Positions 1-64,000 of a stretch of 64,000 nucleotides of DNA are shown here, piece by piece. This DNA is from Candidatus Aminicenantes bacterium (GTDB taxonomy: Bacteria > Acidobacteriota > Aminicenantia > S016-38). The notes under the pieces are model-generated. The model had not been told where the DNA came from. It did no database searches and was given only the letters and a program-made list of their open reading frames with translations. A program made the translations under genes and the position numbers. The stretch covers positions 218,706-282,705 of the forward strand of contig JAMOUJ010000006.1 in NCBI GenBank assembly GCA_027068075.1. The letters run 5' to 3'. Numbering within the stretch: position 1 is the first letter of the stretch; every line of letters starts with the position of its first letter.

Positions 1-1
1 T

Positions 2-1144
2 CCGGAAAAGAAACTTCCCGAGATGGGAATAGACATCATGGACAGGGCAGCCTCCAGGGCGGCCATAGGGTTTTCCAGCGGGGAGAGGCGGATGCCGGAG
101 GTTACCGTTGCAGACCTTCAGAAGGTGGTCTCAGAAATGAGCGGACTCAGGGAGGAGGAGGTCAAGACCTCCAGCCGGGAGGCCGTCAGGGACCTGGAGA
201 AAAAACTCAAGGAGCAGATAATAGGTCAGGATGAGGCCATAGAAAGGATAGCCCGGGTAATCCGGACGGCCAAACTGGGTTTAGATGTGGACAGCCGCAG
301 GCCCGACGGCGTTCTCCTGTTCGTGGGGCCCACCGGCGTGGGCAAGACCGAAACCGCCCGGGCCCTCAGCAGGATACTTTACGGAAACGAGAAGGGCCTC
401 ATAAGAATAGACATGTCCCAGATGATGGAAAAGCATTTTTACTCCTCCCTGGTGGGTGCTCCTCCGGGCTATGTGGGCTACTACGACCAGAATCAACTCA
501 CCGACAGGGTCATGGCCAGGCCCAATTCCGTAATTCTCCTGGACGAGGTAGAAAAGGCCCACGGCCAGGTGCTCAACATATTCCTTCAGGTTTTTGACGC
601 CGGAAGGCTCTCCGACGGAAGGGGCAGGACGGCGTACTTCAACCACGCCACGGTTATAATGACCTCCAACATAGGCACGGACCTTTACTTCCGCTCCAAG
701 ATAGGATTTGAATGGGGGCGGGTGGTCCGGTCCGAAATCATGCAGGAAATAAGGCGGTTTTTTACCCCCGAATTCCTCAACCGTATAGACGAAATAGTCT
801 TTTTCAGACCCCTGGAACTGGAGGATGTGGAGAAGATAGTGGAACTCCAACTGGGGGATGTGAGGAAGAGGCTTAAACTGGAGGGGAAGGCCCTCGTCCT
901 TACGGAAAAGGCCCGAAGGCTTCTGGCCAGGAGGGGCTACTCCAGGGAATACGGAGCCCGGCTCCTGGGCAGAACATTGAGGGAAATGCTACTGGACAAA
1001 CTGGCGGAGATGAAGTTAAAGAAGGAATGGGAGGGATTTAACACCCTGGTGGCGGATGTTCGGGAGGACGAAATAATAATACTTCCTTCCCGGGAGCCTT
1101 CCCTGGAAGAGGCCTATTTATCCAGGGAGATTGAAGGGGTTTGA
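2..1144 (+). CDS. Clp/Hsp100-family AAA+ ATPase, C-terminal (D2) part; 5' end cut by the window edge
   Basis: The reading frame stays open to the window start. Contains 'IIGQDEAIERIA' followed by Walker A 'FVGPTGVGKTE', 'IRIDMSQMMEKH', 'GAPPGYVGY' and Walker B 'ILLDEVEKAH', as in ClpA/B/C D2 domains. Confidence 0.75.
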   Translation, partial: PEKKLPEMGIDIMDRAASRAAIGFSSGERRMPEVTVADLQKVVSEMSGLREEEVKTSSREAVRDLEKKLKEQIIGQDEAIERIARVIRTAKLGLDVDSRRPDGVLLFVGPTGVGKTETARALSRILYGNEKGLIRIDMSQMMEKHFYSSLVGAPPGYVGYYDQNQLTDRVMARPNSVILLDEVEKAHGQVLNIFLQVFDAGRLSDGRGRTAYFNHATVIMTSNIGTDLYFRSKIGFEWGRVVRSEIMQEIRRFFTPEFLNRIDEIVFFRPLELEDVEKIVELQLGDVRKRLKLEGKALVLTEKARRLLARRGYSREYGARLLGRTLREMLLDKLAEMKLKKEWEGFNTLVADVREDEIIILPSREPSLEEAYLSREIEGV

Positions 1145-1161
1145 CAGAAAGTCCTGATGGT

Positions 1162-1200
1162 GGAAATTAAAAGGCCGCTCCCGGAGGGAGCAGCCCTTTA
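1162..1200. terminator. Bidirectional rho-independent terminator between the convergent clp-like (+) and HU (-) genes
   Basis: Hairpin GGCCGCTCCC-gga-GGGAGCAGCC at 1173..1195 (10-bp stem, 1 mismatch). The minus-strand side is followed by TTTTAATTTCC and the plus side by CTTTAACTT. Confidence 0.5.
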
Positions 1201-1206
1201 ACTTCC

Positions 1207-1500
1207 TTACTTGGCTACCCTTTCCTTGAGGGTCTTTCCTGGCCTGAATACTGGATAATACTTGGCAGGTATCTTGATCTTGGCACCGGTGGCAGGATTC
1301 CTTCCTTCCCTGGCCTTGCGATGGCGGGTAAGGAAAGTGCCGAATCCGGGAATGGAAACCTTCCTTCCAGCATCCAGTTCAGTGGCGATTATCCCCTTGC
1401 CGGGACGAGCGTCAAAGATTGCGTTGATAACCTCAAGAGCTTTGGCCTGAGAAAGGCCGGTGATCTTGGCCAACTTTTTCGCCATTTCGGTCTTGGTCAT
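1207..1500 (-). CDS. hup: HU/IHF-family nucleoid-associated DNA-binding protein
   Basis: 'MTKTEMAKKLAKITGLSQAKALEVINAIFD...GFGTF...R.GRNP.TG..I.IPA' HU signature. Start taken at the internal Met (codon 19 of ORF 1207..1554); the upstream extension is not HU-like. Confidence 0.8.
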   Translation of the reverse strand: MTKTEMAKKLAKITGLSQAKALEVINAIFDARPGKGIIATELDAGRKVSIPGFGTFLTRHRKAREGRNPATGAKIKIPAKYYPVFRPGKTLKERVAK

Positions 1501-1663
1501 AGGAACACCTCCTCTTTTTTTTGTATTATAGGACCAGTAAAACTGAAATGTCAATGGTTTTAACGGTTTTAATTAAATTATTTTTTTGAATTAAGGCTAA
1601 ATCCAGCATCCCCGCATCCTGGAGGGGAGGGCGGAGAACCGCCCTCCGTTTCTCCTCTTATTT

Positions 1664-3331
1664 CTAAAGCAGTCCAGTGATGTTTCCCTCTTCATCTATG
1701 TCCACATTTTCGGCGTTGGGATTTGCCGGAAGCCCGGGCATGAGGAGTATGTCTCCGGTTATGGGCACCAGGAACCCCGCCCCGGAGGAGATCCTTATTT
1801 CCCTAACCGTCACCAGGAAGTCCTTGGGCCTTCCCAGCAGGGCAGGGTTGTCCGAAAGGGATTTCTGGGTTTTGGCGATGCAGACGGGAAAGTGCTCAAA
1901 GCCCATCTTCTTGATTTTCTTCAGGTCGGATTTTGCCTTTTTGGTGAAGTCTATGGCCTGGGCCCCGTATATCTCCCGGGCCACGGTTTCTATCTTCTTC
2001 TCCACGGGCATGTCCAGGGGATAGAGGAATTTTCTGGGGGGATTTTCGTCCAGCCGGCCCATGACGGCCTCGGCCAGTTCCACGGCCCCTTCGCCTCCCC
2101 GACTGTAGGCGTCCATGAGGGCTGGAACCGCCCCCATGCTTTCGGCGAACTCCCGTATTATTTTTATCTCCTCCTCCGTATCTCCGTGGAAGCGGTTGAT
2201 GGCTACCACCGCCCTCACGCCGAATTTCCTTATGTTTTCCAGATGCTTTTCCAGGTTTGGTAGGCCCTTTTCCACGGCCTCTGGATCGGGCTCCTGAAGT
2301 TGGGATAGTTTTTTTCCTCCGTGCATTTTGAGGGCCCTGACGGTGGCCACCAGCACCACCAGATTGGGATAGAATCCGGCGGTTCTGGAGACTATGTCAA
2401 AGAATTTTTCCGCCCCCAGGTCAAAGCCGAAACCCGCTTCGGTGACGGCCACCTCCGAGAGTTTCATGGCCAGTTTTGTGGCCAGAATGGAATTGGCTCC
2501 CTGGGCTATGTTGGCAAAGGGACCCCCGTGGATCAGGGCCGGGGTGTTTTCCGTGGTCTGGACCAGGTTTGGTTTAAGGGCATCCTTGAGCAGGGCTGCG
2601 GCGGCCCCCTCCACCTTCAGGTCCCTGGCGAAGACCGGTTCTCCCTCGTAGGTGTAGCCTATGAGGATGTTTCCAATCCTCCTCTTCAGTTCTTCGTAGG
2701 ATTGGGCCAGGCAAAGTATGGCCATAATTTCCGAGGAAGCGGTGATGTGGAAGAAACTTTCCCTAGGGACCCCCTGGGTTCTTCCCCCCAGTCCGATAAC
2801 TATGTGCCTCAGGGAGCGGTCGTTCATGTCAATGACCCTGGACCATTCAATCCTGCGGGGATCCAGGCAGGGCTTTTTTCGCCGGTAGAGGTGGTTGTCC
2901 ACCACGGCGGCTATGAGGTCGTGGGCGGCGGTTACCGCATGGAGGTCTCCGGTAAAGTGAAGGTTTATGTCCTCCGGTGGGAGAACCTGGGCCCTTCCTC
3001 CTCCGGTGGCCCCTCCCTTCATCCCGAAAAGGGGGCCTAAGGAAGGTTCCCTCAGGGCCACCACGGACCTGACCCCTATCCTGTTGAGACCCAGGGAGAG
3101 TCCGATGGATGTGGTGGTTTTACCTTCCCCCGCCGGGGTGGGGGTTATGGCCGATACCAGCACCAATTTTCCGTCCGGTTCACCGGAAAGGCGCTGAAAA
3201 ATGGAGAGGTTAACCTTGGCCTTGAAATCTCCGTAGAGGTCCAGTTCTTCCCTCTTTATTCCGGCCTTTTCCGCTATTTCCCATATGGGTTTCATTTCCA
3301 CGGACCTTGCGATTTCCATGTCGTAACTCAT
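1664..3331 (-). CDS. fhs: Formate--tetrahydrofolate ligase
   Basis: 555 aa with the FTHFS family signature 'ITPTPAGEGKTTTSIGL' and family-typical length. Confidence 0.9.
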   Translation of the reverse strand: MSYDMEIARSVEMKPIWEIAEKAGIKREELDLYGDFKAKVNLSIFQRLSGEPDGKLVLVSAITPTPAGEGKTTTSIGLSLGLNRIGVRSVVALREPSLGPLFGMKGGATGGGRAQVLPPEDINLHFTGDLHAVTAAHDLIAAVVDNHLYRRKKPCLDPRRIEWSRVIDMNDRSLRHIVIGLGGRTQGVPRESFFHITASSEIMAILCLAQSYEELKRRIGNILIGYTYEGEPVFARDLKVEGAAAALLKDALKPNLVQTTENTPALIHGGPFANIAQGANSILATKLAMKLSEVAVTEAGFGFDLGAEKFFDIVSRTAGFYPNLVVLVATVRALKMHGGKKLSQLQEPDPEAVEKGLPNLEKHLENIRKFGVRAVVAINRFHGDTEEEIKIIREFAESMGAVPALMDAYSRGGEGAVELAEAVMGRLDENPPRKFLYPLDMPVEKKIETVAREIYGAQAIDFTKKAKSDLKKIKKMGFEHFPVCIAKTQKSLSDNPALLGRPKDFLVTVREIRISSGAGFLVPITGDILLMPGLPANPNAENVDIDEEGNITGLL

Positions 3332-3333
3332 TT

Positions 3334-4284
3334 TTACCTCCAGACTGGTGTTAAGGGTTCTTTGCCGCTTAGAACGGCTATTATGTTATCCGCCGCCAGA
3401 TGGGCCATGGCTAAGCGGGCCTCTTCCGTGGCGCTCCCTATGTGGGGAAGGAGGACCACATTGTCCAGTTTGAAAAACTCCGGATTGATGCGGGGTTCTC
3501 CCCTGTAGACATCCAGGCCTGCCCCGAAGAGGCTTCCGTCCTTGAGCCTCTCTATAAGCGCCTCCTCGTCTATCACCGCACCCCTGGCGGTGTTTATCAG
3601 GATGGCTCCCTTTTTCAATTTATGTATCCTGTCCCGGTTTATGAGGTTCTCCGTCTCCGCCGTCAGGGGGATGTGGAGGGTTACTATGTCGCTGGTCTGA
3701 AGCAGTTCGTCCAGTGGAAGGTATCGGGCGCAGAGTTCCGCTTCCCTCCAGGTCTCCAGGTTCCTTCGGCTGTGGTAGACCACCTCCATGGAAAAACCCC
3801 GGGCCCTTCTGGCTACGGCCCTTCCTATCCTTCCCATTCCCACGATCCCCAGCCTTTTTCCCCGGAGTTCTTTGCCGAGAAACAACCTGGCTTCCCATCC
3901 CTTGAACTTTCCCGCAACGGTGAACATGTGGGCTTGAACCACTCTCCGGCTGACGGCGAGAATCAGGGCCCAAGTCAGGTCTGCGGTGGCGTCGGTAAGC
4001 AGGTCCGGGGTATTGGTCACCACAATGCCCCTTTCCCGGGCCGCCTCCACATCTATGTTGTCGTAGCCCACGGCATAATTGGCTATAATCCTGAGTTTTC
4101 TTCCCCTCTCAATGACTTCCCGGTCTATGCGGTCCTTCAAAAAACAAAGGAGTCCTTCCTTGTCCTCTATCTTTTTCAGCAGGTCCTGCCTGTCCTTTAT
4201 CCCTATCTCCAGGTCAAAATTGGAGGAAAGTTTCCGGTGAACTTCCTCAAACAGGGGATGGGTGAGGAGGACCTTTTTCTTCAT
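3334..4284 (-). CDS. D-isomer-specific 2-hydroxyacid dehydrogenase (glyoxylate/hydroxypyruvate reductase-like)
   Basis: NAD-binding 'GIVGMGRIGRAVARRA' and the catalytic region are typical of the family. Start set at 'MKKKVLLTHPLF' (ATG 4284..4282), which forms an ATGA overlap with the stop of the upstream gene. The longer ORF to 4470 has a Pro/Gly-rich non-protein-like N-terminus. Confidence 0.75.
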   Translation of the reverse strand: MKKKVLLTHPLFEEVHRKLSSNFDLEIGIKDRQDLLKKIEDKEGLLCFLKDRIDREVIERGRKLRIIANYAVGYDNIDVEAARERGIVVTNTPDLLTDATADLTWALILAVSRRVVQAHMFTVAGKFKGWEARLFLGKELRGKRLGIVGMGRIGRAVARRARGFSMEVVYHSRRNLETWREAELCARYLPLDELLQTSDIVTLHIPLTAETENLINRDRIHKLKKGAILINTARGAVIDEEALIERLKDGSLFGAGLDVYRGEPRINPEFFKLDNVVLLPHIGSATEEARLAMAHLAADNIIAVLSGKEPLTPVWR

Positions 4285-5684
4285 TCTTCCTCCGAAAATT
4301 CTATTCGCAGGGGCTGGCTCCGGTTTCCAGCCCTGTCGTAGGATACGACTTCCAGGGGCTGGAGGTCCATGGGGTGAAGGTTCCACGAAAACCGCAGGCC
4401 CAGGTCCAGGCAAACACCCTGCCGGCAAAGCAAAAACCCGGTGAGGTCCGCCTCTCCTCCGCCCTCCCATTGAAGGTAGATTTTCCCTCCTCCGTGGACC
4501 ACGGACAGGGAATGTGGGGGATAGGGAGCAATGGTTTCAATGGCCTGTTCCCAGACCTCCGCCATTAACTGATATCCCTTCCGGGAGGGATGGTTTCCTT
4601 CGGAAAGGAGTTCGTCCTTCCAGTTGGGATTGCTGGTGAAGGCCTTGAAAAAATCCGCCAGGGGCAGGGAATACTTCCTGGCGAACTTCCTCTGAAGTTT
4701 AACTATGCTGAGGAGTTTGTTGTGGAAATAGGGGGCGTACCAGAACCAATCCTTCCTGGGTATTATGGTGGAGAGGACCACATAGGTCCCGAATCTGAGG
4801 GAACGCTCAATGAGGCCCCGGAGGTTTTCTTCCGTGACGGATAGAGGGTATTCTGCGTGAACCACATCGTTGGTGCCTTCGTTGAGAAGGAGGTATCGCG
4901 CCTGCTCTTCCTCCAGTACCCTGTTGATCCTCAGGATGCCTTCCCGGGTTTCTTCCCCGGGCACTCCCCGGTTGACCACCTGGCTGGGTCCAATTCTTTT
5001 GTTAAGGAGTTTTTCCAGCCTGGGCGGGTATCCTATGGGAGGGTCGTGCTGGCAGGTTCCGTATCCGCACCCGTATGTTATGCTGTCGCCGAAGGCTATG
5101 TATTTGTTGGGGGCCAGTTGGTAGTTAAACCAGAAGGGATGGGAGGGAACCCTCAGGGGAAAAGTTTTAATGCCGGGATTCGGTGGAGGGGGCAGGAGAA
5201 CCTCCCTTTTGAGAAGCATGCCGGCGAAGACCTCCTCCAATTCCAGGAGAAGTTCCCCGTCCTTCACCTTAAACTTTGGGTTTATCTGGGGGCCGAATAG
5301 GGGTTTTATCCAGTATTCCCTTCCTCCCATAAAGACGGCCATTCTGTCCTTTACCCCCACGGAAAGCACCCTCCCCCCTTCCAGACACAGGGCCCGGGGG
5401 GAGTAGAGTTCCTCCTGGGAACTCAGGTAGGGTCTTCTGTCCACCAGAAGAGAATACATGTTTCCCTGGTAGCGAAGTTCCAGGAAATGAAGGGTTCCTC
5501 CGCAGGAAAAGGCCCTGGCGTAGTAACTTCCCGCTCCACCCCGGTAAATCAGGCGGTCCCCCTGAAAAATCGCCGCCCGCCCCTGGACAAACCTCAGGGA
5601 AAACTCCACCCCATCCACCTGAAAACTTCCACCGGTTAGGGCCGAAGCCAGGGCCAGGACCAGGACCAGAAACATTTTCCTCAT
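4281..5684 (-). CDS. Secreted SGNH/GDSL-family hydrolase-domain protein
   Basis: N-terminal signal peptide 'MRKMFLVLVLALASALTG'. Block I 'FGDSITYG' and a later 'NEGTNDV' block match the SGNH pattern. Flanking N- and C-terminal regions are unassigned. Confidence 0.6.
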   Translation of the reverse strand: MRKMFLVLVLALASALTGGSFQVDGVEFSLRFVQGRAAIFQGDRLIYRGGAGSYYARAFSCGGTLHFLELRYQGNMYSLLVDRRPYLSSQEELYSPRALCLEGGRVLSVGVKDRMAVFMGGREYWIKPLFGPQINPKFKVKDGELLLELEEVFAGMLLKREVLLPPPPNPGIKTFPLRVPSHPFWFNYQLAPNKYIAFGDSITYGCGYGTCQHDPPIGYPPRLEKLLNKRIGPSQVVNRGVPGEETREGILRINRVLEEEQARYLLLNEGTNDVVHAEYPLSVTEENLRGLIERSLRFGTYVVLSTIIPRKDWFWYAPYFHNKLLSIVKLQRKFARKYSLPLADFFKAFTSNPNWKDELLSEGNHPSRKGYQLMAEVWEQAIETIAPYPPHSLSVVHGGGKIYLQWEGGGEADLTGFLLCRQGVCLDLGLRFSWNLHPMDLQPLEVVSYDRAGNRSQPLRIEFSEEE

Positions 5685-5710
5685 ACCCCTATGATATCAT
5701 TTAAGAGGAG

Positions 5711-8700
5711 ATGAAAGAATTCGTTCACCTTCACCTGCACACCGAGTATTCAATCCTGGACGGAGCCATCAGGCTGGAAGAACTCTATCAGGAGGCCCGG
5801 CGGCAGGGGATGAGGGCCGTGGCCATGACGGACCACGGCAACCTCTTCGGAGGGGTGAAGTTTTCCCTTCTGGGGGAAGAGTTCGGGGTAAAGCCCATCC
5901 TGGGGGCAGAACTTTACATAGCCCCCGAAGGCATCGGCAAAAGGGAGAACGCCCCCGGAAAACCCTCCTTTTACCACATAACCCTCCTGGCCGAATCCGA
6001 AGAGGGTTACAGGAACCTGAGCAAACTCATCACCGTTTCCTATCTTGAGGGTTTTTATTACAAACCGAGGATTGATAAGGAGTTGTTGAGAAAGCACAGT
6101 GGAGGTCTCATTGCCCTTTCAGGGTGCCTCCAGGGGGAAATTCCGCGGTGGATTCAACTTCAGCGGGAGGACATGGCGGAAAAAGCCATCGCCGAATACA
6201 TGGAGATATTCGGAAGGGACAGGTTTTACCTTGAGATGATGGACCACGGCCTGGAGGAGCAGAAACTGGTAAATTCATACCTGGTCCGGGCCAGCAAGAA
6301 GTTCGGACTGAAACTGGTGGCCACCAACGATGCCCATTACCTCAAGAGGGAAGACAACGAACTTCACGACATCCTCCTATGTATCCAGACCAAATCCAAA
6401 CTTTCCGACGAAAATCGGATGAGGTTTAAAACCCCTGAGTTTTACTTCAAGAGCGCCCGGGAGATGGAGGAGGTTTTCCGGGAAATCCCCGAAGCCTTGG
6501 ACTCCACCCTGGAAATTGCCGAGAGGGTGAACTTCAGGCTCCGCCGCAGCGACAAGTACTATCTCCCAAAATTTCCAGTTCCCCAGGGTTATACCCTGGA
6601 GGGTTATTTTGAAGAACTGGTGAAAAAGGGGTTTGAAGACAGGTGGGAAGAACTCAAAGGGAGCGGAATTAGCAGGGAGGAGTACCTGAAGAGGCTGGAG
6701 AGGGAGATTTCCGTAATAAAGAAGAAGGGCTTTGCCGGATATTTTCTCATCGTCTGGGACATAGTGAGGCGGGCCCGGGAGAGGGGGATTCCCGTGGGTC
6801 CCGGCAGGGGTTCCGCCGCCGGGAGTTTGGCCGCCTACAGTTTAGGAATAACCCAACTGGACCCCCTGAAATACGGGCTTCTCTTTGAGAGGTTCCTGAA
6901 CGAAGAAAGGGTTTCCATGCCGGACATTGACATAGACTTCTGCCGCAGAAGGCGGGGAGAGGTGATTGAGGAGATAAAGAACTCCTACGGGAGCGAAAAT
7001 GTTAGCCAGATAATAACCTTCGGAACCATGAAGGCCCGGGCGGCCATCAGGGATGTGGGGAGGGTGATGGGCATAGACGACGATGTGGTGGACAAGACAG
7101 CGAAGAAAATACCTGCCAACATGAGCATAAAGGAGGCCCTGGAGGCGGAGCCCTCCCTCCGGGAAAGTTACGAGAAGGACTCTCAGGTCAAAAAACTGAT
7201 AGACAACGCCGTGAAGATAGAGGGTAGGATAAGACAGGCTTCTGTCCACGCCGCCGGGGTGGTCATCTCCCCCAGACCCCTGGATGAAATCCTTCCCCTT
7301 CACCGGTCCAAAAAGGGCATAACCACCCAGTTTGAGATGTCCGACCTGGAGGCTTTGGGCCTTCTGAAGATGGACATTCTGGGCCTTGCTAACCTCACGG
7401 TTATTGACGATACCCTGAAAATGCTGAAGGCGAGGGAGGGGGTGGAGGTTAACCTGAAGAAAATACCCCTGGACGATCCCGAAACCATGAAGATCTTTCA
7501 GGAGGGAAGGACCAACGGCGTCTTTCAGTTTGAAAGTTCCGGCATGAAAAGAACCCTTATGAAGGCTCGTCCGCAGAGGTTTGAGCACCTCATCGCCTTA
7601 AACGCCCTCTACCGACCGGGTCCCATGCAGTACATAGATGTTTACATAAGGAGGATGCACGGCGAGGAGAAGGTTACCTATCCCTTCCCGGAACTGGAGT
7701 CCATCCTTAAGGAAACCTACGGTGTTCTGGTCTATCAGGAGCAGGTCATGCTGGTGGCGGTTACCCTGGCGGGTTTTTCCATGACCAAGGCCGACGATCT
7801 GAGGAAGGCCATGGGGAAGAAGAAAATAAAACTCATGGAAAGATTGGGGAAGGAGTTCGTGGAGGGGGCTGTGGCCCGGGGAAAGGACCCGGCCCGGGTG
7901 AAAAAACTCTTTGAGGACATGATGCACTTCGGGCAATACGCCTTCAACAAGTCCCACGCTGCGGTCTATTCCCTCATCGCCTTCTGGACGGCCTACCTGA
8001 AGGCCCACTATCCCACCTATTTCCTTTCCGCCCTTTTGACCAACGCCGCCCAGCGGGGGGAGACCTCTGAAATTCTCAAGTACATAAACGACGCCAGGGA
8101 CTTCGGCATAGAGGTCCTTCCGCCGGATGTCAACGAGAGCGAAAGCGAGTTCGTTCCCGTGGGGGAGAAGAAGATAAGGTTCGGTCTCTCCGCCATAAAA
8201 AATGTTGGGGTGAATGCGGTGAGGAACATAGTGGAGACCAGGAAGAAGGTGGGCAAATTTGACTCCATCTTCCACTTCATAAGGACCGTCAACACCAGAA
8301 TGGTCACCCAGAGAGTCATGAAGTACCTTATAATGGCAGGCGCCATGGACTGCTTCGGTATGGACCGCCATCAAATGGTGGAGTTGGTGGAGAGGTATCT
8401 GGACAGGGTGAAAAAACAGGTGGGGGGACTTTTTGACCAGGAAGACGAGGAAATGCTGGAAATTATAAAAAAGATTCCCCGCTGGGATACCCAACTCCTC
8501 TTGAGCCACGAGAAGGAGGCCCTGGGATTCTATCTCTCCCGCCATCCCCTGGACCCATACAGGGATAAACTTAGCAAAATTCCCCACACCGACCTGGTTA
8601 CCCTGGCGGAGGAGGAAGAGGAAAGACTCCAGATGAAGCACCGGGTGGTGGGGGTGATCACGGAGAAGAAAATAAACAAAACCAGAAACAAGAGAAAAAT

Positions 8701-9136
8701 CGCCTGGTTGTTGATAGAGGACCTCACCGGAGTCATGAAAGCCCTGGTTTATCCCGACACCCTGGCCAGGTACGAGGGGCTTCTGGCGGAGAATGTTCCC
8801 CTGGTCTTTCATGTGACCCTGAGGATAGAACCGGAAGGAGAGAGGCTCCTCATAGTGGATAAGGTTTCCCTTCTGGACGACGAAGCCCTGGCCCACGCCA
8901 AGGAATTGGTTCTCCTGTTCAAGGAGGAGGAAATAACCCTGGAGAAACTGGAGGAGGTCATGAAGGTTCTTCGGGATTACAGGGAGGGAACCACCAAACT
9001 AATTCTGGTGGTGGAATCAGGAGGGGAAAGGAAGAAGTTCGCCTCGGAACTCATCCCGACCCTGAAGGTGGATTCTACCCTCCTGAGGTTGCTCAAGAGG
9101 AAACTGGGGGAGGATGGATTTACCCTTGTTTATTGA
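5711..9136 (+). CDS. dnaE: DNA polymerase III alpha subunit
   Basis: 1141 aa. PHP domain 'VHLHLHTEYSILDGA' and conserved polymerase core ('GPGRGSAAGSLAAY', 'PDIDIDF'). Confidence 0.95.
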   Translation: MKEFVHLHLHTEYSILDGAIRLEELYQEARRQGMRAVAMTDHGNLFGGVKFSLLGEEFGVKPILGAELYIAPEGIGKRENAPGKPSFYHITLLAESEEGYRNLSKLITVSYLEGFYYKPRIDKELLRKHSGGLIALSGCLQGEIPRWIQLQREDMAEKAIAEYMEIFGRDRFYLEMMDHGLEEQKLVNSYLVRASKKFGLKLVATNDAHYLKREDNELHDILLCIQTKSKLSDENRMRFKTPEFYFKSAREMEEVFREIPEALDSTLEIAERVNFRLRRSDKYYLPKFPVPQGYTLEGYFEELVKKGFEDRWEELKGSGISREEYLKRLEREISVIKKKGFAGYFLIVWDIVRRARERGIPVGPGRGSAAGSLAAYSLGITQLDPLKYGLLFERFLNEERVSMPDIDIDFCRRRRGEVIEEIKNSYGSENVSQIITFGTMKARAAIRDVGRVMGIDDDVVDKTAKKIPANMSIKEALEAEPSLRESYEKDSQVKKLIDNAVKIEGRIRQASVHAAGVVISPRPLDEILPLHRSKKGITTQFEMSDLEALGLLKMDILGLANLTVIDDTLKMLKAREGVEVNLKKIPLDDPETMKIFQEGRTNGVFQFESSGMKRTLMKARPQRFEHLIALNALYRPGPMQYIDVYIRRMHGEEKVTYPFPELESILKETYGVLVYQEQVMLVAVTLAGFSMTKADDLRKAMGKKKIKLMERLGKEFVEGAVARGKDPARVKKLFEDMMHFGQYAFNKSHAAVYSLIAFWTAYLKAHYPTYFLSALLTNAAQRGETSEILKYINDARDFGIEVLPPDVNESESEFVPVGEKKIRFGLSAIKNVGVNAVRNIVETRKKVGKFDSIFHFIRTVNTRMVTQRVMKYLIMAGAMDCFGMDRHQMVELVERYLDRVKKQVGGLFDQEDEEMLEIIKKIPRWDTQLLLSHEKEALGFYLSRHPLDPYRDKLSKIPHTDLVTLAEEEEERLQMKHRVVGVITEKKINKTRNKRKIAWLLIEDLTGVMKALVYPDTLARYEGLLAENVPLVFHVTLRIEPEGERLLIVDKVSLLDDEALAHAKELVLLFKEEEITLEKLEEVMKVLRDYREGTTKLILVVESGGERKKFASELIPTLKVDSTLLRLLKRKLGEDGFTLVY

Positions 9137-9783
9137 TGGGAGAGTTTCCTTATGTCTTCGTCCTTCCCCACCACCAGGAGCATGTCGGATTCTTTGATGA
9201 CGAAATCCCCCGAGGGTATAAGGTGGAGTTTTTCCGGGATGATTTCCTTCACCGCTATAACCTGAACTCCGTACCTTCTTCTGAGGTCAAGTTCTTTGAG
9301 GCTTTTTCCTATGAACTCCGGAGGAGGGGCTATCTGCTGAATGGAGTATCCCGGGGCCAGGGGAAGAAGGTCTATCACATTGCCGCTCATGATTTTGTGG
9401 GCGGTTCTTATGGCGATGTCCTTTTCAGGGTAAATCACCTCGGTGGCTCCCAGAACTTCAAGGATCTTCTGGTGGTCCTCGTTGAGGGCTTTAACTATTA
9501 TCTCTTTGATTCCCAGTTCCCGAAGGTAGAGAACGGATAATATGCTGGGTTCCATCCGGGGGCCCAGACCCACTATCACGGCGTCGGCCTCCTTCACTCC
9601 GATACTCTCCAGGGTCTCCTTGTCCGTGGCATCCGCCACGAAGGCCTGGGTGGAGAGATCCTTTATCTTCTCAATTATTCCCTCATCGTTGTCCACGGCT
9701 ATAACTTCCTGGCCGTTTTCGTAAAGGGTTTTGGCTATGTAAAAACCGAAACTTCCCAGTCCCAGAACCACGAATTTTCCCAT
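9130..9783 (-). CDS. trkA: K+ uptake regulatory subunit TrkA/KtrA (RCK N+C domains)
   Basis: 'KFVVLGLGSFGFYIAKTL' Rossmann GxGxxG and a TrkA-C-like C-terminus. Lies upstream of trkH on the same strand. Confidence 0.8.
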   Translation of the reverse strand: MGKFVVLGLGSFGFYIAKTLYENGQEVIAVDNDEGIIEKIKDLSTQAFVADATDKETLESIGVKEADAVIVGLGPRMEPSILSVLYLRELGIKEIIVKALNEDHQKILEVLGATEVIYPEKDIAIRTAHKIMSGNVIDLLPLAPGYSIQQIAPPPEFIGKSLKELDLRRRYGVQVIAVKEIIPEKLHLIPSGDFVIKESDMLLVVGKDEDIRKLSHQ

Positions 9784-9792
9784 TTTTTCCTC

Positions 9793-11115
9793 CTATCCAA
9801 TCATAACATTTTCGTAGGGAAGGGTGAACCTTCCCCGGGACCTTCTCACCAGGGAGGAGAGAATGGTGAGGGGACCCACCCTCCCCACATACATGGACAC
9901 GATTATGATGATCTTTCCCAGGGGAGAGAGTTTGGGGGTTATTCCTGTGGAAAGCCCCACGGTTCCCATGGCGGACATCTCCTCAAAGGCCAGTTGGAGG
10001 AAGGAGAAGTTTTCCGTGAGGGAGAGCAGGAAGGTGGAGAAAAAGTGGAAGGAGATGAAAAAGACCATGAGGACCAGGGCCCTCTCTATGGCCTCCTCCT
10101 TTATGCCCCTTCCAAAGACCTGAACCTGGTCCTTCTTGGTGAGGATCTTCCTCATGGCCAGAAATCCCAAGAAACCGGTGGTGGTTTTTACACCGCCTCC
10201 GGTGGAGCCCGGTGATGCCCCTATGAACATGAGCCATATTAAAAGAAGCAAACTCGGCAGGGAGAGGGAGGCGATGTCCACGGTGTTGAAACCGGCGGTC
10301 CTGGGGGTTATGGCCTGAAACAAGGAGGCCAGGATTTTCCCCTTGAGGGAGAAACCGCTGAAGGCCCGGTTGAATTCTATGGCAAAGAGGAGAACGGTTC
10401 CCCACAGGATCAAAAAGGCGCTGCTGGCCAGGACCATTTTTGTGTGGAGGGATAGATGCTCCCTTTTCCTCAAGAATTTCTCTTTGAGGTCCCAGAAGAC
10501 GAAGAATCCCACCCCTCCCACCACGATGAGGGTCAATATGACGGCGTTTACCCAAACATCCTCCCGCCACGCCATCAAACTGTCGGAAAAGATGGAAAAG
10601 CCGGCGTTGCAGAAGGCGGATATGGAGTGAAAAACCGAGGCGAAAAGGGAGTAGGCCGCCGGAAATCGGGTGGAAAAGCGGGGATATAGGAGCACTGCTC
10701 CCAGGGCCTCCACCGAGAAGGTATATAAGAGGATGTTTTTCAGAAAAAGGCTGAAGTTTCCCAATCCCGTGGGGGTGAAACTCTGCTGGAGGGCCGAGCG
10801 GCTCAGGATGCTCACCCCCCTTCCCATGAACAAGAATATTATGGAGGAAAAGGTCATAAGCCCCAGGCCCCCTAATTGAAGGAGGGCTAATATTACCATT
10901 TGACCGAAGAGGGTAAAATCCTTTCCCGTGTCCTTGACTATGAGTCCGGTGACGCATACGGCGGAGGTGGAGGTAAAGAGGGCGTCAATGTAGGACAATC
11001 TTTCCCCCCTGGAGGCGGCCGGAAGGGAAAGGAGAATGGACCCTATCAGAATGGCCACGGCGAAACTTATAAGGAGAAGTCTTTCCGGGGTTATTTTTTT
11101 CTTCATTTCAACCAC
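9793..11115 (-). CDS. trkH: Trk/Ktr-type K+ transporter membrane subunit
   Basis: 440 aa polytopic protein with repeated selectivity-filter-like 'VTGL/GFNT/GLSTG' segments typical of TrkH/KtrB. Confidence 0.8.
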   Translation of the reverse strand: MVEMKKKITPERLLLISFAVAILIGSILLSLPAASRGERLSYIDALFTSTSAVCVTGLIVKDTGKDFTLFGQMVILALLQLGGLGLMTFSSIIFLFMGRGVSILSRSALQQSFTPTGLGNFSLFLKNILLYTFSVEALGAVLLYPRFSTRFPAAYSLFASVFHSISAFCNAGFSIFSDSLMAWREDVWVNAVILTLIVVGGVGFFVFWDLKEKFLRKREHLSLHTKMVLASSAFLILWGTVLLFAIEFNRAFSGFSLKGKILASLFQAITPRTAGFNTVDIASLSLPSLLLLIWLMFIGASPGSTGGGVKTTTGFLGFLAMRKILTKKDQVQVFGRGIKEEAIERALVLMVFFISFHFFSTFLLSLTENFSFLQLAFEEMSAMGTVGLSTGITPKLSPLGKIIIIVSMYVGRVGPLTILSSLVRRSRGRFTLPYENVMIG

Positions 11116-11597
11116 CTCATCCTTGAAGGGGGCCAGAATACCGCCAGGGCCTTCCCTTCAATGTAATCGGCGGGGACCAGCCATCCGTTCCTGCTGTCGT
11201 TGCTCACCTCAGAATTGTCTCCCAAAACGAAGAAAAATCCAAGAGGAATTTTCACCTTCAGTCTCAGTTGTTTCTGGATGCTTAGGCAGTGTCGTTTTAC
11301 CGGGGAATTGTTGACTATCAACCTCCCCCGGGAAATTTCTATGGTTTCCCCCGGGAGTCCCACCACCCTTTTTATGAAACTCTTCTGAGGGTTCACGGGG
11401 TAAAGAAATACCACTATGTCGCACCTCTTGATGGCGGGCGGGGGAAATTTTATCACCAGGATTCTTTCCCCGGGGAGGATGGTGGGGGCCATGCTAAGGC
11501 CCTGTACGGTAAATTCTCCGAAAAACAACTGATTTATCAATAGGAAAAGGATGGAGGCTAACAGGAGGTCTATGGCGAGTTTCTTTAAAAACCTCAA
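11103..11597 (-). CDS. lepB: Signal peptidase I
   Basis: 'VVGLPGETIEI', 'GDNSEVSNDSR' and an N-terminal TM anchor, typical of the S26 family. Confidence 0.8.
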   Translation of the reverse strand: MRFLKKLAIDLLLASILFLLINQLFFGEFTVQGLSMAPTILPGERILVIKFPPPAIKRCDIVVFLYPVNPQKSFIKRVVGLPGETIEISRGRLIVNNSPVKRHCLSIQKQLRLKVKIPLGFFFVLGDNSEVSNDSRNGWLVPADYIEGKALAVFWPPSRMRWLK

Positions 11598-11607
11598 AAA
11601 AAAGAAA

Positions 11608-11685
11608 TGGCGGGGCCGACGGGATTTGAACCCGCGACCTCTGGCGTGACAGGCCAGCGCTCTAACCGGGTTGAGCTACGACCCC
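11608..11685 (-). tRNA. tRNA-Asp (anticodon GTC)
   Basis: Reverse complement folds as a cloverleaf: acceptor GGGGTCG/CGGCCCC, anticodon loop CTGTCAC, T-loop TTCAAAT, 3' CCA encoded. Confidence 0.85.
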
Positions 11686-11692
11686 GCTACAC

Positions 11693-11764
11693 TGGGCGGT
11701 AGAGGACTTGAACCTCTGGCCCCCGGCTTGTAAGGCCAGTGCTCTACCACTGAGCTAACCGCCC
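11693..11764 (-). tRNA. tRNA-Val (anticodon TAC)
   Basis: Reverse complement GGGCGGTTAGCTCAGTGGTAGAGCACTGGCCTTACAAGCCGG...ACCGCCCA. Anticodon loop CTTACAA, T-loop TTCAAGT, no encoded CCA. Confidence 0.85.
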
Positions 11765-11775
11765 AATGGCCTATT

Positions 11776-12336
11776 TTATAAGAAGCCACCGGGTTTGTCA
11801 ACTTCTCCAGAAAAATTAGGGAAGGTTATCCTCACCCTGTTGCCGTCCAGGACTTCTATTTCCAGGGGAGTGTTGAAGAGTTTTCCCACCCCCTTCAGGG
11901 CTCCCAGGAAAATTCCCATAAGGCCCCGATGGGATTTGTAGGTCATGATAAGGGTGTTGGGGCCTTCCCATTGATAGGAGAACCGGGGAGGCCGGGCCTC
12001 TGGAATGTTGGTGGTTACCCTGCGGTGGATTTCGTCCATTTTCAGCAGGAATTCTCTGGCGTTGGTAATTCCCCGGTAATAGGGCTTGTAGACCTTTCTG
12101 GTGTAAACCGTCACCCAGTATTCCCCGAAGGCATCTGCCAATTCCTCCGGGGTCATGTTCAGGTGTCTGGACATGGAGTTCAGGATGGCCAGGACGGTTT
12201 CGTCGGGGATGTTTTCCCCCACGGAGAAGGTTTTTCCCACGGGAAGCCCTGCTCCGTCAAGTATGTCATACCATTTCTCCTGGCCGAAGTGTTCCACCAC
12301 CAGATCCCTTATGGCGTCAACTATGCAACCCTTCAT
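11776..12336 (-). CDS. Stand-alone H-NOX (heme NO/O2-binding, HNOB) domain protein, copy 1
   Basis: 186 aa. Aligns along its length with Tt H-NOX: 'MKGCIV..', proximal His in 'FLLKMDEIHRRV', 'PPRF', and heme-propionate motif Y-x-S-x-R ('YKSHRGL'). Confidence 0.85.
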   Translation of the reverse strand: MKGCIVDAIRDLVVEHFGQEKWYDILDGAGLPVGKTFSVGENIPDETVLAILNSMSRHLNMTPEELADAFGEYWVTVYTRKVYKPYYRGITNAREFLLKMDEIHRRVTTNIPEARPPRFSYQWEGPNTLIMTYKSHRGLMGIFLGALKGVGKLFNTPLEIEVLDGNRVRITFPNFSGEVDKPGGFL

Positions 12337-12346
12337 GGCGAGTTTC

Positions 12347-12739
12347 TTAAATTTCCCCCAGGTCCTTCAGGGCCTCCAGGAAGGAGACCTCGTATTTCTT
12401 CATGATGACTCTGGCCAGGCCCAGGTTTCCCTGCCTGCTTATGGCCACTCCGTGATAATGTCTGCTCCCGAGGTGGCGGAGAAGAAGGTAGATTTTATCG
12501 GTGGTTATTAGAATGTCCTCGGTTTCTCCCACCACCTCCGGTCCTCCCAGAAGTTCCAGGGCCTTGTTGTTTTCCTTCAGAACCTCGGCGTATGTGGCGG
12601 AGCCCACGGTCACATCAAACTGGGGGTTGGTGGAAAAGGAGGCCAGGGCCAGTCCGGAATCAATGCTGGCTATGGCGGTCCCCACCAGTTCAGGTATTTC
12701 CTCAGCGCATTTTTTCAATATCTCCTGAAGATTTGGCAT
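12347..12739 (-). CDS. Roadblock/LC7 (MglB-like) domain protein
   Basis: 130 aa. Near-identical to the C-terminal domain of the response regulator at 13397..14524 ('VGETEDILITTDK.Y.L.R.LG..HY.GVA..R.GNLGLARVIMKKYE..FLEALK.LGEI'). RBS GGAGGT lies 8 nt upstream. Confidence 0.75.
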   Translation of the reverse strand: MPNLQEILKKCAEEIPELVGTAIASIDSGLALASFSTNPQFDVTVGSATYAEVLKENNKALELLGGPEVVGETEDILITTDKIYLLLRHLGSRHYHGVAISRQGNLGLARVIMKKYEVSFLEALKDLGEI

Positions 12740-12771
12740 CTTAACTTACCTCCACTTAAAGAATCATATTT

Positions 12772-12799
12772 ATTGTAACACCTTTTTTGATTTTGTAAA
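12772..12799 (-). promoter_or_regulatory. Putative sigma-70 promoter (TTTACA-16-TGtTACAAT) for the roadblock/H-NOX-1 operon
   Basis: Minus-strand sequence TTTACAAAATCAAAAAAGGTGTTACAAT sits about 30 nt upstream of the ATG at 12739, in an AT-rich 120-bp intergenic region. Confidence 0.4.
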
Positions 12800-12859
12800 A
12801 ATTTTAAAAACTTACTTAAAATTCTGGCCTCACCTCCGCCGTGGTTTTTCCGGGTTTAA

Positions 12860-13384
12860 CTATTCGGGAAACACTATCCTGACTTCGTTTTCAGATATCT
12901 GCTCCACCTTGAGTGGGGTGCGGAAGAACTTTCCCACCCCTTTCACCAGGCCCGTGAAGATGCCCACAAGCCCCCGGGGGGATTTGTATTTCATTATGAG
13001 GGTGTTGGGGCCTTCCCATCGGTATTCAAACCTGGGGGGATGGGCGTTGGGGATGTTCTGGGTTGCCTTGCGGTGAATTTCGTCCATCTTGGACAGGAGT
13101 TCCTTGGCGCTGGTTATGCCCCGGTAATAGGGCTTGTAAACCTTGGGCATGTAAACCGTCACCCAGTATTCCCCGAAGGCATCAGCCACCTCTTCCGGGG
13201 AAAGGTTCAGGGTCTTTGATATGGATTCCACCACCGCCAGGATGGTTTCGTCCGGAACATCCTCCCTCAGGGAGAAGGTGGTAGTCCGATCAAGGCCTGC
13301 GTTTTCCAGGATGTCCTTCCACTTGTCCATCCCGAAGTTTTCAATGACCAGGTCCTTGATGGCGTCTATGATAACGCCCTTCAT
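12860..13384 (-). CDS. Stand-alone H-NOX domain protein, copy 2 (paralog of 11776..12336)
   Basis: 174 aa. Same motifs as copy 1: 'MKGVIIDAIKDL', 'MDEIHRKAT', 'PPRF', 'YKSPRGL'. Starts 12 nt downstream of the response-regulator gene stop. Confidence 0.85.
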   Translation of the reverse strand: MKGVIIDAIKDLVIENFGMDKWKDILENAGLDRTTTFSLREDVPDETILAVVESISKTLNLSPEEVADAFGEYWVTVYMPKVYKPYYRGITSAKELLSKMDEIHRKATQNIPNAHPPRFEYRWEGPNTLIMKYKSPRGLVGIFTGLVKGVGKFFRTPLKVEQISENEVRIVFPE

Positions 13385-13396
13385 ATCATGCCTCCA

Positions 13397-14524
13397 TTAG
13401 ATTTCGCCCAGTTCTTTCAGGGCTTCCAGGAAGGCTATCTCGTATTTTTTCATTATCACCCTGGCCAACCCCAGATTACCCTTTCTGGTCATGGCCACTC
13501 CCTGGTAATGTTTCTCACCCAACTGTCTCACCAGGATGTAGACCTTGTCGGTGGTTATGAGGATGTCTTCGGTTTCTCCCACCACCTCCGCTCCTCCCAG
13601 GAGTTCCAGGGCCCTGTTGTTCTGTTTTAGCACCTCCGCGTAAACAGCGGAAGCCACGGTGTCGTCAAAACTGGGATCCGAGGAATATGTGGCTATGGGC
13701 ATGCCGGATTCAATGTTCACTATGGAAGTTGCCAGAATTTCTGGAATTTCTCCCGCCGACTTTTCCAGGATTTTTTGGATTTCAGACATTTTATCACCTC
13801 CTTTGATAATCACCTCAAATTCTTCCTTCTCCCTGGTCCTCTCCTCGTCCTTGTACCTGGCGGCCTCCAGGACCAGGTGCATGATGTTCTCCCCTATCAA
13901 GCCATCCCTTTCTTCCCTGTAGGGTTCCGATGAGAAGGTTCCCCCCTCCCACTTCATCATCTCCATGAAGGCATCCATTCCCAGGAGGCCTCCTTCGGTT
14001 TTTGCCCAGACCACCTTTCCGTTCTTTATGCCCATTTCACCCTTGAATCCGATGGAATTTTCCACATTGAGCACCACATCCTTGTTGTAGAAGGACAGGA
14101 ACTGAAGGATGTCCACCAGTTCAAGGTCGCTCAGGGAGACCTCAAAGCCCTTGGTCTGGAAAATTTTTCCGATAATCCTCAGCAGTTGGTTCAGGTCCAC
14201 GGGCTTTTCAATGTAGAGGAGGGCTCCGGATTTCTTGGCCTTTTCCTTGAAGGCCGGGGATCCGTAGGCGGTAATGAGGATGACCCTGGTCTGGGGCATG
14301 TTTTCCCTCACCCAGAGGAGAAGTTCAAACCCGTCCTTGCCTGGCAGTTTTATGTCGGAGATAACCAGGTCCACGGGATGTTTTTTCAAAAACTCCACCG
14401 CCTCCTCGTAACTGTAGGCCCCGTAGCATTCCAGTTTTTTGCTCAAAAATTCCATCATGGAAAGGGTTATGTTGACTTCGTCGTCCACGATGAGAACTTT
14501 GGGTTTCTTCTTACGCTTAGCCAT
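13397..14524 (-). CDS. Response regulator: receiver domain + DUF4388-like domain + C-terminal Roadblock/LC7 domain
   Basis: Receiver 'KVLIVDDEVN...DLVISDIKLPGKDGFELL...ILITAYG'. Middle 'LSDLELVDILQFL...GKVVWA' resembles DUF4388. The last ~125 aa are paralogous to the 130-aa Roadblock protein. Start placed at 'MAKRKKKPKVLIVDDE' (14524); the longer ORF to 14680 is not receiver-like. Confidence 0.75.
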   Translation of the reverse strand: MAKRKKKPKVLIVDDEVNITLSMMEFLSKKLECYGAYSYEEAVEFLKKHPVDLVISDIKLPGKDGFELLLWVRENMPQTRVILITAYGSPAFKEKAKKSGALLYIEKPVDLNQLLRIIGKIFQTKGFEVSLSDLELVDILQFLSFYNKDVVLNVENSIGFKGEMGIKNGKVVWAKTEGGLLGMDAFMEMMKWEGGTFSSEPYREERDGLIGENIMHLVLEAARYKDEERTREKEEFEVIIKGGDKMSEIQKILEKSAGEIPEILATSIVNIESGMPIATYSSDPSFDDTVASAVYAEVLKQNNRALELLGGAEVVGETEDILITTDKVYILVRQLGEKHYQGVAMTRKGNLGLARVIMKKYEIAFLEALKELGEI

Positions 14525-14536
14525 CGCCCTTAAACA

Positions 14537-14552
14537 AGCAAAAAACTTGCCA
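14537..14552 (-). promoter_or_regulatory. Candidate sigma-54 (-24/-12) promoter TGGCAA-N5-TTGCT upstream of the RR/H-NOX operon
   Basis: The minus strand reads TGGCAAGTTTTTTGCTT. It matches the TGGCAC-N5-TTGCW consensus with one mismatch and correct GG-N10-GC spacing. A divergent NtrC-type activator is encoded 1 kb away. The predicted TSS is only about 2 nt before the ATG (leaderless-like), which is the main caveat. Confidence 0.35.
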
Positions 14553-14607
14553 GAATTCCTCCGCTCCAGTCCTTGCCTTTTCGTCGCCGTGTGGTAAAAT
14601 TTTTTCC

Positions 14608-15513
14608 ATGGAAGATTTGCTACCCACAAACTTGGTGGGGGTTTTTTGTCAGAGGGAGGATGGGATAACCCTTTATCCAAAGGACTTTGAAAGGCTTTTT
14701 TCTCCAGAGAAGGAGAGGATCCTTCAGGAAATAGAAACTGGAAAGAAAAGTGTCACCTTCGGAAGTTGGGACTGGGAAGTCTTTGATGTTACCGAAGGGG
14801 TGGGCGACGGAGAGATTTACAAACTGCTCATCTTCGTTCCCCTCAACAGGGAAATGACCCACATATATTCCATGATAATCCACGAACTGAAAAACCCCAT
14901 AGCGGCCATAAGAGCCATGGTCCAGGTGATGGAAACCAGCATTCTGGAAGGCACCCTGGCCAGGGACAAATTGCTCCAGTATTCCTCGCTGATCCTGGAG
15001 GAGATAGACCGAATGAACCGGTTGCTTTCCTCCATAATAAAACTGGCGAAGCCCCGCACCAAGTTCCAATATCGTTTTGACCTGGTGGAGGAAGTTAAAA
15101 AGGCCATGGGAACCTGGAGCGAGGAGTTTCGGGCTCGGGGGATAAAAATGGTTCTGGTTTCCAATGTGGAGAAGGTGTTTTTCCTGGGCAATCCCGACGA
15201 AATACACCAGATAATCAACAACCTATTGAGGAATTCCAGGGAAGCCTTAGAAGGGGTAAAGAAGCCCAGGGTGGAGGTGAATTTGTGGGATAAGGGGAGC
15301 GAAATCCTCCTCACCGTGAAAGACAACGGCCGTGGAATTCCTCCGGATGTTCTTCAGAAAATAAAAACTTCCTTCTACTCCTCCAAGCCCCACGGACTGG
15401 GGTTGGGTCTCTTCGTGGTGAAGAGCATCGTGAGAAGGTATCGGGGAACCATAAGCATCAATTCGGAGCCCGGAAAGGGCTGCGAGGTGGTGGTTCGTTT
15501 TCCCAAGCGATGA
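14608..15513 (+). CDS. Soluble sensor histidine kinase (short N-terminal input region, HisKA, HATPase_c)
   Basis: H-box 'IHELKNPIAAIRAMV' and G-boxes 'DNGRGIP...GLGLGL'. No TM segments. Its stop overlaps the downstream RR start (ATGA). Confidence 0.8.
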   Translation: MEDLLPTNLVGVFCQREDGITLYPKDFERLFSPEKERILQEIETGKKSVTFGSWDWEVFDVTEGVGDGEIYKLLIFVPLNREMTHIYSMIIHELKNPIAAIRAMVQVMETSILEGTLARDKLLQYSSLILEEIDRMNRLLSSIIKLAKPRTKFQYRFDLVEEVKKAMGTWSEEFRARGIKMVLVSNVEKVFFLGNPDEIHQIINNLLRNSREALEGVKKPRVEVNLWDKGSEILLTVKDNGRGIPPDVLQKIKTSFYSSKPHGLGLGLFVVKSIVRRYRGTISINSEPGKGCEVVVRFPKR

Positions 15514-16751
15514 GCGACATTCTGATAATAGAAGACGATGGGGCCTTTGCCCTGGCCCTTCAGGATTATTTATCCTCCCGGGGATTTACGGTGGATGTGG
15601 TTTTTTCAGCCCGCAGGGCCCTGGATGTGGTCAGGTGGAATCCCCCCAGGGTGGTAATTCTTGACCTCTTCCTTCCCGACGCCAACGGCCTGGACCTCAT
15701 TCCTGAACTTTCCACGGCAGGGGTTTTCATCGTGGTGATCACCGGTTCAGAGGAGGTAAGGCTGGCGGTGGAGGCCATGAGGAGGGGGGCCCACGATTTT
15801 TTGGTCAAGCCCGTGGACCTGGAGGCCCTGGCCCTGAAACTGGAAAGAAATTTTCCAGCGGAATCGGAGCACGGCCTCGTGGGGAATTCCCCGGCCATGA
15901 GGAGGGTGGTGGAGGAAGCGAAACTGGCTTCACGCGGCAGGGCCAGCGTCCTCATCCTGGGGGAGACCGGGGTGGGCAAGGAGGAGGTGGCCCGGGCCAT
16001 TTACAGGTTGTCGGGTAGAAGGGGTAAGTTCGTGGCAGTGAACGCTTCGGCGGTTCCCGAGGCCCTCTTTGAATCCGAACTCTTCGGTCATAAGAGAGGG
16101 GCCTTCACCGGGGCCTCCTATTCCAAGAAGGGCCTTCTGGAGGAAGCCCACGGCGGGGTTTTCTTTCTGGACGAAATCTCCGAAATGCCACCTCACCTTC
16201 AGGCGAAACTCCTGAGGGTTCTGGAGACCAGGAGGCTCCGCAGGCTGGGTGAGACCCGGGATGTAGAGGTGGACTTTAAGTTTATAGCGTCTTCCAACCT
16301 GAGCCTGGACGGGGTCCGTCAGCGGTTGAGGGAGGATTTATTCTACAGGATATCCACCTTCATCATAGAAATACCTCCCCTGAGGGAAAGGAAAGAAGAC
16401 ATACTTCCCCTGGCCAAGCATTTTCTGAGGGAGTTCGGAAGGGACAAGGGGATATTCGGGTTGAGCCCCGCCGCCGAGGAACTTCTACAAAACTATCCGT
16501 GGCCCGGAAATGTTCGGGAACTGAGAAACGAAATAGAAAGGGCATGTATAGTTTGTGGCGGCAAACAGTTGGAGCCATCGCATTTCAGTCCCAACATAAG
16601 GTCCCGGACCAGAATTTTGACCCTGGAGGAGATGGAGAGGGAATACATAAAAAAGGTGGTTCAACTCTGCGGTGGGAACAAGAGCAAGGCCGCCAGGCTC
16701 CTGGGAATTTCCCGGCCCACCCTCCGCAGGAAACTTTCCGGCAAGCCTTGA
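15510..16751 (+). CDS. Sigma-54-dependent transcriptional activator, NtrC family (REC-AAA+-HTH)
   Basis: Receiver 'ILIIEDDG...VVILDLFLPD'. AAA+ 'VLILGETGVGKEEVARAIY', GAFTGA motif 'GAFTGA', 'ESELFGH'. C-terminal Fis-type HTH 'AARLLGISRPTLRRKL'. Confidence 0.9.
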   Translation: MSDILIIEDDGAFALALQDYLSSRGFTVDVVFSARRALDVVRWNPPRVVILDLFLPDANGLDLIPELSTAGVFIVVITGSEEVRLAVEAMRRGAHDFLVKPVDLEALALKLERNFPAESEHGLVGNSPAMRRVVEEAKLASRGRASVLILGETGVGKEEVARAIYRLSGRRGKFVAVNASAVPEALFESELFGHKRGAFTGASYSKKGLLEEAHGGVFFLDEISEMPPHLQAKLLRVLETRRLRRLGETRDVEVDFKFIASSNLSLDGVRQRLREDLFYRISTFIIEIPPLRERKEDILPLAKHFLREFGRDKGIFGLSPAAEELLQNYPWPGNVRELRNEIERACIVCGGKQLEPSHFSPNIRSRTRILTLEEMEREYIKKVVQLCGGNKSKAARLLGISRPTLRRKLSGKP

Positions 16752-16813
16752 AAACCCCGGAAAAATTTAGTATACAATAAGTTCACTTTTTATAACGATG
16801 CCAGGAGGAATTA

Positions 16814-19186
16814 ATGATGATGAAACTTAAGAGAAAAGGTATGTGGAGTTCAGCCCTTTTGTTCTCTATGGTCGCCCTTCTGGGGGCCCGGGACTCCCAC
16901 CCCGACCTGGCGGTGAAGGCCCTGAGGTACTTTACACAGCAACGGAGGGTGGAGGTGAGGATCTGCAACCAGGGGAGTTCCTCCTCCCCGGAGTTTGCGG
17001 TGAGTATTCTGGGCAATTTTACCGGGAGAGAATGGAAGGAAGTCCTTCGCCTCTCAACCATGGGCCTCAGGTCGGGGGAGTGCAGGGTTCTCATAGAAGA
17101 CCTGAAAGGCAGTGTTTTACCCCGGCGGGTGAAGGCGGTGGTGGACCCGGAAGACGCCGTGGCGGAGATGAACGAAAACAACAATTCCCTGGAAGTGGGC
17201 CTGAAGGAAGGCTCTCCCCTATACGCCCACATGGGAGGACTGGAGATCACCGTCACCGCCCCCCGCATGGAAATTCCTCTGAAGGAACTGCCCGCCGCCG
17301 CTACGGTGGTGGGCCAGGATTTTCTGGAGACCATGCCCAGAACCGTGGGAGCCGAGGAGGCCCTGGCCTTGGTTCCCGGGGTGAGGGTGGAAAATCAGGC
17401 CAACGGGGAAAGGGTTCACATTTCCATAAGGGGGCATGGGATCCTCACGGAAAGGGGCATCCGGGGGATCAAAATTCTCGTGGACGGTCTTCCCCTGAAC
17501 GATCCCACGGGGTTTGCTCCGGACCTCTACGATGTGGATTGGGCCACGGTGAAGAGGATTGAGGTTTTGAGGGGACCTTCCGCTTCCCTCTACGGGGGAG
17601 GGGCCGCCGGAGGCATAATAAACATTGAAACCATAGACGGGTACAGTGAGCCCCTGCGCTTGAGCGGTCTTTTTTCCCTGGGTTCCTACGCCTTCGGCAA
17701 GGCCCTTTTGAACGCTGGAGGGACCCTGGGGAAGGTGAATTATCGGATCTCCGCCTCCCGGGCCCAGGGCGACGGCTACAGGGAACACACCAGGTTCCAC
17801 GGCAACAACCTGTACAGCAAGTTCCGGTGGACCCCCAGGGATTCGGTCAGGCTCACCGCCATAGTGGCCTGGACGGATTTTTACAACGACAACGCCGAGG
17901 GTTTGAACCTGGAATGGCTCCGCCAGGACCGGAGAATGGCCAATCCCGACGCCATAATTTACAACGAATATCAGAGGACCGGCAGACTTACCGCCGGAGT
18001 CTCCGGTGAGGTGGACTTAGGGGAGAATCAGGGCTTTTCCTTTGCCCTTTATCACCGGGGCACAGAATACGAGGAGTCCGTTCCGTCCTCGGTGGACCAC
18101 AGGTTTTACAGGGCTCCGGGATTTATATTCCAGTACAGGATCACCTTTGATGCCGGCTCCCTGGTCAACCACCTCAGCGTGGGGACGGAGTTCCAGTGGC
18201 AGAGAATCCACGACTTCCGCCATCCCAATCTGGGAAAGGCGGTGGAGGGTCCGGAACTTCTCTCCGACCAGTGGATTTATCAGAAGAACCTGGGCCTTTA
18301 CCTCATAGACAGGGTGGAACTGGGGAAGAACTGGGGGGTGGTGTTTAACCTGAGGCACGACGAGATAGCCAACGAATTGAGGGACCAGTTGAAATCCGGA
18401 GGAATAGACCGCTCCGGCAGGGCCGATTTCAAAAAGACCACCTTTAAACTGGGGGTGGCCTGGAATCCCTGGGCCCACATGGGGTTCTACGCCAACCTGG
18501 GCACCGGTTTTCTACCCCCATCCACGGAGGAACTGGCCAACAACCCCCGGGCCATGGGAGGGTTCAACACCTCCCTCAAGCCGGCCCGTTCCGTGGGCGC
18601 GGAGGTAGGCGTCAGGGGTTATCTCAAAAATTCCCTCTTCTACGACATAACCCTGTTTCACATCCACACCGAGGACGACTTCGGCCGCTACAGAATTCCC
18701 TCCCGTCCCCTGGAGACCTTTTACAGAAATGTGGGAAGCACCAGGAGGTACGGTCTGGAAACCTTCCTGGCCTGGTATCCCATAAGCAACCTGAGCGTGA
18801 GACTTGCCTATACCCTGGCCGATTTCAAATACCTTTCCTTTAAGGTGGACGAGGAGGAGATTTCCGGAACCTTCCTTCCCAACTCCCCGAGGCATAGATT
18901 TTTCCTTGACCTTGGTTACAGGCCCCGGGAAAGATTATCTTTGGGATTGAGTCTGGAAGGCCAGAGCCGCTCATATGTGGACCAGAAAAACGATGTCTGG
19001 ATTGACGGTTATGTTCTCTTAAACGCCAGGGTTTCCTTCAGGATTTCTTCCCGGGTGGAACTCGTCCTCTACGGGAGGAACATCCTGAATCAGGAATACA
19101 TAGCCTTTACGGAGCCCGATCCCGACGGAAACTCCTTCCAGCCAGCGCCCACCCGGGAGGTATTTCTTTCCCTGAGGTTCCGCTGA
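16814..19186 (+). CDS. TonB-dependent outer-membrane receptor with an N-terminal CARDB-like extension
   Basis: Signal peptide, TonB-box-like 'EITVTAP', plug 'VLRGPSASLYGGGAAGGIINI', long beta-barrel, C-terminal '...FLSLRFR'. Residues ~30-130 resemble a CARDB fold ('VEVRICNQG...NENNNSLEV'). Confidence 0.8.
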   Translation: MMMKLKRKGMWSSALLFSMVALLGARDSHPDLAVKALRYFTQQRRVEVRICNQGSSSSPEFAVSILGNFTGREWKEVLRLSTMGLRSGECRVLIEDLKGSVLPRRVKAVVDPEDAVAEMNENNNSLEVGLKEGSPLYAHMGGLEITVTAPRMEIPLKELPAAATVVGQDFLETMPRTVGAEEALALVPGVRVENQANGERVHISIRGHGILTERGIRGIKILVDGLPLNDPTGFAPDLYDVDWATVKRIEVLRGPSASLYGGGAAGGIINIETIDGYSEPLRLSGLFSLGSYAFGKALLNAGGTLGKVNYRISASRAQGDGYREHTRFHGNNLYSKFRWTPRDSVRLTAIVAWTDFYNDNAEGLNLEWLRQDRRMANPDAIIYNEYQRTGRLTAGVSGEVDLGENQGFSFALYHRGTEYEESVPSSVDHRFYRAPGFIFQYRITFDAGSLVNHLSVGTEFQWQRIHDFRHPNLGKAVEGPELLSDQWIYQKNLGLYLIDRVELGKNWGVVFNLRHDEIANELRDQLKSGGIDRSGRADFKKTTFKLGVAWNPWAHMGFYANLGTGFLPPSTEELANNPRAMGGFNTSLKPARSVGAEVGVRGYLKNSLFYDITLFHIHTEDDFGRYRIPSRPLETFYRNVGSTRRYGLETFLAWYPISNLSVRLAYTLADFKYLSFKVDEEEISGTFLPNSPRHRFFLDLGYRPRERLSLGLSLEGQSRSYVDQKNDVWIDGYVLLNARVSFRISSRVELVLYGRNILNQEYIAFTEPDPDGNSFQPAPTREVFLSLRFR

Positions 19187-19197
19187 AGTGGCCCGCC

Positions 19198-20553
19198 TCA
19201 GGTAAAAATCTTGCCGGGATTCAGTATGTTGTTGGGATCCAGGAGGAGTTTTATTCTTCTCATGAGTTGGTAGGTTTCCTGACCCAACTGGGCTTCCAGG
19301 AAGGCCGCCTTGGTGAGTCCGATGCCGTGTTCTCCGGAAATGGCCCCACCTGCTTCTATCACCCAGCGGAAGAGTTTCACCACGGCCTCTTCTGCCCTGG
19401 GCTTTTCGCTTTCCTCCACCATGAAGTTCACATGGAGGTTGCCGTCGCCCATGTGGCCAAAGACCACCACGGTGAGCCCGTATTTTTCCCCTAAACCGTA
19501 GATGAAATCCACCGCCTGGGGAATTTTTGACCTGGGCACCACGATGTCCTCGTTTATCTTTATGGGCTTCAGCCGGGTAAGGGCCGGGGAAATGCTCCTG
19601 CGGAGTTTCCAGACTTCTTCCTCCTGCTCCTGGTTTTCCGCAATTACCACGGTCAGGGGGGAGTGTTCCTCCAGGCGATTTTTTATCCTCTCCAGTTGGT
19701 TTTTCACCGAGTTTTCGTCGCCGTCCACCTGAATTATCAGACTTGCCCCTGCCTTTATTTCCACTCCCAGATAGGAGGCCACGGCTTCCAGGCTCTTTCT
19801 ATCCACGAACTCCAGGGCCGAGGGAAGGATGCCCGAGGTCAAAAGGGAAGTGGCGGCCCGGGAAGCCTCCCCCACATCCCTGAAGTCCGCCCGGAGACTT
19901 TTCCTGACCGGGGGAAGGGGAAGCAATCTCAGCCAGGCCCTGGTGATGATCCCAAGGGTGCCTTCGCTCCCCACGAAGAGGCCCATCAGATCGTAGCCCG
20001 CCACATTTTTCTGAAGCCCTCTTCCCTGCTCTATCACTTCCCCGGAGGGAAGCACCACCCGAAGGCCCAGGACATAGTTTTTGGTGACGCCGTATTTGAG
20101 GCACCTGGGACCTCCGGCGTTTTCCGCCAGGTTTCCCCCTATGGTGGAGTTTTTCAGGGAAGCGGGGTCCGGGGGATAGAAAAGTCCCTGCCTTTCTGCC
20201 TCCCTTTGAAGTTCCTCGGTGATCACCCCCGGTTCCACCTCGGCCACCATGTTTTCCCTGTGGACCTTCATAAACCGCATGCGGGTAAGGGAAAGGACCA
20301 ATCCTCCCCGGTGGGGAACGGCCCCTCCGGAAAACCCCGTGCCGGAGCCCCTGGGAACTACGGCGAAACCGTAAAAATTGGCCAGTTTAAGGGTTTCAGC
20401 CACCTGTTTTTCTTCGGTGGGGAAGGCCACGGCGTCGGGTTTTCCCTCTATCCTGGTGGCGTCGCTGGAATGGGCCAGAAGGTGAGGAAGGTCCTCCCGG
20501 AGATTTTTCCCGTAGAGCCTCCTTAGAGCCCTTTTAGCCTGCTCCGGAATCAT
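19198..20553 (-). CDS. FAD-linked oxidase (glycolate oxidase GlcD / D-lactate dehydrogenase family)
   Basis: FAD-binding PCMH domain 'VVPRGSGTGFSGGAVP' with a C-terminal FAD-oxidase domain. 451 aa. Confidence 0.8.
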   Translation of the reverse strand: MIPEQAKRALRRLYGKNLREDLPHLLAHSSDATRIEGKPDAVAFPTEEKQVAETLKLANFYGFAVVPRGSGTGFSGGAVPHRGGLVLSLTRMRFMKVHRENMVAEVEPGVITEELQREAERQGLFYPPDPASLKNSTIGGNLAENAGGPRCLKYGVTKNYVLGLRVVLPSGEVIEQGRGLQKNVAGYDLMGLFVGSEGTLGIITRAWLRLLPLPPVRKSLRADFRDVGEASRAATSLLTSGILPSALEFVDRKSLEAVASYLGVEIKAGASLIIQVDGDENSVKNQLERIKNRLEEHSPLTVVIAENQEQEEEVWKLRRSISPALTRLKPIKINEDIVVPRSKIPQAVDFIYGLGEKYGLTVVVFGHMGDGNLHVNFMVEESEKPRAEEAVVKLFRWVIEAGGAISGEHGIGLTKAAFLEAQLGQETYQLMRRIKLLLDPNNILNPGKIFT

Positions 20554-21025
20554 GGAATTTTTTCTTCAGTTCTCTGTCCACCGCTTCCGGGACCAGGTCG
20601 GGAAGACTTCCCCCCAGGCTGTAGACCTCCTTTACCAGTTTGGAACTCAGAAAGGAGTATTCCACCCTGGGCATCATGAAAATTATCTCCACGGAGGGGT
20701 CCAGTTTGAAGTTCATCAGGGCCATCTGGAATTCGTATTCAAAATCGGATATGGCCCGAAGACCCCTTATGATGACATCGGCGCCGGTTTTCCTGGCGTA
20801 CTCCACCAGGAGCCCCCGGAAGGAGCCCACCTTTATGTTGGGTTTGCCACGGAATATTTCCCTTATCATAGCCACCCTTTCCTCCACGGAGAAAAGGGGG
20901 TTTTTGGATGGATTTTCAAGGACCGCCACCTCCACCATGTCAAAGATTCTACTGGCCCGCTCCAGAATGTCCACATGGCCGTTGGTTATGGGGTCAAAGG
21001 ACCCCGGATAGAGAGCCTTCTTCAT
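20534..21025 (-). CDS. coaD: Phosphopantetheine adenylyltransferase
   Basis: 'ALYPGSFDPITNGHVDI' H/TxGH nucleotidyltransferase motif. 163 aa. Confidence 0.9.
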   Translation of the reverse strand: MKKALYPGSFDPITNGHVDILERASRIFDMVEVAVLENPSKNPLFSVEERVAMIREIFRGKPNIKVGSFRGLLVEYARKTGADVIIRGLRAISDFEYEFQMALMNFKLDPSVEIIFMMPRVEYSFLSSKLVKEVYSLGGSLPDLVPEAVDRELKKKFHDSGAG

Positions 21026-22670
21026 CCAGTTCCTCCAGGCTAATAATGGTATAGTTATATCCCTGCTCGGTCAAGAAAATCTGCCTCTTGGCGGAGTATT
21101 CTTCGTCCACCGTTTCGGCGCTTACGATGGCGTAAAAATAGGCCTCCCCTTCCCCCTTGGGTCGGAGGATTCTCCCCAGCCTCTGGGCTTCTTCCTGGCG
21201 GGAGCCGAAGGTTCCGGAGATTTCTATGGCCACATTGGCCGAGGGGAGATTGATGGCGAAATTGGCCACCTTGGAGACCACCAGGAGGTTTATTTCCCCC
21301 CGGCGGAAGTTCTCGTAAAGTTTTTCCCTTTCCGAATTGGGGGTGGTTCCGGTGATGAGGGGAGCCTTAAGTCTGGTGGCCACCTCCCTAAGTTGGTTTA
21401 TGAACTGACCTATGATGAGAACCTTGTCCTTTCGGTGTCTTTTAAGTATTTTGAGAAGGGCCTCAATTTTTTTGGGGTTGGTGGAGGCCAGGGTGAATTT
21501 TTTCCTGCGGGAGGCCTTTAAATACTCAATTTTGAGTTCCAGGGGCATGGGAACCCTTACTTCAAAGCACCGGGCCCTGGCTATCCAGCCCATCTCCTCA
21601 AAACTTTTCCAGGGGGCATCGTATTTTTTGGGGCCTACCAGGGCGAAGATTTCCTCCTCCCTCCCGTCTTCCCTCACCAGGGTGGCGCTGAGTCCCAGGC
21701 GGCGTTTGGCCTGAATGTCTGCGGTGATTTTAAAAACAGGCGCCGGCAGAAGGTGAACTTCATCGTAGATGACCAGTCCCCAGTTTCTGCTGGAAAACAG
21801 GTCCAGGTGGGAGAAGTTCCCTTCCCTTTTTCTGCGGTGGACCAGGATGTTGTAAGTGGCTATGGTTATGGGGCGGATTTCTTTTCTTTCTCCGCTGTAT
21901 TCCCCGATGTCCTCCCGGGGGATGTTGGTCCAGCGGAGGAGTTCCTCCTTCCACTGGCGGGCGGCCACGGTGGAGGTCACCACCACCAGGGTCTGAGTCT
22001 GGAGTTTTTCCATGACTCCTATGCCCACCACCGTTTTTCCTGCGCCGCACGGAAGCACCACTATACCGCTTCCCCCCCTTTCGCTTCCGCCTGAATGGAA
22101 GGCCTCCACCGCCTCTACCTGATAGGGGCGCAGTTTCAGGGTTTCCTTCAGGGTGAAGTGATAGGGTTCCCCGGGGGAGTACCCCGCCCAGTCCTCCACG
22201 GGATACCCCATCTTTACCAGAAAGAGTTTCAGGTGACCCCGGGCGTATTTTTTTATAACGAGGTCCGCTTCGCTTACCACATCCTCCACGAACTGGCGGG
22301 CCCTGCGGTCCGAAAATATGAGGAAGGAGATGGAGGGATCCTCTAATACCAGGTGGAGTTTTCCCTCCTTCATTATGAGCCTGGCCTTGCCGTATCTTTC
22401 CATGTAGGTTTGAATTTTCTTCACTATGGCAGCGGGAACCTCGTAGAGGGAATTTTCCCTGAGAAAATCCAGGATGGATTGGGGGGAGATCCCCATGGCT
22501 GCGGCGTTCCAGAGGGATATGGGGGTTATTCGGTAGGTGTGAACATATTCCGGAGATTTCACCAGTTCGGCGAAGAGGGATAATTCCGCCCTTACCTCCC
22601 TGAAGCCAGGGGCATCCACGAAAAGCAGGACCGTTCCGTCAGTCTGAATTATGAGAGGTTTTTCCCTCAA
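20994..22670 (-). CDS. XPB/ERCC3/Ssl2-like superfamily-2 DNA repair helicase
   Basis: N-terminal damage-recognition-like region 'LIIQTDGTVLLFVDAPGF...YVHTYRITPISLWNAAAMG' is close to mycobacterial XPB. Helicase motifs are 'LPCGAGKT' (I) and 'DEVHLLPA' (II). Confidence 0.75.
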   Translation of the reverse strand: MREKPLIIQTDGTVLLFVDAPGFREVRAELSLFAELVKSPEYVHTYRITPISLWNAAAMGISPQSILDFLRENSLYEVPAAIVKKIQTYMERYGKARLIMKEGKLHLVLEDPSISFLIFSDRRARQFVEDVVSEADLVIKKYARGHLKLFLVKMGYPVEDWAGYSPGEPYHFTLKETLKLRPYQVEAVEAFHSGGSERGGSGIVVLPCGAGKTVVGIGVMEKLQTQTLVVVTSTVAARQWKEELLRWTNIPREDIGEYSGERKEIRPITIATYNILVHRRKREGNFSHLDLFSSRNWGLVIYDEVHLLPAPVFKITADIQAKRRLGLSATLVREDGREEEIFALVGPKKYDAPWKSFEEMGWIARARCFEVRVPMPLELKIEYLKASRRKKFTLASTNPKKIEALLKILKRHRKDKVLIIGQFINQLREVATRLKAPLITGTTPNSEREKLYENFRRGEINLLVVSKVANFAINLPSANVAIEISGTFGSRQEEAQRLGRILRPKGEGEAYFYAIVSAETVDEEYSAKRQIFLTEQGYNYTIISLEELDEEGSLSGVL

Positions 22671-23466
22671 GTTTTCTCCTTAAAAGCAATGCAAGATTTG
22701 AAAACAACATCAAAGGAGTGAAGGTTCCAACTCCCCCGGGAACCGGGGTCAGGAGGGCCTTTTCCTTCACCTGAGGGTCCACATCTCCTGTTATTTTGCC
22801 GTCCACCACATTTATCCCCACATCCACTACCACGGCTCCTTCCTTTACCATGGACGGTTTTATCAGATGTGGTCTTCCTGCGGCTACCACCAGGAGGTCG
22901 GCCTGGGATGTAAGCCTTTCCAGGGGTTTTGTCCTGGAATGGGCAGTGGCCACCGTGGCGTTTTCGGCCAGGAGCAGGAAAATCAGGGGTTTCCCCACGA
23001 TGATACTTCTGCCCACGATGACCGCCATTTTACCTTCCAGGGGAAAGTTCAGGACCTTTAGTATTTCCATGACCGCCAGGGGGGTGGCGGGCCTGGGACC
23101 ATCCTCCCCCCTCACCAGCCTTCCCAGGTTAAGGGGAGTTATGCCCTCCACATCCTTTTCCGGGGATATGAGGGAAGAATACTCCAGGAAGTTCTCCCGG
23201 CGGCAGTGGATGATAATCCCATCTATTCCCGGATCCCGGTTTAGTCTTCGGAGGTCTTCCCGGTTTCCCTCCATCAGTTTTACCCTGACGCCCAGGGATT
23301 CTCCCTTTTTCTTTATACTGTTCCTGTAAACCTCGGAGGAGGGATCCGCCTCCAGGGCCAGGGAGACCAGGACCGCTTCCCTTCCCAACCTGTTCCCCAG
23401 TTGGGAAAACTCCTCCCTGAGCCCCTCCTTTAATTCGTTCCTTCTTTTCTTTATGAGCGCTTTCAT
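22639..23466 (-). CDS. folD: Bifunctional methylene-THF dehydrogenase / methenyl-THF cyclohydrolase
   Basis: 'PGIDGIIIH', 'VIVGRSIIVGKPL', 'ATVATAHSRT'. Start chosen at 'MKALIKK' (internal Met of ORF 22639..23511); start uncertain. Confidence 0.75.
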   Translation of the reverse strand: MKALIKKRRNELKEGLREEFSQLGNRLGREAVLVSLALEADPSSEVYRNSIKKKGESLGVRVKLMEGNREDLRRLNRDPGIDGIIIHCRRENFLEYSSLISPEKDVEGITPLNLGRLVRGEDGPRPATPLAVMEILKVLNFPLEGKMAVIVGRSIIVGKPLIFLLLAENATVATAHSRTKPLERLTSQADLLVVAAGRPHLIKPSMVKEGAVVVDVGINVVDGKITGDVDPQVKEKALLTPVPGGVGTFTPLMLFSNLALLLRRKLEGKTSHNSD

Positions 23467-23543
23467 CAGGATATTATACCAGCGGAGAGGTTTCCGCCTG
23501 AAGATGACCACCGGCGAGCGAATTTGATATCATTTGCCAGGAG

Positions 23544-24617
23544 GTGAAAATGGGTCAACTTATTCTTGCGATAAACCCCGGTTCTACTTCAACAAAAATA
23601 GCGGTTTTTGACGGCCACAGGGAAATTTATAAAAAGACTATAACCCATTCTGCGGAGGAACTCGCCGGGTTTCATAGCGTTTACGAACAGAAGGATTACA
23701 GAACAGCCCTGGTGAGGAAGGCCCTGCAGGAGGCCGGCATATCCCCCTCAGACCTGGCGGCGGTGGTGGCCAGGGGAGGGCTTCTTAAGCCCCTGGAAAG
23801 CGGCACCTATGTGGTAAACGAGGCCATGCTTCGGGACCTGGAGAGGGCAGAGAGGGGGGAACACGCCTCCAACCTGGGGGCTGTTATAGCCTACGAGATA
23901 GCCAGGGAGGCAGGGGTTTCCGCCTACATAGTGGATCCGGTGAGCGTGGACGAACTGCCCAGAATTGCCAAAATTACCGGGATGGCCGAGATAGAAAAGC
24001 CCGTCCTTTCCCACGCTCTTAACACCAAGGCGGTGGCCAAGAGATATGCCAGGGAAAGGGGGGTTCCCTACGATAACCTTCGCCTGGTGGTCATCCACAT
24101 GGGCTCCGGCAATTCCGTTTCCGCCCACAGGGGCGGGAGGATGATAGATGTTACCAACTCCATGGAGGAGGGTTCCTTTGGAATGGACAGGGCCGGAGGA
24201 GTTCCCTGCGTTCAACTCCTGAGACTGGCCTACAGCGGAAAATACGATTTTAGAACCCTCAGAAAAAAACTCTTCGGAGAAGGAGGGGTTTACTCCTACC
24301 TGGGGACCAAGGATTTCAGGGAGGTGGAAAGAAGAATGGGAGAAGGGGATGAAAGGGCCCGGGAGGTGTCGGAGGCCATGGTTTACCAGATAGCCAAGGA
24401 TGCGGGAAGCATGGCGGCGGTGCTGGAGGGTAAGGTGGACGCCGTGCTGGTGACGGGGGGCCTGGCCAAGAGCGGGTGGGTACTTGAGAAACTCCTTCCC
24501 CGGATAGAATTTATAGCCCCGGTGAAGGTTTACCCCGGGGAGGATGAACTCCGGGCCCTGGTGGAGGGGGTTCTCAGGGTGCTTTCCGGAGAAGAGGAAG
24601 CGAAGATTTATTCCTGA
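23544..24617 (+). CDS. buk: Butyrate kinase (ASKHA family)
   Basis: 'ILAINPGSTSTKIAVF' N-terminal signature. 357 aa with family-typical length and C-terminal 'VLVTGGLAKS'. Confidence 0.8.
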   Translation: MKMGQLILAINPGSTSTKIAVFDGHREIYKKTITHSAEELAGFHSVYEQKDYRTALVRKALQEAGISPSDLAAVVARGGLLKPLESGTYVVNEAMLRDLERAERGEHASNLGAVIAYEIAREAGVSAYIVDPVSVDELPRIAKITGMAEIEKPVLSHALNTKAVAKRYARERGVPYDNLRLVVIHMGSGNSVSAHRGGRMIDVTNSMEEGSFGMDRAGGVPCVQLLRLAYSGKYDFRTLRKKLFGEGGVYSYLGTKDFREVERRMGEGDERAREVSEAMVYQIAKDAGSMAAVLEGKVDAVLVTGGLAKSGWVLEKLLPRIEFIAPVKVYPGEDELRALVEGVLRVLSGEEEAKIYS

Positions 24618-25846
24618 GAGCCGGCGGGCCTGAGGAAGAGGAGGAAGGTTTTGTATAGGATGTGTAAATCCATGTAAAAATTCCTGTGCTTTATGTAATA
24701 GAGGTCGTATTCAAGTTTTCTCAGGTGTTGATGGAAATCGTCGCCGGCGTATCCGAAATGAATCTGGGCCCAGCCTGTAACCCCGGGCCTTATTCGGGTT
24801 CTTAAGGGATAAAGGGGAAGTTGCCTTTCCAGTTCCTGGCTGATCATGGGTCTTTCCGGTCTGGGACCTACCAGGGACATGTCCCCCTTCAGGACATTCA
24901 ACAATTGAGGGACTTCGTCCAGGTGCAATTTTCGGATAACCCTGCCTATGCGGGTTATTCTGGGGTCGTTCTTTTTAGCAAAAACCGGCTTCCCTTCGGG
25001 TTCGGCGTTGGGGATCATGGTGCGGAATTTTATTAATTTGAAGGGTCTGCCGTCCTTTCCGAGCCTTTCCTGGAGGTAAAACATGGGCCCCGGGCTTTCC
25101 AGTTGATGAAGAAGGGCCATAAGTAGGGCCGGTGGGAGGAGCAGAAGAAGAGCCAGCAGAGAGATGGGTATTTCCAGGAGCCTCTTGACCCCTTCGTAGG
25201 AAAGTTTTTCCGAAGCAAGGACTTCCTCCGCCACCCTGTTTTCCGGTTTAAGTTCCAGGGGGACCAGTTTACCCAGGGTCTCCACGAATTCCTCCACGGA
25301 GAGGACGAGAACCCCATCCTTCCTTAAAATTTCCCGGAAGGTTTCCTTGTCCAACCTCCCGTTCACCACCATTATGTCCGAATCGTTGAGTTCCTTCACC
25401 GGCTTTGAGATTAGCATGTATTTTTTCTTAATCTCCTCAAAGGGAATTTTGGCTCTCCAGTGGACCCTGGGGAGTTTTTCCGGATTTTTGAAGAAAATGT
25501 AGGCGGAGATCAGAAGGAAGAAGGTTGCGTAGGTGAGCCTTCCCAGACCGTGGGAAAAGAAAAGGAAGGACTCTACTATGTAGGCCACCACCAGGGATAA
25601 TGTCACCTTTCCCATTCTGGAAAAAAAGGAGAATTCCCTCTCCAGGAGGTGAACCGGAGAGTTGAAGGTAAACCCCTTCAGGGCCTCGCACATGACGAAG
25701 AATACTGCCGAGAGCACCAGAAGGTTGGGATAATATTCTATCAGTAAGGTTTTCCACTTGGACAGGGAACCGGCGTAGGGGAGCAGGGAAAATCCTGAGA
25801 TGAGAAGAATGAAAAAAAGGTCTTTAAAGTAGTTCTTAATCTTCAT
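24608..25846 (-). CDS. Polyprenyl-phosphate glycosyl-phosphotransferase (WbaP/WcaJ-type EPS priming transferase)
   Basis: C-terminal bacterial sugar-transferase domain 'FKLIKFRTM...LDEVPQLLNVLKGDMSLVGPRPE' with N-terminal TM segments. Confidence 0.8.
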   Translation of the reverse strand: MKIKNYFKDLFFILLISGFSLLPYAGSLSKWKTLLIEYYPNLLVLSAVFFVMCEALKGFTFNSPVHLLEREFSFFSRMGKVTLSLVVAYIVESFLFFSHGLGRLTYATFFLLISAYIFFKNPEKLPRVHWRAKIPFEEIKKKYMLISKPVKELNDSDIMVVNGRLDKETFREILRKDGVLVLSVEEFVETLGKLVPLELKPENRVAEEVLASEKLSYEGVKRLLEIPISLLALLLLLPPALLMALLHQLESPGPMFYLQERLGKDGRPFKLIKFRTMIPNAEPEGKPVFAKKNDPRITRIGRVIRKLHLDEVPQLLNVLKGDMSLVGPRPERPMISQELERQLPLYPLRTRIRPGVTGWAQIHFGYAGDDFHQHLRKLEYDLYYIKHRNFYMDLHILYKTFLLFLRPAGSQE

Positions 25847-26846
25847 CCTTCAGGGCGTTCCACGCCAGGGCCAGGGCCAGAAAGAGGAAGAAGGAAAGGA
25901 AAAAGGAATATAGCACACCCTTGAAGTCAGGTTTTTTCTGGACTGCTGGGAGGGTTACGGAAAAGACCTTGGGGAGGAGACAGTCCCTGCCCAGTTCTCC
26001 CATGAGCCTGGGAAGCAGGGGTGCCGGCATGAGGGATTGGGCCTTTTTTTCGGCTTCTCGGCAGGAATTTACTTCCGGAAGATCCCTGTAGAATTTTGAA
26101 TAAGCGGAGAAATACTCCACTTCCTTCTGGAGGGTGGAAAGGTCCGTTTTCAATTCCTGAAGGATTATGGAATAGGCCCGGGCCTGGGTCCTGGGCGATA
26201 AATAAGGAAGAAAATAGGGCTCCACCGAGGTGGCCAGGTTGGGGACTTCTCCGTTGCCGTATTTTCTTCCCAGATTCTCCATGAAGGAGGTGGTTTTACG
26301 AAGTTCCTGGATTTTCTTCTCTATCCTGGTGCGGAGGTAAAGGAGGTTCTGAATGTGAACCCGGGAAAGGTACGATTTTATCTTCAACAGGGAGAAAAGT
26401 TGACGGGAAAGTTTGCCCACCAGGGAGTTAAGGAATTTTTCCCTATTCCCTTCAGCACCGTAGATCCTTAGGGTTTTCAAGTAGAGGGTGGGGGATACCA
26501 CCCGCCCGGGAAGGTATTTGTAATTGCCCGGCAGGGCGTATTCGGCGGTGACTTTGATCCCCGGATTTATGCTGGTTATTACACTGGTGATGTTTTCCTT
26601 TCTCAGAAGGGAGTTTTCCTCCAGGGTGTAGGAGCCCGAGTCCTTTCTGGCGGGATAATAGCGGGCAAAATAAAGGAAGGGTATGTTGTAGGAGATTTCC
26701 CTTCCTTCCCGCAATTCCGGAGGCACCTCTATGTAAATTCCAGCAGAGGTCTTTTCCCTCCTGTAAAAGGTCCATGCGGCAGAAAAAAAGCCCACTACCA
26801 GGGCGCCCAGCAGGGGGTAGGCCAGCAATAGAAGTCTTTTCCTCAC
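25836..26846 (-). CDS. Membrane protein with polysaccharide co-polymerase (Wzz/PCP)-like topology
   Basis: N-terminal TM 'LLLLAYPLLGALVVGFF', a long coiled-coil-rich periplasmic region, and C-terminal TM 'VLYSFFLSFFLFLALALAW'. It lies between two EPS priming transferases. No sequence signature recognised. Confidence 0.4.
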   Translation of the reverse strand: MRKRLLLLAYPLLGALVVGFFSAAWTFYRREKTSAGIYIEVPPELREGREISYNIPFLYFARYYPARKDSGSYTLEENSLLRKENITSVITSINPGIKVTAEYALPGNYKYLPGRVVSPTLYLKTLRIYGAEGNREKFLNSLVGKLSRQLFSLLKIKSYLSRVHIQNLLYLRTRIEKKIQELRKTTSFMENLGRKYGNGEVPNLATSVEPYFLPYLSPRTQARAYSIILQELKTDLSTLQKEVEYFSAYSKFYRDLPEVNSCREAEKKAQSLMPAPLLPRLMGELGRDCLLPKVFSVTLPAVQKKPDFKGVLYSFFLSFFLFLALALAWNALKDED

Positions 26847-26883
26847 GGAATTATTTTAACTCCATTGCTGGAGTTGTTACAAG

Positions 26884-28245
26884 TTAATAAGCCCCCTCCC
26901 TTTCCAGGATGGCCTTGGTGGTCTTTATCAGGATAACGAAGTCAAGCCACAGGGACCAATTCCTAACATAGAATTCGTCTAAGGCGAGCCTCACCTTAAA
27001 GGGGAGGGTGTTTCTTCCCCTTATCTGCCACAGCCCGGTTATACCCGGTTTCACCTTAAAGATCACCTTCCTGTAGTCCCCCATGTCTCCCCTTTCCTTG
27101 GGAAGGTAGGGCCGTGGACCCACCATGGACATCTCTCCCTTCAGGACATTTATGAGTTGGGGAAGTTCGTCAAGGCTCCATTTTCTGAGAAAACGACCCA
27201 CCCTGGTTACCCGGGGGTCGTTTTTCAATTTTTTGTATTTTTCCCATTCTTCTCTTTTTTTGGGGTTGTTCCTCAAGATTCTCTGAAGCACCCTGTCCGC
27301 ATCAACCTTCATGCTGCGGAACTTGAACATGAAGAAAGGCTTTTCTCCCCTGCCCAGCCTCTTCTGCTTGTAGAAAACCGGTCCCCGGGAGTCCAGTTTA
27401 ATCGCCAGGGCAATGACCGCAAAGAGGGGAGAGAAAAGGACCAGAAGTGTTGAGGAAAGCAATATGTCCATGATCCTCTTTACGATGAGGTTTTCCCTTC
27501 TGGAAAGTTTGTAATACGGGGATAGGCTCATGTAGATGCCGATGTTTTTGAGTTTCCCGTAGGCCAGGGAAAGTTTGTGGACCTCGGGAATTATGTTGAT
27601 CTCCGCCAGGCCCTCCAGCCTCAGAACCAGGGACCTAAGGGTTCTGGGGGCGAAGCAGGAGGATATTATGAAAACTTCCCGTATGTTCTTTTCCTGGATT
27701 TTCTTCTCCAATCTTTTAGTGTCCTCGCAGATTTCCTTCACCCTGTAGCCCGCATACCATTCCCTCTCCAGTTCCTCCGCCAGGTTTTCGCTTTCCCTTT
27801 CCTTTCCGATTATGGCCACGGGACGGAGACCCACCCCCAGGGTGAAGGCAATCTTTTTTAACACCAGCCTGAAGAGGGGAACCAGCAGGGCCGCCGAAAA
27901 AATGGTGAGGAGGAGCATGACCCTGGAAAGGATGAAGTCTCTTTTTGCTATGTAGGCGATGGACAGAGTAAGAAAACCTGTGAGTATGTCCGTGATCCAT
28001 ATGGCCTTAAGTTCGTCCCAGAAGCCCCGGGGTTCGTAAATCTGCTCCTCCCATCCCACCGCTATCCATATCACCATGAAAATAAGGACAAAGGGAAGAT
28101 ACGATTTCAGAGGTTCCAGGTGGGGCATGTAAAGGGTGTTGAGCACCCGGGAGGTTATTTTCTCCCGAAGGAAATAGGAAAGTAGAAAGGATGCGGAAAT
28201 GGCCAGGGCGTCCCCCGCCAGAAGTATGGCCCAGAAGAACCTCAT
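26884..28245 (-). CDS. Polyprenyl-phosphate glycosyl-phosphotransferase, second paralog
   Basis: '[13 protein letters not shown]...[22 protein letters not shown]' with an N-terminal multi-TM region. Same family as 24608..25846. Confidence 0.8.
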
Positions 28246-28295
28246 AGAAGTATTATAAGCGATAATGTGTTAGAATTACCCCTGGAGTTGTAAAA

Positions 28296-28964
28296 ATGGA
28301 AGTGATAACTCTTCGTCTTTACGATACAGGGATTATAAAGAGGGTGGACTCCACAGGGATCCCCTGCGATGTGGGAGATTTTTGCGTCATAGAGTCCCCC
28401 TACGGGGAGGAATTGGGGGAGGTTCTGCGGGAGAATTCCCTGGTGAAGAAGGCCTGGGAAGGGGTGAAACTTGAGAAGGTTCTCAGGAAGGCTTCGGAGA
28501 AGGACCTCCAGTTCTTTCAGGATAAATTAAAAAGGGAGAAGGAGGCCTTCCAGTTCTGCCGCAAGAGGATAGAGGAAAGGGGAATGCCCATGAAACTGCT
28601 GAAGGTCAAGTTTTTCACCAACGAAAGGAAGGTGATGTTCTTCTTCTCCGCCGAAGGAAGGATAGACTTCCGGGACCTGGTGAAGGACCTGGCCAAGAAA
28701 TACCGCATGAGGATTGAGATGAGGCAGGTGGGAATAAGGGACGAGGCTAAAATGCTGGGGGGAGTGGGGGTGTGCGGTAGGTTCCTGTGTTGCATGTATG
28801 TTCTCAAGGAATTCAAACCCATCGGCTCAGGGCTTTTGAAGGAAATGGAAGTAAAGGTAAATCCCAACAAGATTTCCGGACTTTGCGGCAGGCTTATGTG
28901 CTGCCTTTCCTACGAAGTGGGGGTTACTCTCAACCTTTCCGACATGGGCGAGGAGGAGGATTGA
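28296..28964 (+). CDS. PSP1 C-terminal domain protein (RicT/YaaT-like)
   Basis: 'VCGRFLCCMYVL' and 'LCGRLMCCLSYE' are PSP1-type CGR.LCC motifs. 222 aa. Confidence 0.6.
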   Translation: MEVITLRLYDTGIIKRVDSTGIPCDVGDFCVIESPYGEELGEVLRENSLVKKAWEGVKLEKVLRKASEKDLQFFQDKLKREKEAFQFCRKRIEERGMPMKLLKVKFFTNERKVMFFFSAEGRIDFRDLVKDLAKKYRMRIEMRQVGIRDEAKMLGGVGVCGRFLCCMYVLKEFKPIGSGLLKEMEVKVNPNKISGLCGRLMCCLSYEVGVTLNLSDMGEEED

Positions 28965-29956
28965 AGGGCAGAAAGGGTCTCCTGAAGTCCCTCGTTTCCC
29001 TGGCAGTGGCCCTGGTTCTCCTGTACTTTTTCTTCAGGGGCACGGATTTCAGGAGTTTCTGGAATTATCTGCGGGGGGCTAATCCCATTTATCTCCTTGG
29101 GTTTGCCCTGGGGCTCGTGGTTTTCTACTGGATAAGGGCCCTGAGGTGGCGTCTCCTCTATCAGGGGGATGGGGTCCCCGGGGTAACGGAGTTCTTCAAA
29201 GCCAATGTCCTGGGTTTTTCCCTCAACTACCTTCTTCCCGGAAGGCTGGGGGAAGTGGCCCGGGCGGTTTACATTTCCAGAAAGAGCAACTACTCCACGG
29301 GATATTCCGTGGCTACGGTGGTGGTGGAGAGGTTTTTTGACTTCTTTTCCATGGGGGTCCTCCTTCTCCTGTACCTGGTGAGTTTCCCTGTGAGCGCCGT
29401 TAACCTTCGGGGAAACCTTTCCACCATAATCGCAGTGAGTTTCGTGGCCACCCTCATGCTGATTATGGGCATCCTTCTGCTGGCCCACCTTTGGAAAAGG
29501 GGGCGTCTCCACTACATAGGAAAAATCCTGGCCCTGTTCCCCGTCTCCTTGAGGGAGAAACTTAGAAACAGCGGTCGGTCCTTTCTTCAGGGCCTGTTTT
29601 TTTTCTCCTCCCCCCGAAGGGCGGTGTATTTTATCCTCTTAGGTTTTCTCGTGTGGCTGGCGGTGGCCTTCCAGTACTGGCTTGGACTTAAGGCCTTCGG
29701 AATAAACAGGCCCCTTCCCCAGATAATCCCCTTCATCGGCGTTCTCCTGGTGGGGGTTTCCATTCCCACACCGGGAATGGCCGGGGGATTTGAGGTGGCT
29801 TCCAAGTTTTTCATCGTGGAAGTGTGGAAGTATTCCGCCAGCAAGGCGGTGGCCGCCACCCTTACCCTCCATGTTATACTTCTTTTGGTAACCCTTTTAA
29901 TGGGGGCCTTAGTGGGCCTGAAGGAAGGTTTTAAACTGGGACGGCAAAGGCAATGA
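28961..29956 (+). CDS. Flippase-like / lysylphosphatidylglycerol-synthase-TM (UPF0104) family membrane protein
   Basis: Polytopic membrane protein ('[11 protein letters not shown]', '[15 protein letters not shown]'). A putative TTG start at 28961 is preceded by AGGAGGAGGA and overlaps the PSP1 stop. The ATG ORF start at 28787 would overlap PSP1 by 178 nt. Confidence 0.5.
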
Positions 29957-30420
29957 GATGCCCTTACTGCGGAGCCAACAATGACCGGGTGGTGGACAGC
30001 CGGGAAATCAAAAACGGCACCGAAGTGAGGAGGCGCCGTCAGTGTCTGGTCTGCGGAAGAAGATTCACCTCCTACGAAAGAATAGAACTCATCCCCGTGA
30101 TGGTGGTTAAAAAGGACGGGAGCCGGGAGGCCTTTTCCCGGGAAAAAATAATAAACGGGCTTCTGAAGGCCTGCGAGAAAAGGCCCGTCTCCGGCGAGGA
30201 CCTGGAGGCCATAGCCGACGAATTGGAAGCCCTGGCCCAGAGCCGGGGGGAAATTTCCTCCAGGGAAATAGGGGAGGTCATAATGGAAAGGCTGAAGTCC
30301 CTGGATCAGGTGGCCTATGTCAGGTTCGCATCGGTTTACAAGGAATTCAGGGATGTGGATGAATTTTATCGGGAACTGGAGGTTCTCAAGGGAGGAAGTT
30401 CACATGAAGGAGAAAATTAG
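29953..30420 (+). CDS. nrdR: Transcriptional repressor NrdR
   Basis: '[17 protein letters not shown]...[17 protein letters not shown]' zinc ribbon plus ATP-cone. 155 aa. Confidence 0.9.
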
Positions 30421-30763
30421 GGATTTCGTCCAAGCCTGGGGAAGTTGGACCCCTCCCGTGGACATCATGATGGGGCCCGAAAGGGTGAGAGTTATCGTGG
30501 AGGTTCCCGGCGTGGATTCGTCCTCCCTGGAGGTTAGGGTGGAGGGGGATAACCTTATAGTGGAAGGTAGAAAATTGCCCCCGATGGTAAAGCGGGTTCT
30601 TCACACGGAGAGGGAATATGGGGACTTTTTCCTGGTGATAAAATTAAACGAAGATGTGACTCCTTCTTCTGCCAGGGCCAGTTTGAGGCAGGGCGTCCTG
30701 GAAGTGGAAATCCCCCGGGTCAATCGGAAAATAAAAATTCATGTGGAGGAAGAAAATGAGTGA
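30404..30763 (+). CDS. Small heat-shock protein (Hsp20/alpha-crystallin family)
   Basis: Alpha-crystallin domain '[22 protein letters not shown]...[16 protein letters not shown]'. Start set at 'MKEKIRDF', 6 nt after GGGAGGAAG. The longer ORF from 30317 runs inside nrdR. Confidence 0.65.
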
Positions 30764-33110
30764 GAAGAAAAACGGCGAAAAAAAGGAAATACCCGAAAAA
30801 ATTCCCGTTCTGGCGGTAAGGGATGTGGTGATATTTCCCCATATGATAGTTCCGCTATTCGTAAAAAGGGACAAGTCCGTAAAGGCCATAAACGAAAGCC
30901 TTTCCTCCCACAGGAAAATACTGCTTCTCACCCAGAAGGACCCCGAAATAGAGGATCCCGGCCCCGAGGATCTATATCGGGTGGGAACCGTATCCATGAT
31001 TTCAAAGATGATCACCCTTCCCGACGGCACCCTCAGGGTGCTGTTCCAGGGCCTTACCAGGGCTAAGGTCAAGGACATCAAAACCGATGGTGACTACATA
31101 GAGGCCGAGATAGAGGTGGTGGAGGAGAAGGCGAAGGAAGAAGGCGAAGTGGAGGTGGAGGCCCTCAAGAGGAGTTTAAAGGCGGCCCTGGAAAAAATAG
31201 CCGAACTGGGAGGGAAAAACCTGACCCAGGACTTCCTCATGTTCATCGGGAGGATAGAGGATCCCAGCAAACTGGCGGACCTGATAGTGGCCAACATAGG
31301 GATAAAGACCGAAGAGGCACAGGAAGTCCTGGAAACCTTTGACCCCGTGGAGAGGATGAAGAAGGTTCTCCAGTTGCTGGAGAGGGAAATCCAACTCCTT
31401 ACGGTCCAGAAGGAGATCATGGAGGACACCAAAAAGCGCATGGACAAGATGCAGAGGGAGTTTTTCCTCCGCCAGCAACTTCAGTCCATCCAGAAGGAAC
31501 TGGGAATAGGCTCAGAACTGGCCGAGGAGATAAGGGAGTATAGAGAGAAACTGGCCAAGATCAAAAAGATGAGTCCGGAGGCCAAGGAGGAAGTGGAGAA
31601 GCAAATAGCCCGCCTGGAGAAACTTCCCCCCGAGAGCGCAGAGGCAGGAGTTATACGAACTTATCTGGACTGGATGCTTTCTCTTCCCTGGGACAAGTCC
31701 ACCAGGGATAACCTTGACATAAAGAGGGCGAAGAAGATCCTGGACCAGGACCACTACGACCTGGAGAAGGTAAAGGAAAGAATACTTGAATACCTCAGCG
31801 TCAGAAAACTGGCCAAGAAGATGAAGGGTCCCATACTTTGTTTCGTGGGACCTCCGGGTGTGGGAAAGACCTCCCTGGGAAAATCCATAGCCCGGGCCCT
31901 GGGAAGGAAGTTCGTGAGGATATCCCTGGGTGGAGTTCGGGATGAAGCCGAAATAAGGGGACACCGCAGAACCTATGTGGGGGCCATGCCGGGCAGGATA
32001 ATCCAGGGAATCCGCCAGGCTGGTTCCAACAATCCGGTTTTCATGCTGGACGAGGTGGATAAGATCGGGGCGGATTTCCGGGGCGATCCATCCTCCGCCC
32101 TTCTGGAGGTTCTTGACCCGGAGCAGAACCACTCCTTCGTGGACCATTATCTGGGGGTTCCCTTTGACCTTTCCAAGGTTCTCTTCATAGCCACCGCCAA
32201 TGTGACTTACACCATCCATCCGGCCTTCCTTGACCGGATGGAGGTTATTCACCTGCCCGGTTACACCGAGGAGGAGAAGGTCCACATAGCCAGAAAGTTT
32301 TTGATCCCCAAGCAGATGAAGGAAAACGGGATAAAGCCGGAAATGCTTCAGATCAGCGACGATGCGCTCAGGAAGATAATTTCGGAATACACCCGGGAGG
32401 CCGGGGTTAGAAACCTTGAAAGGCAGATAGCGGCGGTGATGAGAAAGGTGGCCAGAAGGTGGGCCGAGGGCAAAAAGAGGAGGGTGAGGGTGACCGCCAG
32501 AAACCTCCACAAATTTCTGGGGCCTCCGCTGGTTTTCAGGGACGAGCCCCTGCCGGAGCCCAAGGTAGGGGTGGCCACCGGAGTGGCCTGGACCCCCACC
32601 GGGGGTGAACTCCTCTTCGTGGAGTCCATAAAGATGCCCGGCAAGGGCGACATCAAACTAACCGGGTCCCTGGGAGATGTTTTAAAGGAATCGGCCCTGG
32701 CGGCCATGAGTTACATAAAGGCCAACGCCGAAAGACTGGGCATAGACCCGGAGGAATTTACCAAGCACGATGTTCACATCCACATCCCCCAGGGGGCCAT
32801 CCCCAAGGACGGACCCTCCGCCGGGGTGGCCATAGTGGCCTCTTTGGCTTCCCTTTTCACCTCCAGACCGGTCCGCAACGATGTGGCCATGACCGGGGAG
32901 ATTACCCTCCGGGGAAGCGTTCTTCCCATAGGGGGGTTGAAGGAGAAGATCTTAGCGGCCAAGCGGAGTAAAATACACAGTTTCATCCTCCCCGCCAAGA
33001 ACATGAAGGAGGTGGAGGACCTTCCCCGCTATGTGAAGGAGAAGATGAAACTGATTCCGGTTCGGGAAGTGGACGAAGTTTTAGATCTGGTTCTTCTGGA
33101 TGAGAAGTGA
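30756..33110 (+). CDS. lon: ATP-dependent protease Lon
   Basis: N-terminal LON domain 'IPVLAVRDVVIFPHMIVPLFV'. AAA+ 'GPPGVGKTSLGKSIA'. Protease Ser-Lys dyad region 'PKDGPSAGVAIV...AMTGEITLRG'. Confidence 0.95.
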   Translation: MSEKKNGEKKEIPEKIPVLAVRDVVIFPHMIVPLFVKRDKSVKAINESLSSHRKILLLTQKDPEIEDPGPEDLYRVGTVSMISKMITLPDGTLRVLFQGLTRAKVKDIKTDGDYIEAEIEVVEEKAKEEGEVEVEALKRSLKAALEKIAELGGKNLTQDFLMFIGRIEDPSKLADLIVANIGIKTEEAQEVLETFDPVERMKKVLQLLEREIQLLTVQKEIMEDTKKRMDKMQREFFLRQQLQSIQKELGIGSELAEEIREYREKLAKIKKMSPEAKEEVEKQIARLEKLPPESAEAGVIRTYLDWMLSLPWDKSTRDNLDIKRAKKILDQDHYDLEKVKERILEYLSVRKLAKKMKGPILCFVGPPGVGKTSLGKSIARALGRKFVRISLGGVRDEAEIRGHRRTYVGAMPGRIIQGIRQAGSNNPVFMLDEVDKIGADFRGDPSSALLEVLDPEQNHSFVDHYLGVPFDLSKVLFIATANVTYTIHPAFLDRMEVIHLPGYTEEEKVHIARKFLIPKQMKENGIKPEMLQISDDALRKIISEYTREAGVRNLERQIAAVMRKVARRWAEGKKRRVRVTARNLHKFLGPPLVFRDEPLPEPKVGVATGVAWTPTGGELLFVESIKMPGKGDIKLTGSLGDVLKESALAAMSYIKANAERLGIDPEEFTKHDVHIHIPQGAIPKDGPSAGVAIVASLASLFTSRPVRNDVAMTGEITLRGSVLPIGGLKEKILAAKRSKIHSFILPAKNMKEVEDLPRYVKEKMKLIPVREVDEVLDLVLLDEK

Positions 33111-34002
33111 AGAAGAGTTAATAGAATTTCTGAGGGAGAAATTCCCGCCGGGCAGGGCCCTGGTGGGAATAGGGGACGATGCCGCCGTATTTGAGAACCT
33201 GGTCTTTACGACGGACATGTTAGTGGAGGGCGTCCATTTTTTAAAGGACCATCCTCCCTTCTTCCTGGGAAGAAAGGCGGTAAATGTGAACCTGAGCGAC
33301 CTGGCGGCCATGGGGGCGGAGCCGCTTTTCATATTGATGAGTCTGGCCTTTCCCGTGGAATTCACCTCCGCCTGGATGGAGGAGTTTTCAAATGGGGTGA
33401 GTTCGGCCTGTAAAGAGGGAGAGTGCAGTTTGGTGGGAGGGGACCTTTCCCGGGCCGATAGAATTTTCATTTCCGTAACCGCCGTGGGAAGGACCGATTC
33501 ACCGGTTCTACGGGGAAGGGCCAGGGAAGGGGAGGGGATATACCTGGTGGGTGACCTGGGCCTTGCCCGGGCGGGAAGGGAGGCCCTGGAGAAGGGGATA
33601 AAAGGGTTCACTATCTTAGAGATGGCCTTCTGGAATCCCCGCCCCCGGTTAAAGGAGGGGCTGGAAGCGGCCCGGTTGGCCTCTTCCATGATAGATGTGA
33701 GCGACGGATTCGTCCTGGACCTCCACAGGCTTCTGCAGGGTAAGGGGGCCCGTCTGGACCAGGAGAGCCTTCCGATTCCTTTTGAACTGAAGAGATTTTG
33801 CCGGAAAATGGGAGTCTCTCCGCTGGATTATGTTCTCTACGGGGGGGAGGATTACGCTTTGATATACACTTCTGGCAGCGACCACGGCCCCGGAAGGAGG
33901 GTGGGTGAGGTGACGGGGGATGGAAGGATACTTCTGGGAGAAAGGGAAGTCCCGGTAAAGGGTTTCTCCCACTTCTCTGGAAAACCCTCGCAAAAGTTCT
34001 AA
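33100..34002 (+). CDS. thiL: Thiamine-monophosphate kinase
   Basis: AIR-synthase-related fold 'GIGDDAAV...DMLVEGVHF', typical ThiL N-terminus. 300 aa. Confidence 0.8.
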   Translation: MRSEEELIEFLREKFPPGRALVGIGDDAAVFENLVFTTDMLVEGVHFLKDHPPFFLGRKAVNVNLSDLAAMGAEPLFILMSLAFPVEFTSAWMEEFSNGVSSACKEGECSLVGGDLSRADRIFISVTAVGRTDSPVLRGRAREGEGIYLVGDLGLARAGREALEKGIKGFTILEMAFWNPRPRLKEGLEAARLASSMIDVSDGFVLDLHRLLQGKGARLDQESLPIPFELKRFCRKMGVSPLDYVLYGGEDYALIYTSGSDHGPGRRVGEVTGDGRILLGEREVPVKGFSHFSGKPSQKF

Positions 34003-34028
34003 AATATAACCAAGCCAGGAGGTAACAA

Positions 34029-35492
34029 ATGAAGTTCTTTCTGGGGATGTGGATGATTACTATGTTTGTGGGGGGTAGTTACGCTAAGATCATCAACTAC
34101 CCCCGGGCTCAGGGCATAACCGGCTTGGATCCTGCCTCCCAGTGGAACCACTACACCTCTGAGGTTTTGGCCAACATCTACGAGGGTCTGGTGAAGTTCC
34201 GCGGGGAAACTTACAGGGTATCTCCCCTCCTGTCCACCAGATGGGAAATGAGGGAGGGGGGGAGGGTCTGGAGGTTCTACCTCCGAAGGGGGGTGAAGTT
34301 CCACGACGGGTCCCCCTTCACCGCCGACAGCGTTGTTTTCACCTTCAAAAGGCAGAAGGGTTCACATTTTGAGGCGAGGAGGTTTTTGCTTTCATTCTTG
34401 AGGGATGTGGAAAAGGTGGACGATTACACCGTGGATTTTAAACTCGGTAGCCCGTGTCCCCTCTTTCCCCGCATTCTTGCCAATCCGCTGGCCTACATAG
34501 TGAAGCCCTACCGTGGAAAATTTCTTCCCATCGGCACCGGTCCCTTCAAACTGGAGGCCTGGAACCGGGGAAAATTTGTTTTACTGAAGGCCAACGAAAA
34601 TTATTGGGGAAGGAAACCCTTTATAGATGGAGTCAGGTTTTCCGTGGTCAGCAACCCTTACTCCCGGGTTTTGCAGTTGAGGAACGGAAACGCCGATGTG
34701 ATAAGCCGTCTTTCCCGGAAGGAATACGAGGATGTTAAGGACATCCCCACCATAACGGTGTGGAAGTTTCCCCTTCTCAACATAAACTTCATAACCTTCA
34801 ACATAAAGAAGCCCCCCTTTGACGACATCCGGGTTAGGAAGGCCGTCACCTACCTGATAAACCGGAGGAAACTGGTGAAACTGGTATTTGGAGAACTGGC
34901 GGAGCCTGTGTTCTTCCCGCTTCCCCCATCCCTTTCCTCCATGAAGGGCCTGCCTCCGGTGCCGGAATACGACCCGGAGAAGGGAAAGAAACTCCTCCAG
35001 GAGGCAGGCTACGGTAAGGGTCTGCGGTGCACCCTGTATTACCTTCAGGGGAGCCCCTTCGGGGATGTGGCCAGCGTCCTCTCAAGGAGTTTGGTGTACA
35101 TGGGGGTAATAATAAAACCCGTGGGTTTATCCCGGCCGGTCTTAACCCACAAGGTGGTTTACGGAGATTTTGAAATGGCCCTGGGCGGATGGGTGGCGGA
35201 TTGTCCCGATCCGGGGAATTTTCTTTATTCCATGCTTTTCCCCTTTTCCTTTAGAGCCAGAAAGTCCAATTCCCTGCCCGAGGTTAAAAAACTTCTGATC
35301 TTGGCCAGCACCACCCCCGACGGAAAGAAGAGAAGGGAGATTTACCTCAAGGTGGTGAGGATAATAATGAGCCGTTATGTTACCGTGCCCCTTTTCCGCT
35401 CCTATCTGGTGGTGGCCCACAGGAGGGAGATAAAAGGATTAAAGATAAACCCCAAGGGTTACCTCATTTTCAGCCAGGTGAGGGCGGAATGA
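34029..35492 (+). CDS. Family-5 (Opp/Dpp/Nik-type) periplasmic solute-binding protein, copy 1
   Basis: Signal peptide 'MKFFLGMWMITMFVGGSYA'. The SBP_bac_5 fold is recognised by length and motifs ('NYWG', 'LNINFITFN'). Confidence 0.75.
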   Translation: MKFFLGMWMITMFVGGSYAKIINYPRAQGITGLDPASQWNHYTSEVLANIYEGLVKFRGETYRVSPLLSTRWEMREGGRVWRFYLRRGVKFHDGSPFTADSVVFTFKRQKGSHFEARRFLLSFLRDVEKVDDYTVDFKLGSPCPLFPRILANPLAYIVKPYRGKFLPIGTGPFKLEAWNRGKFVLLKANENYWGRKPFIDGVRFSVVSNPYSRVLQLRNGNADVISRLSRKEYEDVKDIPTITVWKFPLLNINFITFNIKKPPFDDIRVRKAVTYLINRRKLVKLVFGELAEPVFFPLPPSLSSMKGLPPVPEYDPEKGKKLLQEAGYGKGLRCTLYYLQGSPFGDVASVLSRSLVYMGVIIKPVGLSRPVLTHKVVYGDFEMALGGWVADCPDPGNFLYSMLFPFSFRARKSNSLPEVKKLLILASTTPDGKKRREIYLKVVRIIMSRYVTVPLFRSYLVVAHRREIKGLKINPKGYLIFSQVRAE

Positions 35493-36937
35493 GAAGAATT
35501 TTCATCTGTTGCCTCCTGGTGGGCGGCATATTTGGAAGAACGCTTTACTTCGGAGTGAGGAGGGAGCCCGTCAGCATGGATCCCATGAGGCAAAGGGAAA
35601 ATTCGTCCTCCTTGGTTGCCTACAATGTGTTTGAGACCCTGGTGGGGGTGGAACCGGGGTCTCTTCGCATAGTTCCCCGCCTGGCGATAAAGTGGAAAAG
35701 GTCCAGGGACGGAAAGACCTGGATTTTTTACCTGCGGCCCGGGGTTAAATTCCAGAACGGAGAACCCCTGACATCCCGGGAGGTGGTCTACAGTTTTAAG
35801 AGGTTGGTGAAGACCTCCCCCGGGAAACACCTCCTTACCCTTCTGAAGGAGGTCAAAGCCCAGGGAAAGGACAGAGTGGTCTTCGTTTTGAGGAGGGAGT
35901 TTTCCCCATTCCTCTATGTCTTGAGCGTGATCCATACCTCCATAGTTTACCCCTCCAGGGGGAAGTACGGCCCCTGGGGGACCGGTCCCTATTACATAAG
36001 TCTGTGGGAAAGGGGGAGGAGGATGATCCTTAAAAAAAATCCGTATTACTGGGGGAAGATGGGAAACATAGACAGGGTGGTGATGCTCTTTTCCCTTCCC
36101 ACGGAGACCGTTTACTCCTTCCTTTTAAGGGAGAAACTGGACCTTACCAACGGCATATCCCTCTCAGAAGTGGAGGCCCTCAGAAACTCCGGCAGGTTTT
36201 ATCTACATTCTTCGCCGGTGCTTTCCCTGGAGTATTTGGTCTTCAACCCCGGGGACAAATGGGTTCAAAGGGCATTTGTCCGGGAAGCCCTTTCCTACCT
36301 GTGGAACAGAAGGTGGGTGGTTCTTTCCTTCAGCAATTACCGGGAGCCTGCCTGCAGAATCCTGCCGCTTTTTTCCAGCAGGTGTCTCTGGAGTTATAAC
36401 CCCGGGCGTGCGGCGGAAATCGTAAAGAAAAACGGGGCCTACGGGAGGGTCAAGTTAAACCTCGTGTATCCCGATGACCCGCTTTACACGAAAATTTTCC
36501 TCCCCTTTGCCAACGAAGCCGGGAAGGCAGGCATAAAAATGAAACTGGTGGCCGTAGGGGACGAAGACGGAATGGAAAAAATCTACCGCTCCGGAACATA
36601 CTCTTTATCCCTCTGCACCTGGAGATGGGTCTATCCGGATCCTTACAACCTCCTTTCCTTTCTCCTTTCTGACCGGATGAGGTCTTCAAAATATCCCGGT
36701 ATTTCTTCCTTTTCCGGGGTGAGTTCCCTCCGGAGAACCCTGAAATGGGCCCTGAGAATTTACTCTTCCCGACGGAGAAACGAACTTTACAGGGAGGTGG
36801 AGAGGTCCATATTTGAAGGCAAGTGGATTATTCCCCTTGCCTATTTAAAGGAATCCCTTTTCGTCAACCGGAAAATAAGCGGTATAGAAATCAACCCCCT
36901 GGGCCTGGTGGACCTGAGCAGGGTTTACAAAAAATGA
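35489..36937 (+). CDS. Family-5 periplasmic solute-binding protein, copy 2
   Basis: Paralog of copy 1 ('NPYYWGK', same domain order). Its start overlaps the copy 1 stop and its stop overlaps the kinase start (ATGA). Confidence 0.75.
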   Translation: MRRIFICCLLVGGIFGRTLYFGVRREPVSMDPMRQRENSSSLVAYNVFETLVGVEPGSLRIVPRLAIKWKRSRDGKTWIFYLRPGVKFQNGEPLTSREVVYSFKRLVKTSPGKHLLTLLKEVKAQGKDRVVFVLRREFSPFLYVLSVIHTSIVYPSRGKYGPWGTGPYYISLWERGRRMILKKNPYYWGKMGNIDRVVMLFSLPTETVYSFLLREKLDLTNGISLSEVEALRNSGRFYLHSSPVLSLEYLVFNPGDKWVQRAFVREALSYLWNRRWVVLSFSNYREPACRILPLFSSRCLWSYNPGRAAEIVKKNGAYGRVKLNLVYPDDPLYTKIFLPFANEAGKAGIKMKLVAVGDEDGMEKIYRSGTYSLSLCTWRWVYPDPYNLLSFLLSDRMRSSKYPGISSFSGVSSLRRTLKWALRIYSSRRRNELYREVERSIFEGKWIIPLAYLKESLFVNRKISGIEINPLGLVDLSRVYKK

Positions 36938-39021
36938 GAATAAAGGCAAAACTCATAGTTTTTTCGCTTATTATAGTCTTCCTATCCCTCTCCGTAATTA
37001 CCGGGGTTTTTCTCCTCCGTTTCCGCATAAGCATGATAAGGGCCGAAAGCGAGTATCTTTCAACTTCCCTCCGCAGAACCGAGAGTTTCTTCTACGATTA
37101 TCTTGCCCACCTAAACAGAATAGCCACCTCCCTTTCGGAGATGAAGGAGATTTACGAAAACCTGGACAAGCCTGAACTTTTGAGCATATACCTGAAGCAA
37201 AAGGAGATCCTCTTTCCCTCAGGGTCCGTGGTAATTTTTGATAAACAGGGCCATCCCATAGTCTCCCACACCTCCGGCGGATTCGTGTGCGAGGTGGACA
37301 TGGAAGGGTACATAAAGAAAAAGGGGGAGGTTTTCAGGTTGAGCGGGATCAAATCCTTTCGGGGGAGGTTGTGCTTCATATCCGTGGTGCCCGTGGTGGA
37401 GCCCAATTCTCTGGAGGTTCTGGGCTATCTTTTGATAGAGCGCCCCATAGACTCGGATTTTGCCGATTATCTGAAGGAGAGGGTCCGGGAGGAGATTTTC
37501 TTCGTGGACACCCAGGGGAAATTTCTGGGTTCCACCTACATAGGGAAGGACGGGGACCGGATTTTCCCTTCCAGACTGAAGAAAAAAAACTGGGGGTGGG
37601 TTGGGTGGATTGAAGACCGTCTTTTCTTCATAAAGGGTGCCCCCATAAAGTGCATAGATGGGACCGTGTGCGGAAAAATCCTGGTGGGCAAGGACGAAAC
37701 GAGTCTCGTCCTTCTTCACAGAAGGTCCATAAAATACGCCCTCCTGACCCTCCTCTTGGATCTGATATTCGCCTTCGTCCTCACCCTTTTTCTGAGCCGT
37801 CATTTTACCAGGCCCATCACCCTCCTTTCCGAGGCCGGTCAGCGGTGGGCCCGGGGAGATCTGGACTATCGGCTCAGGTTCAAGAGGAGGGACGAGTTTG
37901 GAGACCTGGCCGGAGTTTTCAATTACATGGCGGAGGAAATAAAGGCCAAACAGGAAGAACTCAGAAGGACCAAGGCCTTTTACCACACGATAATTGACAG
38001 CAATCCCGTGGGGATAATAGCAGCCCAGCCCTCCGGCAGGATAGTGGAGATGAACGCCGCCGCCAGAAAAATTTTTGACGGCCAGGTGAAGGAGGGGGAC
38101 AACCTCTTTTCCGTCAGGGGGCTGGACAGGATAAAGGAAAAGTTCACCAGGGCCCTCCTGGAGGGGAAGACCCAGGAAGCCTTTGGGGTGGAGGCCGAAC
38201 TTCCCTCCAAGGAATTGGTCCTAAAACTTCTCATGTATCCCGTCCAGAGGGACAGGGAGCCCCTGGTAATAGTCCAGGTGGAGGACATAACCCACAAGAG
38301 GGAGATGGAGGAGGAACTTTACCACCTGCGGAAACTCGCCCTGCTGGGCACCAGGCTCGGTTCCTATGCCCACGACATAAAGAATTACCTCACCACTATT
38401 CTCGGATACCTGGAGATAATGGACCTGAAAATCGCCGAACCCTCCCTCAAGGAGGAACTGGAGAGGATAAAGAGGACCACCCGGGCGGCGGCCAGACTTT
38501 CCCGCTCCATCTTAGATTTTTCCAAGGAAAGGATGAAAAAGGAGGTGGTGAACCTGAGCGACACCGTGGAATCCACCCTGGAGTTCGTAAAGAGGGTTCT
38601 TCCCAGGAAAATAGACCTGGAGTTCCGCCGGGAGAACGGGGGCTTCAAAATTCTGGGGGATCCCAGCAAACTTTCGGTGGGGCTTTACAACCTCGTGATA
38701 AATTCCATAGATGCCATAATGGCTTCAGGTAAAGAGCAGGGAAGAATAAAGGTGAGCCTGGGTTCTGAGTTTGACCCCGTTTCGGGGCAACACATGGTAA
38801 AACTGGTGGTGGAGGACAACGGCACCGGCATAAGGAAGGAGGACCTCAACAGGATCTTTGAACCCTATTTCACCACCAAGGGGAGTGAAGGCACGGGCCT
38901 GGGTCTTTACATGGTGAGGAACATGGTGGAGGAAATGGGGGGGAAGATAACCGTGGAAAGCAAGGAAGGGGAATGGACCAGGTTCACCATCCTGCTTCCG
39001 GTCTGGAGGGGAGAGGCCTAA
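36934..39021 (+). CDS. Sensor histidine kinase with a large periplasmic domain (TM-periplasmic-TM-HAMP-PAS-HisKA-HATPase_c)
   Basis: Two TM segments bracket a ~290-aa extracytoplasmic region. HAMP is followed by a PAS-like region. H-box 'YAHDIKNYL'. G-boxes 'DNGTGI', 'GTGLGL'. Start at 'MRIKAKLIV' (ATGA overlap with the SBP stop). Confidence 0.85.
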   Translation: MRIKAKLIVFSLIIVFLSLSVITGVFLLRFRISMIRAESEYLSTSLRRTESFFYDYLAHLNRIATSLSEMKEIYENLDKPELLSIYLKQKEILFPSGSVVIFDKQGHPIVSHTSGGFVCEVDMEGYIKKKGEVFRLSGIKSFRGRLCFISVVPVVEPNSLEVLGYLLIERPIDSDFADYLKERVREEIFFVDTQGKFLGSTYIGKDGDRIFPSRLKKKNWGWVGWIEDRLFFIKGAPIKCIDGTVCGKILVGKDETSLVLLHRRSIKYALLTLLLDLIFAFVLTLFLSRHFTRPITLLSEAGQRWARGDLDYRLRFKRRDEFGDLAGVFNYMAEEIKAKQEELRRTKAFYHTIIDSNPVGIIAAQPSGRIVEMNAAARKIFDGQVKEGDNLFSVRGLDRIKEKFTRALLEGKTQEAFGVEAELPSKELVLKLLMYPVQRDREPLVIVQVEDITHKREMEEELYHLRKLALLGTRLGSYAHDIKNYLTTILGYLEIMDLKIAEPSLKEELERIKRTTRAAARLSRSILDFSKERMKKEVVNLSDTVESTLEFVKRVLPRKIDLEFRRENGGFKILGDPSKLSVGLYNLVINSIDAIMASGKEQGRIKVSLGSEFDPVSGQHMVKLVVEDNGTGIRKEDLNRIFEPYFTTKGSEGTGLGLYMVRNMVEEMGGKITVESKEGEWTRFTILLPVWRGEA

Positions 39022-39332
39022 GGGGAACAGGCCTCTTCAAGCCACTTTAAATAATCCGGGCTCCCTGTCTGGATGGGGAGGGCAATTATCTCAGGGACTT
39101 CGTAGGGGTGGACTTCCTTCAGGAATTTCTCCAGTTCTGGATAAATTTCCCGGGTGGTTTTTGCGATGCACAGGTATTCTTCTCCCCTTTCCACCCTTCC
39201 CTTCCACCGGTAAACGCTGGTGATGGGGCCGAGAATTTGCACGCATCCTGCCAGTCCTCTCTCCACCAACTCCCCGGCGATTTTTTCCCCGTCCTCCCTT
39301 TTTTCCACCGTGGTGAATACCACCAGAAACAT
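39018..39332 (-). CDS. cutA: Divalent-cation tolerance protein CutA
   Basis: 104 aa. 'CVQILGPITSVYRWKG...HPYEVPEIIALPI' CutA1 signature. Confidence 0.85.
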   Translation of the reverse strand: MFLVVFTTVEKREDGEKIAGELVERGLAGCVQILGPITSVYRWKGRVERGEEYLCIAKTTREIYPELEKFLKEVHPYEVPEIIALPIQTGSPDYLKWLEEACSP

Positions 39333-39341
39333 GTTTTTCCC

Positions 39342-40217
39342 CTACTGATTTTCCAGGAGGGTCAGAATGGCCGGGTCGTCCCTCCAGCCCTTTCTGACCT
39401 TTACCAGGAGGTCAAGGTATATCTTCTTGCCGAAGATGAATTCAAGTTCTTCCCTGGCCTTTTTCCCCACTATTTTCAGGTTTTCTCCCCCCTTTCCTAT
39501 AACGATTTTTTTGTGGTTTTCCTTCTCCACGAAGATGGTGGCTGAAATGTAGAGAAGGTCTCCGCGATCCTCCATCTCTTCCACCAGAACTCCCACGGAG
39601 TAGGGGAGTTCTGCCCGGAGGCGGTGTAAAAGTTTCTCCCTTATTATCTCAGAGACCAGGAATTTATCCGATATGTTGGTAACCGTTTGGGGAGGAAAGA
39701 GGGGCTCCCCTTCGGGCAGGTGCTTGTAGATCAGGTCTTCCAGCAGGTCCAAATTGGTGCCCTTGTAGGCGGATACAGGCACTATCTCCTCAAAATCCAG
39801 AAGGTCCTTGTAGAGGTCTATGACCGGAAGGATCTTCCCCTTGGACACCAGATCTATTTTGTTTATAACCAGGAATTTCTTCGGTTTTACCTCCTTCAGC
39901 ATGTTCACCACGAACTGGTCACCCTTGCCGAAGGGCTGGGTTATGTCAACCACTAAAAGGATGAGGTCCGTATCCCTCAGGGATTCGTAAACCCTCTCCA
40001 TCATCAGTTCGTTGAGTTTGTGAAGTGGGCGGTGGATCCCCGGATTATCCATGAATACTATTTGACCCTTCTCCGTGGTTTTTATCCCCAGGATCCTGTG
40101 CCGGGTGGTCTGGGGGGTGGGGGAGACTATGGTTACCTTCCTCCCCAGCATGGCGTTGAGGAGCGTGGACTTACCCACATTGGGTCTTCCTATTATGGAG
40201 ACAAAACCCGCCTTCAT
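39342..40217 (-). CDS. era: GTPase Era
   Basis: 'GFVSIIGRPNVGKSTLLN' G1, 'DTPG', 'NKID' and a C-terminal KH domain. Confidence 0.9.
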   Translation of the reverse strand: MKAGFVSIIGRPNVGKSTLLNAMLGRKVTIVSPTPQTTRHRILGIKTTEKGQIVFMDNPGIHRPLHKLNELMMERVYESLRDTDLILLVVDITQPFGKGDQFVVNMLKEVKPKKFLVINKIDLVSKGKILPVIDLYKDLLDFEEIVPVSAYKGTNLDLLEDLIYKHLPEGEPLFPPQTVTNISDKFLVSEIIREKLLHRLRAELPYSVGVLVEEMEDRGDLLYISATIFVEKENHKKIVIGKGGENLKIVGKKAREELEFIFGKKIYLDLLVKVRKGWRDDPAILTLLENQ

Positions 40218-41383
40218 CCTTTCCTCCTTATCAGAATTTTTTTGATGCTGCGCCGGTCGGCGTCCAGGATTTTAAACTTATAATCGTTGTATTCAAATTC
40301 TTCACCCCTCCTGGCTATCCTCCCCAGGTGGGACATTATAAAACCGGAAATGGTGGAGTAACTACCCTCGGGGAATTCAATCCCCAAACTTTCCTCCAGG
40401 TCCCAGAGGGGGCAGTCGCCGTCCACCTCCATGGCCCCCTTCATAACTTCTATTTCCTTTTCAGGGCTTTCGTCTATCTCCGTTATTTCTCCGAATATCT
40501 CCTCTATTATGTCCTCCATGGTTATGAGGCCTGAAACCACCCCGTATTCGTCCACCGCTATGGCTATTTTTGTTCTTTTTTCCTTCATGATTTCCAGGGC
40601 TCTGAAGATGGATATGCTTTCGGGAACGAACACCGCTTCCCTCATGACCTCCGAAACCTTTCTGTTTCCCTCCTGATGACACACCCCCACGATGTCCTTG
40701 GCGTAAACTACTCCCTGTATGTTGTCCAGATTATCCTTGTACAGGGGCAGACGGGACCTTTTTTCACGGCCTATCACCTCCGCGGCTTCCCGGAAGGTGG
40801 CGTCGTAGGGGATGGCGATAATTTCCCTCTGGGGCGTCATGATTTCCCTTACCAGGGTATCGGAAAACTCTATTACATTCCGTAAAATCTCCCTTTCTTC
40901 GCTGTCAATTATCTTTTCCTGCATGGCCTCTTCAATGAGGCCTTCCACCTCCCCTTCCTGGGCTTCCGATTCCTCCTCCTGGTTTTCCTCCCCGGGATCC
41001 GGCATGGGGCCAAACCTTCTCGCCAGGGAGATGGCCAGGGAGATTCCGGCGTTTCTGTAGGCGGAGGAAAGCCACCAGGGCAGGGCCATGTAAAAAATCA
41101 AAAAGGTGGCGGTGACGGTGGCCAGTTCCCAGTAGAGGTTCATCTTGAAAATCCTGGAGGTGTAGCCCACGAAAAGGATGAAGAAAAAGGTACCCACCAG
41201 GGAATAAAGGGGTTTGGCCCTTTCCACCGCCCGGAGATATCCGGTGGGCATCTTCTTGTTCCACAGGAAGGCGAATAGTTTTATCCTGGATATGGAAAGG
41301 CTCTGCCTCAGCCACAGAAAGAACACGGAAAGGATAAGAAAGGCCGAGGAGAGAGCCAGTTGAGTTAAAGGAATTTCTTCCAT
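40214..41383 (-). CDS. HlyC/CorC-family transporter (DUF21 TM region + CBS pair + CorC_HlyC)
   Basis: N-terminal TM helices, CBS-pair region '[11 protein letters not shown]...' and a C-terminal transporter-associated domain. Sits at the conserved position next to ybeY/phoH. Confidence 0.75.
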
Positions 41384-41757
41384 AATTTCCTTTCCAGGGC
41401 CCTCATTTCTCCGTGGTCGGTTTCGTGGTCGTAGCCCAGCAGGTGAAGAAAACCGTGGATCATCAGAACCTTGAGTTCCTTTTCCAGGGAATGGCCCAGT
41501 TCTTCCGCCTGCCTACGGGCGGTTTCCACGGAAATTATCACATCGCCCAGATAGTCCTCCTGATCCGCCTGAAAACTCAAAACATCGGTGATGTCGTCCT
41601 TCCCCCTGTAGGCCCGGTTGAGTTCCTTTATTTTTCTGTCGCTCACCAGAACCACGGTGAAGTCCCTGTTCTCCGAAAATTCCTCCATGAGTTTCCTTTT
41701 GAGTTCAAGGAGAGGTTTTTTGTCTATTTTTATTTTCCTCTGGCGATTTAGAACCAT
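41365..41757 (-). CDS. ybeY: Endoribonuclease YbeY (rRNA maturation)
   Basis: '[12 protein letters not shown]' zinc-binding H..H.....H motif. The exact start is uncertain (overlaps the upstream gene end). Confidence 0.85.
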
Positions 41758-43165
41758 TTTTCTCTTCCTTCGGGTATTCTACCCTTTTGTGGTGTATGGC
41801 CGTCAGGCTTTTTATTATTTCCTCCTTTACTATTCTCAACTCCCTCATGGTGATGGGAGCCTCGTCAAATTGCCCGTCCTCCAGAAGGCTTTCAAAAATG
41901 GAGTTTACCGTGGCCCTTATGCTTTCCTCGTTGGGTTCCTTGAGGGATTTCACCGCCGCCTCGGAGGAATCGCAAAGCATCACTATGGCGGTTTCCTTGG
42001 TCTGGGGTTTGGGTCCCGGATAACGGAAGGTGCTCTCGTCCGCTTCTATGCCCATCTCCTTGGCCTTGGCGTAGAAGTATTTTACCAGGGTGGTGCCGTG
42101 ATGCTGGGCTATGAAGTCTATTATTTCCCGGGGGAGTCCCATCTCCTTGCCCATCTCCACCCCTTCCTTCACATGGTTTATTATGATCATGGCGCTAAGG
42201 GAAGGGCTTTTGTTTTCGTGGGGATTAGGCAGGTTTACCTGATTTTCAATGAAGTACTGGGGCATCTTTAATTTTCCGATGTCGTGGTAAAGGGCTCCGG
42301 CCCGGGCCAGAAGGGAATTACCTCCGATGGCATCGGCGGCCCTCTCGGCCAGGGTGGCCACCATGAGGGAGTGGTGGAAGGTTCCCGGGGCCTCCAGGGC
42401 CATTTTCTTGAAGATGTCCTGGTTGGTGTTGGACAGTTCTATGAGTCGGAGGGGTGAGACTATGCGGAAGAGGTATTCTATTATGGGGATGAGGAAGGAC
42501 GCTATTACGCTCAGTTCCAGGACATTTACCGTGGCGGTGGCCAGGTCGTCAAGAAAGGTGGTGAGGGAAATGTCCTGAAGGTGAGAGAAAACCAGAAACA
42601 GAAGGGAGGCAGGGTAGAGTATAACGAAGGCCGTCCGGTAAATGGTTCCCCTCCTCATCTTTCCGTAGTGGAGCACCCCGTAAATGGCTCCGAAGCCCAG
42701 CATGAGGGCGTATAGGGAGGCGATCACATTGCCTGTGATCCCCAGGACTCCCAGGGATACCAGCACCGTCAGGATTATGGGGGGGAGGGGATCAAAGATG
42801 TAGGACAAAACCAAGGAGGCGAAGGCGTAGGGAAAGGAGAAAATTATGAAGTTTTCCCTGTGGCTTTCCACCAGCCTCTGGAGGATGGTTTTGTGGACCA
42901 GGAACAGAAGGAAGGTGAACAGGAAGGAGAATATGACCACATTTATGGCCTTGTCAAAATCCCCGTCGTTGGATTCCCTGAGGATTTTCGTGAGGAAGTA
43001 GAGGAGGAAAAAGGAATAAACGAGGGCCAGGTAGGAATATTCTACGGCGTAGAGGAAGTGAACCGCCACGAAAACGGTGACGGCCACCCCGATGATCTTA
43101 AGGAGAAGCCCAACCCTCAGGCTCTCTTCCTTGAGTTTCAATCCCCCTCGCTTAGGTTTTCCCAT
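41705..43165 (-). CDS. 7TM-receptor-fused HD phosphohydrolase (PgpH/YqfF family)
   Basis: Multi-TM N-terminus followed by an HD domain ('HHSLMVA', 'YHDIGK'). Start approximate. Confidence 0.75.
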
Positions 43166-44120
43166 TCTCCTTTTCCTCTTTTTCCTTTCTTCCGTAGGCT
43201 TCTATTATTTTCTGAACCAGGGGATGGCGAACCACATCTTCCCGGGAAAATTCAACGACCTTTATCCCTTCAATTTCACGGAGGAGTTCCACGGCCTCCA
43301 CCAGTCCAGATTTAACATTTTTTGGGAGGTCAATCTGGGTTATGTCCCCGGTTATTATGGCCTTGGAATCAAATCCTATCCGGGTTAAAAACATCTTCAT
43401 CTGCTCGGAGGTGGTGTTCTGGGCCTCGTCCAGGATTATCACCGAATCGTTGAGGGTCCTTCCCCTCATGAAGGCCAGGGGGGCTATCTCTATGACCCCT
43501 CTTTCCAGGAGTTTTATGACCCTTTCCGCCTCCAGGAGGTCGTAGAGGGCGTCGTAGAGAGGCCGGAGGTATGGATTTACCTTTTCCTCCATGGTTCCCG
43601 GAAGAAAGCCCAGTTTTTCCCCGGCTTCTATGGCCGGTCTGGTCAGAATTATTCTTCCGTATTTTCTTTCAAAAAGAAGGTAAAGGGCCATGGCCATGGC
43701 CAGGTATGTTTTTCCCGTGCCGGCGGGGCCCACGGCGAAGACTATGTCGTATTTCTCTATGGCCTCCATGTAGAGTTTTTGATTCAGACTTTTGGGGCGC
43801 ACGGGCTTTCTGGTTCCCTTGAACCTTATTTCCCTTCCCCTTTCAAAGAGGGCTTCAAGGTCGGCCCCGGAATCCTTTTCCAGCATGTCAAGGGCAATTA
43901 TAAAGTCCTCCTCCCTCAGGGCCCTAACCCTGTTGAGTCCTGCCATTTTTTCAAAGTATTCCCTGGCGAACTTGACCTTTTCCTCCGGGCCTGAGATGAG
44001 CAGGGTATCCCCCCGGGCGGTTATGTCCACTCTGAGCCTTTTTTCTATTATCAGAAGGGTTCGGTTCAGGGTTCCCGAGAGAATTCTTATGTAGTCTTCG
44101 GGTAGGCGTAATTTTTCCAT
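43152..44120 (-). CDS. phoH: PhoH-family ATPase (YbeZ-like)
   Basis: Walker A 'AVGPAGTGKTYLAMAMAL', 'ILDEAQN'. 322 aa. Confidence 0.9.
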   Translation of the reverse strand: MEKLRLPEDYIRILSGTLNRTLLIIEKRLRVDITARGDTLLISGPEEKVKFAREYFEKMAGLNRVRALREEDFIIALDMLEKDSGADLEALFERGREIRFKGTRKPVRPKSLNQKLYMEAIEKYDIVFAVGPAGTGKTYLAMAMALYLLFERKYGRIILTRPAIEAGEKLGFLPGTMEEKVNPYLRPLYDALYDLLEAERVIKLLERGVIEIAPLAFMRGRTLNDSVIILDEAQNTTSEQMKMFLTRIGFDSKAIITGDITQIDLPKNVKSGLVEAVELLREIEGIKVVEFSREDVVRHPLVQKIIEAYGRKEKEEKENGKT

Positions 44121-44130
44121 TTAGTTCGTC

Positions 44131-44370
44131 TTATTCATTTAGGGTAAAAATGGGGCAGGTGACCGTGCTCTCCACCTCCTCCATTTTCTGAAGGTGGTTG
44201 ACCACGAAGTCCCCCAGGGAGTTGAAGTCCTCTGTTTCCACCAGGCCTATTATGTCGTAAGGTCCGCTGACTATGTGGCATTGTTTTACGGAGGGCATCT
44301 CCCTCATTTTCCTCAAAACTTCCCCGGCCTTACCGGATTTTACATTCATGAGGACATACGCCTTAACCAT
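44131..44370 (-). CDS. Stand-alone Lrp/AsnC C-terminal ligand-binding (RAM) domain protein
   Basis: 79 aa. 'VKAYVLMNVKSG...VKQCHIVSGPYDIIGLVETEDFNSL' RAM-domain pattern without an HTH. Confidence 0.55.
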   Translation of the reverse strand: MVKAYVLMNVKSGKAGEVLRKMREMPSVKQCHIVSGPYDIIGLVETEDFNSLGDFVVNHLQKMEEVESTVTCPIFTLNE

Positions 44371-44503
44371 TCCGCCTGCCTTTGTTTATATACCTCTTTC
44401 TGTAATGGGTCAACAGTCTTTTTCTCCTTTTTCTGCTGAGCACTTCTTTAATCCGGCTCTTTGACTTCATCACTAATAATTATAGACACAGTTGGCCTAC
44501 TTT

Positions 44504-44743
44504 TCAATGGGACTCCAGGAATTCGTCCCGGCATTTTTCCGAGCAAAAATAATAGGTCCTGCCTTCGTATTGAAGTTTCAGGGCCATCTCCTCCTCTATG
44601 TACAGTCCGCAAACCGGGTCCTTTACCAGGTTCTTGACCCTGGGGGGAGCATTCCTCCGGGGTTCGGTTTTTCTCCGGGCAGGCTTAAGAAAGATAAGGT
44701 AAAAGAGGTAGCCCACGATTAATAGAAAAATGAGAGCGCTCAT
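44504..44743 (-). CDS. Membrane-anchored YHS/TRASH metal-binding domain protein
   Basis: N-terminal TM 'ALIFLLIVGYLFYLIF' then 'DPVCGLYI...YYFCSEKCRDEF', a YHS/TRASH Cys motif. Confidence 0.6.
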   Translation of the reverse strand: MSALIFLLIVGYLFYLIFLKPARRKTEPRRNAPPRVKNLVKDPVCGLYIEEEMALKLQYEGRTYYFCSEKCRDEFLESH

Positions 44744-45210
44744 CCTTCCATCATCTCCTTTATGTCGTTGTGGTAAAGAAATAGGTTGGGAGTGAATTTT
44801 CCGGGAAGGACCCTTATGGGATGTCCGTCCACCTCCTCAATTTTTTTCATGCCGTCCACATGGGGGGATATGGCCTTCATGGTTTTCAGGAGTTCCTTGA
44901 TTTTCCTCTTAGCCTCCGCCCTTTCCCTTTCCACGGCGAAAAGGATCCCGTGCCTTTCCACCGCCTCCCCCTGGATGTAATATCCCACGAAGGCGGCAAA
45001 GAGCCGTTCTTCGGTGGGTTCCCTTCCCACCTCCACCCTCCTTCCATCGGCGTAGTTTACTTCCACCAGGGAGTCAAAATGAAATTCCCCCTCCACCTCC
45101 TCCGCCACCTTCATCAGGGCTTCCCGGGGCGATCCCGCCACCCGGAAGAGGTAGCGGTGATTTTCCTCAAATTCCGTGTCAAAGCCCAGGCCTATCAGGT
45201 AAAGTTTCAT
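44740..45210 (-). CDS. Conserved-looking hypothetical protein (156 aa), translationally coupled between radical SAM and YHS genes
   Basis: Uninterrupted ORF with 4-nt overlaps on both sides. No recognisable motif. Confidence 0.4.
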   Translation of the reverse strand: MKLYLIGLGFDTEFEENHRYLFRVAGSPREALMKVAEEVEGEFHFDSLVEVNYADGRRVEVGREPTEERLFAAFVGYYIQGEAVERHGILFAVERERAEAKRKIKELLKTMKAISPHVDGMKKIEEVDGHPIRVLPGKFTPNLFLYHNDIKEMMEG

Positions 45211-46169
45211 TTTTTCCTCCCGAACACCCGGACGAGGAAGACCCTTCCCCGGTAGGTTATTTCCCGGAGTTTCCCCTCCTTTATGAGTTTCTCCACGGCG
45301 GACCAGTCGGCCCCTGACCTGCGGAGAATCTCCTCCACCGCCTCCTTCTCCATGGGGTGAACGGCGGCGGTGGCCAGTATGTCCCGCTCCGCATCGCCGG
45401 TGAAACCGAAACTTCCCTCTCCGGATCCCGTCAGGAGAAGGGGACGAAGTCCGTGGGCTTTAAAGATCAGGTAAGATCTGTGTAGAGTTTCTTCGTCGGC
45501 CCCTTCGGCCCATTCCTCCGCCGGGGGTCTTGTGGGGACCATGATGTAGGATGTTTCCGGCTTTATCCGGCTCAGAAATTCGGCGATTTTTTCTATCTCC
45601 TCCGGGGAATCGTTCAATCCCTTTATCAACATGGTTTCGCTGACCAGTTGGTTTCCAAACTCCCTGGAGAAGGTCTCCAGGCCCTCCAGTATCCTTTCCA
45701 GGGAAAGGCGGCCGTGGGGCCTGTCCACCTTTTTAAAGGCCTCCGGGGAGACCGCATCCACCTTTACGCATACCCAATCCGCCGGGGCCAGATCCCTCCT
45801 TACTTCCTCCATCCACAGGAGGGACGAATTGGTTATGACGGCTATTTTTATGCCCAGGCCCTTCAGGAGTTTTATTTCCTCTCCCAGGTTCAGGTCCAGG
45901 GTGGGTTCCCCGTCGGGAACGAAACTCAGGTAATCTATCCGAATCCCCCTGAGCCTCACCTGTTCCACCCTTTCCTTTACGCTTTCGTAGATCTGCCCTG
46001 GGGAATAAAAGACCCTCCTTTTGATGGACATTTCCAGGGTCTTTCCTATCTGACAGTAAACGCAGGAATAGGTGCAAATCTTAGGGGGAATGTTGTTGAT
46101 CCCCAGGCTCATGCCCAGGCGTCTTGAGGGGACCGGTCCAAAGGCTATGGCTTCGTTTTCCATGGTCAT
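45207..46169 (-). CDS. Radical SAM protein (COG0731-like)
   Basis: 'FGPVPSRRLGMSLGINNIPPKICTYSCVYCQ' gives a CxxxCxxC cluster within the N-terminal motif typical of the COG0731 radical SAM group. Confidence 0.7.
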   Translation of the reverse strand: MTMENEAIAFGPVPSRRLGMSLGINNIPPKICTYSCVYCQIGKTLEMSIKRRVFYSPGQIYESVKERVEQVRLRGIRIDYLSFVPDGEPTLDLNLGEEIKLLKGLGIKIAVITNSSLLWMEEVRRDLAPADWVCVKVDAVSPEAFKKVDRPHGRLSLERILEGLETFSREFGNQLVSETMLIKGLNDSPEEIEKIAEFLSRIKPETSYIMVPTRPPAEEWAEGADEETLHRSYLIFKAHGLRPLLLTGSGEGSFGFTGDAERDILATAAVHPMEKEAVEEILRRSGADWSAVEKLIKEGKLREITYRGRVFLVRVFGRKK

Positions 46170-46179
46170 GAATTATAAC

Positions 46180-46926
46180 TCATTTTGGTCTGGGACCTAC
46201 AGGGTGGAGGGCCAGGACGCCGGAGGTGGTTCCGTCCAGGTCCAGGAGTTGGTTGATGTATGTATCGTAGAAGGCCGCCACCTCCACGGTGGAGAGGCCG
46301 TAGGCCTCGCAGGCCAGGTAAATGTTCTGGGAAATGGCGCCGGATTCCATGTAAGCGTACCTGTATCCCCTGTCCAGGTATTTCCAGGTTACCCTCTGGA
46401 AAAAGGAGACGAGGACCAGGAGCAGGGGAGCCCTGGCCATCATGTCGCCCTGGGGAGAGAAACGGAGGATCTGCCTTCGGAAACTTCCCCTTTTCAGGAG
46501 GCCCACGGAGTTTTCTTCCGGCAGGAACAGGTAAAGTCCCTTCTCCAGACCCTCCACCTCCTCGGCAAAGAAGTATATGAAGATGGGGTAGAGGGCCCCG
46601 GCGGAGGGGGCTGTCCTTAACTTCAATCCATCCTTTTCACCGCTTATTCCGTCGGCGGCGTTTAGGAGTCCAGAAAGGACCTTCAATTTTATGGGGGAAC
46701 GGTAAAAACGCCTCCGGGACCTGCGGTTTTTCAGGGCCTCCTCCAGGGAAATCGGTGGAAACTCCGGCGGCGGAAGTTTAATTTTCCTTAAGAAAGTCCA
46801 TTCCATTTTCGGCCTCTTTTGCCATTTCACCGGGCCCAGGTATCCCCGGGGGGAGTAGGAGGTGAGATGGTGGAACTGGGGACCCGGAAGGTTTAAGGCT
46901 AAAAACAGGGCCAGTTCCAGGAGCAT
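46180..46926 (-). CDS. SagB-type dehydrogenase / nitroreductase-family protein
   Basis: 'LRTAPSAGALYP' hallmark of the SagB/ThcOx-type nitroreductase fold. An alternative start lies at 46806 ('MEWTFLRK'). Confidence 0.65.
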   Translation of the reverse strand: MLLELALFLALNLPGPQFHHLTSYSPRGYLGPVKWQKRPKMEWTFLRKIKLPPPEFPPISLEEALKNRRSRRRFYRSPIKLKVLSGLLNAADGISGEKDGLKLRTAPSAGALYPIFIYFFAEEVEGLEKGLYLFLPEENSVGLLKRGSFRRQILRFSPQGDMMARAPLLLVLVSFFQRVTWKYLDRGYRYAYMESGAISQNIYLACEAYGLSTVEVAAFYDTYINQLLDLDGTTSGVLALHPVGPRPK

Positions 46927-47459
46927 TATTCAACGAAAACCCGGGAATCCCCGGTGGAAAAGACCTTCACTCCAGGAAACAGGGCAAAACTCAGGTAAAC
47001 CTGGTAAAGGCTGGGCTGGTCCACCCTTTGTCTCCAGTATCTGAACCCCGTGGAAACCCTCAAATCCAGGAAGTATCTCCGCCGGTCCAGAAGCCGTGCC
47101 CTCTTGCTGGAGAAGGACAGGTCAAATAATTTTTCCTCTCCGCTCTGGAAGTATCCGATGGAGGTTCCGCCCAGGTAGAGGACCAGGAGTCTGCGGGAGG
47201 CCCCTTCGGTGAAGGGGGATGAAAAATTTATCCACCGAAGGCCCACGCCTATTCCGGCGAAGGTTATTCCCCCTCCTATCTCGGTCTGCTTGAGGAAACT
47301 AAATTCCACACTGGGAAGTTTCTCGTCCAACAATTTGCCCCGGGCATGGAAAAAGGAAAGCCCCAGGCCCAGATCAAGGAACCCCTCTATGTTCTCCCCC
47401 AGGGCCGGAGGAAGAAGCAGAAGGAGTCCCAGGACTAAGACCAGTAATTTTCCTCTCAT
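46926..47459 (-). CDS. Secreted small beta-barrel-like outer-membrane protein (hypothetical)
   Basis: Signal peptide 'MRGKLLVLVLGLLLLLPPALG'. Alternating amphipathic strands, Gly-rich. Confidence 0.4.
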   Translation of the reverse strand: MRGKLLVLVLGLLLLLPPALGENIEGFLDLGLGLSFFHARGKLLDEKLPSVEFSFLKQTEIGGGITFAGIGVGLRWINFSSPFTEGASRRLLVLYLGGTSIGYFQSGEEKLFDLSFSSKRARLLDRRRYFLDLRVSTGFRYWRQRVDQPSLYQVYLSFALFPGVKVFSTGDSRVFVE

Positions 47460-47471
47460 AAACCAATGATA

Positions 47472-49232
47472 TCACACCTCAATTTCTTCCCACAGGGTCA
47501 TGACTTCCTTCAGGAGTTCCACCCCTTCCAGGAGAAGGAATCCGGCGGTGGTTATCTTTTCGTCCTTGGAGAAATGGGATATTTTGGCCTGGGTTAGGGT
47601 TTTTTCAAAGATCTCAGGATCCAGACCGGAGACCTTCTCCGCTTCCTTGAGATTTACCCTTCCCTTTTCGTCGGTGGCCTCCCTGGCAGCCAGGAGAAAT
47701 CTTACCAGATGCGGGGTCACATGGAACTCTATCCCGTCGGGAACGGCGGAAATGGCCCTCTTTATCCTTTCACCTGCCTCGGTTAGGCGGTAAAAGCCTC
47801 CGGGCAGGGCGTCTATAAGGGATTGTCCCACGAGTTTTCTCAGGGCTGAGCGGACATGTTCCTCCTCACGGGGGGGGAACTTGGCCAGGAGCCAGGGTTC
47901 AAACACCCCCCTCCAGAGGGGCATGGATTTCAGGACCCTGGCCTCAAAGGCGGAAATCATGGGGAGCCTTTCAATGGAACTGGCCAACTGGGCGAAGAAC
48001 CTTCCGGACTTGCTGGGGAAGCCGTTTCCCAGGAGGCCCTGCTCCTCCGCCTTTGCTACCCAGGAGTCCCCCGGGGAGAGGTTCTCCATTCTGGTGGTGG
48101 TTATGGCCATTACTGCGGTGGCGGAAACTTCCTTTTTCCCGTGCTGTTTCCTGTCCTGAAAAACCTTTTCACCCCATTCTGTAAATTCGTAGACCAGTTC
48201 TCCCCTTTCACCTATCCACGAGTGGAGCATTCTGTAACTTTCCAGGAGATATAAAGAATAGGAAACCTTCCACGGGGTTATGGAGTGTTCGTCCTCCGCC
48301 TTTTTCCTTATCTGGGAATAACTGGGATATATTTCGGGATTCGCTTCGTGGGTTTTCCAGAGACCCTCAATTATCTCCAGGATGGTCAGGTCCTGGGTGT
48401 CAATGTCTATGGATGGGTTCACCGTTATCGGTTCCACATAGAGAAGTTGGGCGGCCTTCAGAAGGTGATCGCCGGCGGGAAGGAGGTTTCCTTTGCCGTC
48501 CAGGGCCCCCATGAGCATAAGTTTTTCCCGGAGTTCTCCCCCGGGATCCCTCTCCAGAAGGGAAACGAGGATTTCGTCGGTAAGGGGAAAGTTCACCGCC
48601 GCCCCTTTGAGGAGTCCAGCCCTTATCTGCTGACCTGGCCCGGTAAGGGAGTAGTTGTTGCCGTGGGGAAGGGAGAAGGTGAGCAGGCCCATGGCCTCCA
48701 GTTGCATTATTTTCTCCCTGGTGAGGGGAAGGAAGGATTTTTTGCCCGGTCCCGGAGGGGTCTTCCTGAGTTTTTCCGCCAGGGCCGGGGAAATGAAAAC
48801 CCTGGACTCCGCTATTTTGTAAGCCTGAAGCAGGGATTCTCCCAGGGGAAGAAGTTTTCCGTCCCTGGCCAGTCCCCTTCTTTGAAGGGCAGAGGAGATT
48901 TCCTCCTGGAGGGAAATGTCCCCCTGGCTGAGAACCGCTATCTCCAGCATGGAGATTACCTCGGAGCCCACGAATCGGAAGTCCTCCTCCCAGTCCTCCA
49001 CGGGTCCCAGGGTTTCTTCGCATTCCCGGATGGCCTCGGATACCATGTGGCCGGCCTGGGTGAGGGAATATACCCCTTCCTCCTCGGTGAGGAGTCCCTC
49101 CAGGTCCAGGTGAAATAAATATTCTATGTCCTCGTCGGTCAGTTTATCCAGGACCCGGTCCAATTCTATGCCCTGGTCCCATTTTTCTGCCATTCTCTTT
49201 ATCAGGGCTGCGTGCTTTTTCAGAATTATCAT
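47472..49232 (-). CDS. Large acidic hypothetical protein built of repeated winged-helix-like units
   Basis: 586 aa with at least 5 recurrences of '...GLL....G.Y.LT.AG...' (YSLTQAGHMV, YSLTGPGQQI, NLLPAGDHLL, YRLTEAGERI, KITTAGFLLL), resembling MarR/PadR wings. Confidence 0.45.
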   Translation of the reverse strand: MIILKKHAALIKRMAEKWDQGIELDRVLDKLTDEDIEYLFHLDLEGLLTEEEGVYSLTQAGHMVSEAIRECEETLGPVEDWEEDFRFVGSEVISMLEIAVLSQGDISLQEEISSALQRRGLARDGKLLPLGESLLQAYKIAESRVFISPALAEKLRKTPPGPGKKSFLPLTREKIMQLEAMGLLTFSLPHGNNYSLTGPGQQIRAGLLKGAAVNFPLTDEILVSLLERDPGGELREKLMLMGALDGKGNLLPAGDHLLKAAQLLYVEPITVNPSIDIDTQDLTILEIIEGLWKTHEANPEIYPSYSQIRKKAEDEHSITPWKVSYSLYLLESYRMLHSWIGERGELVYEFTEWGEKVFQDRKQHGKKEVSATAVMAITTTRMENLSPGDSWVAKAEEQGLLGNGFPSKSGRFFAQLASSIERLPMISAFEARVLKSMPLWRGVFEPWLLAKFPPREEEHVRSALRKLVGQSLIDALPGGFYRLTEAGERIKRAISAVPDGIEFHVTPHLVRFLLAAREATDEKGRVNLKEAEKVSGLDPEIFEKTLTQAKISHFSKDEKITTAGFLLLEGVELLKEVMTLWEEIEV

Positions 49233-49279
49233 GGTGACCTCCTTGTGGAATTTATCCAGAATAAATTATAAGGGAATTG

Positions 49280-50230
49280 TCAAAAGGTCTTTTCCCATCG
49301 GATCTCTATTTTCTGGTAGGGAACCCAGACGCCGTCCACCCATCCGCTGGCAAGGGTAAAGGCGAGGTTAAACCCTTTGAGGAAGACCTCCTTCCTGTAA
49401 CCCAGCCATGTTAAATTGTTGCCCCGGTAAAGGGGGTCCCCGTCCTGATGGTAGAAATTCCTTCCCCACCAACGGCTAAGGAAGACCTCCCCATATTTTC
49501 CCGAGAGGGAAAGGAGGGCTTCGGTTCCCCTGCCGGTAAATCTTGAGGGTTTCCACCGATCCGGTATGTAGTAGGAAAGGAACCGGGCAGCGGAGAGGTT
49601 CACCGTTCCCAGGGGGGTGGGAAGTTTAACTCCGGCTCTCCCCATGAAGGCCATGTCGTCCTGGGGACCTACATGATGCTCCATGTACTCCCCTCCGAAG
49701 TGGACATAGTGATACTGGAAGGAGGCAAAGACCCCACCGCTTTCCAGCCGAAGTTTCAGCCCCACATCAAAATTCTCCTGGACCAGTTTTTTCATTTCCC
49801 TTTCCCAGTTTATCCAAACTTCCCCCTGGAGGGTTTTGCGTTTGTAGGACAACTGAAATCCCCTCTCCGCCGGCCTTTCGTAATAGAGGGCGTCAAAGTA
49901 TAGGGCCCTGTGGAGACCATGGAATTTACGGAGGTTTCCGAAGCGAAAACTGAACTCTCTGGAGGGCGAAAAGACCACCGCCAGATAGGGGAGGATCCTT
50001 CTGTCTCCACCGTAGAACCTCCACAGCAGGGCTCCGGCCTCGGCCTTTACCGCAGAATTGATTTTTATGGAAAAATACCCCTGAATCCAGTCTCCGAAGA
50101 AGGTTCTGCCGTCGTAGTAGGGGTTGGATTTGTATTCAAAATTGTAAAAAAGGGAATAATTTTCCAGGGAGAAGTTCACCCCGGCCATCATCAACCAGGA
50201 GGAAAGAAGAATAAACGGGATTTTCCTCAT
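49280..50230 (-). CDS. Outer-membrane beta-barrel protein (hypothetical)
   Basis: Signal peptide 'MRKIPFILLSSWLMMAG'. Aromatic-rich alternating strands. C-terminal '...RWEKTF' ends in Phe. Confidence 0.5.
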   Translation of the reverse strand: MRKIPFILLSSWLMMAGVNFSLENYSLFYNFEYKSNPYYDGRTFFGDWIQGYFSIKINSAVKAEAGALLWRFYGGDRRILPYLAVVFSPSREFSFRFGNLRKFHGLHRALYFDALYYERPAERGFQLSYKRKTLQGEVWINWEREMKKLVQENFDVGLKLRLESGGVFASFQYHYVHFGGEYMEHHVGPQDDMAFMGRAGVKLPTPLGTVNLSAARFLSYYIPDRWKPSRFTGRGTEALLSLSGKYGEVFLSRWWGRNFYHQDGDPLYRGNNLTWLGYRKEVFLKGFNLAFTLASGWVDGVWVPYQKIEIRWEKTF

Positions 50231-50345
50231 GAAGGAGCCATTATAAACCATGGTTTTTTTTCAAGTCAACGCTACCCCCTTTCCCCTGAGGGTTGACTTT
50301 TGCCAGGGGAGTATAGAAAATATAACTTTAACAGGAGGAGAGAAG

Positions 50346-53096
50346 ATGCTTGATCCCAAGGAACTCAAAAAGACCCTGAACCTGCCGAAGACCGAGTTTC
50401 CCATGAAGGCTTCCCTGCCCCGCCGGGAGCCTGAGATACTGAAGAAGTGGACCGAAATGAAACTTTACCAGCGAATACGAAAGGAAAGGGAGGGACGGCC
50501 CAAGTTTATACTCCACGACGGCCCTCCTTACGCCAACGGAAGAATACACCTTGGGCACGCCCTGAATAAAATCCTCAAGGACTTTGTGGTGAAGTCCTAT
50601 TCCATGATGGGCTACGATGCCCCCTATGTTCCCGGATGGGACTGCCACGGCCTGCCCATTGAGATAAAGGTGGAAAACCGCATAGGAAGGCTGGAGGACA
50701 AGGCGAAGTTTCGCCGGGAATGCAAAAAATACGCCGAGAAGTATGTGGGCCTCCAGAGGGACGAGTTCATAAGGCTGGGGGTTCTGGGGGATTGGGAGAA
50801 TCCCTACCTCACCATGGACCCCGAATACGAGGCGGAAATAATCAGGCACATAAAGGGATTTTTCCAGAGGGGTGAGGTTTACAGGGCCAGGAAGCCCGTA
50901 TACTGGTGCCCCCATTGTAAAACCGCCCTGGCGGAGGCCGAAATAGAATATCACGACCACAAATCCCCGTCCATTTATGTGAAGTTTCCCCTCCTTGAGC
51001 CGGAGAAACTTTCACCTTCCCTGGAGGGAAAGAGGGTGTTCGTGGTCATCTGGACCACCACCCCCTGGACCCTTCCGGCCAATCTGGCCATAGCCCTACA
51101 CCCAGACTACGATTACGGGGTTTTCCGCCACGGAGACGAGTACTACATCCTTGCCAGGTTGCTGGCCCCTGTGGTGGAGGAGGAACTGGGAGCGTCCTTT
51201 GAACTGGTCCACAAATTTGAAGGAAAGGAATTGGAGGGCTTCCGGGCCAGGCATCCGTTTCTTGACAGGGAGAGCGTGATAGTCCTGGCGGATTATGTAA
51301 CCCTGGAGCAGGGAACGGGATGCGTTCACATAGCCCCGGGCCACGGGGAGGAGGACTATCAGACCGGGCTTAAATACGGCCTGGAGGTGCTTTCTCCGGT
51401 GGACGACGAGGGAAGATTCACCGGGGAGGTGGAATTTTTGAAAGGCAAGACGGTATGGGAAGCCAATCCCATAGTCCTGGAGGTTCTCAGGGAAAGGGGG
51501 ATGCTTCTGGCCCAGGGGGAGATAAGCCATTCCTATCCCCACTGCTGGAGATGTAAGGGGCCCGTGATTTTCCGGGCTACTCCCCAGTGGTTCATTTCCA
51601 TGGACAGGGCCGGGCTGAGGAAAAGGGCCTTAGAGGAGATAAAAAAGGTCCGCTGGATTCCATCCTGGGGCGAGGAAAGGATCTCCAACATGATAGAAAA
51701 CAGACCCGATTGGTGTATTTCCCGGCAGAGGAGTTGGGGAGTTCCCATTCCGGTTTTCTACTGTAAGAACTGCGGAGAACCCCTGACGAAGCCGGAGGTC
51801 ATGGACCGGGTGGCGGAGGTCTTTGAAGGGGAGGGTTCCGATGCCTGGTTCTCCCATCCTCCCCAATACTTTATTCCCCAGGGCGTGAAGTGCGAAAAAT
51901 GCGGTGGGAGGGAATTCGTCAAGGAAAACGACATCGTGGATGTGTGGTTTGAATCGGGAACATCCCACGCCATCCTCAAGCATAGGCCTGACCACCGCTG
52001 GCCCGCCGATGTTTACCTGGAGGGCAACGACCAGTACAGGGGATGGTTCCACAGTTCCCTTCTGGTGGCCCTGGCCAACGAGGGGGAAAGCCCCTACAGG
52101 CAGGTTATTACCCACGGATGGGTTCTGGACGAGCACGGCAGGGCCATGTCCAAATCCATGGGCAATGTTATAGAGCCCGGGGAGATAATAAAAGATTACG
52201 GGGCGGAAATTCTCCGCCTATGGGTGGCCTTTCTGGACTACACGGAGGATGTGAAATTGGGGGAAAACATCCTCCAGCGACTCACCGAGGCCTATCGTAA
52301 GATGAGGAACACCTGGAGGTTCATGCTGGGAAACCTGAGGGATTTCGTCCCGGAAAAGGACTCCGTGGAAGAAGACCAGTTTCTCCCTTCCGACAGGTTC
52401 ATCCTGACTAAATTCAGACGGCTGGTGGAAAGGGTCAAGAAACTTTACGAAAACTATCAGTATTACAAGATAGCCCACCTCCTCTACGATTTCTTCACCG
52501 TGGATCTCAGTTCCTTTTACCTGGACATAACCAAGGACCGGCTTTACTGTTCGGCGCCGGCCTCCCCCGGGAGAAGGGCAGCCCAGACGGCCATATTTGA
52601 AATGGCCAGGGACAGCATGAGGCTTCTGGCTCCCATCCTCTCCTTTACCTCCGAGGAGGCCTGGGAGCATCTTCCGGAATTCCCGGAGAAAAAACCTTCG
52701 GTTCACCTGGAGTTTTTCCCTCCAGCCCTTCCTTCACTCCTTTCCCAGGAGGAGGAAAGGGATTGGGAGGTTCTCATGAAATACAGGGACCTGGCCAACA
52801 AGGCCCTGGATCAGGCCAGGAAGGAGGGCTTTATAGGGAACTCCCTGGAGGCTTCCCTGGTGTTTTACGCCCCGGCGGAGGAAAGGAAGGTCCTGGAAAA
52901 ATATTCCTCCCACTTCCTGGAGATATTCATCGTCTCCTCCTGGAAAATAGAGGAAGGCGAGGAAAGGGTGGAGGTGGAGAAGGCTCCGGGCAAGAAATGC
53001 GAGCGCTGCTGGGTTTATCATCCCGAGGTGGGCAAGGACCCGGAATACCCCAACCTCTGCCCCAGGTGTGTAGCGGTGGTTAAGGAGTTGATTTGA
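50346..53096 (+). CDS. ileS: Isoleucine--tRNA ligase
   Basis: HIGH motif '[14 protein letters not shown]', KMSKS motif 'KMSKS'->'AMSKSMGN', C-terminal zinc-finger cysteines. Start at 'MLDPKEL' after GGAGGAG. Confidence 0.95.
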
Positions 53097-53575
53097 GACT
53101 GAGCAGGGCCCTGATGCTTATCCTCCTTCTTCTGGGGGTGGATCAGTATAGCAAATGGCTGGTTTCCCAGCACATTCCACCCTGGAGGGTGGTGAAACTT
53201 ACCTCCTTTTTGAACCTGGTGAATGTAAGGAATCGGGGTATGGTCTTCGGGTTTTTGTCCGATTCCCGGAACCCCGTGGTTTTCTGGATCATTACCCTGG
53301 CTTCCCTGGCCGCCGCCGTGTTCGTTCTCTACCTTTTTTTCCGGGAAAAGTCCAGGGTTGCCAGATTTTCCCTTTCCCTGATAATCGCCGGAGCCCTGGG
53401 GAACCTCCTGAACCGGTTTACACAGGGGAGCGTTTTAGACTTCATTGACCTGCACTGGGGGAAGTATCACTGGCCCGTTTTCAACTTCGCCGACGCCTGC
53501 ATAACCGTGGGTTCGGCGGTGTTCATCGTATACCTTCTCTTAAAGGGAGGTGAAGATGTATCCCATACTGGTTAA
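53093..53575 (+). CDS. lspA: Lipoprotein signal peptidase (signal peptidase II)
   Basis: 'NRGMVFGF', 'FNFADACI' conserved LspA boxes. 4 TM segments. Confidence 0.9.
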
Positions 53576-54350
53576 GATAGGACCTCTGACGGTTTACGGC
53601 TACGGCTTCTGGATAGCCGTGGGGCTTCTGGTGGGTTTCTGGGTCATGGGGAAGGAGGCGAAGAGGCAGGGGCTTCCCCACAACACCGTGGTTAACATAG
53701 CCTTCTGGACGGTGATTTTCGCCTTTATGGTTTCCAAGGTGGGTCTCCTTCTGGTAGACCCGGGATACTATACTTCCAACCTGAAGGAATTGCTCCGCTC
53801 CGGCGGGGTTTTTTACGCCGGTCTCATAGGGGGGCTTGTTTTCGTGGTGGTGGCCCTGAAGGTTAAAAAACTTCCATTCTGGAAGGTAATGGACATCTAC
53901 GCCATGGTCATTCCCCTGGGCCACGCCTTCGGACGGCAGGGGTGTTTTTCCGCCGGGTGTTGTTACGGCAGGCCCACGGATGTGCCCTGGGGTGTAGTTT
54001 TTCACAGTGAGTTCGCCCATCGGCATGTGGGAACCCCCCTGGGGGTGAAAATTCACCCGGTCCAACTCTACGAGTCCTTCCTGAACTTCATACTTTTCGG
54101 CATCCTATATTACATCATGAGAAGGAAGAAGAAATTTGACGGGGAAATATCCGCCCTTTACCTCATCGGATACGGGCTCATAAGGTTCCACGATGAATAT
54201 TACCGGGGAGACCCTGGAAGGGGATGGATAATCCACGGAAACTCCGTGTGGACCTCCCTTTCCGTGCCCCAGTTCATAAGCCTTCTCTTGATTCTCGCCG
54301 GAATAATAATATTTCTCGTCCGAAGGAGGCATGGGGAAAATAACCGCTGA
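53550..54350 (+). CDS. lgt: Prolipoprotein diacylglyceryl transferase
   Basis: 'GHAFGRQGCFSAGCCYG' Lgt signature. 266 aa. Confidence 0.9.
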   Translation: MKMYPILVKIGPLTVYGYGFWIAVGLLVGFWVMGKEAKRQGLPHNTVVNIAFWTVIFAFMVSKVGLLLVDPGYYTSNLKELLRSGGVFYAGLIGGLVFVVVALKVKKLPFWKVMDIYAMVIPLGHAFGRQGCFSAGCCYGRPTDVPWGVVFHSEFAHRHVGTPLGVKIHPVQLYESFLNFILFGILYYIMRRKKKFDGEISALYLIGYGLIRFHDEYYRGDPGRGWIIHGNSVWTSLSVPQFISLLLILAGIIIFLVRRRHGENNR

Positions 54351-55260
54351 ACTTGAGGTGGAACACGAAGGGAGGCTTGACCAATATCTGGCCTCCCGAT
54401 TGGAACTTTCCAGGTCCAGGGTTCAGAAACTCATAAAATCCGGCAGGGTCCTCGTAAACGGCCGACCGGCCCGTCCATCCCATCGCCTGAGGGTAGGGGA
54501 CAGGATCACCGTGGATGTGGAAGAGGAAGCGGGAGGGCCCGAGCCTGCGGATGTTCATTTTTCCGTAATCCACGAAGACCCCCAGATTATGGTGGTGGAC
54601 AAGCCCTCGGGGTTGACCGTTCATCCGGCCCCGGGGATAAGGGAGGCCACCCTGGTGAACGGCCTTTTGAAGTTGAGGCCTGAGATCAGTGGGGTGGGGA
54701 GCATAGAGCGTCCGGGAATAGTCCACCGCCTGGATAAGGATACCTCCGGGGTGATGGTGGTGGCGAAAACCCCGGAGGCTTATCTTGCCCTCCAGAGACA
54801 GTTTCAGGAAAGGTTGGTGAAGAAAAGTTACATAGCCATAGTGGAGGGGGAGCCTCCTCCCCGGGGGGAGATTCCCTTTTCCATCGGGAGGGATCCCCAC
54901 CGCCCCGGGAGGTTCTCCGTGGGGGCCCATTCCACCCGGGAGGCTTACACCGAGTTTTTAAAGATAGTCCAGAGGGGAGGGTATGCGGTCCTCCTGGTGT
55001 GTCCCCGCACGGGAAGAACCCATCAGATAAGGGTTCACCTTTCCTTCGCCGGATATCCCATAGCCGGAGACCCCCTCTACGGTAATCCTCCGGGGCCCAT
55101 AGGAAGACTTGCCCTGCACGCCTACTGTCTTTCCTTTATCCATCCCGAAACGGGAAAGAGGGTGAGGTTCTGTTCCCCTGTACCCCGGGAGTTCGCCTCC
55201 TTCGTGGAGGATGTTAAATTTCCCCGCTTTTGTTCCGGGGAGAGTTCTACGGAGAACTGA
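54331..55260 (+). CDS. rluD: RluA/RluD-family 23S rRNA pseudouridine synthase
   Basis: S4 domain 'RLDQYLASRL', catalytic 'VHRLDKDTSGVMVVAKT'. Confidence 0.85.
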   Translation: MGKITAELEVEHEGRLDQYLASRLELSRSRVQKLIKSGRVLVNGRPARPSHRLRVGDRITVDVEEEAGGPEPADVHFSVIHEDPQIMVVDKPSGLTVHPAPGIREATLVNGLLKLRPEISGVGSIERPGIVHRLDKDTSGVMVVAKTPEAYLALQRQFQERLVKKSYIAIVEGEPPPRGEIPFSIGRDPHRPGRFSVGAHSTREAYTEFLKIVQRGGYAVLLVCPRTGRTHQIRVHLSFAGYPIAGDPLYGNPPGPIGRLALHAYCLSFIHPETGKRVRFCSPVPREFASFVEDVKFPRFCSGESSTEN

Positions 55261-55264
55261 AAAC

Positions 55265-57430
55265 TCACCTGTCAAAGAGGGAAGGGAAGAAGTTTTCCCA
55301 ATCTTTCTTTAACTCCTCCAGGGGCAGGTCTATTTTCTTTCGTCCGTTTACATAGGCCGTAAGCCTTTCGCCCTTTACCAGGCCGATTTTTTTCACCGGA
55401 ACCTCCGCCTCCAGGTCGCCGGAGGCAAAGACCAGGGCTCTGGAGGGACTTTCCCCGAAGAGGAAGTAAACTTCTTCGTCCTCCGTTTCTATGGAGAGTT
55501 CGGCGCCCATCCCTATGTGGAAAAGGGCCTCCGCCAGGTTGGGAAGAAGCCCTCCAGGTGAAAGGTCCACGGCGTAGGCGAACCTTCCTTCCCTGGCAAG
55601 ATGTATCAGTTCCCTCTGGAGGAGCCTTTCCCTTTCCAGGTTTATTTCCGGAGGCCTTCCACCCTCCTCTCCCAGAACCACCTTTAAATAAAGGGAAGAG
55701 CCCAGGTCCCTGCCGGTCCAGCCCAGGAGGAATATCCCCATGCCTTCCTCCACACGCCCGGGCCTGGGGATGACCATGTAGTCCTCCACCAGGCCCACGG
55801 CTCCTATGGTCACCGTGGGGGGGATGGCCTTTCCCTGGGTCTCGTTGTAAAAACTCACATTTCCCCCGGTTACTGGAACTTCAAAGAACTCCAGGGCTCT
55901 CTTCATCCCTTCCACCGTGGCCACGAACTGCCCCATGATGTCAGGTTTTTCCGGATTCCCGAAGTTGAGGCAGTTGGTTATACCCAGGGGCTCCGCCCCC
56001 AGGCAGGCCAGGTTCCTGAAGGCCTCGGCCACCGTGAGCACCGCCGCCCCCTCCGGATTGGCCCTTCCCCACCCGGGGTTGGCGTCAATGGTGAGGGCTA
56101 TGCCCTCCTTCTGTCCCTTTATTTTCAGCACCGCCGCTCCGGCCCCCGGGAGGAGAACGGTGTTGGTCTGCACCATGTGGTCGTATTGCTGGTAAATCCA
56201 TCGGCGGGAGGCCATGTGCGGGGAGGAAAGAATCCTCTTCAGGGCATCTTCCCAGTCCCTTTCCCGGGTCCAGGACTCCTTCCAGGTCTCGTCGGGGTTC
56301 GGTTTTTTGTAGGGTCTTTCGTAGGCCGGGGCATCGCTGGCCAAGGATTTTACCGGCACATCCGCCACCATCTCCCCGTGCCAGAAGGCTCTGAATCTGT
56401 CCCCTTCGGTGGTTTTTCCCACCACCACGGCGTCTATTCCCCACTTATCAAATACGGCCTTTATTTCCTCTTCCTTACCTTCCCTGGCCACCATGAGCAT
56501 TCTTTCCTGGGATTCGGAGAGGAGGATTTCGTAGGGGGTCATCCCTTCCTCCCTCAGGGGAACCCTGTCCAGATACAGGTCCACCCCCACTCCGCTTTTT
56601 GAAGCCATTTCCGAGGAGGAAGAAGTAAGCCCCGCTGCCCCCATGTCCTGAATTCCCACGATGAGGTCCCTTTCCATGACTTCCAAGGTGGCCTCCAGAA
56701 GGAGTTTTTCCCTGAAGGGGTCACCCACCTGAACATTTACCTTCTTGTGTTCGGTTTCCTCACCGAATTCCGCCGAAGCCATGGTGGCTCCGTGGATTCC
56801 GTCCCTGCCCGTGGGAGCCCCGGCGTAAATGAGGGAGAGTCCGGGTTTTCCCGCCCTGGCGTAAAATATTTTTTCCTTCTCCGCTATCCCCACGCACATC
56901 ACATTTACCAGGGGATTGTGGGAGAATTCCTCCTCAAAATCCACTTCCCCCCCCACGGTGGGAACGCCCACCGGGTTTCCGTAGCCGGCGATTCCGCTCA
57001 CCACTCCCTCCATAATGGCCCGGTTGGAGGGCCTTTCCAGGGGTCCGAAGTGGAGGGAGTCCAGCAGGGCCACCGGCCTCGCTCCCATGGTGAAGACATC
57101 CCTGAGTATTCCACCCACCCCCGTGGCAGCCCCCTGGTAGGGTTCTACGAAGGAGGGGTGGTTGTGGGATTCCACCTTGAATACCACCGCCTTCCCCGCC
57201 GCCTCAACTACGCCGGCGTTTTCTCCGGGTCCCTGAATCAGGTATTTACCGCGGGTGGGAAGTTTTTTCAGGTGAATTCTGGAACTTTTGTAGGAGCAGT
57301 GCTCCGACCACATAACGGAAAAAAGCCCCAGTTCCACCAGGTTGGGTTCCCTGCCCAGAATAGATTTTATCCGTTCGTATTCTTCCCTGGTGAGATTGTG
57401 TTCTTCCAGGAGTTTTTCAAGGTTTTTCAT
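55265..57430 (-). CDS. purL: Phosphoribosylformylglycinamidine synthase subunit PurL
   Basis: 721 aa small-PurL architecture. '[16 protein letters not shown]' N-terminal signature. Confidence 0.95.
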
Positions 57431-58110
57431 GATTCCCTCACATATCTGGCCGCCGAAAGGAACATCCTCAGCCCGTCGGTGGAGCCCAACTCCGCCTCGG
57501 AGGCCCTTTCCGGATGGGGCATGAGCCCCATAACATTTCCCCGGGGATTTATTATCCCGGCGATGTCGTTAAGGGAGCCGTTGGGATTTTTAAGGTACCG
57601 GAATACCACCCCCCTTCTCCCTTCCAGTTCCGCCAGCGCCCGGGGTTCTGCGAAGTAATTTCCGTCTATGTGGGCGATGGGCATCCTTATCCTTTCTCCC
57701 CTCTGGTAGAGGAGGGTGAAGGGGGTTTCGTCGTTTTCCACCACCAGGTCCTCAAACCGACATATGAACCTCAGACCCCGGTTTCTCAGCATGGCCCCGG
57801 GAAGAAGTCCTGCCTCCAGGAGGATTTGAAATCCGTTGCATATCCCTAAGACCAGGCCGCCCTCCTCGGCAAATTCCCGCACGGCTTCCATAATAGGTGA
57901 AAACCTCGCTATGGCCCCGCTCCGGAGGTAGTCCCCGTAGGAAAAACCTCCGGGTAAGACCACCACCCGGGAGCCTTTCAGGTCCCTTTCGCCGTGCCAC
58001 AGGTAAACGACTTCCTCCCCGGCCACATCCTGGATCACATGGTAGGTGTCCCGGTCGCAGTTGGTCCCGGGAAAGACCACCACCCCGAACCTTACTTTTC
58101 TATTTCCCAT
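57427..58110 (-). CDS. purQ: Phosphoribosylformylglycinamidine synthase glutaminase subunit PurQ
   Basis: '[15 protein letters not shown]' with the catalytic Cys in '[10 protein letters not shown]'. 227 aa. Confidence 0.9.
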
Positions 58111-58325
58111 CGGAAATCCTCTATGACGGGATTGGAAAGAACCTTCCTGGCTATTTCCTCAATGACCTTTTCCGGGTTTTCATCCTCCAGGTCAATGTAG
58201 AAGACCTTTCCCTGACGAACTTCCTTTACGGTCTCGTATCCCAGGGTATGGAGGGCCCTTTTTATGGTCTCGCCCTGGGGGTCAAGGACCTCCGGTTTCA
58301 AGAAGACTTCAATTTTCGCTTTCAT
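58092..58325 (-). CDS. purS: PurS subunit of FGAM synthase
   Basis: 77 aa. '[18 protein letters not shown]' typical PurS. Confidence 0.85.
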
Positions 58326-59340
58326 GATCTCTCCTTAAATATACGGTTTGTATGGGGAAGGGGATTTCAATTCCCTCCTCCTTGAAGTTTTTGAGTATCC
58401 TATCCCTGATTTTATCCGCCGTGGTGAACACCTGCCTGGGGTCGTTCACATGAAAGACCAGGAGGAAGTTCAGGGCGGAGTCCCCGAAGTCGGTAAAAAA
58501 GGCCGAAGGGGCCGGGTGGCGCAGGACTTCCTCCACCTCCAGGGCGGATTTTACCAGAACTTCCCTTACCCTTGCCGGGTCCGCATCGTAGGCCACCCCC
58601 ACCGATATCCTTCCCGTGGACCTGCTTTCGGGGAGGTAGAAGTTCACGACCTTGCTTTTGACCAGCAGGGAATTGGGTATGATCAGAACATAGTTTTCCA
58701 GGGTTTTTATCTTGGTGGTCCTCAGCCCTATTTCCAGCACATCGCCGAATTCTCCTCCCTCCAGTTTTATCCTGTCCCCCACCTTGAAGGGTTGGTCCAG
58801 GAGTATGGTGAGGCCGGCTATTATGTTGGCCAGGGTGTCCTGGGCGGCAAGCCCTATGGCCAGGGAACCCACCCCCATGGATACTATCAGGGAAGAGATG
58901 TCGTAGTTAAACCTCTTCATGACGATCATCAACCCTGCCGTCCACACGAAGAGTTTTTCCCCGATCTCCACGATGGGGGAGAACCTCCGCAGGAATTCTT
59001 TGTTTGAGGAGGTTTCGTGGAGCCACTGAATTATGGCCTTGAAGAGGTTGTTTACGGCCAGGATCACCAGGAGAACGATGAGGACGAAGAGCGTATCGTG
59101 GATTATCCTGGAAAGGGGCGGTTTAAGGCTGGCGAAGTGAAGGGCGATGTGGGCGGCAAGGACCACCGCCGCCAGTTGCAGGGGAGTGGAAAGAGCCCTG
59201 ACGGCGTAATCGTCCAGTTTGGTCTTGGTTCTGGAGTACACGCCCCTGGCTATTCTGAGGATAAGTTTTACCAGAAAGATTCCCAGAAGCGAGAGGGCCA
59301 CAAAAATCAATAAAAATAGTGCCCATCCCTCTATTTTCAT
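58309..59340 (-). CDS. Small-conductance mechanosensitive channel (MscS family)
   Basis: 3 TM segments plus the conserved MscS beta-domain 'PFKVGDRIKLEGGEFGDVLEIGLRTTKIKT'. Confidence 0.8.
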   Translation of the reverse strand: MKIEGWALFLLIFVALSLLGIFLVKLILRIARGVYSRTKTKLDDYAVRALSTPLQLAAVVLAAHIALHFASLKPPLSRIIHDTLFVLIVLLVILAVNNLFKAIIQWLHETSSNKEFLRRFSPIVEIGEKLFVWTAGLMIVMKRFNYDISSLIVSMGVGSLAIGLAAQDTLANIIAGLTILLDQPFKVGDRIKLEGGEFGDVLEIGLRTTKIKTLENYVLIIPNSLLVKSKVVNFYLPESRSTGRISVGVAYDADPARVREVLVKSALEVEEVLRHPAPSAFFTDFGDSALNFLLVFHVNDPRQVFTTADKIRDRILKNFKEEGIEIPFPIQTVYLRRDHESEN

Positions 59341-59366
59341 GGCTTTTTCTCCTTCAGGCGGGGAAT

Positions 59367-59453
59367 TGGTGCCGAGGGCGGGACTCGAACCCGCACGGGC
59401 TTAGACCCACCAACACCTCAAGCTGGCGCGTCTGCCAATTCCGCCACCTCGGC
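59367..59453 (-). tRNA. tRNA-Leu (anticodon GAG)
   Basis: 87 nt class-II tRNA with a long variable arm: GCCGAGG...CCAGC-TTGAGGT-GTTGG...CCTCGGC-A-CCA. CCA encoded. Confidence 0.8.
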
Positions 59454-59459
59454 ATCCGT

Positions 59460-59747
59460 TTATTTTTTCGTTTCGCTCTGTTTGACTACGGATTTCTCCA
59501 GAACGGAGGATTTTTCGGCCTTGGAGGAAAGAATGTAGAGACTCAGGGATGTCAGGATAAAGAGGGTGGCCAGCACCGCCGTTACCTTGGCCAGGACGGT
59601 GGTGGCTCCCCGGGGGCCGAACACCGAGGAACTGCTGGCTCCTCCGAACACCGCCGCTATGTCCGCCTTCTGCCCGCTCTGCATGAGAATAACTATAATG
59701 AGCAGGATGGAAATAATCACATGAAAAACTAAAATGACATCATACAT
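59460..59747 (-). CDS. secG: Preprotein translocase subunit SecG
   Basis: 95 aa. 'ILLIIVILMQSGQKADI...FGG' SecG signature. Confidence 0.8.
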   Translation of the reverse strand: MYDVILVFHVIISILLIIVILMQSGQKADIAAVFGGASSSSVFGPRGATTVLAKVTAVLATLFILTSLSLYILSSKAEKSSVLEKSVVKQSETKK

Positions 59748-59759
59748 GATCCTTTCTCC

Positions 59760-60502
59760 TCAAAACAAAGGCCCTGAGTCCTTCACTTCAAAGGCCTTAA
59801 TTCCAGACTGGATTATATCATAAAAGGAATCGGGTTTCAAGGAAGCACCCCCCACCAGGACCCCGTCTATGTGGGGCTGGCTCAGGAGGGAAAAGGCGTT
59901 TCCCGGCTTTACCGAGCCTCCGTAGAGGACCTTGACTTCCCCCAGGTACTGTTTTATGAAGGCGTGAACCTCTTCGGCTTGCTCCGGGGTGGCGTTCTTT
60001 CCCGTTCCTATGGCCCATATGGGTTCGTAGGCGATAATCACCCGGGAGGGATGGATTCCGGAGAGGTCCGCATCCAACTGAAATTTTATCTTTTCCATGG
60101 CCCTTCCCTCCTCCCTCTCCTGAAGGTTTTCTCCCACACAGAGGATGGGTTTAAGGCCGTAATCTAAGGCGGTTTTCAGTTTGAGGTTTATCAGTTCGTC
60201 GTCCTCCCCCAGGATGTTTCTCCTCTCCGAGTGGCCCACCAGGACGAAGTCCACCCTGGCCTCCACCAGCATTTTCGCCGATATTTCCCCGGTGAAGGCT
60301 CCATGGGGCCTCCAGTATAGGTTCTGGGCCCCTAAGAATATCCCCCTTTCCCTGGCCAGGTCCTTCACATAGGCTATGGTTACGAAGGGAGGAAAGATCA
60401 CCACATCCGCCTTTTTTCCGGGGATTTCCTTTATTTCCTCAAAGAAGGTCTTGCCTTCCTGGGGACCGTGATTCATCTTCCAGTTTCCGGCTATTAAGGG
60501 CT

Positions 60503-60506
<4 letters not shown>
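59760..60506 (-). CDS. tpiA: Triosephosphate isomerase
   Basis: 'IAGNWKMN', 'VLVGHSERR', 'AYEPIWAIGTG'. Confidence 0.95.
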
Positions 60507-62706
<2,200 letters not shown>

Positions 62707-62764
62707 TTATTATCTCCTGCCTCTGGTTGTCAACAGGATTTTTTCGTAGGATAATAAAAAAAAT

Positions 62765-63553
62765 ATGGAGGTCATCATGATAGAGGAGAAAAAGATAACC
62801 GAAGTTATAATACGGAGTTACAGCGAGAAACTTCTGAAACATCTGGAGAACGATGTTCTCATCGCAGGGAGCGGTCCCTCCGGGTTGGTGGCCGCCTATT
62901 ATCTGGCGAAAAACGGAGTGAAGACCGCCATCCTGGAGAAGAAACTCAGCATCGGAGGGGGGATCTGGGGCGGTGGGATGATGTTCAATTCCATCGTGGT
63001 TCAAGAGGAGGGAAAGGAAATACTTGAGGAATTCGGCATCCCCCACCAGGAGGTTTCCCCGGGCTACTTCGTGGCCGATGCGGTTCTCGTGGCCACCCTC
63101 CTTGCCTCCAGAGCCCTTCTGGCCGGAGCCGTCATCTTCAACGGGATATACCTGGAGGATGTGATTCTGAAGGAGGGCAGGGTTGGAGGGGCCGTCATAA
63201 ACTGGTCTGCGGTGGAGGTGGCGGGGCTTCATGTGGATCCCCTTACCCTCCATTCAAGGTTTCTCATAGATGCCACCGGCCACGATGCGGAGGTGGTGAA
63301 GGTTCTCCAGGAGAAGAGCAAGGTTAAACTTAAGACCCCCTCGGGTAAAATGGAGGGGGAAAGGTCCATGTGGGCGGACAAGGCCGAAAACTTCGTGGCC
63401 TCTAACACCAGGGAGGTGTTTCCCGGCCTGATAGTGGCTGGGATGGCCGCCAACGCCACCTTCGGAGGGCCCAGGATGGGGCCCATCTTCGGCGGAATGT
63501 TTCTTTCGGGAAAACGGGCCGCCGAGATAATTCTTGAAGAAATCAGGGGGTAA
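62765..63553 (+). CDS. thi4: Thiazole synthase, Thi4 family
   Basis: FAD/NAD-binding '[19 protein letters not shown]', 'GGMMFN', '[10 protein letters not shown]', characteristic of archaeal/bacterial Thi4. Confidence 0.8.
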
Positions 63554-63556
63554 AAA

Positions 63557-64000
63557 ATGGCACAGAAAAATGTTCTCCCCTTTGAAGAGCCCATCGTGGA
63601 ATTGAGGGAGAAGATAAGGGAACTTCAGAAAAGAAGGGACGAGGAAGCCAGGATCAAGGAAAGGGAGTTGATGGAAGAACTGGATCGGGAGTGGAAGAGG
63701 ATCACCTCCTCCCTGAGCCGGTGGCAGAAAACCCTCCTTGCCCGTCATCCCCTGAGACCTTACACTCTGGACTACATTTACCGCCTCTTTGACGATTTCG
63801 TGGAATTGCACGGAGACAGGCGCTTCGCCGACGACCCGGCCATAGTGGCGGGCTTTGGGTTTTACCACGGAATGTCCGTGGCGGTGGTGGGACACCAGAA
63901 GGGAAGGACCACCCAGGAGAGGCTCAAGAGAAACTTTGGACAGGCCAATCCTGAGGGTTATCGCAAGGCCATAAGGATAATGAAGATGGCGGAGAAGTTT
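63557..64000 (+). CDS. accA: Acetyl-CoA carboxylase carboxyltransferase alpha subunit (3' end beyond the window)
   Basis: '[18 protein letters not shown]...[12 protein letters not shown]...[21 protein letters not shown]' AccA N-terminal pattern. Open to the window end. Confidence 0.8.

Follow-up and report, generated by a model that had tools for sequence, protein, structure and literature searches.

Stand-alone H-NOX genes directly behind Roadblock-fold modules in a locus with a histidine kinase and an NtrC-type sigma-54 activator

In the HnoX/HnoK networks of Shewanella, Vibrio and Legionella (Hnox2), a stand-alone H-NOX protein modulates the autophosphorylation of a histidine kinase, and the outputs are EAL, HD-GYP or HTH regulators. 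The families in a published H-NOX neighbourhood network are of the kinase/response-regulator, GGDEF/EAL, FIST and Nudix kind or similar, and its legend and text name no Roadblock family. A globin joined to a Roadblock/LC7 domain has been described as a putative globin-coupled sensor, HGbRL, in Methylacidiphilum infernorum (PMC4476040). The PATAN domain (DUF4388, PatA_N) serves as an output domain and in Synechocystis binds PilB1/PilC (bioRxiv 10.1101/2021.06.11.447907), and its association with Roadblock was published earlier (Makarova 2006, as cited in PMC4316618). In the 64-kb window (the whole stretch of DNA analysed), two stand-alone H-NOX genes each lie directly behind a Roadblock-fold module. 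The first-pass annotation knew of no description of this partner choice, and our literature search found no paper describing a pairing of H-NOX with Roadblock, MglB or DUF4388; the further proposal of the annotation, that Roadblock may be a new transducer or output partner for haem-based sensing, has a precedent in the globin-Roadblock protein HGbRL.

The two H-NOX genes encode stand-alone haem-NO-binding proteins on the minus strand, H-NOX1 (11776..12336, 186 aa) and H-NOX2 (12860..13384, 174 aa). In agreement with their initial assignment, these matched Pfam HNOB with 143.7 bits (6.2e-42) and 141.1 bits (4e-41), respectively, against a cut-off of 25.5 bits, and they were 67% identical to each other. 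The gaps of 10 to 12 nt between Roadblock and H-NOX noted at the outset were also found: 10 nt separate the free Roadblock gene from the start of H-NOX1, and 12 nt separate the response regulator gene from the start of H-NOX2. In the alignment, both proteins retained the proximal histidine, the proline motif (PP), and the YxSxR motif. His104, P116/P117, and Y133-S135-R137 were invariant in 17/17 aligned H-NOX sequences, a set to which both window proteins and the partners drawn from the loci belonged, and the distal tyrosine of the O2-binding class was found in none of these 17, with isoleucine in its place in H-NOX1. The closest solved relative of H-NOX2 was the Nostoc Alr2278 H-NOX (E=1e-20), in which His105 aligned with His104 of H-NOX2 and YQSTR aligned with YKSPR. 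From these residues, the haem pocket of the pair is predicted to be of the NO type (non-O2), and the ligand is presumably NO.

The Roadblock modules consist of a free protein (12347..12739, minus strand, 130 aa) and the response regulator's C-terminal domain (13400..13795, minus strand, residues 244-375), which were 68% identical. Pfam gave no match to the free protein, even at E=10, and the regulator C-terminus scored 14 bits (E=0.043) against Robl_LC7, below the cut-off of 23; of the profiles named in the first-pass annotation, HNOB and DUF4388 passed and Robl_LC7 failed for both modules. However, a profile of the family searched against the PDB matched MglC (7ct3) with an E value of 3e-6, and the AF2 model of the free protein (pLDDT 95), with the order alpha-beta-beta-alpha-beta-beta-beta-alpha, retrieved MglB (6hjm) in Foldseek with a TM score of 0.81 and E=3e-8. 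Because of the MglC profile match and the MglB-like model, the Roadblock identity was kept despite the Pfam failure, so that the four initial domain calls were in essence correct, and both modules have the Roadblock fold and belong to a distinct MglC/MglB-like subfamily. The Roadblock module of this subfamily was always C-terminal, either as a free protein or after PATAN or REC-PATAN.

The response regulator had the REC-PATAN(DUF4388)-Roadblock architecture first proposed for it, with a different start: the initial TTG at 14680 was rejected, and the product of the ATG at 14524 (375 aa, gene end at 13397) was identical to database protein P0155. The REC domain (14156..14524, minus strand, residues 1-123; PF00072, 5.8e-23, 81.6 bits) contained readable phospho-acceptor residues DD, D, T, and K, and the PATAN domain (13835..14131, minus strand, residues 132-230; PF14332, 4.9e-13) reached 49.6 bits, the cut-off being 25. 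PATAN had been underweighted in the first-pass annotation. When the whole regulator was modelled with AF2, Roadblock was well folded and PATAN was folded between low-confidence linkers; since the domain arrangement was not fixed (pTM 0.39), the model gave no structural hint on signal transfer. The divergently transcribed soluble histidine kinase and NtrC-family activator reported initially were both recovered. The kinase (14608..15513, plus strand, 301 aa; HisKA 7e-10, HATPase_c 1e-24) had no long hydrophobic segment, and no known sensor domain matched its N-terminal ~85 aa. Kinase orthologues adjoined REC-PATAN-Roadblock regulators at several other loci (L005-8, L025, L033, and L112-114). The activator gene (15510..16751, plus strand) overlapped the kinase stop by 4 nt and encoded a REC-AAA+-HTH_8 protein containing GAFTGA (REC 2e-20, Sigma54_activat 4e-57, HTH_8 1e-15).

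A conserved sigma-54 (-24/-12) promoter, TGGCAAGTTTTTTGCT (14537..14552, minus strand), was located 13 nt before the regulator ATG. This element was the sole match in the 64 kb, where 0.05 were expected, and it occurred in the same position at L005, L006, L007/L031, L033, L111, L112, and L113. In addition, a 120-nt AT-rich gap preceding the free Roadblock gene housed a sigma-70-like promoter, TTTACA-16-TACAAT with a TG (12772..12799, minus strand), which a consensus scan identified by 10 of 12 consensus matches, a consensus match only. The four H-NOX and Roadblock genes had been described as co-directional with short gaps and as consistent with a single operon. They are co-directional, but a single operon is doubtful because of the sigma-70-like promoter in the 120-nt gap and the separate sigma-54 promoter before the regulator, and the four genes probably form two transcription units.

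A survey of gene neighbourhoods across genomes, of the kind the first-pass annotation had proposed, found co-occurrence of H-NOX with Roadblock. Of 23 independent genome loci that encode a member of the Roadblock subfamily, 14 contained an H-NOX, and in 12 of those 14 it was co-directional with Roadblock and immediately 3' of it, at a distance of 10-63 nt. Given this recurrence in independent loci, the adjacency is far beyond chance. The pairing was kept in Aminicenantes, other Acidobacteriota, Thermoanaerobaculia, and one unclassified MAG, and a free Roadblock and H-NOX pair was present in another low-GC organism (L032). Nine H-NOX loci, mostly from Thermoanaerobaculia, contained a cassette of a ParA-like ATPase, X, a (PATAN-)Roadblock, and an H-NOX ~25% identical to the window H-NOX; the ATPase, which is ParA/MinD-like with a deviant Walker A, was encoded two genes upstream of the paired Roadblock and H-NOX, and no kinase gene was found inside the cassettes. 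Kinases lay within 1-5 kb at the cassette-type loci L019, L023, and L027, and at L019 and L023 the Roadblock protein was free, without fused PATAN. From the H-NOX side, Roadblock or PATAN neighbours were found in 4 of 80 related loci, a minority arrangement. H-NOX genes of the wider clade (173-aa products, 40-57% identical) for the most part had no signalling neighbour and often adjoined Prismane/Hcp and NADH oxidoreductase genes, an NO-detoxification context. The cultured Thermotomaculum hydrothermale had an orphan Roadblock homologue with no adjoining H-NOX, and the trees of H-NOX and Roadblock paralogues showed no clean co-divergence of pairs.

The partner that stayed constant across this Roadblock subfamily was PATAN. 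In deltaproteobacterial relatives, one or two REC-PATAN-Roadblock regulators occurred together with a short kinase and an NtrC-type activator, and H-NOX was absent; in Myxococcota the Roadblock protein was paired with a PATAN protein, again without H-NOX. Because these systems exist without it, H-NOX seems to be an addition to them, one that constantly neighbours the Roadblock module. We propose, giving the idea roughly even chances, that the locus responds to NO (or CO) through H-NOX sensors grafted on an older kinase/NtrC/REC-PATAN-Roadblock system, with each H-NOX binding the Roadblock module encoded just upstream; the contact would be physical. A functional link between H-NOX and Roadblock is argued from the conservation of the pairing, including in kinase-free cassettes whose H-NOX is only distantly similar. 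Further support for the proposal comes from the conserved sigma-54 promoter before the regulator, from PATAN as a PilB1/PilC-binding output domain, and from HGbRL as a natural fusion of a haem sensor with Roadblock. Weighing against it are the sensor-less kinase in the locus, the kinases near the cassettes of L019, L023, and L027, the low share of Roadblock or PATAN neighbours seen from the H-NOX side, the orphan Roadblock homologue of T. hydrothermale, and the paralogue trees. The short, sensor-less kinase would phosphorylate both the NtrC-type activator and the REC-PATAN-Roadblock regulator, and the activator would switch on the sigma-54 promoter of the regulator/H-NOX2 unit, creating a feed-forward or autoregulatory loop, with the free Roadblock/H-NOX1 pair expressed from its own sigma-70-like promoter. 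Since Roadblock domains usually function as dimers, the free module may also form a pair with the fused one. The haem ligation state would then alter binding by the PATAN-Roadblock output, and we infer a protein-protein target, for example a component of type IV pili or of the polarity machinery, or an NTPase whose gene lies outside the locus. If the pairing is functional, Roadblock would be an H-NOX sensor partner for which no description was found in the literature.

Classical control of the kinase by H-NOX is a real alternative, since the kinase/activator/regulator system pre-exists without H-NOX. As in the HnoX-HnoK pair, H-NOX would bind the short kinase and tune the rate at which it autophosphorylates, the kinase would phosphorylate the activator and the regulator, and Roadblock and PATAN would be purely downstream outputs, their adjacency to H-NOX reflecting a shared pathway only. 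The soluble kinase without a recognisable sensor domain and the conserved cognate set of kinase, activator, and regulator are consistent with such control, as is L033, where regulator, H-NOX, kinase, and NtrC genes share a strand and H-NOX, in one operon with the kinase, is directly upstream of it at 41 nt, exactly the classical hnoX-hnoK picture. However, in the deltaproteobacterial relatives this short kinase architecture functions in the absence of any H-NOX, the nine cassettes place H-NOX after (PATAN-)Roadblock with no kinase inside, and H-NOX1 sits with the free Roadblock gene, under its own promoter and two genes from the kinase; we consider this alternative possible, if somewhat unlikely.

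We are doubtful that H-NOX instead gates Roadblock in a GAP/GEF-type role towards an NTPase from another part of the genome, either an MglA-like GTPase or an ATPase of the ParA/MinD type. In that case NO would control cell polarity, pilus placement, or the positioning of a cellular structure, and the two-component part would supply only expression and phosphorylation input. No Ras-like or MglA-like GTPase and no ParA-like/X homologue of the cassette was found in the 64-kb window, which extends the original observation that the locus has no GTPase gene; the sole small GTPase-like ORF (39342-40217) is presumably Era-like from its N-terminal sequence. To our knowledge, MglC, the nearest sequence relative, is not itself a GAP, and we know of no Roadblock protein that regulates a ParA/MinD ATPase. 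This idea draws on the fold, which is nearest to the MglB/MglC polarity proteins, on the ATPase encoded two genes upstream of the pair in the cassettes, and on the implication of Roadblock proteins in NTPase regulation, MglB homologues being known PATAN neighbours (PMC4316618). It is very improbable that H-NOX is an NO-binding or buffering accessory under the sigma-54 system and that the Roadblock adjacency has no mechanistic meaning: the detoxification context of the broader H-NOX clade points that way, but the Roadblock-then-H-NOX order recurs at short gaps in two unrelated operon types with divergent H-NOX clades, and the window locus contained no detoxification gene.

Several known systems resemble parts of the locus. 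Actinobacterial conservons (CvnA kinase, CvnB Roadblock, CvnC, and CvnD GTPase) likewise hold a histidine kinase and Roadblock in one conserved set; they have a GTPase, DUF742, and a membrane kinase, and lack H-NOX, PATAN, and a sigma-54 activator. HGbRL (PMC4476040) also couples a haem-based gas-sensor domain to Roadblock/LC7, but it is a globin in one fused chain, restricted to one genus, without a PATAN, REC, kinase, or NtrC context, whereas the window has H-NOX and Roadblock in adjacent genes. The cyanobacterial PatA-type regulators PixG, PixE, and PatA share PATAN, likely a protein-binding output, and a receiver domain; their order is PATAN-REC and their kinases are CheA-like, whereas the window regulator is REC-PATAN with an added C-terminal Roadblock, its kinase is plain HisKA, and its expression is predicted to be sigma-54 dependent. 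The Myxococcus MglB/MglC proteins of the MglA polarity module share the fold (TM ~0.8 to MglB), the profile link to MglC, and PATAN neighbours or fusion partners, but the window modules fail Pfam Robl_LC7, have no MglA-like GTPase in the locus or window, and belong to the distinct, always C-terminal subfamily whose Myxococcota members have no H-NOX neighbour. The HnoX/HnoK networks share with the locus a stand-alone H-NOX with the proximal histidine and YxSxR, a soluble sensor-less kinase, more than one response regulator, and a predicted NO-type (non-O2) haem pocket. Unlike those networks, the window locus contains no c-di-GMP enzyme, has two H-NOX paralogues directly behind Roadblock modules rather than beside the kinase, and has as outputs an NtrC-type activator and a REC-PATAN-Roadblock regulator.

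The two stand-alone H-NOX genes of the window lay on the reverse strand, each immediately 3' of a Roadblock-type module. H-NOX1 (11776-12336, 186 aa) followed the gene for a free 130-aa Roadblock-fold protein (12347-12739, reverse strand) after a gap of 10 nt, and H-NOX2 (12860-13384, 174 aa) followed, after 12 nt, a response regulator gene of REC-PATAN(DUF4388)-Roadblock architecture (start ATG at 14524, end at 13397, reverse strand, 375 aa), with 120 nt between H-NOX2 and the gene for the 130-aa protein. The forward strand carried a histidine kinase gene (14608-15513, 301 aa, HisKA and HATPase_c) and an NtrC-type activator gene (15510-16751, 413 aa) that overlapped the kinase stop codon by 4 nt; the kinase diverged from the H-NOX genes, with H-NOX2 one gene away and H-NOX1 three genes away. 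Downstream of H-NOX1 were tRNA-Val(TAC) and tRNA-Asp(GTC) genes (11608-11765, reverse strand), beyond which a domain search identified a signal peptidase gene (lepB), followed by ORFs that we take from their translations to be Trk potassium-uptake genes and DnaE; the flanking genes look to be of the housekeeping type. A near-consensus sigma-70 promoter, TTGACA-17-TAAAAT (11/12 matches; 11773-11801, reverse strand), lay within the last codons of H-NOX1 and directly before tRNA-Val(TAC), so the two tRNA genes probably have their own promoter. Directly downstream of the activator gene was a gene for a TonB-dependent receptor (16814-19186, forward strand; Plug and beta-barrel) with a CARDB domain at its N terminus, which seems an unusual addition.

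Both H-NOX products matched the HNOB profile (PF07700) over positions 1 to 163 of 163, with 143.7 bits for H-NOX1 and 141.1 bits for H-NOX2 against a cut-off of 25.5, which places the family assignment made in the first-pass annotation far above threshold. The two proteins were 67% identical, and their nearest solved relative was the Nostoc Alr2278 H-NOX (E=1e-20), in which the haem-ligating His105 aligned with window His104 and the motif YQSTR with YKSPR/YKSHR. His104, P116/P117, and Y133-S135-R137 were invariant across 17 aligned H-NOX sequences; the required haem-site features, namely the proximal His, the conserved Pro, and the Y-x-S-x-R propionate-binding motif, were therefore present in both window proteins. 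Membership in the O2-binding subclass was judged by a distal-pocket Tyr (Tyr140 in the Tt protein) together with the Trp9/Asn74 hydrogen-bond network, a distal Tyr being what defines O2-binding H-NOX proteins (PMC8738867). Alignment with a Tt reference sequence argues against the Tt type, since Ile replaces Tyr140 and Ile/Val replaces Trp9. The invariant haem-binding residues and the distal Ile indicate that, by sequence, the window H-NOX proteins are haem-competent and of the NO/CO type.

The Roadblock assignment held at the level of fold but fell short of the Pfam Robl_LC7 threshold. The free protein was not matched by Robl_LC7 (PF03259) even at E=10, the regulator C terminus reached 14.0 bits against a cut-off of 23, and Pfam and NCBIfam searches of both modules returned nothing significant. 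The two modules were 68% identical to each other, and a profile built from 33 homologues matched Myxococcus MglC (7ct3) at E=3e-6. The AF2 model of the free protein (pLDDT 95, pTM 0.88) had the order alpha-beta-beta-alpha-beta-beta-beta-alpha, and in a Foldseek search with this model the top 40 matches were all MglB/Roadblock proteins (TM up to 0.82, E=3e-8), with MglB, archaeal Roadblock proteins, and LAMTOR subunits among the structural matches. Profile match, model, and structural matches together establish the Roadblock fold, and the window modules form a distinct subfamily that belongs to the Roadblock superfamily at fold level. When 1.84 billion representative proteins were searched, 281 clusters of this subfamily emerged at E<=1e-10. 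Throughout the best 150 of 1218 representative proteins the domain was C-terminal, in chains of 76 to 879 aa, and the size classes in the same set were free proteins of about 125 aa, PATAN-Roadblock proteins of 240 to 300 aa, and REC-PATAN-Roadblock proteins of 365 to 470 aa; many long forms already carry the JGI label "CheY-like / Roadblock-LC7-MglB."

The 375-aa regulator product was identical to the database protein P0155, and the true start is almost certainly the ATG at 14524. Its REC domain scored 81.6 bits and contained the complete phospho-acceptor pocket (DD, D, T, and K) in its sequence, and the DUF4388/PATAN domain (PF14332) scored 49.6 bits against a cut-off of 25, in agreement with the first-pass domain call. 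In an AF2 model of the full-length protein, three well-folded domains were joined by flexible linkers and took up no defined orientation to one another (pTM 0.39), so that the model gave no mechanistic clue. In the kinase, the N-terminal region of about 85 aa had no recognized sensor domain and no hydrophobic segment, and the activator combined REC, Sigma54_activat (with GAFTGA), and HTH_8 domains, as expected of the NtrC family. The reported absence of a GTPase gene was borne out by a P-loop/NKxD scan and the gene map, which revealed no Ras-like GTPase ORF within the 64-kb window; with no cognate MglA-like GTPase there, membership in an MglA/MglB polarity module was rejected.

The four reverse-strand genes had been read as a single operon, and this reading became doubtful once their promoters were located. 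A perfect -24/-12 sigma-54 element, TGGCAAGTTTTTTGCT (14552-14537, reverse strand), was found 13 nt before the regulator ATG, and TGGCA-N6-TTGCT had no other match in the 64-kb window, where 0.05 matches were expected. The element was also present before the orthologous regulator gene in the relatives' loci L005, L006, L007/L031, and L033 and before deltaproteobacterial homologues (L111-L113). A sigma-70-like sequence, TTTACA-16-TACAAT, lay in the 120 nt between H-NOX2 and the gene for the free Roadblock protein, and the two promoters make it more likely that there are two units, an inducible one with the regulator and H-NOX2 and a separately expressed one with the Roadblock protein and H-NOX1. 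The neighbouring NtrC-type activator suggests itself as the candidate driver of the sigma-54 promoter; an alignment of four genomes upstream of this promoter was confounded by the kinase coding sequence. The -12 element ended 11 to 13 nt before the regulator start in the window (14522-14552, reverse strand) and in three related loci (L005:4831, L006:6387, and L007:9241), implying a leaderless or near-leaderless transcript, although a weak AAGGG is present directly before the window ATG. In the divergent kinase gene, TAAAAT was conserved 8 nt ahead of the start codon ATG.

In a survey from the Roadblock side, in which one genome per species was scanned, 23 loci of the subfamily were returned. 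H-NOX genes were present in 14 of them, directly 3' of the Roadblock gene and codirectional with it in 12, convergent in 1, and at the other end of a cassette in 1, so the adjacency noted in the window is real and nonrandom. Four loci from Aminicenantes and an Acidobacteria MAG (L005-L008) shared the window layout, with kinase and NtrC genes diverging from REC-PATAN-Roadblock and H-NOX genes, and contained additional H-NOX or Roadblock copies; L005-L007 were the loci closest to the window, whose Aminicenantes-like assignment they support. Paralogue trees examined for co-duplication of Roadblock-H-NOX pairs gave no clean pairing, and the duplications look lineage specific. In three related loci, a second module lay 3 to 5 kb beyond the H-NOX genes (L006:12250-14768, L007:14418-17897, and L031:10014-12521) and comprised a sigma-54 promoter, a REC-PATAN regulator, and a further NtrC-type activator, with a further short kinase as well in L007; the window had tRNA-Val/Asp and lepB in this place.

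A second arrangement, a cassette, was found in 9 of the 23 loci (L009, L012, L016, L019, L020, L021, L022, L023, and L027; e.g., L020:8145-10978), mostly from Thermoanaerobaculia, with one from Acidobacteriota and one from an unclassified MAG. Its gene order was a ParA/MinD-like ATPase with the deviant Walker A motif KGGVGKT, a protein X of 190 to 232 aa without a Pfam match, PATAN-Roadblock, and H-NOX. In L019 and L023 a free Roadblock protein took the place of PATAN-Roadblock, so the H-NOX/Roadblock association holds without a fused PATAN domain. The cassette H-NOX was only about 25% identical to the window H-NOX and had a V4R-like Cys motif, CxxxGDxxC. No kinase gene was present inside any of the nine cassettes, and homologues of the ParA-like ATPase and X were sought in the 64-kb window and not found. 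This gene order suggests that the Roadblock module here works with a ParA-type ATPase and not with a small GTPase. On the strand opposite one cassette (L009:11075-13602, reverse strand) were genes for a multihaem cytochrome c (Cytochrom_c3_2, with a weak c552-like match) and a Tll0287-like protein, and a small ORF downstream in L019 and L023 had an N terminus that we take to be reminiscent of truncated haemoglobin.

Eight Myxococcota Roadblock loci had no H-NOX; in the Pfam-annotated L028-L030 (which correspond to L010, L011, and one further contig) and in L014, the Roadblock protein was paired with a PATAN protein of about 270 to 290 aa. In one Thermodesulfobacteriota locus the regulator and the short kinase were accompanied by a small protein with weak resemblance to Roadblock. 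In Deltaproteobacteria, REC-PATAN-Roadblock regulators (about 40% identical), often two to a locus, occurred with a 286- to 317-aa kinase and an NtrC-type activator but without H-NOX. A further small protein of 112 to 125 aa that matched Robl_LC7 weakly (E=0.004; L025:7927-8304 and L111:3223-3591, both reverse strand) adjoined the short kinase or sat between REC-PATAN-Roadblock genes in H-NOX-free relatives, where it may fill the input role of the window's H-NOX. The sole cultured organism found with the subfamily was Thermotomaculum hydrothermale (AP017470.1; L115:6001-6411), whose Roadblock homologue (60% identical) was an orphan: none of the adjoining genes encoded H-NOX, PATAN, or a kinase. 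A reciprocal metagenome survey, restricted to the close H-NOX clade and so biased toward relatives of the window proteins, found Roadblock/PATAN neighbours in only 4 of 80 loci whose H-NOX was 38 to 85% identical to H-NOX2; these were the three closest (at least 60% identical) and L070. In L033 the regulator, H-NOX, kinase, and NtrC genes were all on one strand, with H-NOX 41 nt upstream of the kinase. The remaining clade members (L034-L110; about 173 aa, 38 to 57% identical to H-NOX2) lacked neighbours of the kinase, GGDEF, MCP, or Roadblock types; Nitrospirae, Electrothrix, Bacteroidetes, and the archaeon Methanoperedens are among their source names. Their same-strand neighbours (n=38) included Prismane/Hcp (5), a 319-aa beta-propeller protein (4), and NADH/rubredoxin-type oxidoreductases (2), and the Prismane/Hcp and oxidoreductase genes lend the clade a flavour of NO metabolism.

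The kinase, NtrC-type activator, REC-PATAN-Roadblock regulator, and sigma-54 promoter constitute an older conserved system, which H-NOX joined in an Aminicenantes/Acidobacteriota branch. It is the Roadblock module that H-NOX accompanies in this two-component version as well as in the kinase-free cassette, and this constancy leads us to favour direct H-NOX-Roadblock coupling, to which we give about an even chance. The kinase/NtrC arm would then supply phosphorylation and sigma-54-dependent expression, and PATAN-Roadblock would serve as the protein-binding output. The main rival, classical H-NOX control of the sensor-less kinase, fits the gene content of the window and of L033 well; we regard it as somewhat doubtful, and both kinds of control could operate at once. 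A detoxification role or simple hitchhiking of H-NOX is unlikely because the gene order recurs with two divergent H-NOX clades. The first-pass proposal that Roadblock may act as a new transducer or output partner for haem-based gas sensing is supported in part, namely in the conserved linkage.

The H-NOX fold is common to V4R/Bet3 and the Roadblock fold to longin, and a Bet3-plus-longin/Roadblock pairing occurs in the eukaryotic TRAPP and Ragulator-type NTPase regulators. A bolder reading, which we consider improbable, is that H-NOX and a Roadblock dimer form a dedicated gas switch of a nucleotide-dependent positioning or polarity machine, which on these fold relationships would be a bacterial counterpart of the TRAPP/Ragulator-type pairing and the first NO-controlled case. 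The target of such a switch would be the ParA/MinD-type ATPase in the kinase-free cassette and a PATAN-bound protein in the window, e.g., a type IV pilus motor.

Bacterial H-NOX partners as currently described are of three types, histidine kinases, GGDEF/EAL enzymes, and chemotaxis receptor fusions, to which a conserved Roadblock (plus PATAN) pairing would add a fourth, a protein-protein route. It would tie NO sensing to polarity, pili, and NTPase switch machinery in the poorly studied anaerobic lineages Aminicenantes, Acidobacteriota, and Thermoanaerobaculia and would provide the first candidate input signal for the large uncharacterized family of REC-PATAN-Roadblock regulators; the four proteins concerned are small and soluble, which opens the hypothesis to direct testing. 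The literature found contained no link between H-NOX and Roadblock or PATAN, an absence that is not proof since most subscription journals were outside coverage. In the legend and text of an H-NOX review that presents a genome-neighbourhood network, the families given include kinase/response-regulator, GGDEF/EAL, FIST, and Nudix, with no Roadblock family named among them, and an unrelated Asgard paper containing both H-NOX and Roadblock/MglB terms brings in H-NOX solely for its structural proximity to TRAPPC3/V4R. PATAN-MglB neighbourhoods have been published (Makarova 2006, cited by PMC4316618), archaeal receiver proteins with Roadblock-related output domains are known (PMC5847659), and in Synechocystis PATAN binds PilB1 and PilC, proteins of the pilus motor (bioRxiv 10.1101/2021.06.11.447907). 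The regulator architecture is already known, and the candidate Roadblock/PATAN partner for H-NOX signalling is unreported in the literature found.

PatA has the domain order PATAN-REC, whereas the window regulator is REC-PATAN-Roadblock. In HnoX/HnoK-type pairs, hnoX adjoins and is cotranscribed with a sensor-less kinase, and on this point the loci are mixed: the window kinase is divergent and one or three genes from the H-NOX genes, the L033 kinase follows H-NOX on one strand, and the cassettes contain no kinase gene. A haem sensor is joined to Roadblock/LC7 in one polypeptide in the globin protein HGbRL (PMC4476040), whereas H-NOX and Roadblock were encoded by separate genes in the window and in every other locus seen, which sets the present arrangement apart from the globin-coupled Roadblock sensor type.

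Follow-up and report, generated by a model that had tools for sequence, protein, structure and literature searches.

Which ligand do the stand-alone H-NOX proteins of a strict anaerobe sense, and to which partners would they report it? H-NOX selectivity is usually predicted from Tyr140 together with a rule based on the type of organism, and the locus described here exposes the limits of both: its host is a strict anaerobe, yet its H-NOX proteins are stand-alone and have no Tyr140, while a Trp and another Tyr remain in their pocket. The locus lies in a stretch of 64,000 nucleotides from Candidatus Aminicenantes contig JAMOUJ010000006.1, the whole of which we call the window. A sequence-only reading of the window had claimed that both proteins lack the distal Tyr/Trp/Asn triad and that they are therefore selective for NO.

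The two ORFs lie on the minus strand, copy A at 12860..13384 (174 aa) and copy B at 11776..12336 (186 aa), and the strings that had been quoted from them (MKGVIIDAI/MKGCIVDAI and YKSPRGLVGIF/YKSHRGLMGIF) are indeed present. Pfam HNOB (PF07700) matches both copies end to end, over model positions 1–163, with E-values of 4e-41 for copy A and 6e-42 for copy B; the bit scores of the two copies are 143.7 and 141.1 against a gathering score of 25.5. Neither copy is fused to an MCP. The AF2 model of copy B has a pLDDT of 89, falling below 50 in the tail, and in a Foldseek search with this model the Nostoc and Tt H-NOX structures matched at a TM score of 0.84, while the best 48 matches were all H-NOX or sGC structures. 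The proximal His104, within helix 93–108 of the model, aligns with the haem ligand of helix F in Tt H-NOX (His102) and sGC (His105). It is found in all 108 unique members of the clade that we compared, as are Y133, S135 and R137 of the YxSxR motif and P116, the equivalent of Tt Pro115. As judged from these alignments, both ORFs are shown to be true H-NOX proteins in which every haem-binding residue is retained. They appear to be paralogous, stand-alone, predicted haem-b gas sensors with the H-NOX fold.

The two copies are 67% identical to each other. Related Aminicenantes loci have a single H-NOX gene, of which copy A is the ortholog; it shares 86% identity with the H-NOX of a related locus (L001). 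Copy B, a divergent paralog, shows 60–67% identity to all relatives and ends in 12 disordered residues. The clade is broad: at E <= 1e-30, copy A has matches in about 70 clusters (50% identity). The clade consists of stand-alone H-NOX proteins from strict anaerobes, with 23 of 80 genome loci being archaeal, and we found no biochemically characterised member of it in the literature.

The distal pocket was read from a MAFFT alignment of the two copies with the H-NOX sequences of Tt, Nostoc, Shewanella oneidensis, S. woodyi and human sGC beta1, the reference sequences being compared against PDB chains. The pocket residues mapped in this way are I5, I9, W74, Y78, I142 and L146 in copy A and I5, I9, W74, Y78, I142 and A146 in copy B. 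The alignment bears out the earlier placement of an Ile at the position of Tt Trp9 in both copies, as well as that of an Ile (Ile142) at the position of Tt Tyr140, which is reached from the YxSxR motif without a gap. Position 142 is I, F, L or V in 106 of the 108 clade members and Tyr in the other two. The statement that the triad is lacking thus stands for the Tt-type combination, with Ile, Trp and Ile where Tt has Trp9, Asn74 and Tyr140. It does not stand as a description of a pocket without donors, since the third triad position, left unread at the time, is a Trp in both copies, as it is in 107 of 108 clade members and in Nostoc H-NOX. Position 78 is a Tyr in both copies, where Tt has Phe, sGC Cys, Nostoc Thr and Shewanella Leu, and across the clade it is Tyr in 82 of 108 members (76%) and Phe in 25. 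Trp74 and Tyr78 lie one helical turn apart on helix 63–82 of the AF2 model, which bears on the condition that the earlier reading had set for its own refutation, a Tyr or another hydrogen-bond donor in the distal pocket. Because position 74 is Trp and position 78 is Tyr, the distal side is predicted not to be devoid of potential hydrogen-bond donors. The idea that the Tyr is swapped between positions 78 and 142 was considered and is not supported: one member combines Phe78 with Tyr142, one has Tyr at both positions, and 24 of 108 have it at neither.

What does this pocket predict for the ligand? Exclusion of O2 by both proteins would be the more likely outcome, because the Tt-type Tyr140 network is absent and Nostoc H-NOX is the closest solved relative. 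Nostoc H-NOX is described as an NO binder with an apolar pocket in which no stable Fe-O2 adduct forms; its Trp74 forms a hydrogen bond with the haem and blocks a tunnel but does not bond the ligand (PMC7356049). O2 binding by sGC required two introduced donors, one being insufficient (PMC12154584). The alternation of Tyr and Phe at position 78 of the clade (82 versus 25) argues that what its members have in common as a function does not depend on the hydroxyl. NO selectivity of the pair is accordingly plausible and partly supported: the missing Tyr at the 140 position and the probable exclusion of O2 agree with it, whereas the presence of Trp74 and Tyr78 in the pocket does not, and as a lack of O2 binding does not discriminate NO from CO, the term NO-selective is weakened. 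The organism rule does not help either. Stand-alone, NO-specific H-NOX proteins are usually found in facultative anaerobes and Tyr-bearing, MCP-fused, O2-binding ones in obligate anaerobes (PMC8738867), whereas the present clade combines strict-anaerobe hosts with stand-alone proteins that have no Tyr140. As the clade breaks this rule, the analogy with Vibrio and Shewanella, at 19–21% identity, is weak. Among 258 neighbours, one and two genes away from H-NOX in 80 loci, no NO-metabolising family was recurrent within the 25 most frequent families of each search. NO would be the single most likely physiological ligand, with a thin margin over CO.

The genes next to the H-NOX pair point to an unusual wiring through Roadblock-domain partners. 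A stand-alone protein of 130 aa is encoded on the minus strand at 12347..12739, its stop codon lying 10 nt ahead of the start of H-NOX copy B. This protein matched no Pfam family at E <= 0.01 and no NCBIfam family at 0.001, and its Roadblock name otherwise came only from the source annotations of homologs. As both databases were silent, its identity as a Roadblock/LC7 (MglB-like) protein was settled by structure prediction and Foldseek. The AF2 model (pLDDT 95) has the alpha-beta-beta-alpha-beta-beta-beta-alpha order of the Roadblock fold and matched MglB, Roadblock and LAMTOR structures at TM scores of 0.72–0.82, with an E-value of 2e-8 for MglB/Roadblock. The same protein is 68% identical to residues 298–427 of a second gene product, a response regulator of 375 aa with a REC-PATAN (DUF4388/PatA_N)-Roadblock architecture (13397..14524, minus strand), for which Pfam reports Response_reg (5.8e-23) and DUF4388 (4.9e-13) and whose C-terminal domain is Roadblock. 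The regulator most likely starts at the ATG at 14524 (MAKRKKKPKVLIVDDE), though the ORF extends to 14680; this start was chosen because homologs have 373–388 aa and begin at an aligned, invariant ATG. Its stop codon lies 12 nt ahead of the start of H-NOX copy A.

This spacing is not restricted to the window. The end of a Roadblock domain lies 10–13 nt upstream of an H-NOX start twice in the window and also in seven related loci (L001–L006 and L084). Elsewhere, a member of the same Roadblock family is found directly upstream of a PatA_N protein (L083) or beside a histidine kinase and a sigma-54 regulator (L081), and nothing is on record for the Roadblock homolog of the cultured isolate Thermotomaculum hydrothermale. 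The type IV pilus ATPase PilB1 is a binding partner of PATAN regulators, and PATAN proteins are frequently encoded close to MglA/MglB homologs (bioRxiv 10.1101/2021.06.11.447907). No MglA-like GTPase lies near the locus, as a P-loop scan of the ORFs in the window returned only Era (39342-40217), 27 kb away. We infer contact between H-NOX and Roadblock partners from gene adjacency only.

Upstream of the regulator gene, 12 nt 5' of its ATG, lies a sigma-54 type -24/-12 element (TGGCAAGTTTTTTGCT, 14537..14552, minus strand). It is the sole match in the window with at most one mismatch to TGGCACN5TTGCW, and its TGG...TTGCT core is invariant across seven related loci at an equal distance from the ATG. 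Six of the 17 plus-strand matches to the sigma-54 motif in 797 kb of loci fall just upstream of the regulator gene. As the motif is not enriched across the window (10 matches versus 17 expected), we give weight only to the position and conservation of this one good match. Because only 12 nt separate it from the ATG, the transcript would be leaderless or nearly so, an unusual arrangement that counts against such a promoter. A weak sigma-70-like candidate (TTTACA, a 16-nt spacer and TG-TACAAT, with 10 of 12 consensus matches; 12772..12799, minus strand) lies inside the 120-nt gap that precedes the second Roadblock/H-NOX pair. Divergently from the H-NOX operon, the plus strand encodes a soluble histidine kinase of 301 aa with the Pfam domains HisKA and HATPase_c (14608..15513), in whose N-terminal ~85 residues no known domain was matched, and which adjoins H-NOX also in L001–L003, L005, L008 and L084. 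It is followed by an NtrC-type response regulator (15510..16751, plus strand) with REC, sigma-54 AAA+ activator (Sigma54_activat, 4.3e-57, Pfam) and Fis HTH domains, whose synteny with the locus is conserved in relatives and which likely activates the sigma-54 promoter at 14537-14552. The H-NOX operon itself contains neither a histidine kinase nor a c-di-GMP enzyme; the genes that share it are those for the Roadblock and REC-PATAN proteins.

The best explanation of these observations, which we hold tentatively and at somewhat less than an even chance, is a pair of stand-alone haem sensors that exclude O2, bind NO, are coupled to Roadblock domains and are driven by sigma-54. In this model, the operon, which the REC-PATAN-Roadblock regulator heads, would be transcribed from the sigma-54 element, with each H-NOX translated right after a Roadblock domain. 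The ferrous haem would form no stable O2 adduct, bind NO tightly and bind CO more weakly, and ligand binding would alter the interaction of H-NOX with its Roadblock partner. This partner is presumably a homodimer or a heterodimer that includes the C-terminal domain of the regulator. The altered interaction may then modulate the PATAN output, the kinase, or both, and the kinase would phosphorylate the NtrC-type activator, which would turn on the operon's own sigma-54 promoter. We know of no H-NOX for which a direct Roadblock/LC7 output has been described; if Roadblock is the direct output here, haem gas sensors would have a further, new way of signalling.

Two other readings of the pocket have to be weighed against this NO-binding, Roadblock-coupled model. 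The pair could sense oxygen or redox state, either because Tyr78, oriented by Trp74 and Tyr73, holds Fe(II)-O2 or because ferric, autoxidised haem is the signal, which would let a strict anaerobe respond to oxygen. Tyr78 lies on the side of helix 63–82 that is predicted to face the pocket, and position 78 has been examined as part of the pocket before, as the title of PDB 4FDK ('F78L Tt H-NOX') shows. Boon and colleagues are said to have found in 2005 that the Tt variant F78Y/Y140L regained O2 binding via the Tyr at position 78, which would make Tyr78 a possible O2-stabilising donor. Further, Ile78 of Ka H-NOX borders tunnel 3 (PMC7356049), O2-binding H-NOX proteins are the norm in obligate anaerobes such as these hosts (PMC8738867), in ANME archaea the H-NOX gene lies within che operons, as expected for oxygen avoidance, and a redox-switch role for Nostoc H-NOX is proposed in the title of one paper. 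However, 24 of 108 clade members, about a quarter, have Phe78 and no Tyr at 142 either, there is no exchange of Tyr between these positions in the clade, and the two residues by which Tt H-NOX positions its Tyr, Trp9 and Asn74, are both missing. Nostoc H-NOX fails to hold O2 with the same Trp74 (PMC7356049), and a lone Tyr is insufficient in sGC (PMC12154584). We regard an oxygen or redox sensor as improbable. The pair could also be what had been proposed at the outset in its strict form, a NO-selective sensor like those of Vibrio, Shewanella and sGC, in which the pocket is entirely apolar and the output runs through an HnoK-like kinase. This overlaps with the model that we prefer and differs from it in pocket chemistry and output. 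The absence of Tyr from the 140-equivalent, the hydrophobic residues at 9 and 142, and the adjacent sensor-less kinase and two response regulators agree with such a sensor. Against it, Trp74 and Tyr78 make the pocket not entirely apolar, identity to the Shewanella proteins is only 19–21%, and H-NOX is coupled in translation to a Roadblock domain and not to the kinase, which is transcribed divergently; such a sensor seems unlikely.

CO is the remaining candidate. All H-NOX proteins bind CO, and where O2 and NO are absent it would have no competitor. The Trp74/Tyr78 clade may sense CO, as an intermediate of the Wood-Ljungdahl pathway or as a substrate, in strict anaerobes, and in the window CO would be reported to the Roadblock/PATAN and sigma-54 circuit. 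The genomic neighbourhood of the clade speaks for this: H-NOX adjoins cooS, within two genes, in eight loci from two domains of life, namely Methanoperedenaceae (L011, L016, L019 and L020) and Nitrospirota (L038, L055, L058 and L080). The genes are mostly co-directional, with gaps of 2–290 nt, L058 and L080 also encode a CooF-like ferredoxin and a FAD/NAD oxidoreductase, and all four of the cooS neighbours tested scored above the cutoff of TIGR01702 (anaerobic CODH catalytic subunit). Among the families listed for 140 immediate neighbours, the only recurrent metabolic ones were Prismane/CODH (7) and MTHFR (3), the latter in cable bacteria and beside a sigma-54 regulator, and no NO enzyme was among the recurrent ones. 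Consumption of CO and induction of cooS genes are on record for Methanoperedens BLZ2, in whose CO transcriptome the neighbours of cooS_3, cooS_4 and cooS_5 are given only as 'Hyp.', without sequences (PMC13079737); the BLZ2 H-NOX gene lies at a contig end in the assembly examined (L013). However, neither the window nor the loci of Aminicenantes and Acidobacteria contain cooS. The links with cooS are confined to two lineages, and a single transferred cassette could account for them. Methanoperedens also reduces nitrate, which makes exposure to NO plausible. CO is moreover a weak activator of sGC-type sensors, because the His-Fe bond is retained. On balance, a CO sensor is a serious but rather unlikely alternative. 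The wider proposal, that the Trp74/Tyr78 clade comprises CO rather than NO sensors, which serve strict anaerobes (ANME, Methanoperedens and further archaea among them) and control CODH/Wood-Ljungdahl genes and chemotaxis, and that in Aminicenantes and Acidobacteria the output is direct Roadblock/LC7 binding, we consider unlikely. If CO were the ligand, the clade would represent a novel type of CO sensor tied to carbon cycling in methane-oxidising archaea. Read in this way, the pairing of H-NOX with Roadblock would echo the old association of V4R/TRAPP-fold with Roadblock/longin-fold proteins.

Among known systems, Nostoc sp. PCC 7120 H-NOX (Alr2278; PDB 2O09) is the closest solved relative, with an E-value of 4e-22 and 34% identity. 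It resembles the window proteins in being stand-alone and ~180 aa long, in Ile9, Trp74, the GEYWVT motif and the haem ligands, and in its hydrophobic residue at the Tyr140 position. It differs in having Thr78 instead of Tyr78, Met144 instead of Ile142, one additional residue after YxSxR and a cyanobacterial host, and to our knowledge it has no Roadblock partner. The O2-binding Tt/Cs H-NOX (Tar4H haem domain, PDB 1U55) shares the fold, the spacing from YxSxR to position 140, Ile5 and Pro115, and its host is likewise a thermophilic anaerobe. Unlike the window proteins, to which it is 27% identical, it carries the Tyr140 triad and Phe78 and is fused to an MCP. The H-NOX/HnoK networks of Shewanella and Vibrio also place a stand-alone H-NOX without the distal Tyr at position 140 near a sensor-less kinase and more than one response regulator. 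There, hnoX and hnoK form one operon and the outputs are c-di-GMP enzymes, whereas in the window the kinase gene is divergent and the outputs would be PATAN and sigma-54. The haem CO sensors CooA and RcoM, relevant if CO is the ligand, are alike only as cooS-adjacent haem regulators; they have unrelated folds (CRP/FNR and PAS-LytTR), act by ligand displacement and show no homology to H-NOX. Finally, the 130-aa protein and the C-terminus of the regulator share their fold with MglB and other Roadblock/LC7 proteins. Unlike in MglB systems, these Roadblock proteins fall below Pfam thresholds and are encoded with a haem sensor rather than a GTPase.

The H-NOX locus is a row of four ORFs on the minus strand (11776–14680). 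The first (14680–13397, 427 aa) carries REC and DUF4388 domains, as identified by Pfam, and a C-terminal Roadblock domain. It is followed by copy A of the H-NOX protein (13384–12860, 174 aa), a 130-aa Roadblock protein (12739–12347) identified by AF2 modelling and structural superposition, and copy B (12336–11776, 186 aa). Pfam HNOB (PF07700) aligns along its full length with both copies (E 4e-41 for A and 6e-42 for B). The two copies share 67% identity, and the C-terminal 130 residues of the 427-aa protein share 68% with the 130-aa protein, so the locus holds a tandem duplication of a module composed of the 130-aa domain and H-NOX. As the regulator homologs are 373–388 aa long and all start at an aligned, conserved ATG, the true regulator gene is predicted to span 14524–13397 (375 aa). 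The mechanical 427-aa ORF over-extends upstream (14524–14680) and, uncorrected, seems to run into the divergent kinase gene. Directly downstream of copy B, between it and a signal peptidase gene, is a minus-strand pair of tRNA genes, tRNA-Asp(GTC) (11608–11685) and tRNA-Val(TAC) (11692–11765); TrkAH and a TonB-dependent receptor are also encoded nearby. The window further encodes formate-THF ligase, an acetate/butyrate-kinase family protein and radical SAM genes, a content that fits an anaerobic fermenter.

A sequence-only reading of this locus held that both H-NOX copies lack the distal-pocket triad and sense NO selectively. In Tt and Cs H-NOX, Trp9 and Asn74 of this triad hold Tyr140, the hydrogen-bond donor to O2 (PMC7356049; PMC12154584). 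Residue equivalences were taken from a MAFFT alignment of the window copies with H-NOX of Tt (identical to PDB 1U4H/1U55), Nostoc, human sGC beta1 (identical to 5MNW/6JT0) and Shewanella (S. oneidensis, identical to 2KII); the Nostoc and S. woodyi sequences came from HMMER alignments. The strings quoted in that reading are present as written in both copies. The alignment, which runs ungapped from the YxSxR motif to the Tyr140 position, agrees that both carry Ile at the positions of Tt Trp9 (Ile in Nostoc, Leu in sGC beta1 and Shewanella) and Tt Tyr140 (142 in window numbering; Nostoc Met144, sGC beta1 Ile145, Shewanella Cys/Phe). However, position 74 had been overlooked. It is Trp in both copies, as in Nostoc (Trp74), and Asn74 in Tt, Phe74 in sGC beta1 and Leu in Shewanella. 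Both copies also have Tyr78, where Tt has Phe78, Nostoc Thr78, sGC beta1 Cys78 and Shewanella Leu. Position 146 is Leu in copy A and Ala in copy B (Leu144 in Tt, Leu in Nostoc and Shewanella, Ile in sGC beta1). The proximal ligand His104, Pro116 and Y133-x-S135-x-R137 are kept. In the AF2 model of copy B (pLDDT 89), for which Foldseek returned H-NOX structures only (TM 0.84 to both Nostoc and Tt 1U55), residues 63–82 form one helix, so Trp74 and Tyr78 are predicted to face the same way. Judged from the alignment, the heading of the earlier reading goes further than its data, with Trp74 unexamined and Tyr78 present.

Tyr78 is one helical turn after Trp74 and occupies a site lining the distal side. 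In Nostoc, Trp74 borders the distal pocket perpendicular to the haem, hydrogen-bonds to it and blocks tunnel 3, which position 78 borders in Kordia H-NOX (PMC7356049). Position 78 was an earlier target of Tt mutagenesis, as a PDB entry in the Foldseek match list (4FDK) is titled 'F78L Tt H-NOX'. Boon, Huang and Marletta, in Nat Chem Biol in 2005, reportedly found that O2 affinity was lost in Tt Y140L and restored in F78Y/Y140L.

Copies A and B belong to a distinct, sizeable clade of which Nostoc H-NOX is the nearest studied member. A word-indexed search with copy B found only 33 proteins, all stand-alone and 173–186 aa long. Searched exhaustively with HMMER, using copy A as query, a set of 1.84 billion representatives gave 1614 matches at E <= 1e-3, of which 440 reached <= 1e-10 and 70 reached <= 1e-30. 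Scanning a single genome for each species yielded 80 H-NOX loci, 23 of them archaeal by record title. Of 108 unique clade sequences, 107 have Trp74 and 106 have Tyr73; position 78 is Tyr (82), Phe (25) or Thr (1), and position 142 is I/F/L/V in 106 and Tyr in two. Position 9 across the 108 is almost always hydrophobic, being Leu (80), Ile (16), Val (4), Phe (3) or Met (1), with single Arg and Thr exceptions. The best 150 of the 1614 HMMER matches, down to 28% identity, retain Trp74 and Tyr/Phe78, with Tyr at 142 in six. As Tyr and Phe alternate at position 78, these sequences suggest that its hydroxyl is dispensable for the shared function of the clade. The clade sequences gave no indication that Tyr had been exchanged between positions 78 and 142. 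In three clade members (P0102, 660 aa; P0148; and P0094, 605 aa), H-NOX is fused to the C-terminus of a larger protein. In P0102 and P0148, a Tt-like Trp9 and Tyr at 142 occur together with the Trp74 of the clade, and both proteins may be O2 binders within it.

O2 is likely excluded from the haem of the window copies, given the analogy with Nostoc H-NOX and the absence of the Tt network. Nostoc H-NOX is regarded as binding NO, with an apolar pocket in which no stable Fe-O2 adduct is sustained (PMC7356049); in sGC, interaction with O2 needed two introduced donors (PMC12154584). The claim of NO selectivity is partly supported: Tyr78 leaves room for O2 binding, and the choice between NO and CO cannot be made from the sequence. 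We tentatively take NO as the physiological signal. O2 or redox, for which Tyr78 might speak and the Nostoc-like pocket does not, appears improbable.

CO is a serious rival to NO as the signal, though somewhat less likely, and gene neighbourhoods bear on it. The neighbours of clade H-NOX genes are mostly signalling proteins (REC 16, HATPase_c 8, sigma-54 5, CheB 5, MCP 4 and CheA/CheW 3 by Pfam among 140 immediate neighbours). Prismane/CODH and MTHFR are the only metabolic families that recur, and no NO-metabolising family does so at the first or second neighbour position. Prismane/CODH provides seven immediate neighbours and lies within two genes of H-NOX in eight loci; all four tested pass the cooS equivalog cutoff. 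H-NOX and cooS are adjacent in Methanoperedenaceae (loci L011, L016, L019 and L020) and Nitrospirota (L038, L055, L058 and L080), mostly co-directionally and with short gaps, and L058 and L080 also contain a CooF-like ferredoxin and an FAD/NAD oxidoreductase. We found no paper describing a clade H-NOX next to cooS. Methanoperedens BLZ2 is a CO oxidiser that induces cooS genes, in a study that leaves H-NOX unmentioned (PMC13079737). The 'Hyp.' gene that closely precedes cooS_4 in BLZ2 (PADDDONK_03116) rises with CO alongside it (TPM 15, 92, 56; PMC13079737 Source Data). MTHFR neighbours occur in three cable-bacteria loci, beside a sigma-54 regulator. The cooS, CooF-like and MTHFR links all come from other clade loci and none from the window itself.

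In the cable bacteria (Candidatus Electrothrix; L036, L066 and L070), the conserved gene run is PHP-domain protein, sigma-54 response regulator, H-NOX and methylenetetrahydrofolate reductase, the last carrying DUF5981 at its C-terminus. ANME-1 and Methanosarcinales MAGs (L029, L040, L042, L045, L046 and L047) have H-NOX within chemotaxis operons, in the order CheX-like gene, CheB, H-NOX, followed by CheA-CheW in L042 and L046. In L017 (352–6700), H-NOX precedes three MCP genes, the first with a Protoglobin domain, giving this chemotaxis input cluster two haem sensors.

Neither Pfam nor NCBIfam has a family matching the 130-aa protein. Its AF2 model (34 homologs, pLDDT 95) superposes on MglB and other Roadblock/LC7 structures (TM ~0.8, E 2e-8), and the regulator C-terminus is the same domain. 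DUF4388 in the regulator is the PATAN/PatA_N domain. Regulators of the PATAN type bind the ATPase of type IV pili (bioRxiv 10.1101/2021.06.11.447907). No MglA-like GTPase is encoded in the window. The Roadblock end and H-NOX start are 10–13 nt apart twice in the window and in related loci L001–L006 and L084, and 33 nt apart in L008. These loci are from Aminicenantes and Acidobacteria MAGs, and the remaining 70-odd clade loci have no Roadblock upstream of H-NOX. Copy A is orthologous to the lone H-NOX gene of L001 (86% identity), and copy B is a divergent paralog (60–67% identity to everything compared); the second H-NOX copies in L002 and L003 have a separate origin and a different gene order. 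Downstream of H-NOX, the single-copy loci L001 (7915–8280) and L004 (2941–3300) contain a second, very divergent Roadblock-like gene (119–121 aa, ~28–30% identical to the main family). Members of the main family are also found where H-NOX is absent: in L083 one immediately precedes genes for a PatA_N and a PilZ protein, and in L081 (Myxococcota MAG) one neighbours a kinase and a sigma-54 regulator. For this reason, Roadblock with PATAN and the kinase/sigma-54 pair looks like an older module to which H-NOX was added as an input.

Divergent from the H-NOX operon are a sensor-less kinase (14608–15513) and an NtrC-type sigma-54 activator (15510–16751), both assigned by Pfam, an arrangement conserved in related loci. 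The 84-nt divergent region contains TGGCAAGTTTTTTGCT (14552–14537, minus strand), 12 nt upstream of the regulator ATG and the sole match in the window to the sigma-54 consensus with at most one mismatch. TGG...TTGCT is invariant and equally spaced in seven loci, and 6 of the 17 plus-strand sigma-54 matches in 797 kb of fetched loci are at this position. We infer a circuit in which the kinase would drive the activator, which would switch on the operon encoding the H-NOX sensors. That the -12 element is only 12 nt from the ATG implies a putatively leaderless regulator mRNA. The kinase gene also looks leaderless, as a TAAAAT box sits 8 nt upstream of the kinase ATG, and the block CATGGAAAAAATTTTACCAC within 14537–14608 is conserved across related loci.

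Of more interest than the original NO claim are the Roadblock/PATAN output, the conserved sigma-54 circuit and the spread of the clade across strict anaerobes. Within an incomplete coverage of the literature, we found no publications on these or on the departure from the standard rule. By that rule, facultative anaerobes have stand-alone, NO-specific H-NOX proteins and obligate anaerobes have Tyr-bearing, MCP-fused, O2-binding ones (PMC8738867). The clade departs from this textbook link between type of organism and type of sensor.

Follow-up and report, generated by a model that had tools for sequence, protein, structure and literature searches.

A compact divergent control region with a predicted sigma-54 promoter and predicted leaderless starts between a kinase/activator pair and a response regulator/H-NOX gene pair of Candidatus Aminicenantes

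The window, a 64,000-nt stretch of Candidatus Aminicenantes DNA, contains two divergent gene groups separated by an intergenic region of 83 bp (14525..14607), the features of which are collected in Table 1. For comparison, we assembled the loci around homologues of its response regulator (RR) gene (82 loci, designated by L numbers) and read the upstream DNA of each. Transcribed rightward in the window is a histidine kinase gene, whose start is marked by tblastn alignments that begin at residue 1 in L001-L003, followed by an activator gene whose start overlaps the kinase stop by 4 nt. An earlier note on this DNA had recognized an NtrC-type activator here, an assignment upheld by the Pfam domains and by an intact GAFTGA loop at 16098 (ELFGHKRGAFTGASY), the element that contacts region I of sigma-54 (PMC7057263). 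Transcribed leftward is the RR gene, homologues of which some sources annotate as Roadblock/LC7/MglB-like, followed closely by a first H-NOX gene; the two are probably co-transcribed, and their order is kept in L001-L005, L016, L079 and L081. Farther along the same strand lie a gene for a free-standing Roadblock-like protein and a second H-NOX gene.

Table 1. Features of the control region and its flanking genes, and related loci bearing the promoter motif.
Feature	Position	Strand	Details
H-NOX gene 2	11776..12336	-	
Free-standing Roadblock-like protein	12347..12739	-	130 aa
Internal sigma-70-like promoter (promoter scan)	12772..12799	-	TTTACA-16-TGtTACAAT; 10/12 matches with TG; ahead of 12347..12739 and H-NOX gene 2
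H-NOX gene 1	12860..13384	-	Pfam HNOB 4e-41; 12 nt downstream of RR gene
Response regulator REC-PATAN(DUF4388), Roadblock-like C-terminus	13397..14524	-	375 aa; Response_reg 4e-23, DUF4388 4e-13; first gene of unit
Predicted transcription start region of RR gene	14524..14526	-	C of GC taken as -12 places +1 at 14526; A of ATG (14524) is +3
Predicted sigma-54 promoter core TGGCAAGTTTTTTGCT	14537..14552	-	-24 TGGCAA 14552..14547; -12 TTGCT 14541..14537
Predicted sigma-70-type promoter of kinase/activator genes (promoter scan)	14573..14600	+	-35 TTGCCT, 16-nt spacer, extended -10 TGgTAAAAT
17-bp dyad TGGTAAAATTTTTTCCA, candidate upstream activating sequence (UAS) of NtrC-type activator	14592..14608		Centred near -74
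Cytoplasmic histidine kinase	14608..15513	+	301 aa; Pfam HisKA + HATPase_c
NtrC-type enhancer-binding protein	15510..16751	+	Response_reg, Sigma54_activat 4e-57, AAA_lid_14, HTH_8 1e-15
Motif-bearing orthologue loci	L001, L002, L003, L004, L005, L079, L080, L081; L016		58-84% protein identity where measured (first eight)
Motif-bearing Aminicenantes paralogues	L021, L022, second copies in L001 and L003		
Motif-bearing Thermodesulfobacteriota loci	L010, L012, L014, L017, L018		

The extent of the leftward unit is best defined near its promoter. The 120-nt gap before the Roadblock-like gene carries a sigma-70-like promoter and then a GGAGG Shine-Dalgarno sequence, and a search of its minus strand found no terminator-like hairpin, so that both promoters may contribute to expression of the second Roadblock/H-NOX pair. 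Of the proposal that a sigma-54 promoter serves the whole RR/H-NOX operon, the part concerning the RR gene and H-NOX gene 1 therefore stands, and the extension to the second pair is not firm, because of this internal promoter (12799..12772) and its Shine-Dalgarno sequence. The gene at 12347..12739 is a close paralogue of the region encoding the C-terminal domain of the RR (13397..13790, minus strand), each being followed by an H-NOX gene, and in L001 and L002, too, the regulator gene is followed by a cluster of Roadblock-like and H-NOX genes, often present twice. This pattern suggests that a Roadblock-like domain, rather than a kinase or cyclase, may be the partner of H-NOX. The Thermodesulfobacteriota kinase/activator/RR modules are without an H-NOX gene, which argues that H-NOX is a lineage add-on to a conserved core made up of kinase, activator, sigma-54 promoter and PATAN regulator. 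The 3' end of H-NOX gene 2 contains a sigma-70 promoter close to consensus (TTGACA-17-TAAAAT, 11801..11773, minus strand), and genes for tRNA-Asp(GTC) and tRNA-Val(TAC) (11608..11765, minus strand) are situated between H-NOX gene 2 and the signal peptidase/TrkH/TrkA genes; an Rfam search of 11000..17000 returned these two tRNAs and no other structured RNA.

The minus strand at 14552..14536 reads TGGCAAGTTTTTTGCTT, which departs from the sigma-54 consensus TGGCAC-N5-TTGCW only at the sixth base, which is A instead of C, and places GG and GC 10 nt apart, as the earlier note had read it. It is the sole match with at most one mismatch in the 64-kb window. Dinucleotide-preserving shuffles of the window, however, yield a mean of 0.82 such matches per window and at least one in 53 of 100 cases, and matches with two mismatches are below chance (10, against 17 expected). 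Because about one match per 64 kb is expected by chance, the motif alone is no evidence of a promoter and is by itself not significant; its position and its conservation carry the weight. As to position, it falls in the 83-bp intergenic region, oriented toward the RR gene, with 13 nt from the C of the -12 element to the ATG, and correctly placed sigma-54 sites are highly likely to be genuine according to Francke et al. (PMC3162934). A promoter scan of the minus strand upstream of the RR gene found no conserved sigma-70 promoter and no conserved -35/-10 pair, and a sigma-70 -10 element ahead of the RR ATG was rejected, there being no conserved TAnnnT at the proper distance.

Conservation of the motif extends well beyond the window. 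The closest relatives are Candidatus Aminicenantes metagenome-assembled genomes with 83-84% identity in the regulator, and more distant ones carry the labels Acidobacteria and Thermodesulfobacteriota. In 18 other loci, from genomes of Aminicenantes/Acidobacteriota and Thermodesulfobacteriota, TGGCAY-N5-TTGCT immediately precedes the gene for the REC-PATAN-Roadblock regulator, be it an orthologue or a paralogue (Table 1). In an alignment of nine of the sequences (A2), only three blocks are conserved, namely the 17-bp dyad, the -24/-12 element and the ATG, the other intergenic DNA having diverged; within the promoter element GG, A and TTGCT are invariant and the N5 spacer varies. The -24 element of the window carries A at the position where its relatives carry C or T. 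A position weight matrix trained on the 18 other promoters, with the window site left out, ranks that site first among about 128,000 positions, at 19.2 bits versus 14.7 for the runner-up. The -24/-12 element is thus conserved ahead of this regulator family across two phyla, and we consider it very probable that it functions as a sigma-54 promoter. One apparent complication, a pair of sigma-54 motifs in L005, was removed by reinterpreting the upstream member, TGGCAATCTTTTTGCC, as a proximal dyad, since it occupies the dyad position of other loci and resembles the other dyads of L005.

Traced by tblastn with the window proteins, the kinase and NtrC-type genes are neighbours of the regulator gene in about 15 loci, most of those that bear the motif, and take three arrangements. 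They are divergent from it in the window, L001-L003, L005 and L079-L081 (L004 shows the kinase only, its contig ending there), upstream and co-directional in L014, L017, L018, L021, L022 and, judged by its activator gene, the L003 paralogue, and downstream in L016. The motif is present in every locus with an adjacent pair, and seven loci with regulator homologues that have no adjacent activator (L006-L009, L011, L013 and L015) are also without the motif. Adjacency of activator and target is usual in sigma-54 systems, as illustrated by SigL of C. difficile, for which it holds at 23 of 30 promoters (PMC7438776). This persistent synteny through divergent, co-directional and downstream layouts lends support to the suggestion that the kinase/NtrC pair may control transcription of the RR and H-NOX genes, and control of the predicted sigma-54 promoter by the adjacent activator is accordingly the likely arrangement, to judge from gene order and conserved DNA. 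Six-frame translations of the window and of all 82 loci were searched for the RpoN box, which turned up only in two Chloroflexota loci (L069 and L070), without relevance to this lineage, and in none of the Aminicenantes loci; the presence of rpoN in the genome is deduced from the multiple GAFTGA activators and the conserved promoters. In two Thermodesulfobacteriota loci, sigma-54-type motifs lie upstream of the kinase/activator operon itself (L010 10983..10998, TGGCAAATAAATTGCA; L013 8918..8933, TGGCAAGAAAATTGCT), which hints at positive autoregulation of that operon, unlike the sigma-70 promoter predicted in the window.

The spacing between the promoter element and the RR start codon (ATG, 14524..14522) has an unusual consequence. 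The earlier note had pointed out that the predicted start of transcription lies only about 2 nt before the ATG, implying a near-leaderless mRNA. That geometry holds, and it is not accidental, being conserved in 13 promoters of the Aminicenantes lineage, wherein the A of the ATG falls at predicted +1 to +7 with a mode at +3/+4. All 13 genes start with ATG, and none has a Shine-Dalgarno-like sequence, or room for one. The promoter of L016 and five Thermodesulfobacteriota promoters, on the other hand, have the ATG at +15 to +24, behind a leader that contains GAGG or GGAG. A longer N-terminus of the RR is excluded by stop codons that lie in frame 6-27 nt before the ATG in L001, L002, L004, L005, L022, L079, L081 and the L001 paralogue; the N-terminus MAKRKKKPKVLIVDDE is conserved in homologues at the protein level, and translation from the next downstream start codon would leave the receiver domain without its first strand. 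If the promoter is real, a leader of at most 7 nt can be predicted for the RR transcript with considerable confidence.

On the opposite side of the region, the kinase ATG (14608) comes 7 nt after the -10 element of a sigma-70-type promoter and is likewise predicted to be leaderless. The extended -10 element noticed earlier just upstream of the kinase gene, TGGTAAAAT, was recovered by the promoter scan and is conserved along with its -35, equivalents (TTGAT/TTGCC for the -35, TGGTAA for the -10) being present in L001, L002, L003 and L081. A sigma-54 promoter for the kinase gene (TGGTAAAATTTTTTCC) was also considered; its GG is present, with no -12 GC in most relatives, and the extended -10 sigma-70 promoter is preferred.

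The third conserved block is a dyad, TGGTAAA-N3-TTTTCCA in the window and TGGTAAA-N3-TTTACCA in the consensus of its relatives. That consensus has one match in the window, with one mismatch, where 0.09 would be expected with up to two. The distance from the end of the dyad to the TGG of the -24 element is nearly fixed, at 39-41 nt in the window, L001-L004 and L079-L081 and 42 nt in L005. The dyad occurs once in the window; L004, L005, L079 and L080 have one or two more 32-34 bp upstream. Paralogous loci carry dyads of other sequence: GGTTCA..TGAACC in L021, L022 and the L003 paralogue, with the proximal copy 39 nt from the -24 element in L021 and L022, and GTGGCGATATCCGCCAC about 75-85 nt upstream of the -24 element in L010, L012, L014, L017 and L018. 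The HTH_8 helices of the activators differ in step with these dyad types, reading ISRPTLRRKL, ISLSTLKRWL and IPRTTLRDKL in the three paralogue groups, a covariation expected of activator-specific enhancers. The candidate site, near -74, is closer than the 100-150 bp at which enhancers usually lie upstream (PMC7057263), yet these patterns make it reasonably probable that the dyad serves as the enhancer of the adjacent activator. The left half of the dyad doubles as the extended -10 of the kinase gene, whose ATG is overlapped by the right end. We favour a dual role for the dyad, in activation of the sigma-54 promoter and in repression of the activator's own promoter, although autorepression of the kinase/activator operon is put forward only tentatively. 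Dual activation and autorepression of this kind are known for pspF and norR. A second inverted repeat in the window, CCCACAAACTTGGTGGG (14623..14639, plus strand), 31 bp from the dyad, was rejected as a further copy: it belongs to the coding part of the kinase gene, has a sequence unrelated to that of the dyad and is not conserved as DNA in L001 or L002. This repeat, which a T-run follows within the first 30 nt of the kinase coding sequence, was picked out as terminator-like; its conservation goes no further than the encoded PTNLVG demands.

Sequence and comparison show the motif and its conservation, the dyad, the distance to the ATG and the synteny, which together make it likely that 14525..14607 is a compact divergent control region in which a sigma-54 promoter, an adjacent activator and leaderless starts are combined. 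In this circuit, the minus-strand promoter would drive the gene for the REC-PATAN-Roadblock RR and the H-NOX gene behind it. RNA polymerase containing sigma-54 would bind as a closed complex and need the ATPase of the NtrC-type activator (15510..16751), presumably phosphorylated by its co-transcribed kinase (14608..15513), and the activator would most likely bind the dyad, centred some 74 bp before the start site. With the ATG 13 nt after the -12 GC, the RR transcript is predicted to begin 0-2 nt before the AUG and to be translated as a leaderless mRNA. A separate sigma-70 promoter of the extended -10 type would serve the kinase/activator operon, likewise without a leader, and may be repressed by the bound activator, since the kinase -10 forms half of the dyad. 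What we infer in this scheme is which activator acts, where transcription starts, that it depends on sigma-54 and that the activator represses its own operon.

Several alternatives to this scheme must be weighed. It is very improbable that the 16-mer is a chance match or an operator for some other DNA-binding protein and that a sigma-70-type polymerase transcribes the operon. Chance does predict one match per 64 kb, and the presence of rpoN is itself a deduction; nonetheless, conservation falls precisely on the sigma-54 determinants (GG, and TTGC 10 nt on) around a variable N5, the motif co-occurs with GAFTGA activators, and the minus strand is devoid of a conserved -35/-10 pair. If the promoter is real, it could still respond to a different enhancer-binding protein, the neighbouring kinase/NtrC pair regulating something else. 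Related loci do contain several activators (at least two in L003, and another 5 kb away in L004), and L010 and L012 have the motif with no activator gene immediately adjacent. This possibility is nevertheless unlikely, as the pair stays beside its target through three independent rearrangements in two phyla, and the dyad type changes with the DNA-binding helix of the adjacent activator.

There is a similarly low probability that the promoter is real and the RR mRNA is not leaderless, through a longer transcript from an upstream promoter or a true start codon elsewhere. The RR frame of the window is open for 231 nt upstream of the ATG, two homologues (P0005 and P0009) have been called from a TTG inside the -12 element, and the position of the RR start site is itself a prediction. 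A longer protein, however, is forbidden by the in-frame stops of the seven related regulator loci, a later start would cost the receiver domain its first strand, and the Shine-Dalgarno sequence missing from all 13 loci is present in the distant relatives with leaders of 15-24 nt. The most serious of the alternatives, though still an improbable one, concerns the dyad, which might consist of nothing but the kinase extended -10 and the sequence around its leaderless ATG, the activator acting from solution or at some other site. In its favour, TGGTAAAAT makes a good extended -10, CCATG marks the kinase start, the dyad coincides with the kinase promoter in the window, L001-L003 and L081, and the window has just the one copy. 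Yet in L004, L079 and L080 the proximal dyad keeps its 39-41 nt to the -24 element even though the kinase start is 35-100 nt further away; these three loci and L005 also have the additional upstream copies at 32-34 bp, and in L021 and L022 an unrelated dyad maintains the 39-nt distance where there is no divergent promoter. Hence the dyad is retained as the candidate enhancer.

The layout has precedents among well-studied systems. In the pspF-pspA and norR-norVW systems of E. coli, the activator gene is divergent from its sigma-54 target, and the sites that the activator binds between the two genes overlap the sigma-70 promoter from which its own gene is transcribed, so that it activates the target and represses itself. 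The window resembles these in its divergent activator gene and in the overlap of the candidate site with the activator-operon promoter; it differs in having a two-component NtrC-type activator with a kinase, a region of only 83 bp, a site near -74 rather than at -80 to -150, and two transcripts that are both predicted to be leaderless. With NtrBC-glnAp2, ZraSR-zraP and AtoSC it shares a kinase, a REC-AAA+-HTH_8 activator with GAFTGA, a 7-N3-7 dyad and a TGGCAC-N5-TTGC promoter beside the regulator genes. Unlike those systems, its target is a REC-PATAN-Roadblock RR with H-NOX and not a metabolic or stress operon, it has no Shine-Dalgarno sequence and, by prediction, no leader, and its candidate enhancer is closer than 100-150 bp (PMC7057263).

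Networks built around H-NOX offer a further parallel. Transcriptional feedback through HnoC is known in the HnoK/HnoC network of Shewanella, and in Vibrio the H-NOX-regulated kinase HqsK feeds LuxU (PMC8738867); LuxO, downstream of LuxU, is an NtrC homologue (PMC11407668). Like these networks, the window has H-NOX genes beside a sensor-less cytoplasmic kinase and several response regulators, and in the known cases either one regulator (HnoC) controls the network's own genes or the kinase feeds an NtrC-type activator (LuxO). Feedback in the window would act by sigma-54 activation and not by derepression. A search of the literature found nothing directly relevant on Aminicenantes and sigma-54, or on H-NOX and enhancer-binding proteins.

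Overall, the circuit is of a known kind, a two-component sigma-54 system, in an unusual conserved layout that is leaderless and short-range. It is somewhat probable, from the pattern of conserved sequence, that the Aminicenantes lineage possesses a family of sigma-54 promoters fixed 12-16 nt before the AUG, which would yield leaderless mRNAs directly, and that the enhancer about 74 bp upstream doubles as the -10 element of the activator's own leaderless sigma-70 promoter. If so, both this class of sigma-54 transcript and so minimal a bidirectional control region, of 83 bp, would be ones for which our search of the literature found no description; sigma-54 promoters and leaderless translation have usually been studied in separate organisms. 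For an uncultured phylum it would provide a regulatory link whereby a kinase/NtrC pair switches on a REC-PATAN-Roadblock RR together with the haem gas sensor H-NOX. The conservation of the kinase/activator/sigma-54 promoter/PATAN module from Acidobacteriota-related genomes to Thermodesulfobacteriota also offers a testable regulon for a protein family of unknown function, and the 83-bp region, if its geometry is confirmed, would make a very compact and tightly regulated expression cassette from a thermophile-like lineage.

Leaderless initiation appears not to be confined to this locus. Among the roughly 24 operon heads of the window, six, including that of the divergent kinase gene, lack a Shine-Dalgarno sequence and carry a TAnnnT whose end is 6-8 nt from the start codon, against a background of 4% of all ATGs; about half have a classical Shine-Dalgarno sequence, so that the organism seems to use both modes of initiation. 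In S. meliloti, 171 leaderless mRNAs, all started by AUG, have been described, with the sigma-70 -10 element about 7 nt before the AUG (PMC3616915). The window is similar in that the AUG lies within a few nt of the predicted 5' end with no Shine-Dalgarno sequence. It differs in that the RR promoter is of the sigma-54 type, the same genome showing several sigma-70 examples. Our search of the literature found no description of sigma-54-dependent leaderless mRNAs, which is absence of evidence only. A practical consequence of the leaderless geometry is that it exposes mis-starts by gene callers inside the -12 element. P0005 and P0009 were started at a TTG within that element (L080 3990..4020 and L081 3990..4023), giving the N-termini LLLKSAM.. 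and LLLYTNSM.., and these TTG starts are an annotation artefact. The window kinase has also been called eight codons late (293 rather than 301 aa; L077 12..893). Evidently, leaderless genes are prone to being mis-started by gene callers. Finally, the palindrome TGATATCA occurs three times in the window (5692..5699, 23525..23532 and 47467..47474) against 0.53 expected, each copy in a very short intergenic region and 6-10 nt before start codons, with two of these regions (26 bp and 32 bp) separating divergent genes; it looks like a -10 element of leaderless genes that would be bidirectional at the two divergent sites.

Follow-up and report, generated by a model that had tools for sequence, protein, structure and literature searches.

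The DNA analyzed here is a stretch of 64,000 nucleotides from a Candidatus Aminicenantes genome (assembly GCA_027068075.1, contig JAMOUJ010000006.1), hereafter called the window. An earlier note had described four co-directional minus-strand genes between positions 46926 and 44504, encoding a SagB-type dehydrogenase, a radical SAM enzyme, a 156-aa protein and a YHS/TRASH membrane protein, and had proposed that they form one modification system. The open-reading-frame listing and direct reading of the sequence confirmed the four genes and their junctions. The TGA stop codon of the SagB-type gene is followed after 10 nt by the ATG of the radical SAM gene, the radical SAM and DUF1543 genes share an ATGA overlap with GGGAGG upstream, and the DUF1543 and YHS genes share a second ATGA overlap. 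However, the upstream limit of this four-gene unit had been drawn too short, and the string is continued by the genes for unk177, a DUF505 protein and an LpxZ-like protein. The sequence TAATG marks a 1-nt overlap between unk177 and the start of the SagB-type gene, and the gaps are 12 nt between the DUF505 and unk177 genes and 47 nt between the LpxZ-like and DUF505 genes. The LpxZ-like gene heads the co-directional string, with a promoter-like site at 50269..50240 in which 11 of 12 positions are matched. All features are listed in Table 1.

Table 1. Genes and sequence features of the locus, in order of transcription on the minus strand.
Feature	Position	Strand	Evidence
LpxZ-like / lipid A deacylase-like gene	49280..50251	-	NF052651, 45.9 bits (under cut-off)
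DUF505 protein, 586 aa, winged-helix regions	47472..49232	-	PF04458, E = 2.5e-127
unk177, 177 aa, N-terminal Sec-type signal peptide	46926..47459	-	no Pfam or NCBIfam match
SagB/ThcOx-type FMN dehydrogenase, 248 aa	46180..46926	-	TIGR03605 and PF00881
Radical SAM enzyme, 320 aa	45207..46169	-	PF04055, ~70 bits
DUF1543-family protein, 156 aa	44740..45210	-	PF07566, 31.6 bits
YHS/TRASH membrane-tethered protein, 79 aa	44504..44743	-	PF04945, 53.8 bits
Promoter-like site TTGAAA-17-TATAAT	44479..44507	-	11 of 12 positions match
Small basic ORF, 35–36 aa	44363..44473	-	conserved; no family match
Lrp/AsnC ligand-binding-domain protein, stand-alone, 79 aa	44131..44370	-	PF01037, 53.4 bits

The full block, with all of its flanking genes from the LpxZ-like gene to YbeY/CorC, was found only in a narrow clade of close relatives (L001, L005 and L092/L093). 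The DUF505 proteins of this clade are 80–86% identical, and the LpxZ-like orthologues in L001 and L092 carry the PF28590 domain (Lipid_A_deac). The junctions of the four genes are indeed tight, but the overlaps that the earlier note had taken as a sign of translational coupling are commonplace in this DNA. Based on longest-ORF gene calls, the window has 38 pairs of same-strand neighbours; 20 of these overlap, seven with an overlap of exactly 4 nt, and in 26 the gap is ≤ 15 nt. Tight packing is the norm in the window and nothing special to the four genes. Their co-transcription is plausible and probable.

Directly after the stop codon of the YHS gene lies a second promoter-like site, whose TTGAAA hexamer overlaps the His and stop codons of that gene. 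Four genomes share the TATAAT hexamer unchanged, and its spacing to TTGAAA differs in L001. This site probably starts the next transcription unit, in which the AsnC-like gene is the first annotated gene ahead of PhoH, HD, YbeY and CorC. No convincing minus-strand terminator was found after the YHS gene, and terminator-like sites are no more frequent in the window than in shuffled sequence. At the gathering thresholds of Rfam, the only matches in the window were three tRNAs, none of them near the four genes, and a riboswitch or other RNA element at the locus was rejected on this basis.

The SagB-type assignment was upheld by profile searches (TIGR03605, 127.7 bits against a cut-off of 78.4; PF00881, 77.1 bits, nitroreductase fold). 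A Lys-Tyr pair, K182-Y183, is invariant in an alignment of 32 sequences and corresponds in position to the WKY motif of CyaGox. In its nitroreductase/FMN fold, its TIGR03605 match above the cut-off and its Lys-Tyr pair, the protein resembles the dehydrogenases of TOMM and cyanobactin systems (SagB, McbC, BcerB and CyaGox/ThcOx). It differs from them in being short (~250 aa) and in belonging to a subfamily whose members mostly have signal-like N-termini, the signals or anchors having been read by eye. The window protein has a short N-terminal hydrophobic segment, and the long start of the gene is supported because G15, F18 and T22 are invariant in the alignment. Its best solved relative is 3EO7, a double-domain protein of no assigned function. 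The conserved partners of the subfamily also differ from those of TOMM dehydrogenases. The signal peptide of unk177 was read by eye as MRGKLLVLVLGLLLLLPPALG/EN. Homologues of unk177 lie directly upstream of SagB relatives in L006/L007 and L097, where the pair is kept without the radical SAM gene, and the partners of more distant SagB relatives are a 75-aa, two-TM, His-containing protein and DUF4186. The SagB-type protein is accordingly described here as paired with unk177, a pairing predicted from gene context.

A further difference from the TOMM systems is that neither a YcaO/E1-like cyclodehydratase nor a heterocyclisable precursor is encoded near the gene. The Pfam scan found no YcaO among the genes from the LpxZ-like to the AsnC-like gene (50251 to 44131), and there was none in the Pfam lists for ~6 kb on each side of the locus in L001 and L092. 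Similarly, no Cys/Ser/Thr-rich precursor was found near the SagB-type gene. The earlier note had seen no obvious precursor ORF, and this was correct for a RiPP-like precursor; the sole conserved small ORF, at 44363–44473, is rich in Arg and Lys, lacks Cys and ends ...KIKEVLSRKRRKRLLTHYRKRYINKGRRNG. Its stop codon and the start of the AsnC-like gene overlap. In pairwise comparisons, 8–13 codons of this ORF differ synonymously and 4–11 non-synonymously, the latter mostly conservatively, and no family match was found for its product. The small ORF does not look like a RiPP precursor.

The radical SAM assignment was also borne out (PF04055, 70.3 bits against 29.5). The enzyme has a single CX3CX2C motif, formed by C32, C36 and C39, and these are the only invariant or near-invariant cysteines among 25 family sequences; because only three cysteines are invariant, no auxiliary cluster is conserved in the family. 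No SPASM domain was detected, there being neither a Pfam match nor a conserved C-terminal Cys. In the predicted model, residues 50–245 mostly have a pLDDT > 70 and form a partial TIM-barrel core, and the C-terminal residues 260–314 form three helices and a hairpin. In PqqD, the namesake of the PqqD-like RiPP recognition element (RRE), the order of elements is different, with the strands first. A Foldseek search with the model matched PFL-AE, NifB, TYW1 and viperin with probability 1.0 and TM scores of 0.42–0.50. The enzyme had 14 NCBIfam matches, and none was near the cut-off of its model.

The earlier note had itself raised the case of a known tRNA-modification enzyme with unrelated neighbours. 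Many homologues of the enzyme are named “wyosine synthetase (radical SAM superfamily)” by JGI, the fold matches include structures of TYW1 (TM about 0.45), and TrmO neighbours the family in 4 of 79 loci. With TYW1 and other COG0731 enzymes the window protein shares the radical SAM core, a CX3CX2C motif near the N-terminus, a similar size and the automatic COG0731 label. However, it scores one tenth of the equivalog cut-off (31.6 bits on TIGR03972 against 317.95), which rules out TYW1 membership. Furthermore, it lacks the cysteines of the auxiliary cluster, its C-terminal helix-helix-helix-hairpin domain is specific to its own family, and PFL-AE, NifB and viperin match the model equally well. 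The family is also widespread in Bacteria, which argues against a role in wyosine synthesis; wyosine derivatives are not known to occur in Bacteria. A TYW1-like, tRNA-modifying function is therefore considered very improbable.

The best matches of the enzyme in NCBIfam and PADLOC were to models of viperin (40.7 and 42.5 bits, respectively), and the locus could on this ground be read as a defence system built around a prokaryotic viperin-like antiviral enzyme. However, the cut-off of NF038283 is 180 bits, which rules out membership of the prokaryotic viperins (pVips), and PADLOC gave only these weak pVip matches, with none for the SagB-type, DUF1543, YHS, unk177 and DUF505 proteins (0 of 5). 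Members of the family are 50–57% identical between Bacteria and Archaea, and their genes lie outside defence islands, in the company of housekeeping and metal genes. We regard an antiviral role as extremely improbable, and a defence system was rejected.

An arsenic-related function was weighed because methyltransferases and ArsP_2 permeases are encoded near members of the radical SAM family. In the published arsQML layout, a methyltransferase, a radical SAM enzyme and a permease occur together; BgArsL, 428 aa long, carries its cluster motif at residues 194–201, and BgArsM is a four-cysteine protein of 378 aa (PMC8552651). The radical SAM family resembles the ArsL-ArsM-ArsQ and ArsS-ArsM arrangements in that it often stands beside a SAM methyltransferase elsewhere, and sometimes beside an ArsP_2-type permease. 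In contrast to BgArsL as published, the window enzyme has 320 aa and its motif at residues 32–39; the methyltransferase beside the family is a 210-aa Methyltransf_11 protein, unlike BgArsM; and the window contains no such neighbours. No ArsS model was among the 14 NCBIfam matches. An ArsL/ArsS-like enzyme was rejected on the published size and motif position of BgArsL, together with this lack of an ArsS match.

The radical SAM enzyme belongs to a large and highly conserved family, with no assigned function, that occurs in anaerobic Bacteria and Archaea. At least 8000 homologues were found at E ≤ 1e-10, and the closest named relative, at 68% identity, comes from a Candidatus Aminicenantes MAG (L012). 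We counted the neighbours of the family in 79 species-level loci. A MinD/ParA ATPase with a Fer4 domain is encoded near the gene in 26 loci, a Methyltransf_11 protein in 19 (immediately upstream in 12), a metallo-beta-lactamase-fold (MBL-fold) protein in 17 and ArsP_2 in 10. The Methyltransf_11 copies are mostly on the same strand as the radical SAM gene (19 of 21). Further recurrent neighbours are CGGC, FeoB, AIR-synthase-like and Nitro_FeMo-Co proteins. None of the MinD-Fer4, methyltransferase, MBL-fold, ArsP_2 and CGGC proteins is encoded in the 64-kb window, where the sole related find was a marginal NifX-like match at 24618–24854.

The 156-aa gene is real, but its product, which the earlier note had labelled unknown, is a member of the DUF1543 family (PF07566, 31.6 bits against 22.9), with two beta-beta-alpha-beta-like repeats. 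The family has a solved structure, PDB 2QSD (IL1583 of Idiomarina loihiensis); the window protein resembles it in its Pfam match above the cut-off and in its predicted model (TM 0.62–0.66), and differs in sequence, with 21–24% identity. Membership is uninformative about mechanism, since no function is known for this family. A word-index search for relatives returned four clusters, and a profile search returned 91 matches, two of them below 1e-10; close relatives of the window subtype appear almost confined to the clade. A search of a literature library found no mention of DUF1543 or COG0731, and a search on SagB, radical SAM and YHS found nothing relevant.

The YHS call was likewise sustained (PF04945, 53.8 bits against a cut-off of 30.3). 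The protein has one N-terminal TM helix, a basic stretch and then the motif C45-x21-C67-x3-C71, whose three cysteines are conserved in four orthologues. It shares the C-x21-C-x3-C spacing and the PF04945 match with YHS/TRASH and PP0621 proteins, and in the latter, too, the domain comes after a lone N-terminal TM helix. However, it scores below the cut-off of the PP0621 family (NF041023, 28.2 bits against 45) and adjoins no metal transporter or monooxygenase.

The earlier note had inferred from the four genes a single system for the modification of a peptide, small molecule or metallocofactor, and the comparison of gene neighbourhoods, set beforehand as the test of that reading, went against it. 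The loci were compared over flanks of ~6 kb, so partners encoded further off would be missed. With tblastn and HMM searches, DUF1543, YHS and unk177 were found in none of 85 radical SAM loci outside the clade, and a nitroreductase in one, as a weak match on the opposite strand. Similarly, no window-type radical SAM, DUF1543 or YHS gene was found in 86 SagB loci from outside the clade. Even radical SAM relatives at 62–68% identity stand without the partners of the block, and in distant genomes the members of the supposed conserved cluster do not co-occur. Synteny within the clade is uninformative because the PhoH proteins of L001, L005 and L092/L093 are 88–90% identical to that of the window; about 12 flanking genes are equally syntenic in these relatives. 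The modification-system reading fails this test because the homologues are not syntenic outside this narrow group.

In its fullest form, that reading would join the four genes in a single system dedicated to maturation, with a substrate shared by the radical SAM and SagB-type enzymes and with the YHS protein as supplier or sensor of a metal. Consistent with it are the tight junctions kept in four genomes, the SagB-type domain with its above-cut-off score and Lys-Tyr pair, and the conserved small ORF close by. However, synteny outside the clade is lacking in every family tested, no YcaO or other cyclodehydratase is encoded within 6 kb, the radical SAM enzyme has neither a SPASM match nor an additional conserved Cys, and gene overlaps are the norm in this genome. 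The small ORF is basic and Cys-free, stands behind its own promoter-like site and is fused to the start of the AsnC-like gene. Additionally, the SagB subfamily appears to be exported or membrane-anchored; SagB and the radical SAM enzyme would be separated by compartment, because the N-termini of most members of the former subfamily are signal-like and the chemistry of the latter is cytoplasmic. A single maturation system is thus considered improbable.

A narrower possibility is a trio specific to the clade, in which the radical SAM enzyme recruited DUF1543 and YHS, for example to deliver a metal or cluster or to present the substrate, and SagB belongs to the pair with unk177. Such a trio is possible because equally close relatives of the DUF1543 and YHS proteins were found nowhere else. 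The window, L001, L005 and L092 share both ATGA overlaps of the three genes without change, the DUF1543 subtype appears nearly restricted to these genomes, and the metal and Fe-S proteins that usually neighbour the radical SAM family would fit a metal-binding partner. Against this, DUF1543 and YHS were found in 0 of the 85 other radical SAM loci, and overlaps of 4 nt are common in the window. The nearest DUF1543 outgroup follows, and is coupled to, a DUF402 gene instead, also by a 4-nt overlap, and another adjoins a PBP gene. The clade, with PhoH identities of 88–90%, is too shallow for the retention of the overlaps to weigh much. A module recruited in this way seems unlikely, and we likewise consider it unlikely that within the clade the orphan radical SAM enzyme is both coupled to and working with DUF1543 and YHS, as in metal delivery or substrate presentation.

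The explanation that we favour, with somewhat more confidence than doubt, is that two or more unrelated units have come to lie side by side in this clade and do not make up a conserved biosynthetic module; the genes themselves are real and probably co-transcribed. The four genes sit together in only one narrow group of uncultured relatives and so look like a local gene arrangement. They would be the tail of a string running from the LpxZ-like gene through DUF505, unk177, SagB, radical SAM and DUF1543 to YHS, which would end at the promoter-like site before the small ORF and the AsnC-like/PhoH/HD/YbeY/CorC unit. The first unit would comprise unk177, a predicted signal-peptide protein, and the short SagB-type FMN dehydrogenase with its putative N-terminal hydrophobic anchor or signal, which may work as a flavin oxidoreductase at the inner membrane or outside it. 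The second would be the radical SAM enzyme, with one putative [4Fe-4S] cluster on C32/C36/C39, which by the chemistry of its family would cleave SAM reductively. Its substrate would be one conserved across anaerobic Bacteria and Archaea, and the usual neighbourhood of the family elsewhere suggests that this substrate is connected with methylation or with the handling of metals or Fe-S. The DUF1543 protein and the YHS protein, with its predicted cytoplasm-facing, membrane-tethered Cys3 metal-binding domain, would be lineage-specific additions; their genes appear to be coupled in translation to that of the radical SAM enzyme, whether or not the products serve it as accessories.

Because the reading as RiPP or cofactor maturation does not hold up, the locus is no priority for natural-product mining. 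SagB-type flavoproteins that are short, apparently exported and paired with either a signal-peptide protein or a small His-containing membrane protein indicate that a “SagB-type” call by itself is a poor sign of RiPP biosynthesis. If the trio does work together, it would open a first way to the function of DUF1543 and of the orphan radical SAM family alike. The remaining value of these results is general, concerning the radical SAM family and the SagB subfamily and not the four-gene locus in particular: with thousands of members and a reproducible neighbourhood, the radical SAM family is a well-defined “known unknown” of anaerobe biochemistry.

The observation made in the earlier note, four closely packed genes on the minus strand, was confirmed as a whole by the ORF listing. 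In the direct reading of the sequence, the TGA of the SagB-type gene is followed by 10 nt and the ATG of the radical SAM gene, and the radical SAM/DUF1543 junction (with GGGAGG ahead of it) and the DUF1543/YHS junction are both 4-nt ATGA overlaps, as claimed. In profile searches, the SagB-type label was borne out (TIGR03605, 127.7 bits against a cut-off of 78.4; PF00881 also matched), as were the radical SAM (PF04055) and YHS (PF04945, 53.8 bits) labels. The 156-aa protein that had been called unknown is real but can be assigned to a family, DUF1543 (PF07566, 31.6 bits against 22.9); superposition of its structural model (pLDDT 80) on 2QSD, a crystal structure of a DUF1543 protein, gave a TM of 0.62–0.66.

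Features of the gene string and of the comparison loci (window positions unless a locus is named)
Feature	Position	Strand	Length	Basis or remarks
IleRS	50250-53096	+		divergent from LpxZ-like gene
Promoter-like site	50269..50240	-		11/12 positions matched; ahead of LpxZ-like gene
LpxZ-like gene	49280-50251	-		47 nt beyond DUF505
DUF505	47472-49232	-	586 aa	PF04458, E=2.5e-127; winged-helix stretches; 12 nt upstream of unk177
unk177	46926-47459	-	177 aa	clear Sec-type signal peptide; no family match
SagB-type protein	46180-46926	-	248 aa	ORF listing
Radical SAM protein	45207-46169	-	320 aa	ORF listing
DUF1543 protein	44740-45210	-	156 aa	ORF listing, PF07566
YHS protein	44504-44743	-	79 aa	ORF listing, PF04945
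Second promoter-like site	44507..44479	-		11/12, same score as 50269..50240; inside the 133-nt gap downstream of YHS
Small ORF	44363-44473	-	35-36 aa	between YHS and AsnC-like gene; ...KIKEVLSRKRRKRLLTHYRKRYINKGRRNG; AATGGTTAA
AsnC-like gene	44131-44370	-		PF01037, 53 bits
Antisense ORF	44194-44439	+	81 aa	covers AsnC-like gene
unk177 homologue	L006 4153-4683			adjoining SagB
unk177 homologue	L097 5395-5922			adjoining SagB
Gene downstream of distant SagB relative	L158 6708-6935			example
Gene downstream of distant SagB relative	L124 1239-1592			example

The gene unit extends further upstream than these four genes, and the end of unk177 shares one base with the start of the SagB-type gene (TAATG). 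Promoter-like sites stand back to back at 50240-50321, between the divergent IleRS and LpxZ-like genes; with longest-ORF starts the pair would share 2 nt, which makes it probable that at least one true start lies further in. At the other end of the string, the TATAAT hexamer of the second promoter-like site is invariant in four related genomes, i.e., the window and its close relatives; because its TTGAAA overlaps the His and stop codons of YHS and the spacing is different in one relative (L001), we regard it only as a likely promoter. The packing is as tight as was first described, but the overlaps are not a pointer to a special functional link: by longest-ORF gene calls, 20 of the 38 same-strand neighbor pairs in the window overlap, seven of them by exactly 4 nt, and the gap is ≤ 15 nt in 26 of the 38. 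Such packing is ordinary for the window, and the overlaps reflect a compact genome. The antisense ORF over the real AsnC-like gene is the longer of the two, so that gene calling by longest ORF would be misled here, and many comparable antisense ORFs occur across the region. At Rfam gathering thresholds, the 64-kb window yielded three tRNA genes (11611-11764 and 59370-59453, minus strand) and nothing else.

The complete arrangement was found again in the loci of the close relatives (L001, L005, and L092/L093), in the order LpxZ-like, DUF505, unk177, SagB, radical SAM, DUF1543, YHS, AsnC-like, PhoH, HD, YbeY, and CorC, the last seen only where the contig extends that far. Identities within this clade were 88–90% for PhoH, 80–86% for DUF505 (the second most conserved in the string), 66–81% for radical SAM, and 54–64% for DUF1543. 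Because genomes this closely related (PhoH) are expected to share gene order, the common order carries little information. Outside the clade, the block breaks up for every family that could be followed. Radical SAM relatives with 62% (P0010, L002–L004) and 66% (P0008, L094/L095) identity stand alone, adjoining a divergent DUF4139 gene. These loci and 80 species-level genome loci from Bacteria and Archaea (radical SAM identity 49–68%) gave 85 non-clade loci, and tblastn detected relatives of SagB, DUF1543, YHS, unk177, or DUF505 within about 6 kb in 0 of 85. Family HMMs agreed, with the single exception of L085, where a generic nitroreductase on the opposite strand was matched weakly. No radical SAM gene was found at SagB relatives of 67% (L006/L007), 59% (L008/L009), or 43% (L010/L011) identity, or at 80 metagenome SagB loci (35–65%). 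In the nearest DUF1543 outgroup, P0245 (E=1.7e-45), the gene shares a 4-nt overlap with a DUF402 gene; in a second one, P0247, it comes after a penicillin-binding protein gene. Neither has a radical SAM neighbor. The radical SAM loci, SagB relatives, and DUF1543 outgroups thus indicate that the homologues are not syntenic beyond roughly genus or family depth, the first of the outcomes that the earlier note had named as speaking against its reading. Of the earlier interpretation, the annotations were right and co-transcription of the four genes is plausible, but they do not form a conserved system.

The Lys-Tyr pair that is invariant in its family is present in the SagB-type protein as K182-Y183, and lines up with WKY in CyaGox, a cyanobactin oxidase. 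However, the defining parts of TOMM/cyanobactin systems are absent: there is no YcaO/E1-like protein within 6 kb and no heterocyclisable precursor at the locus. Members of the subfamily are short (240–275 aa), and most of those aligned (A3) have a signal-peptide-like or lipoprotein-like hydrophobic N-terminus followed by a conserved IGxxFHxxT motif; among solved structures, 3EO7, itself uncharacterised, comes closest (family profile, E=9e-78). Directly downstream of more distant relatives there is often a 75-aa two-TM, His-containing membrane protein with weak DUF4405 and cytochrome-b561 similarity (15 loci) or DUF4186 (11 loci). These N-termini and the signal-peptide partner unk177 point to an envelope-associated flavin oxidoreductase. 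Export without a Tat motif would be unusual for an FMN enzyme. Judging from sequence features read by eye, its compartment would differ from that needed by radical SAM chemistry. The unk177 gene is still directly upstream of SagB in L006/L007 and L097, and is the only gene still adjoining SagB in relatives without radical SAM, DUF1543, and YHS; the pair looks like the actual conserved unit. The window's locus (L177) and L006, a unk176-SagB locus that lacks radical SAM and whose SagB is 67% identical, were assembled from one sequencing run (SRR7968104), and could come from separate organisms or be paralogous loci within a single genome.

The YHS protein has a single N-terminal TM helix, a basic stretch, and then C45-x21-C67-x3-C71; the domain is of the TRASH metal-binding type, and its orientation is probably cytoplasmic. 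The ATGA overlaps joining radical SAM, DUF1543, and YHS are retained in all four related genomes, which would suit a clade-specific module of these three genes, although we consider this unlikely. We lean toward a lineage-specific string, in which two small lineage-specific genes and an orphan radical SAM gene are attached to an unk177-SagB envelope redox pair. The stop of the small ORF downstream of YHS overlaps the AsnC-like ATG. The encoded peptide sequence is conserved in L001, L005, and L092, and the pairwise comparisons (8–13 synonymous codon differences against 4–11 replacements, mostly conservative) support the ORF being coding; no Pfam or NCBIfam family matched. Very basic, free of Cys, and positioned behind the second promoter-like site, the peptide is implausible as a RiPP precursor, in line with the earlier note, in which no obvious precursor-peptide ORF was seen. 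The invariant TATAAT is only ∼8 nt upstream of the small ORF's ATG, so the mRNA could be leaderless.

The radical SAM family is very large (at least 8000 database proteins at E ≤ 1e-10) and strongly conserved, bacterial and archaeal members typically being 50–57% identical. The named taxa are anaerobes, including Thermococcus, Methanothrix, Thermoplasmatota, Bathyarchaeota, Anaerolineae, Aminicenantes, Ignavibacteria, Omnitrophota, Desulfobacterales, and Atribacterota. Only C32, C36, and C39 are invariant cysteines, so one cluster is conserved. No curated NCBIfam model came near its cut-off for the window's protein (viperin, ranked best, 40.7 bits against 180; TYW1, 31.6 against 318), and there was no PDB sequence match. 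The predicted model (pLDDT 70, good over residues 50–245) was about equally close to PFL-activase, NifB, TYW1, viperin, and RlmN (TM 0.4–0.5), i.e., similar at the superfamily level only; three helices and a hairpin are predicted for the C-terminal 60 residues. An ArsL-like role was rejected on architecture (PMC8552651).

When genes up to three on either side of radical SAM were clustered by BLAST in 79 loci (among L012–L091), the recurrent neighbors were a MinD/ParA ATPase with an inserted ferredoxin domain (26 loci), a Methyltransf_11 methyltransferase of about 210 aa (19), an MBL-fold protein (17), an ArsP_2 permease (10), an AmmeMemoRadiSam-like radical SAM protein (7), an AIR-synthase-like protein (6), a CGGC-domain protein (5), FeoB (5), and TrmO (4). 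The methyltransferase is directly upstream in 12 loci and, in 19 of 21 copies, is encoded on the same strand, and ferredoxin-NifX-like (Nitro_FeMo-Co) proteins are also repeated neighbors. None of these families occurs near the radical SAM gene in the window. One SagB relative adjoins a Nitro_FeMo-Co gene and another lies two genes from a CGGC gene (L008 6778-7155 and L006 6170-6613), families that also recur beside radical SAM elsewhere; none of the 80 metagenome SagB loci showed this adjacency again, so it is probably a coincidence. The genes here are further members of already known, functionally uncharacterised families. The neighborhood of the orphan radical SAM family is reproducible across anaerobic Bacteria and Archaea, and the role we infer is a conserved cytoplasmic one, tied to Fe-S/metal handling or to methylation. 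The main interest of the locus is that this family is a large, well-delimited unknown.
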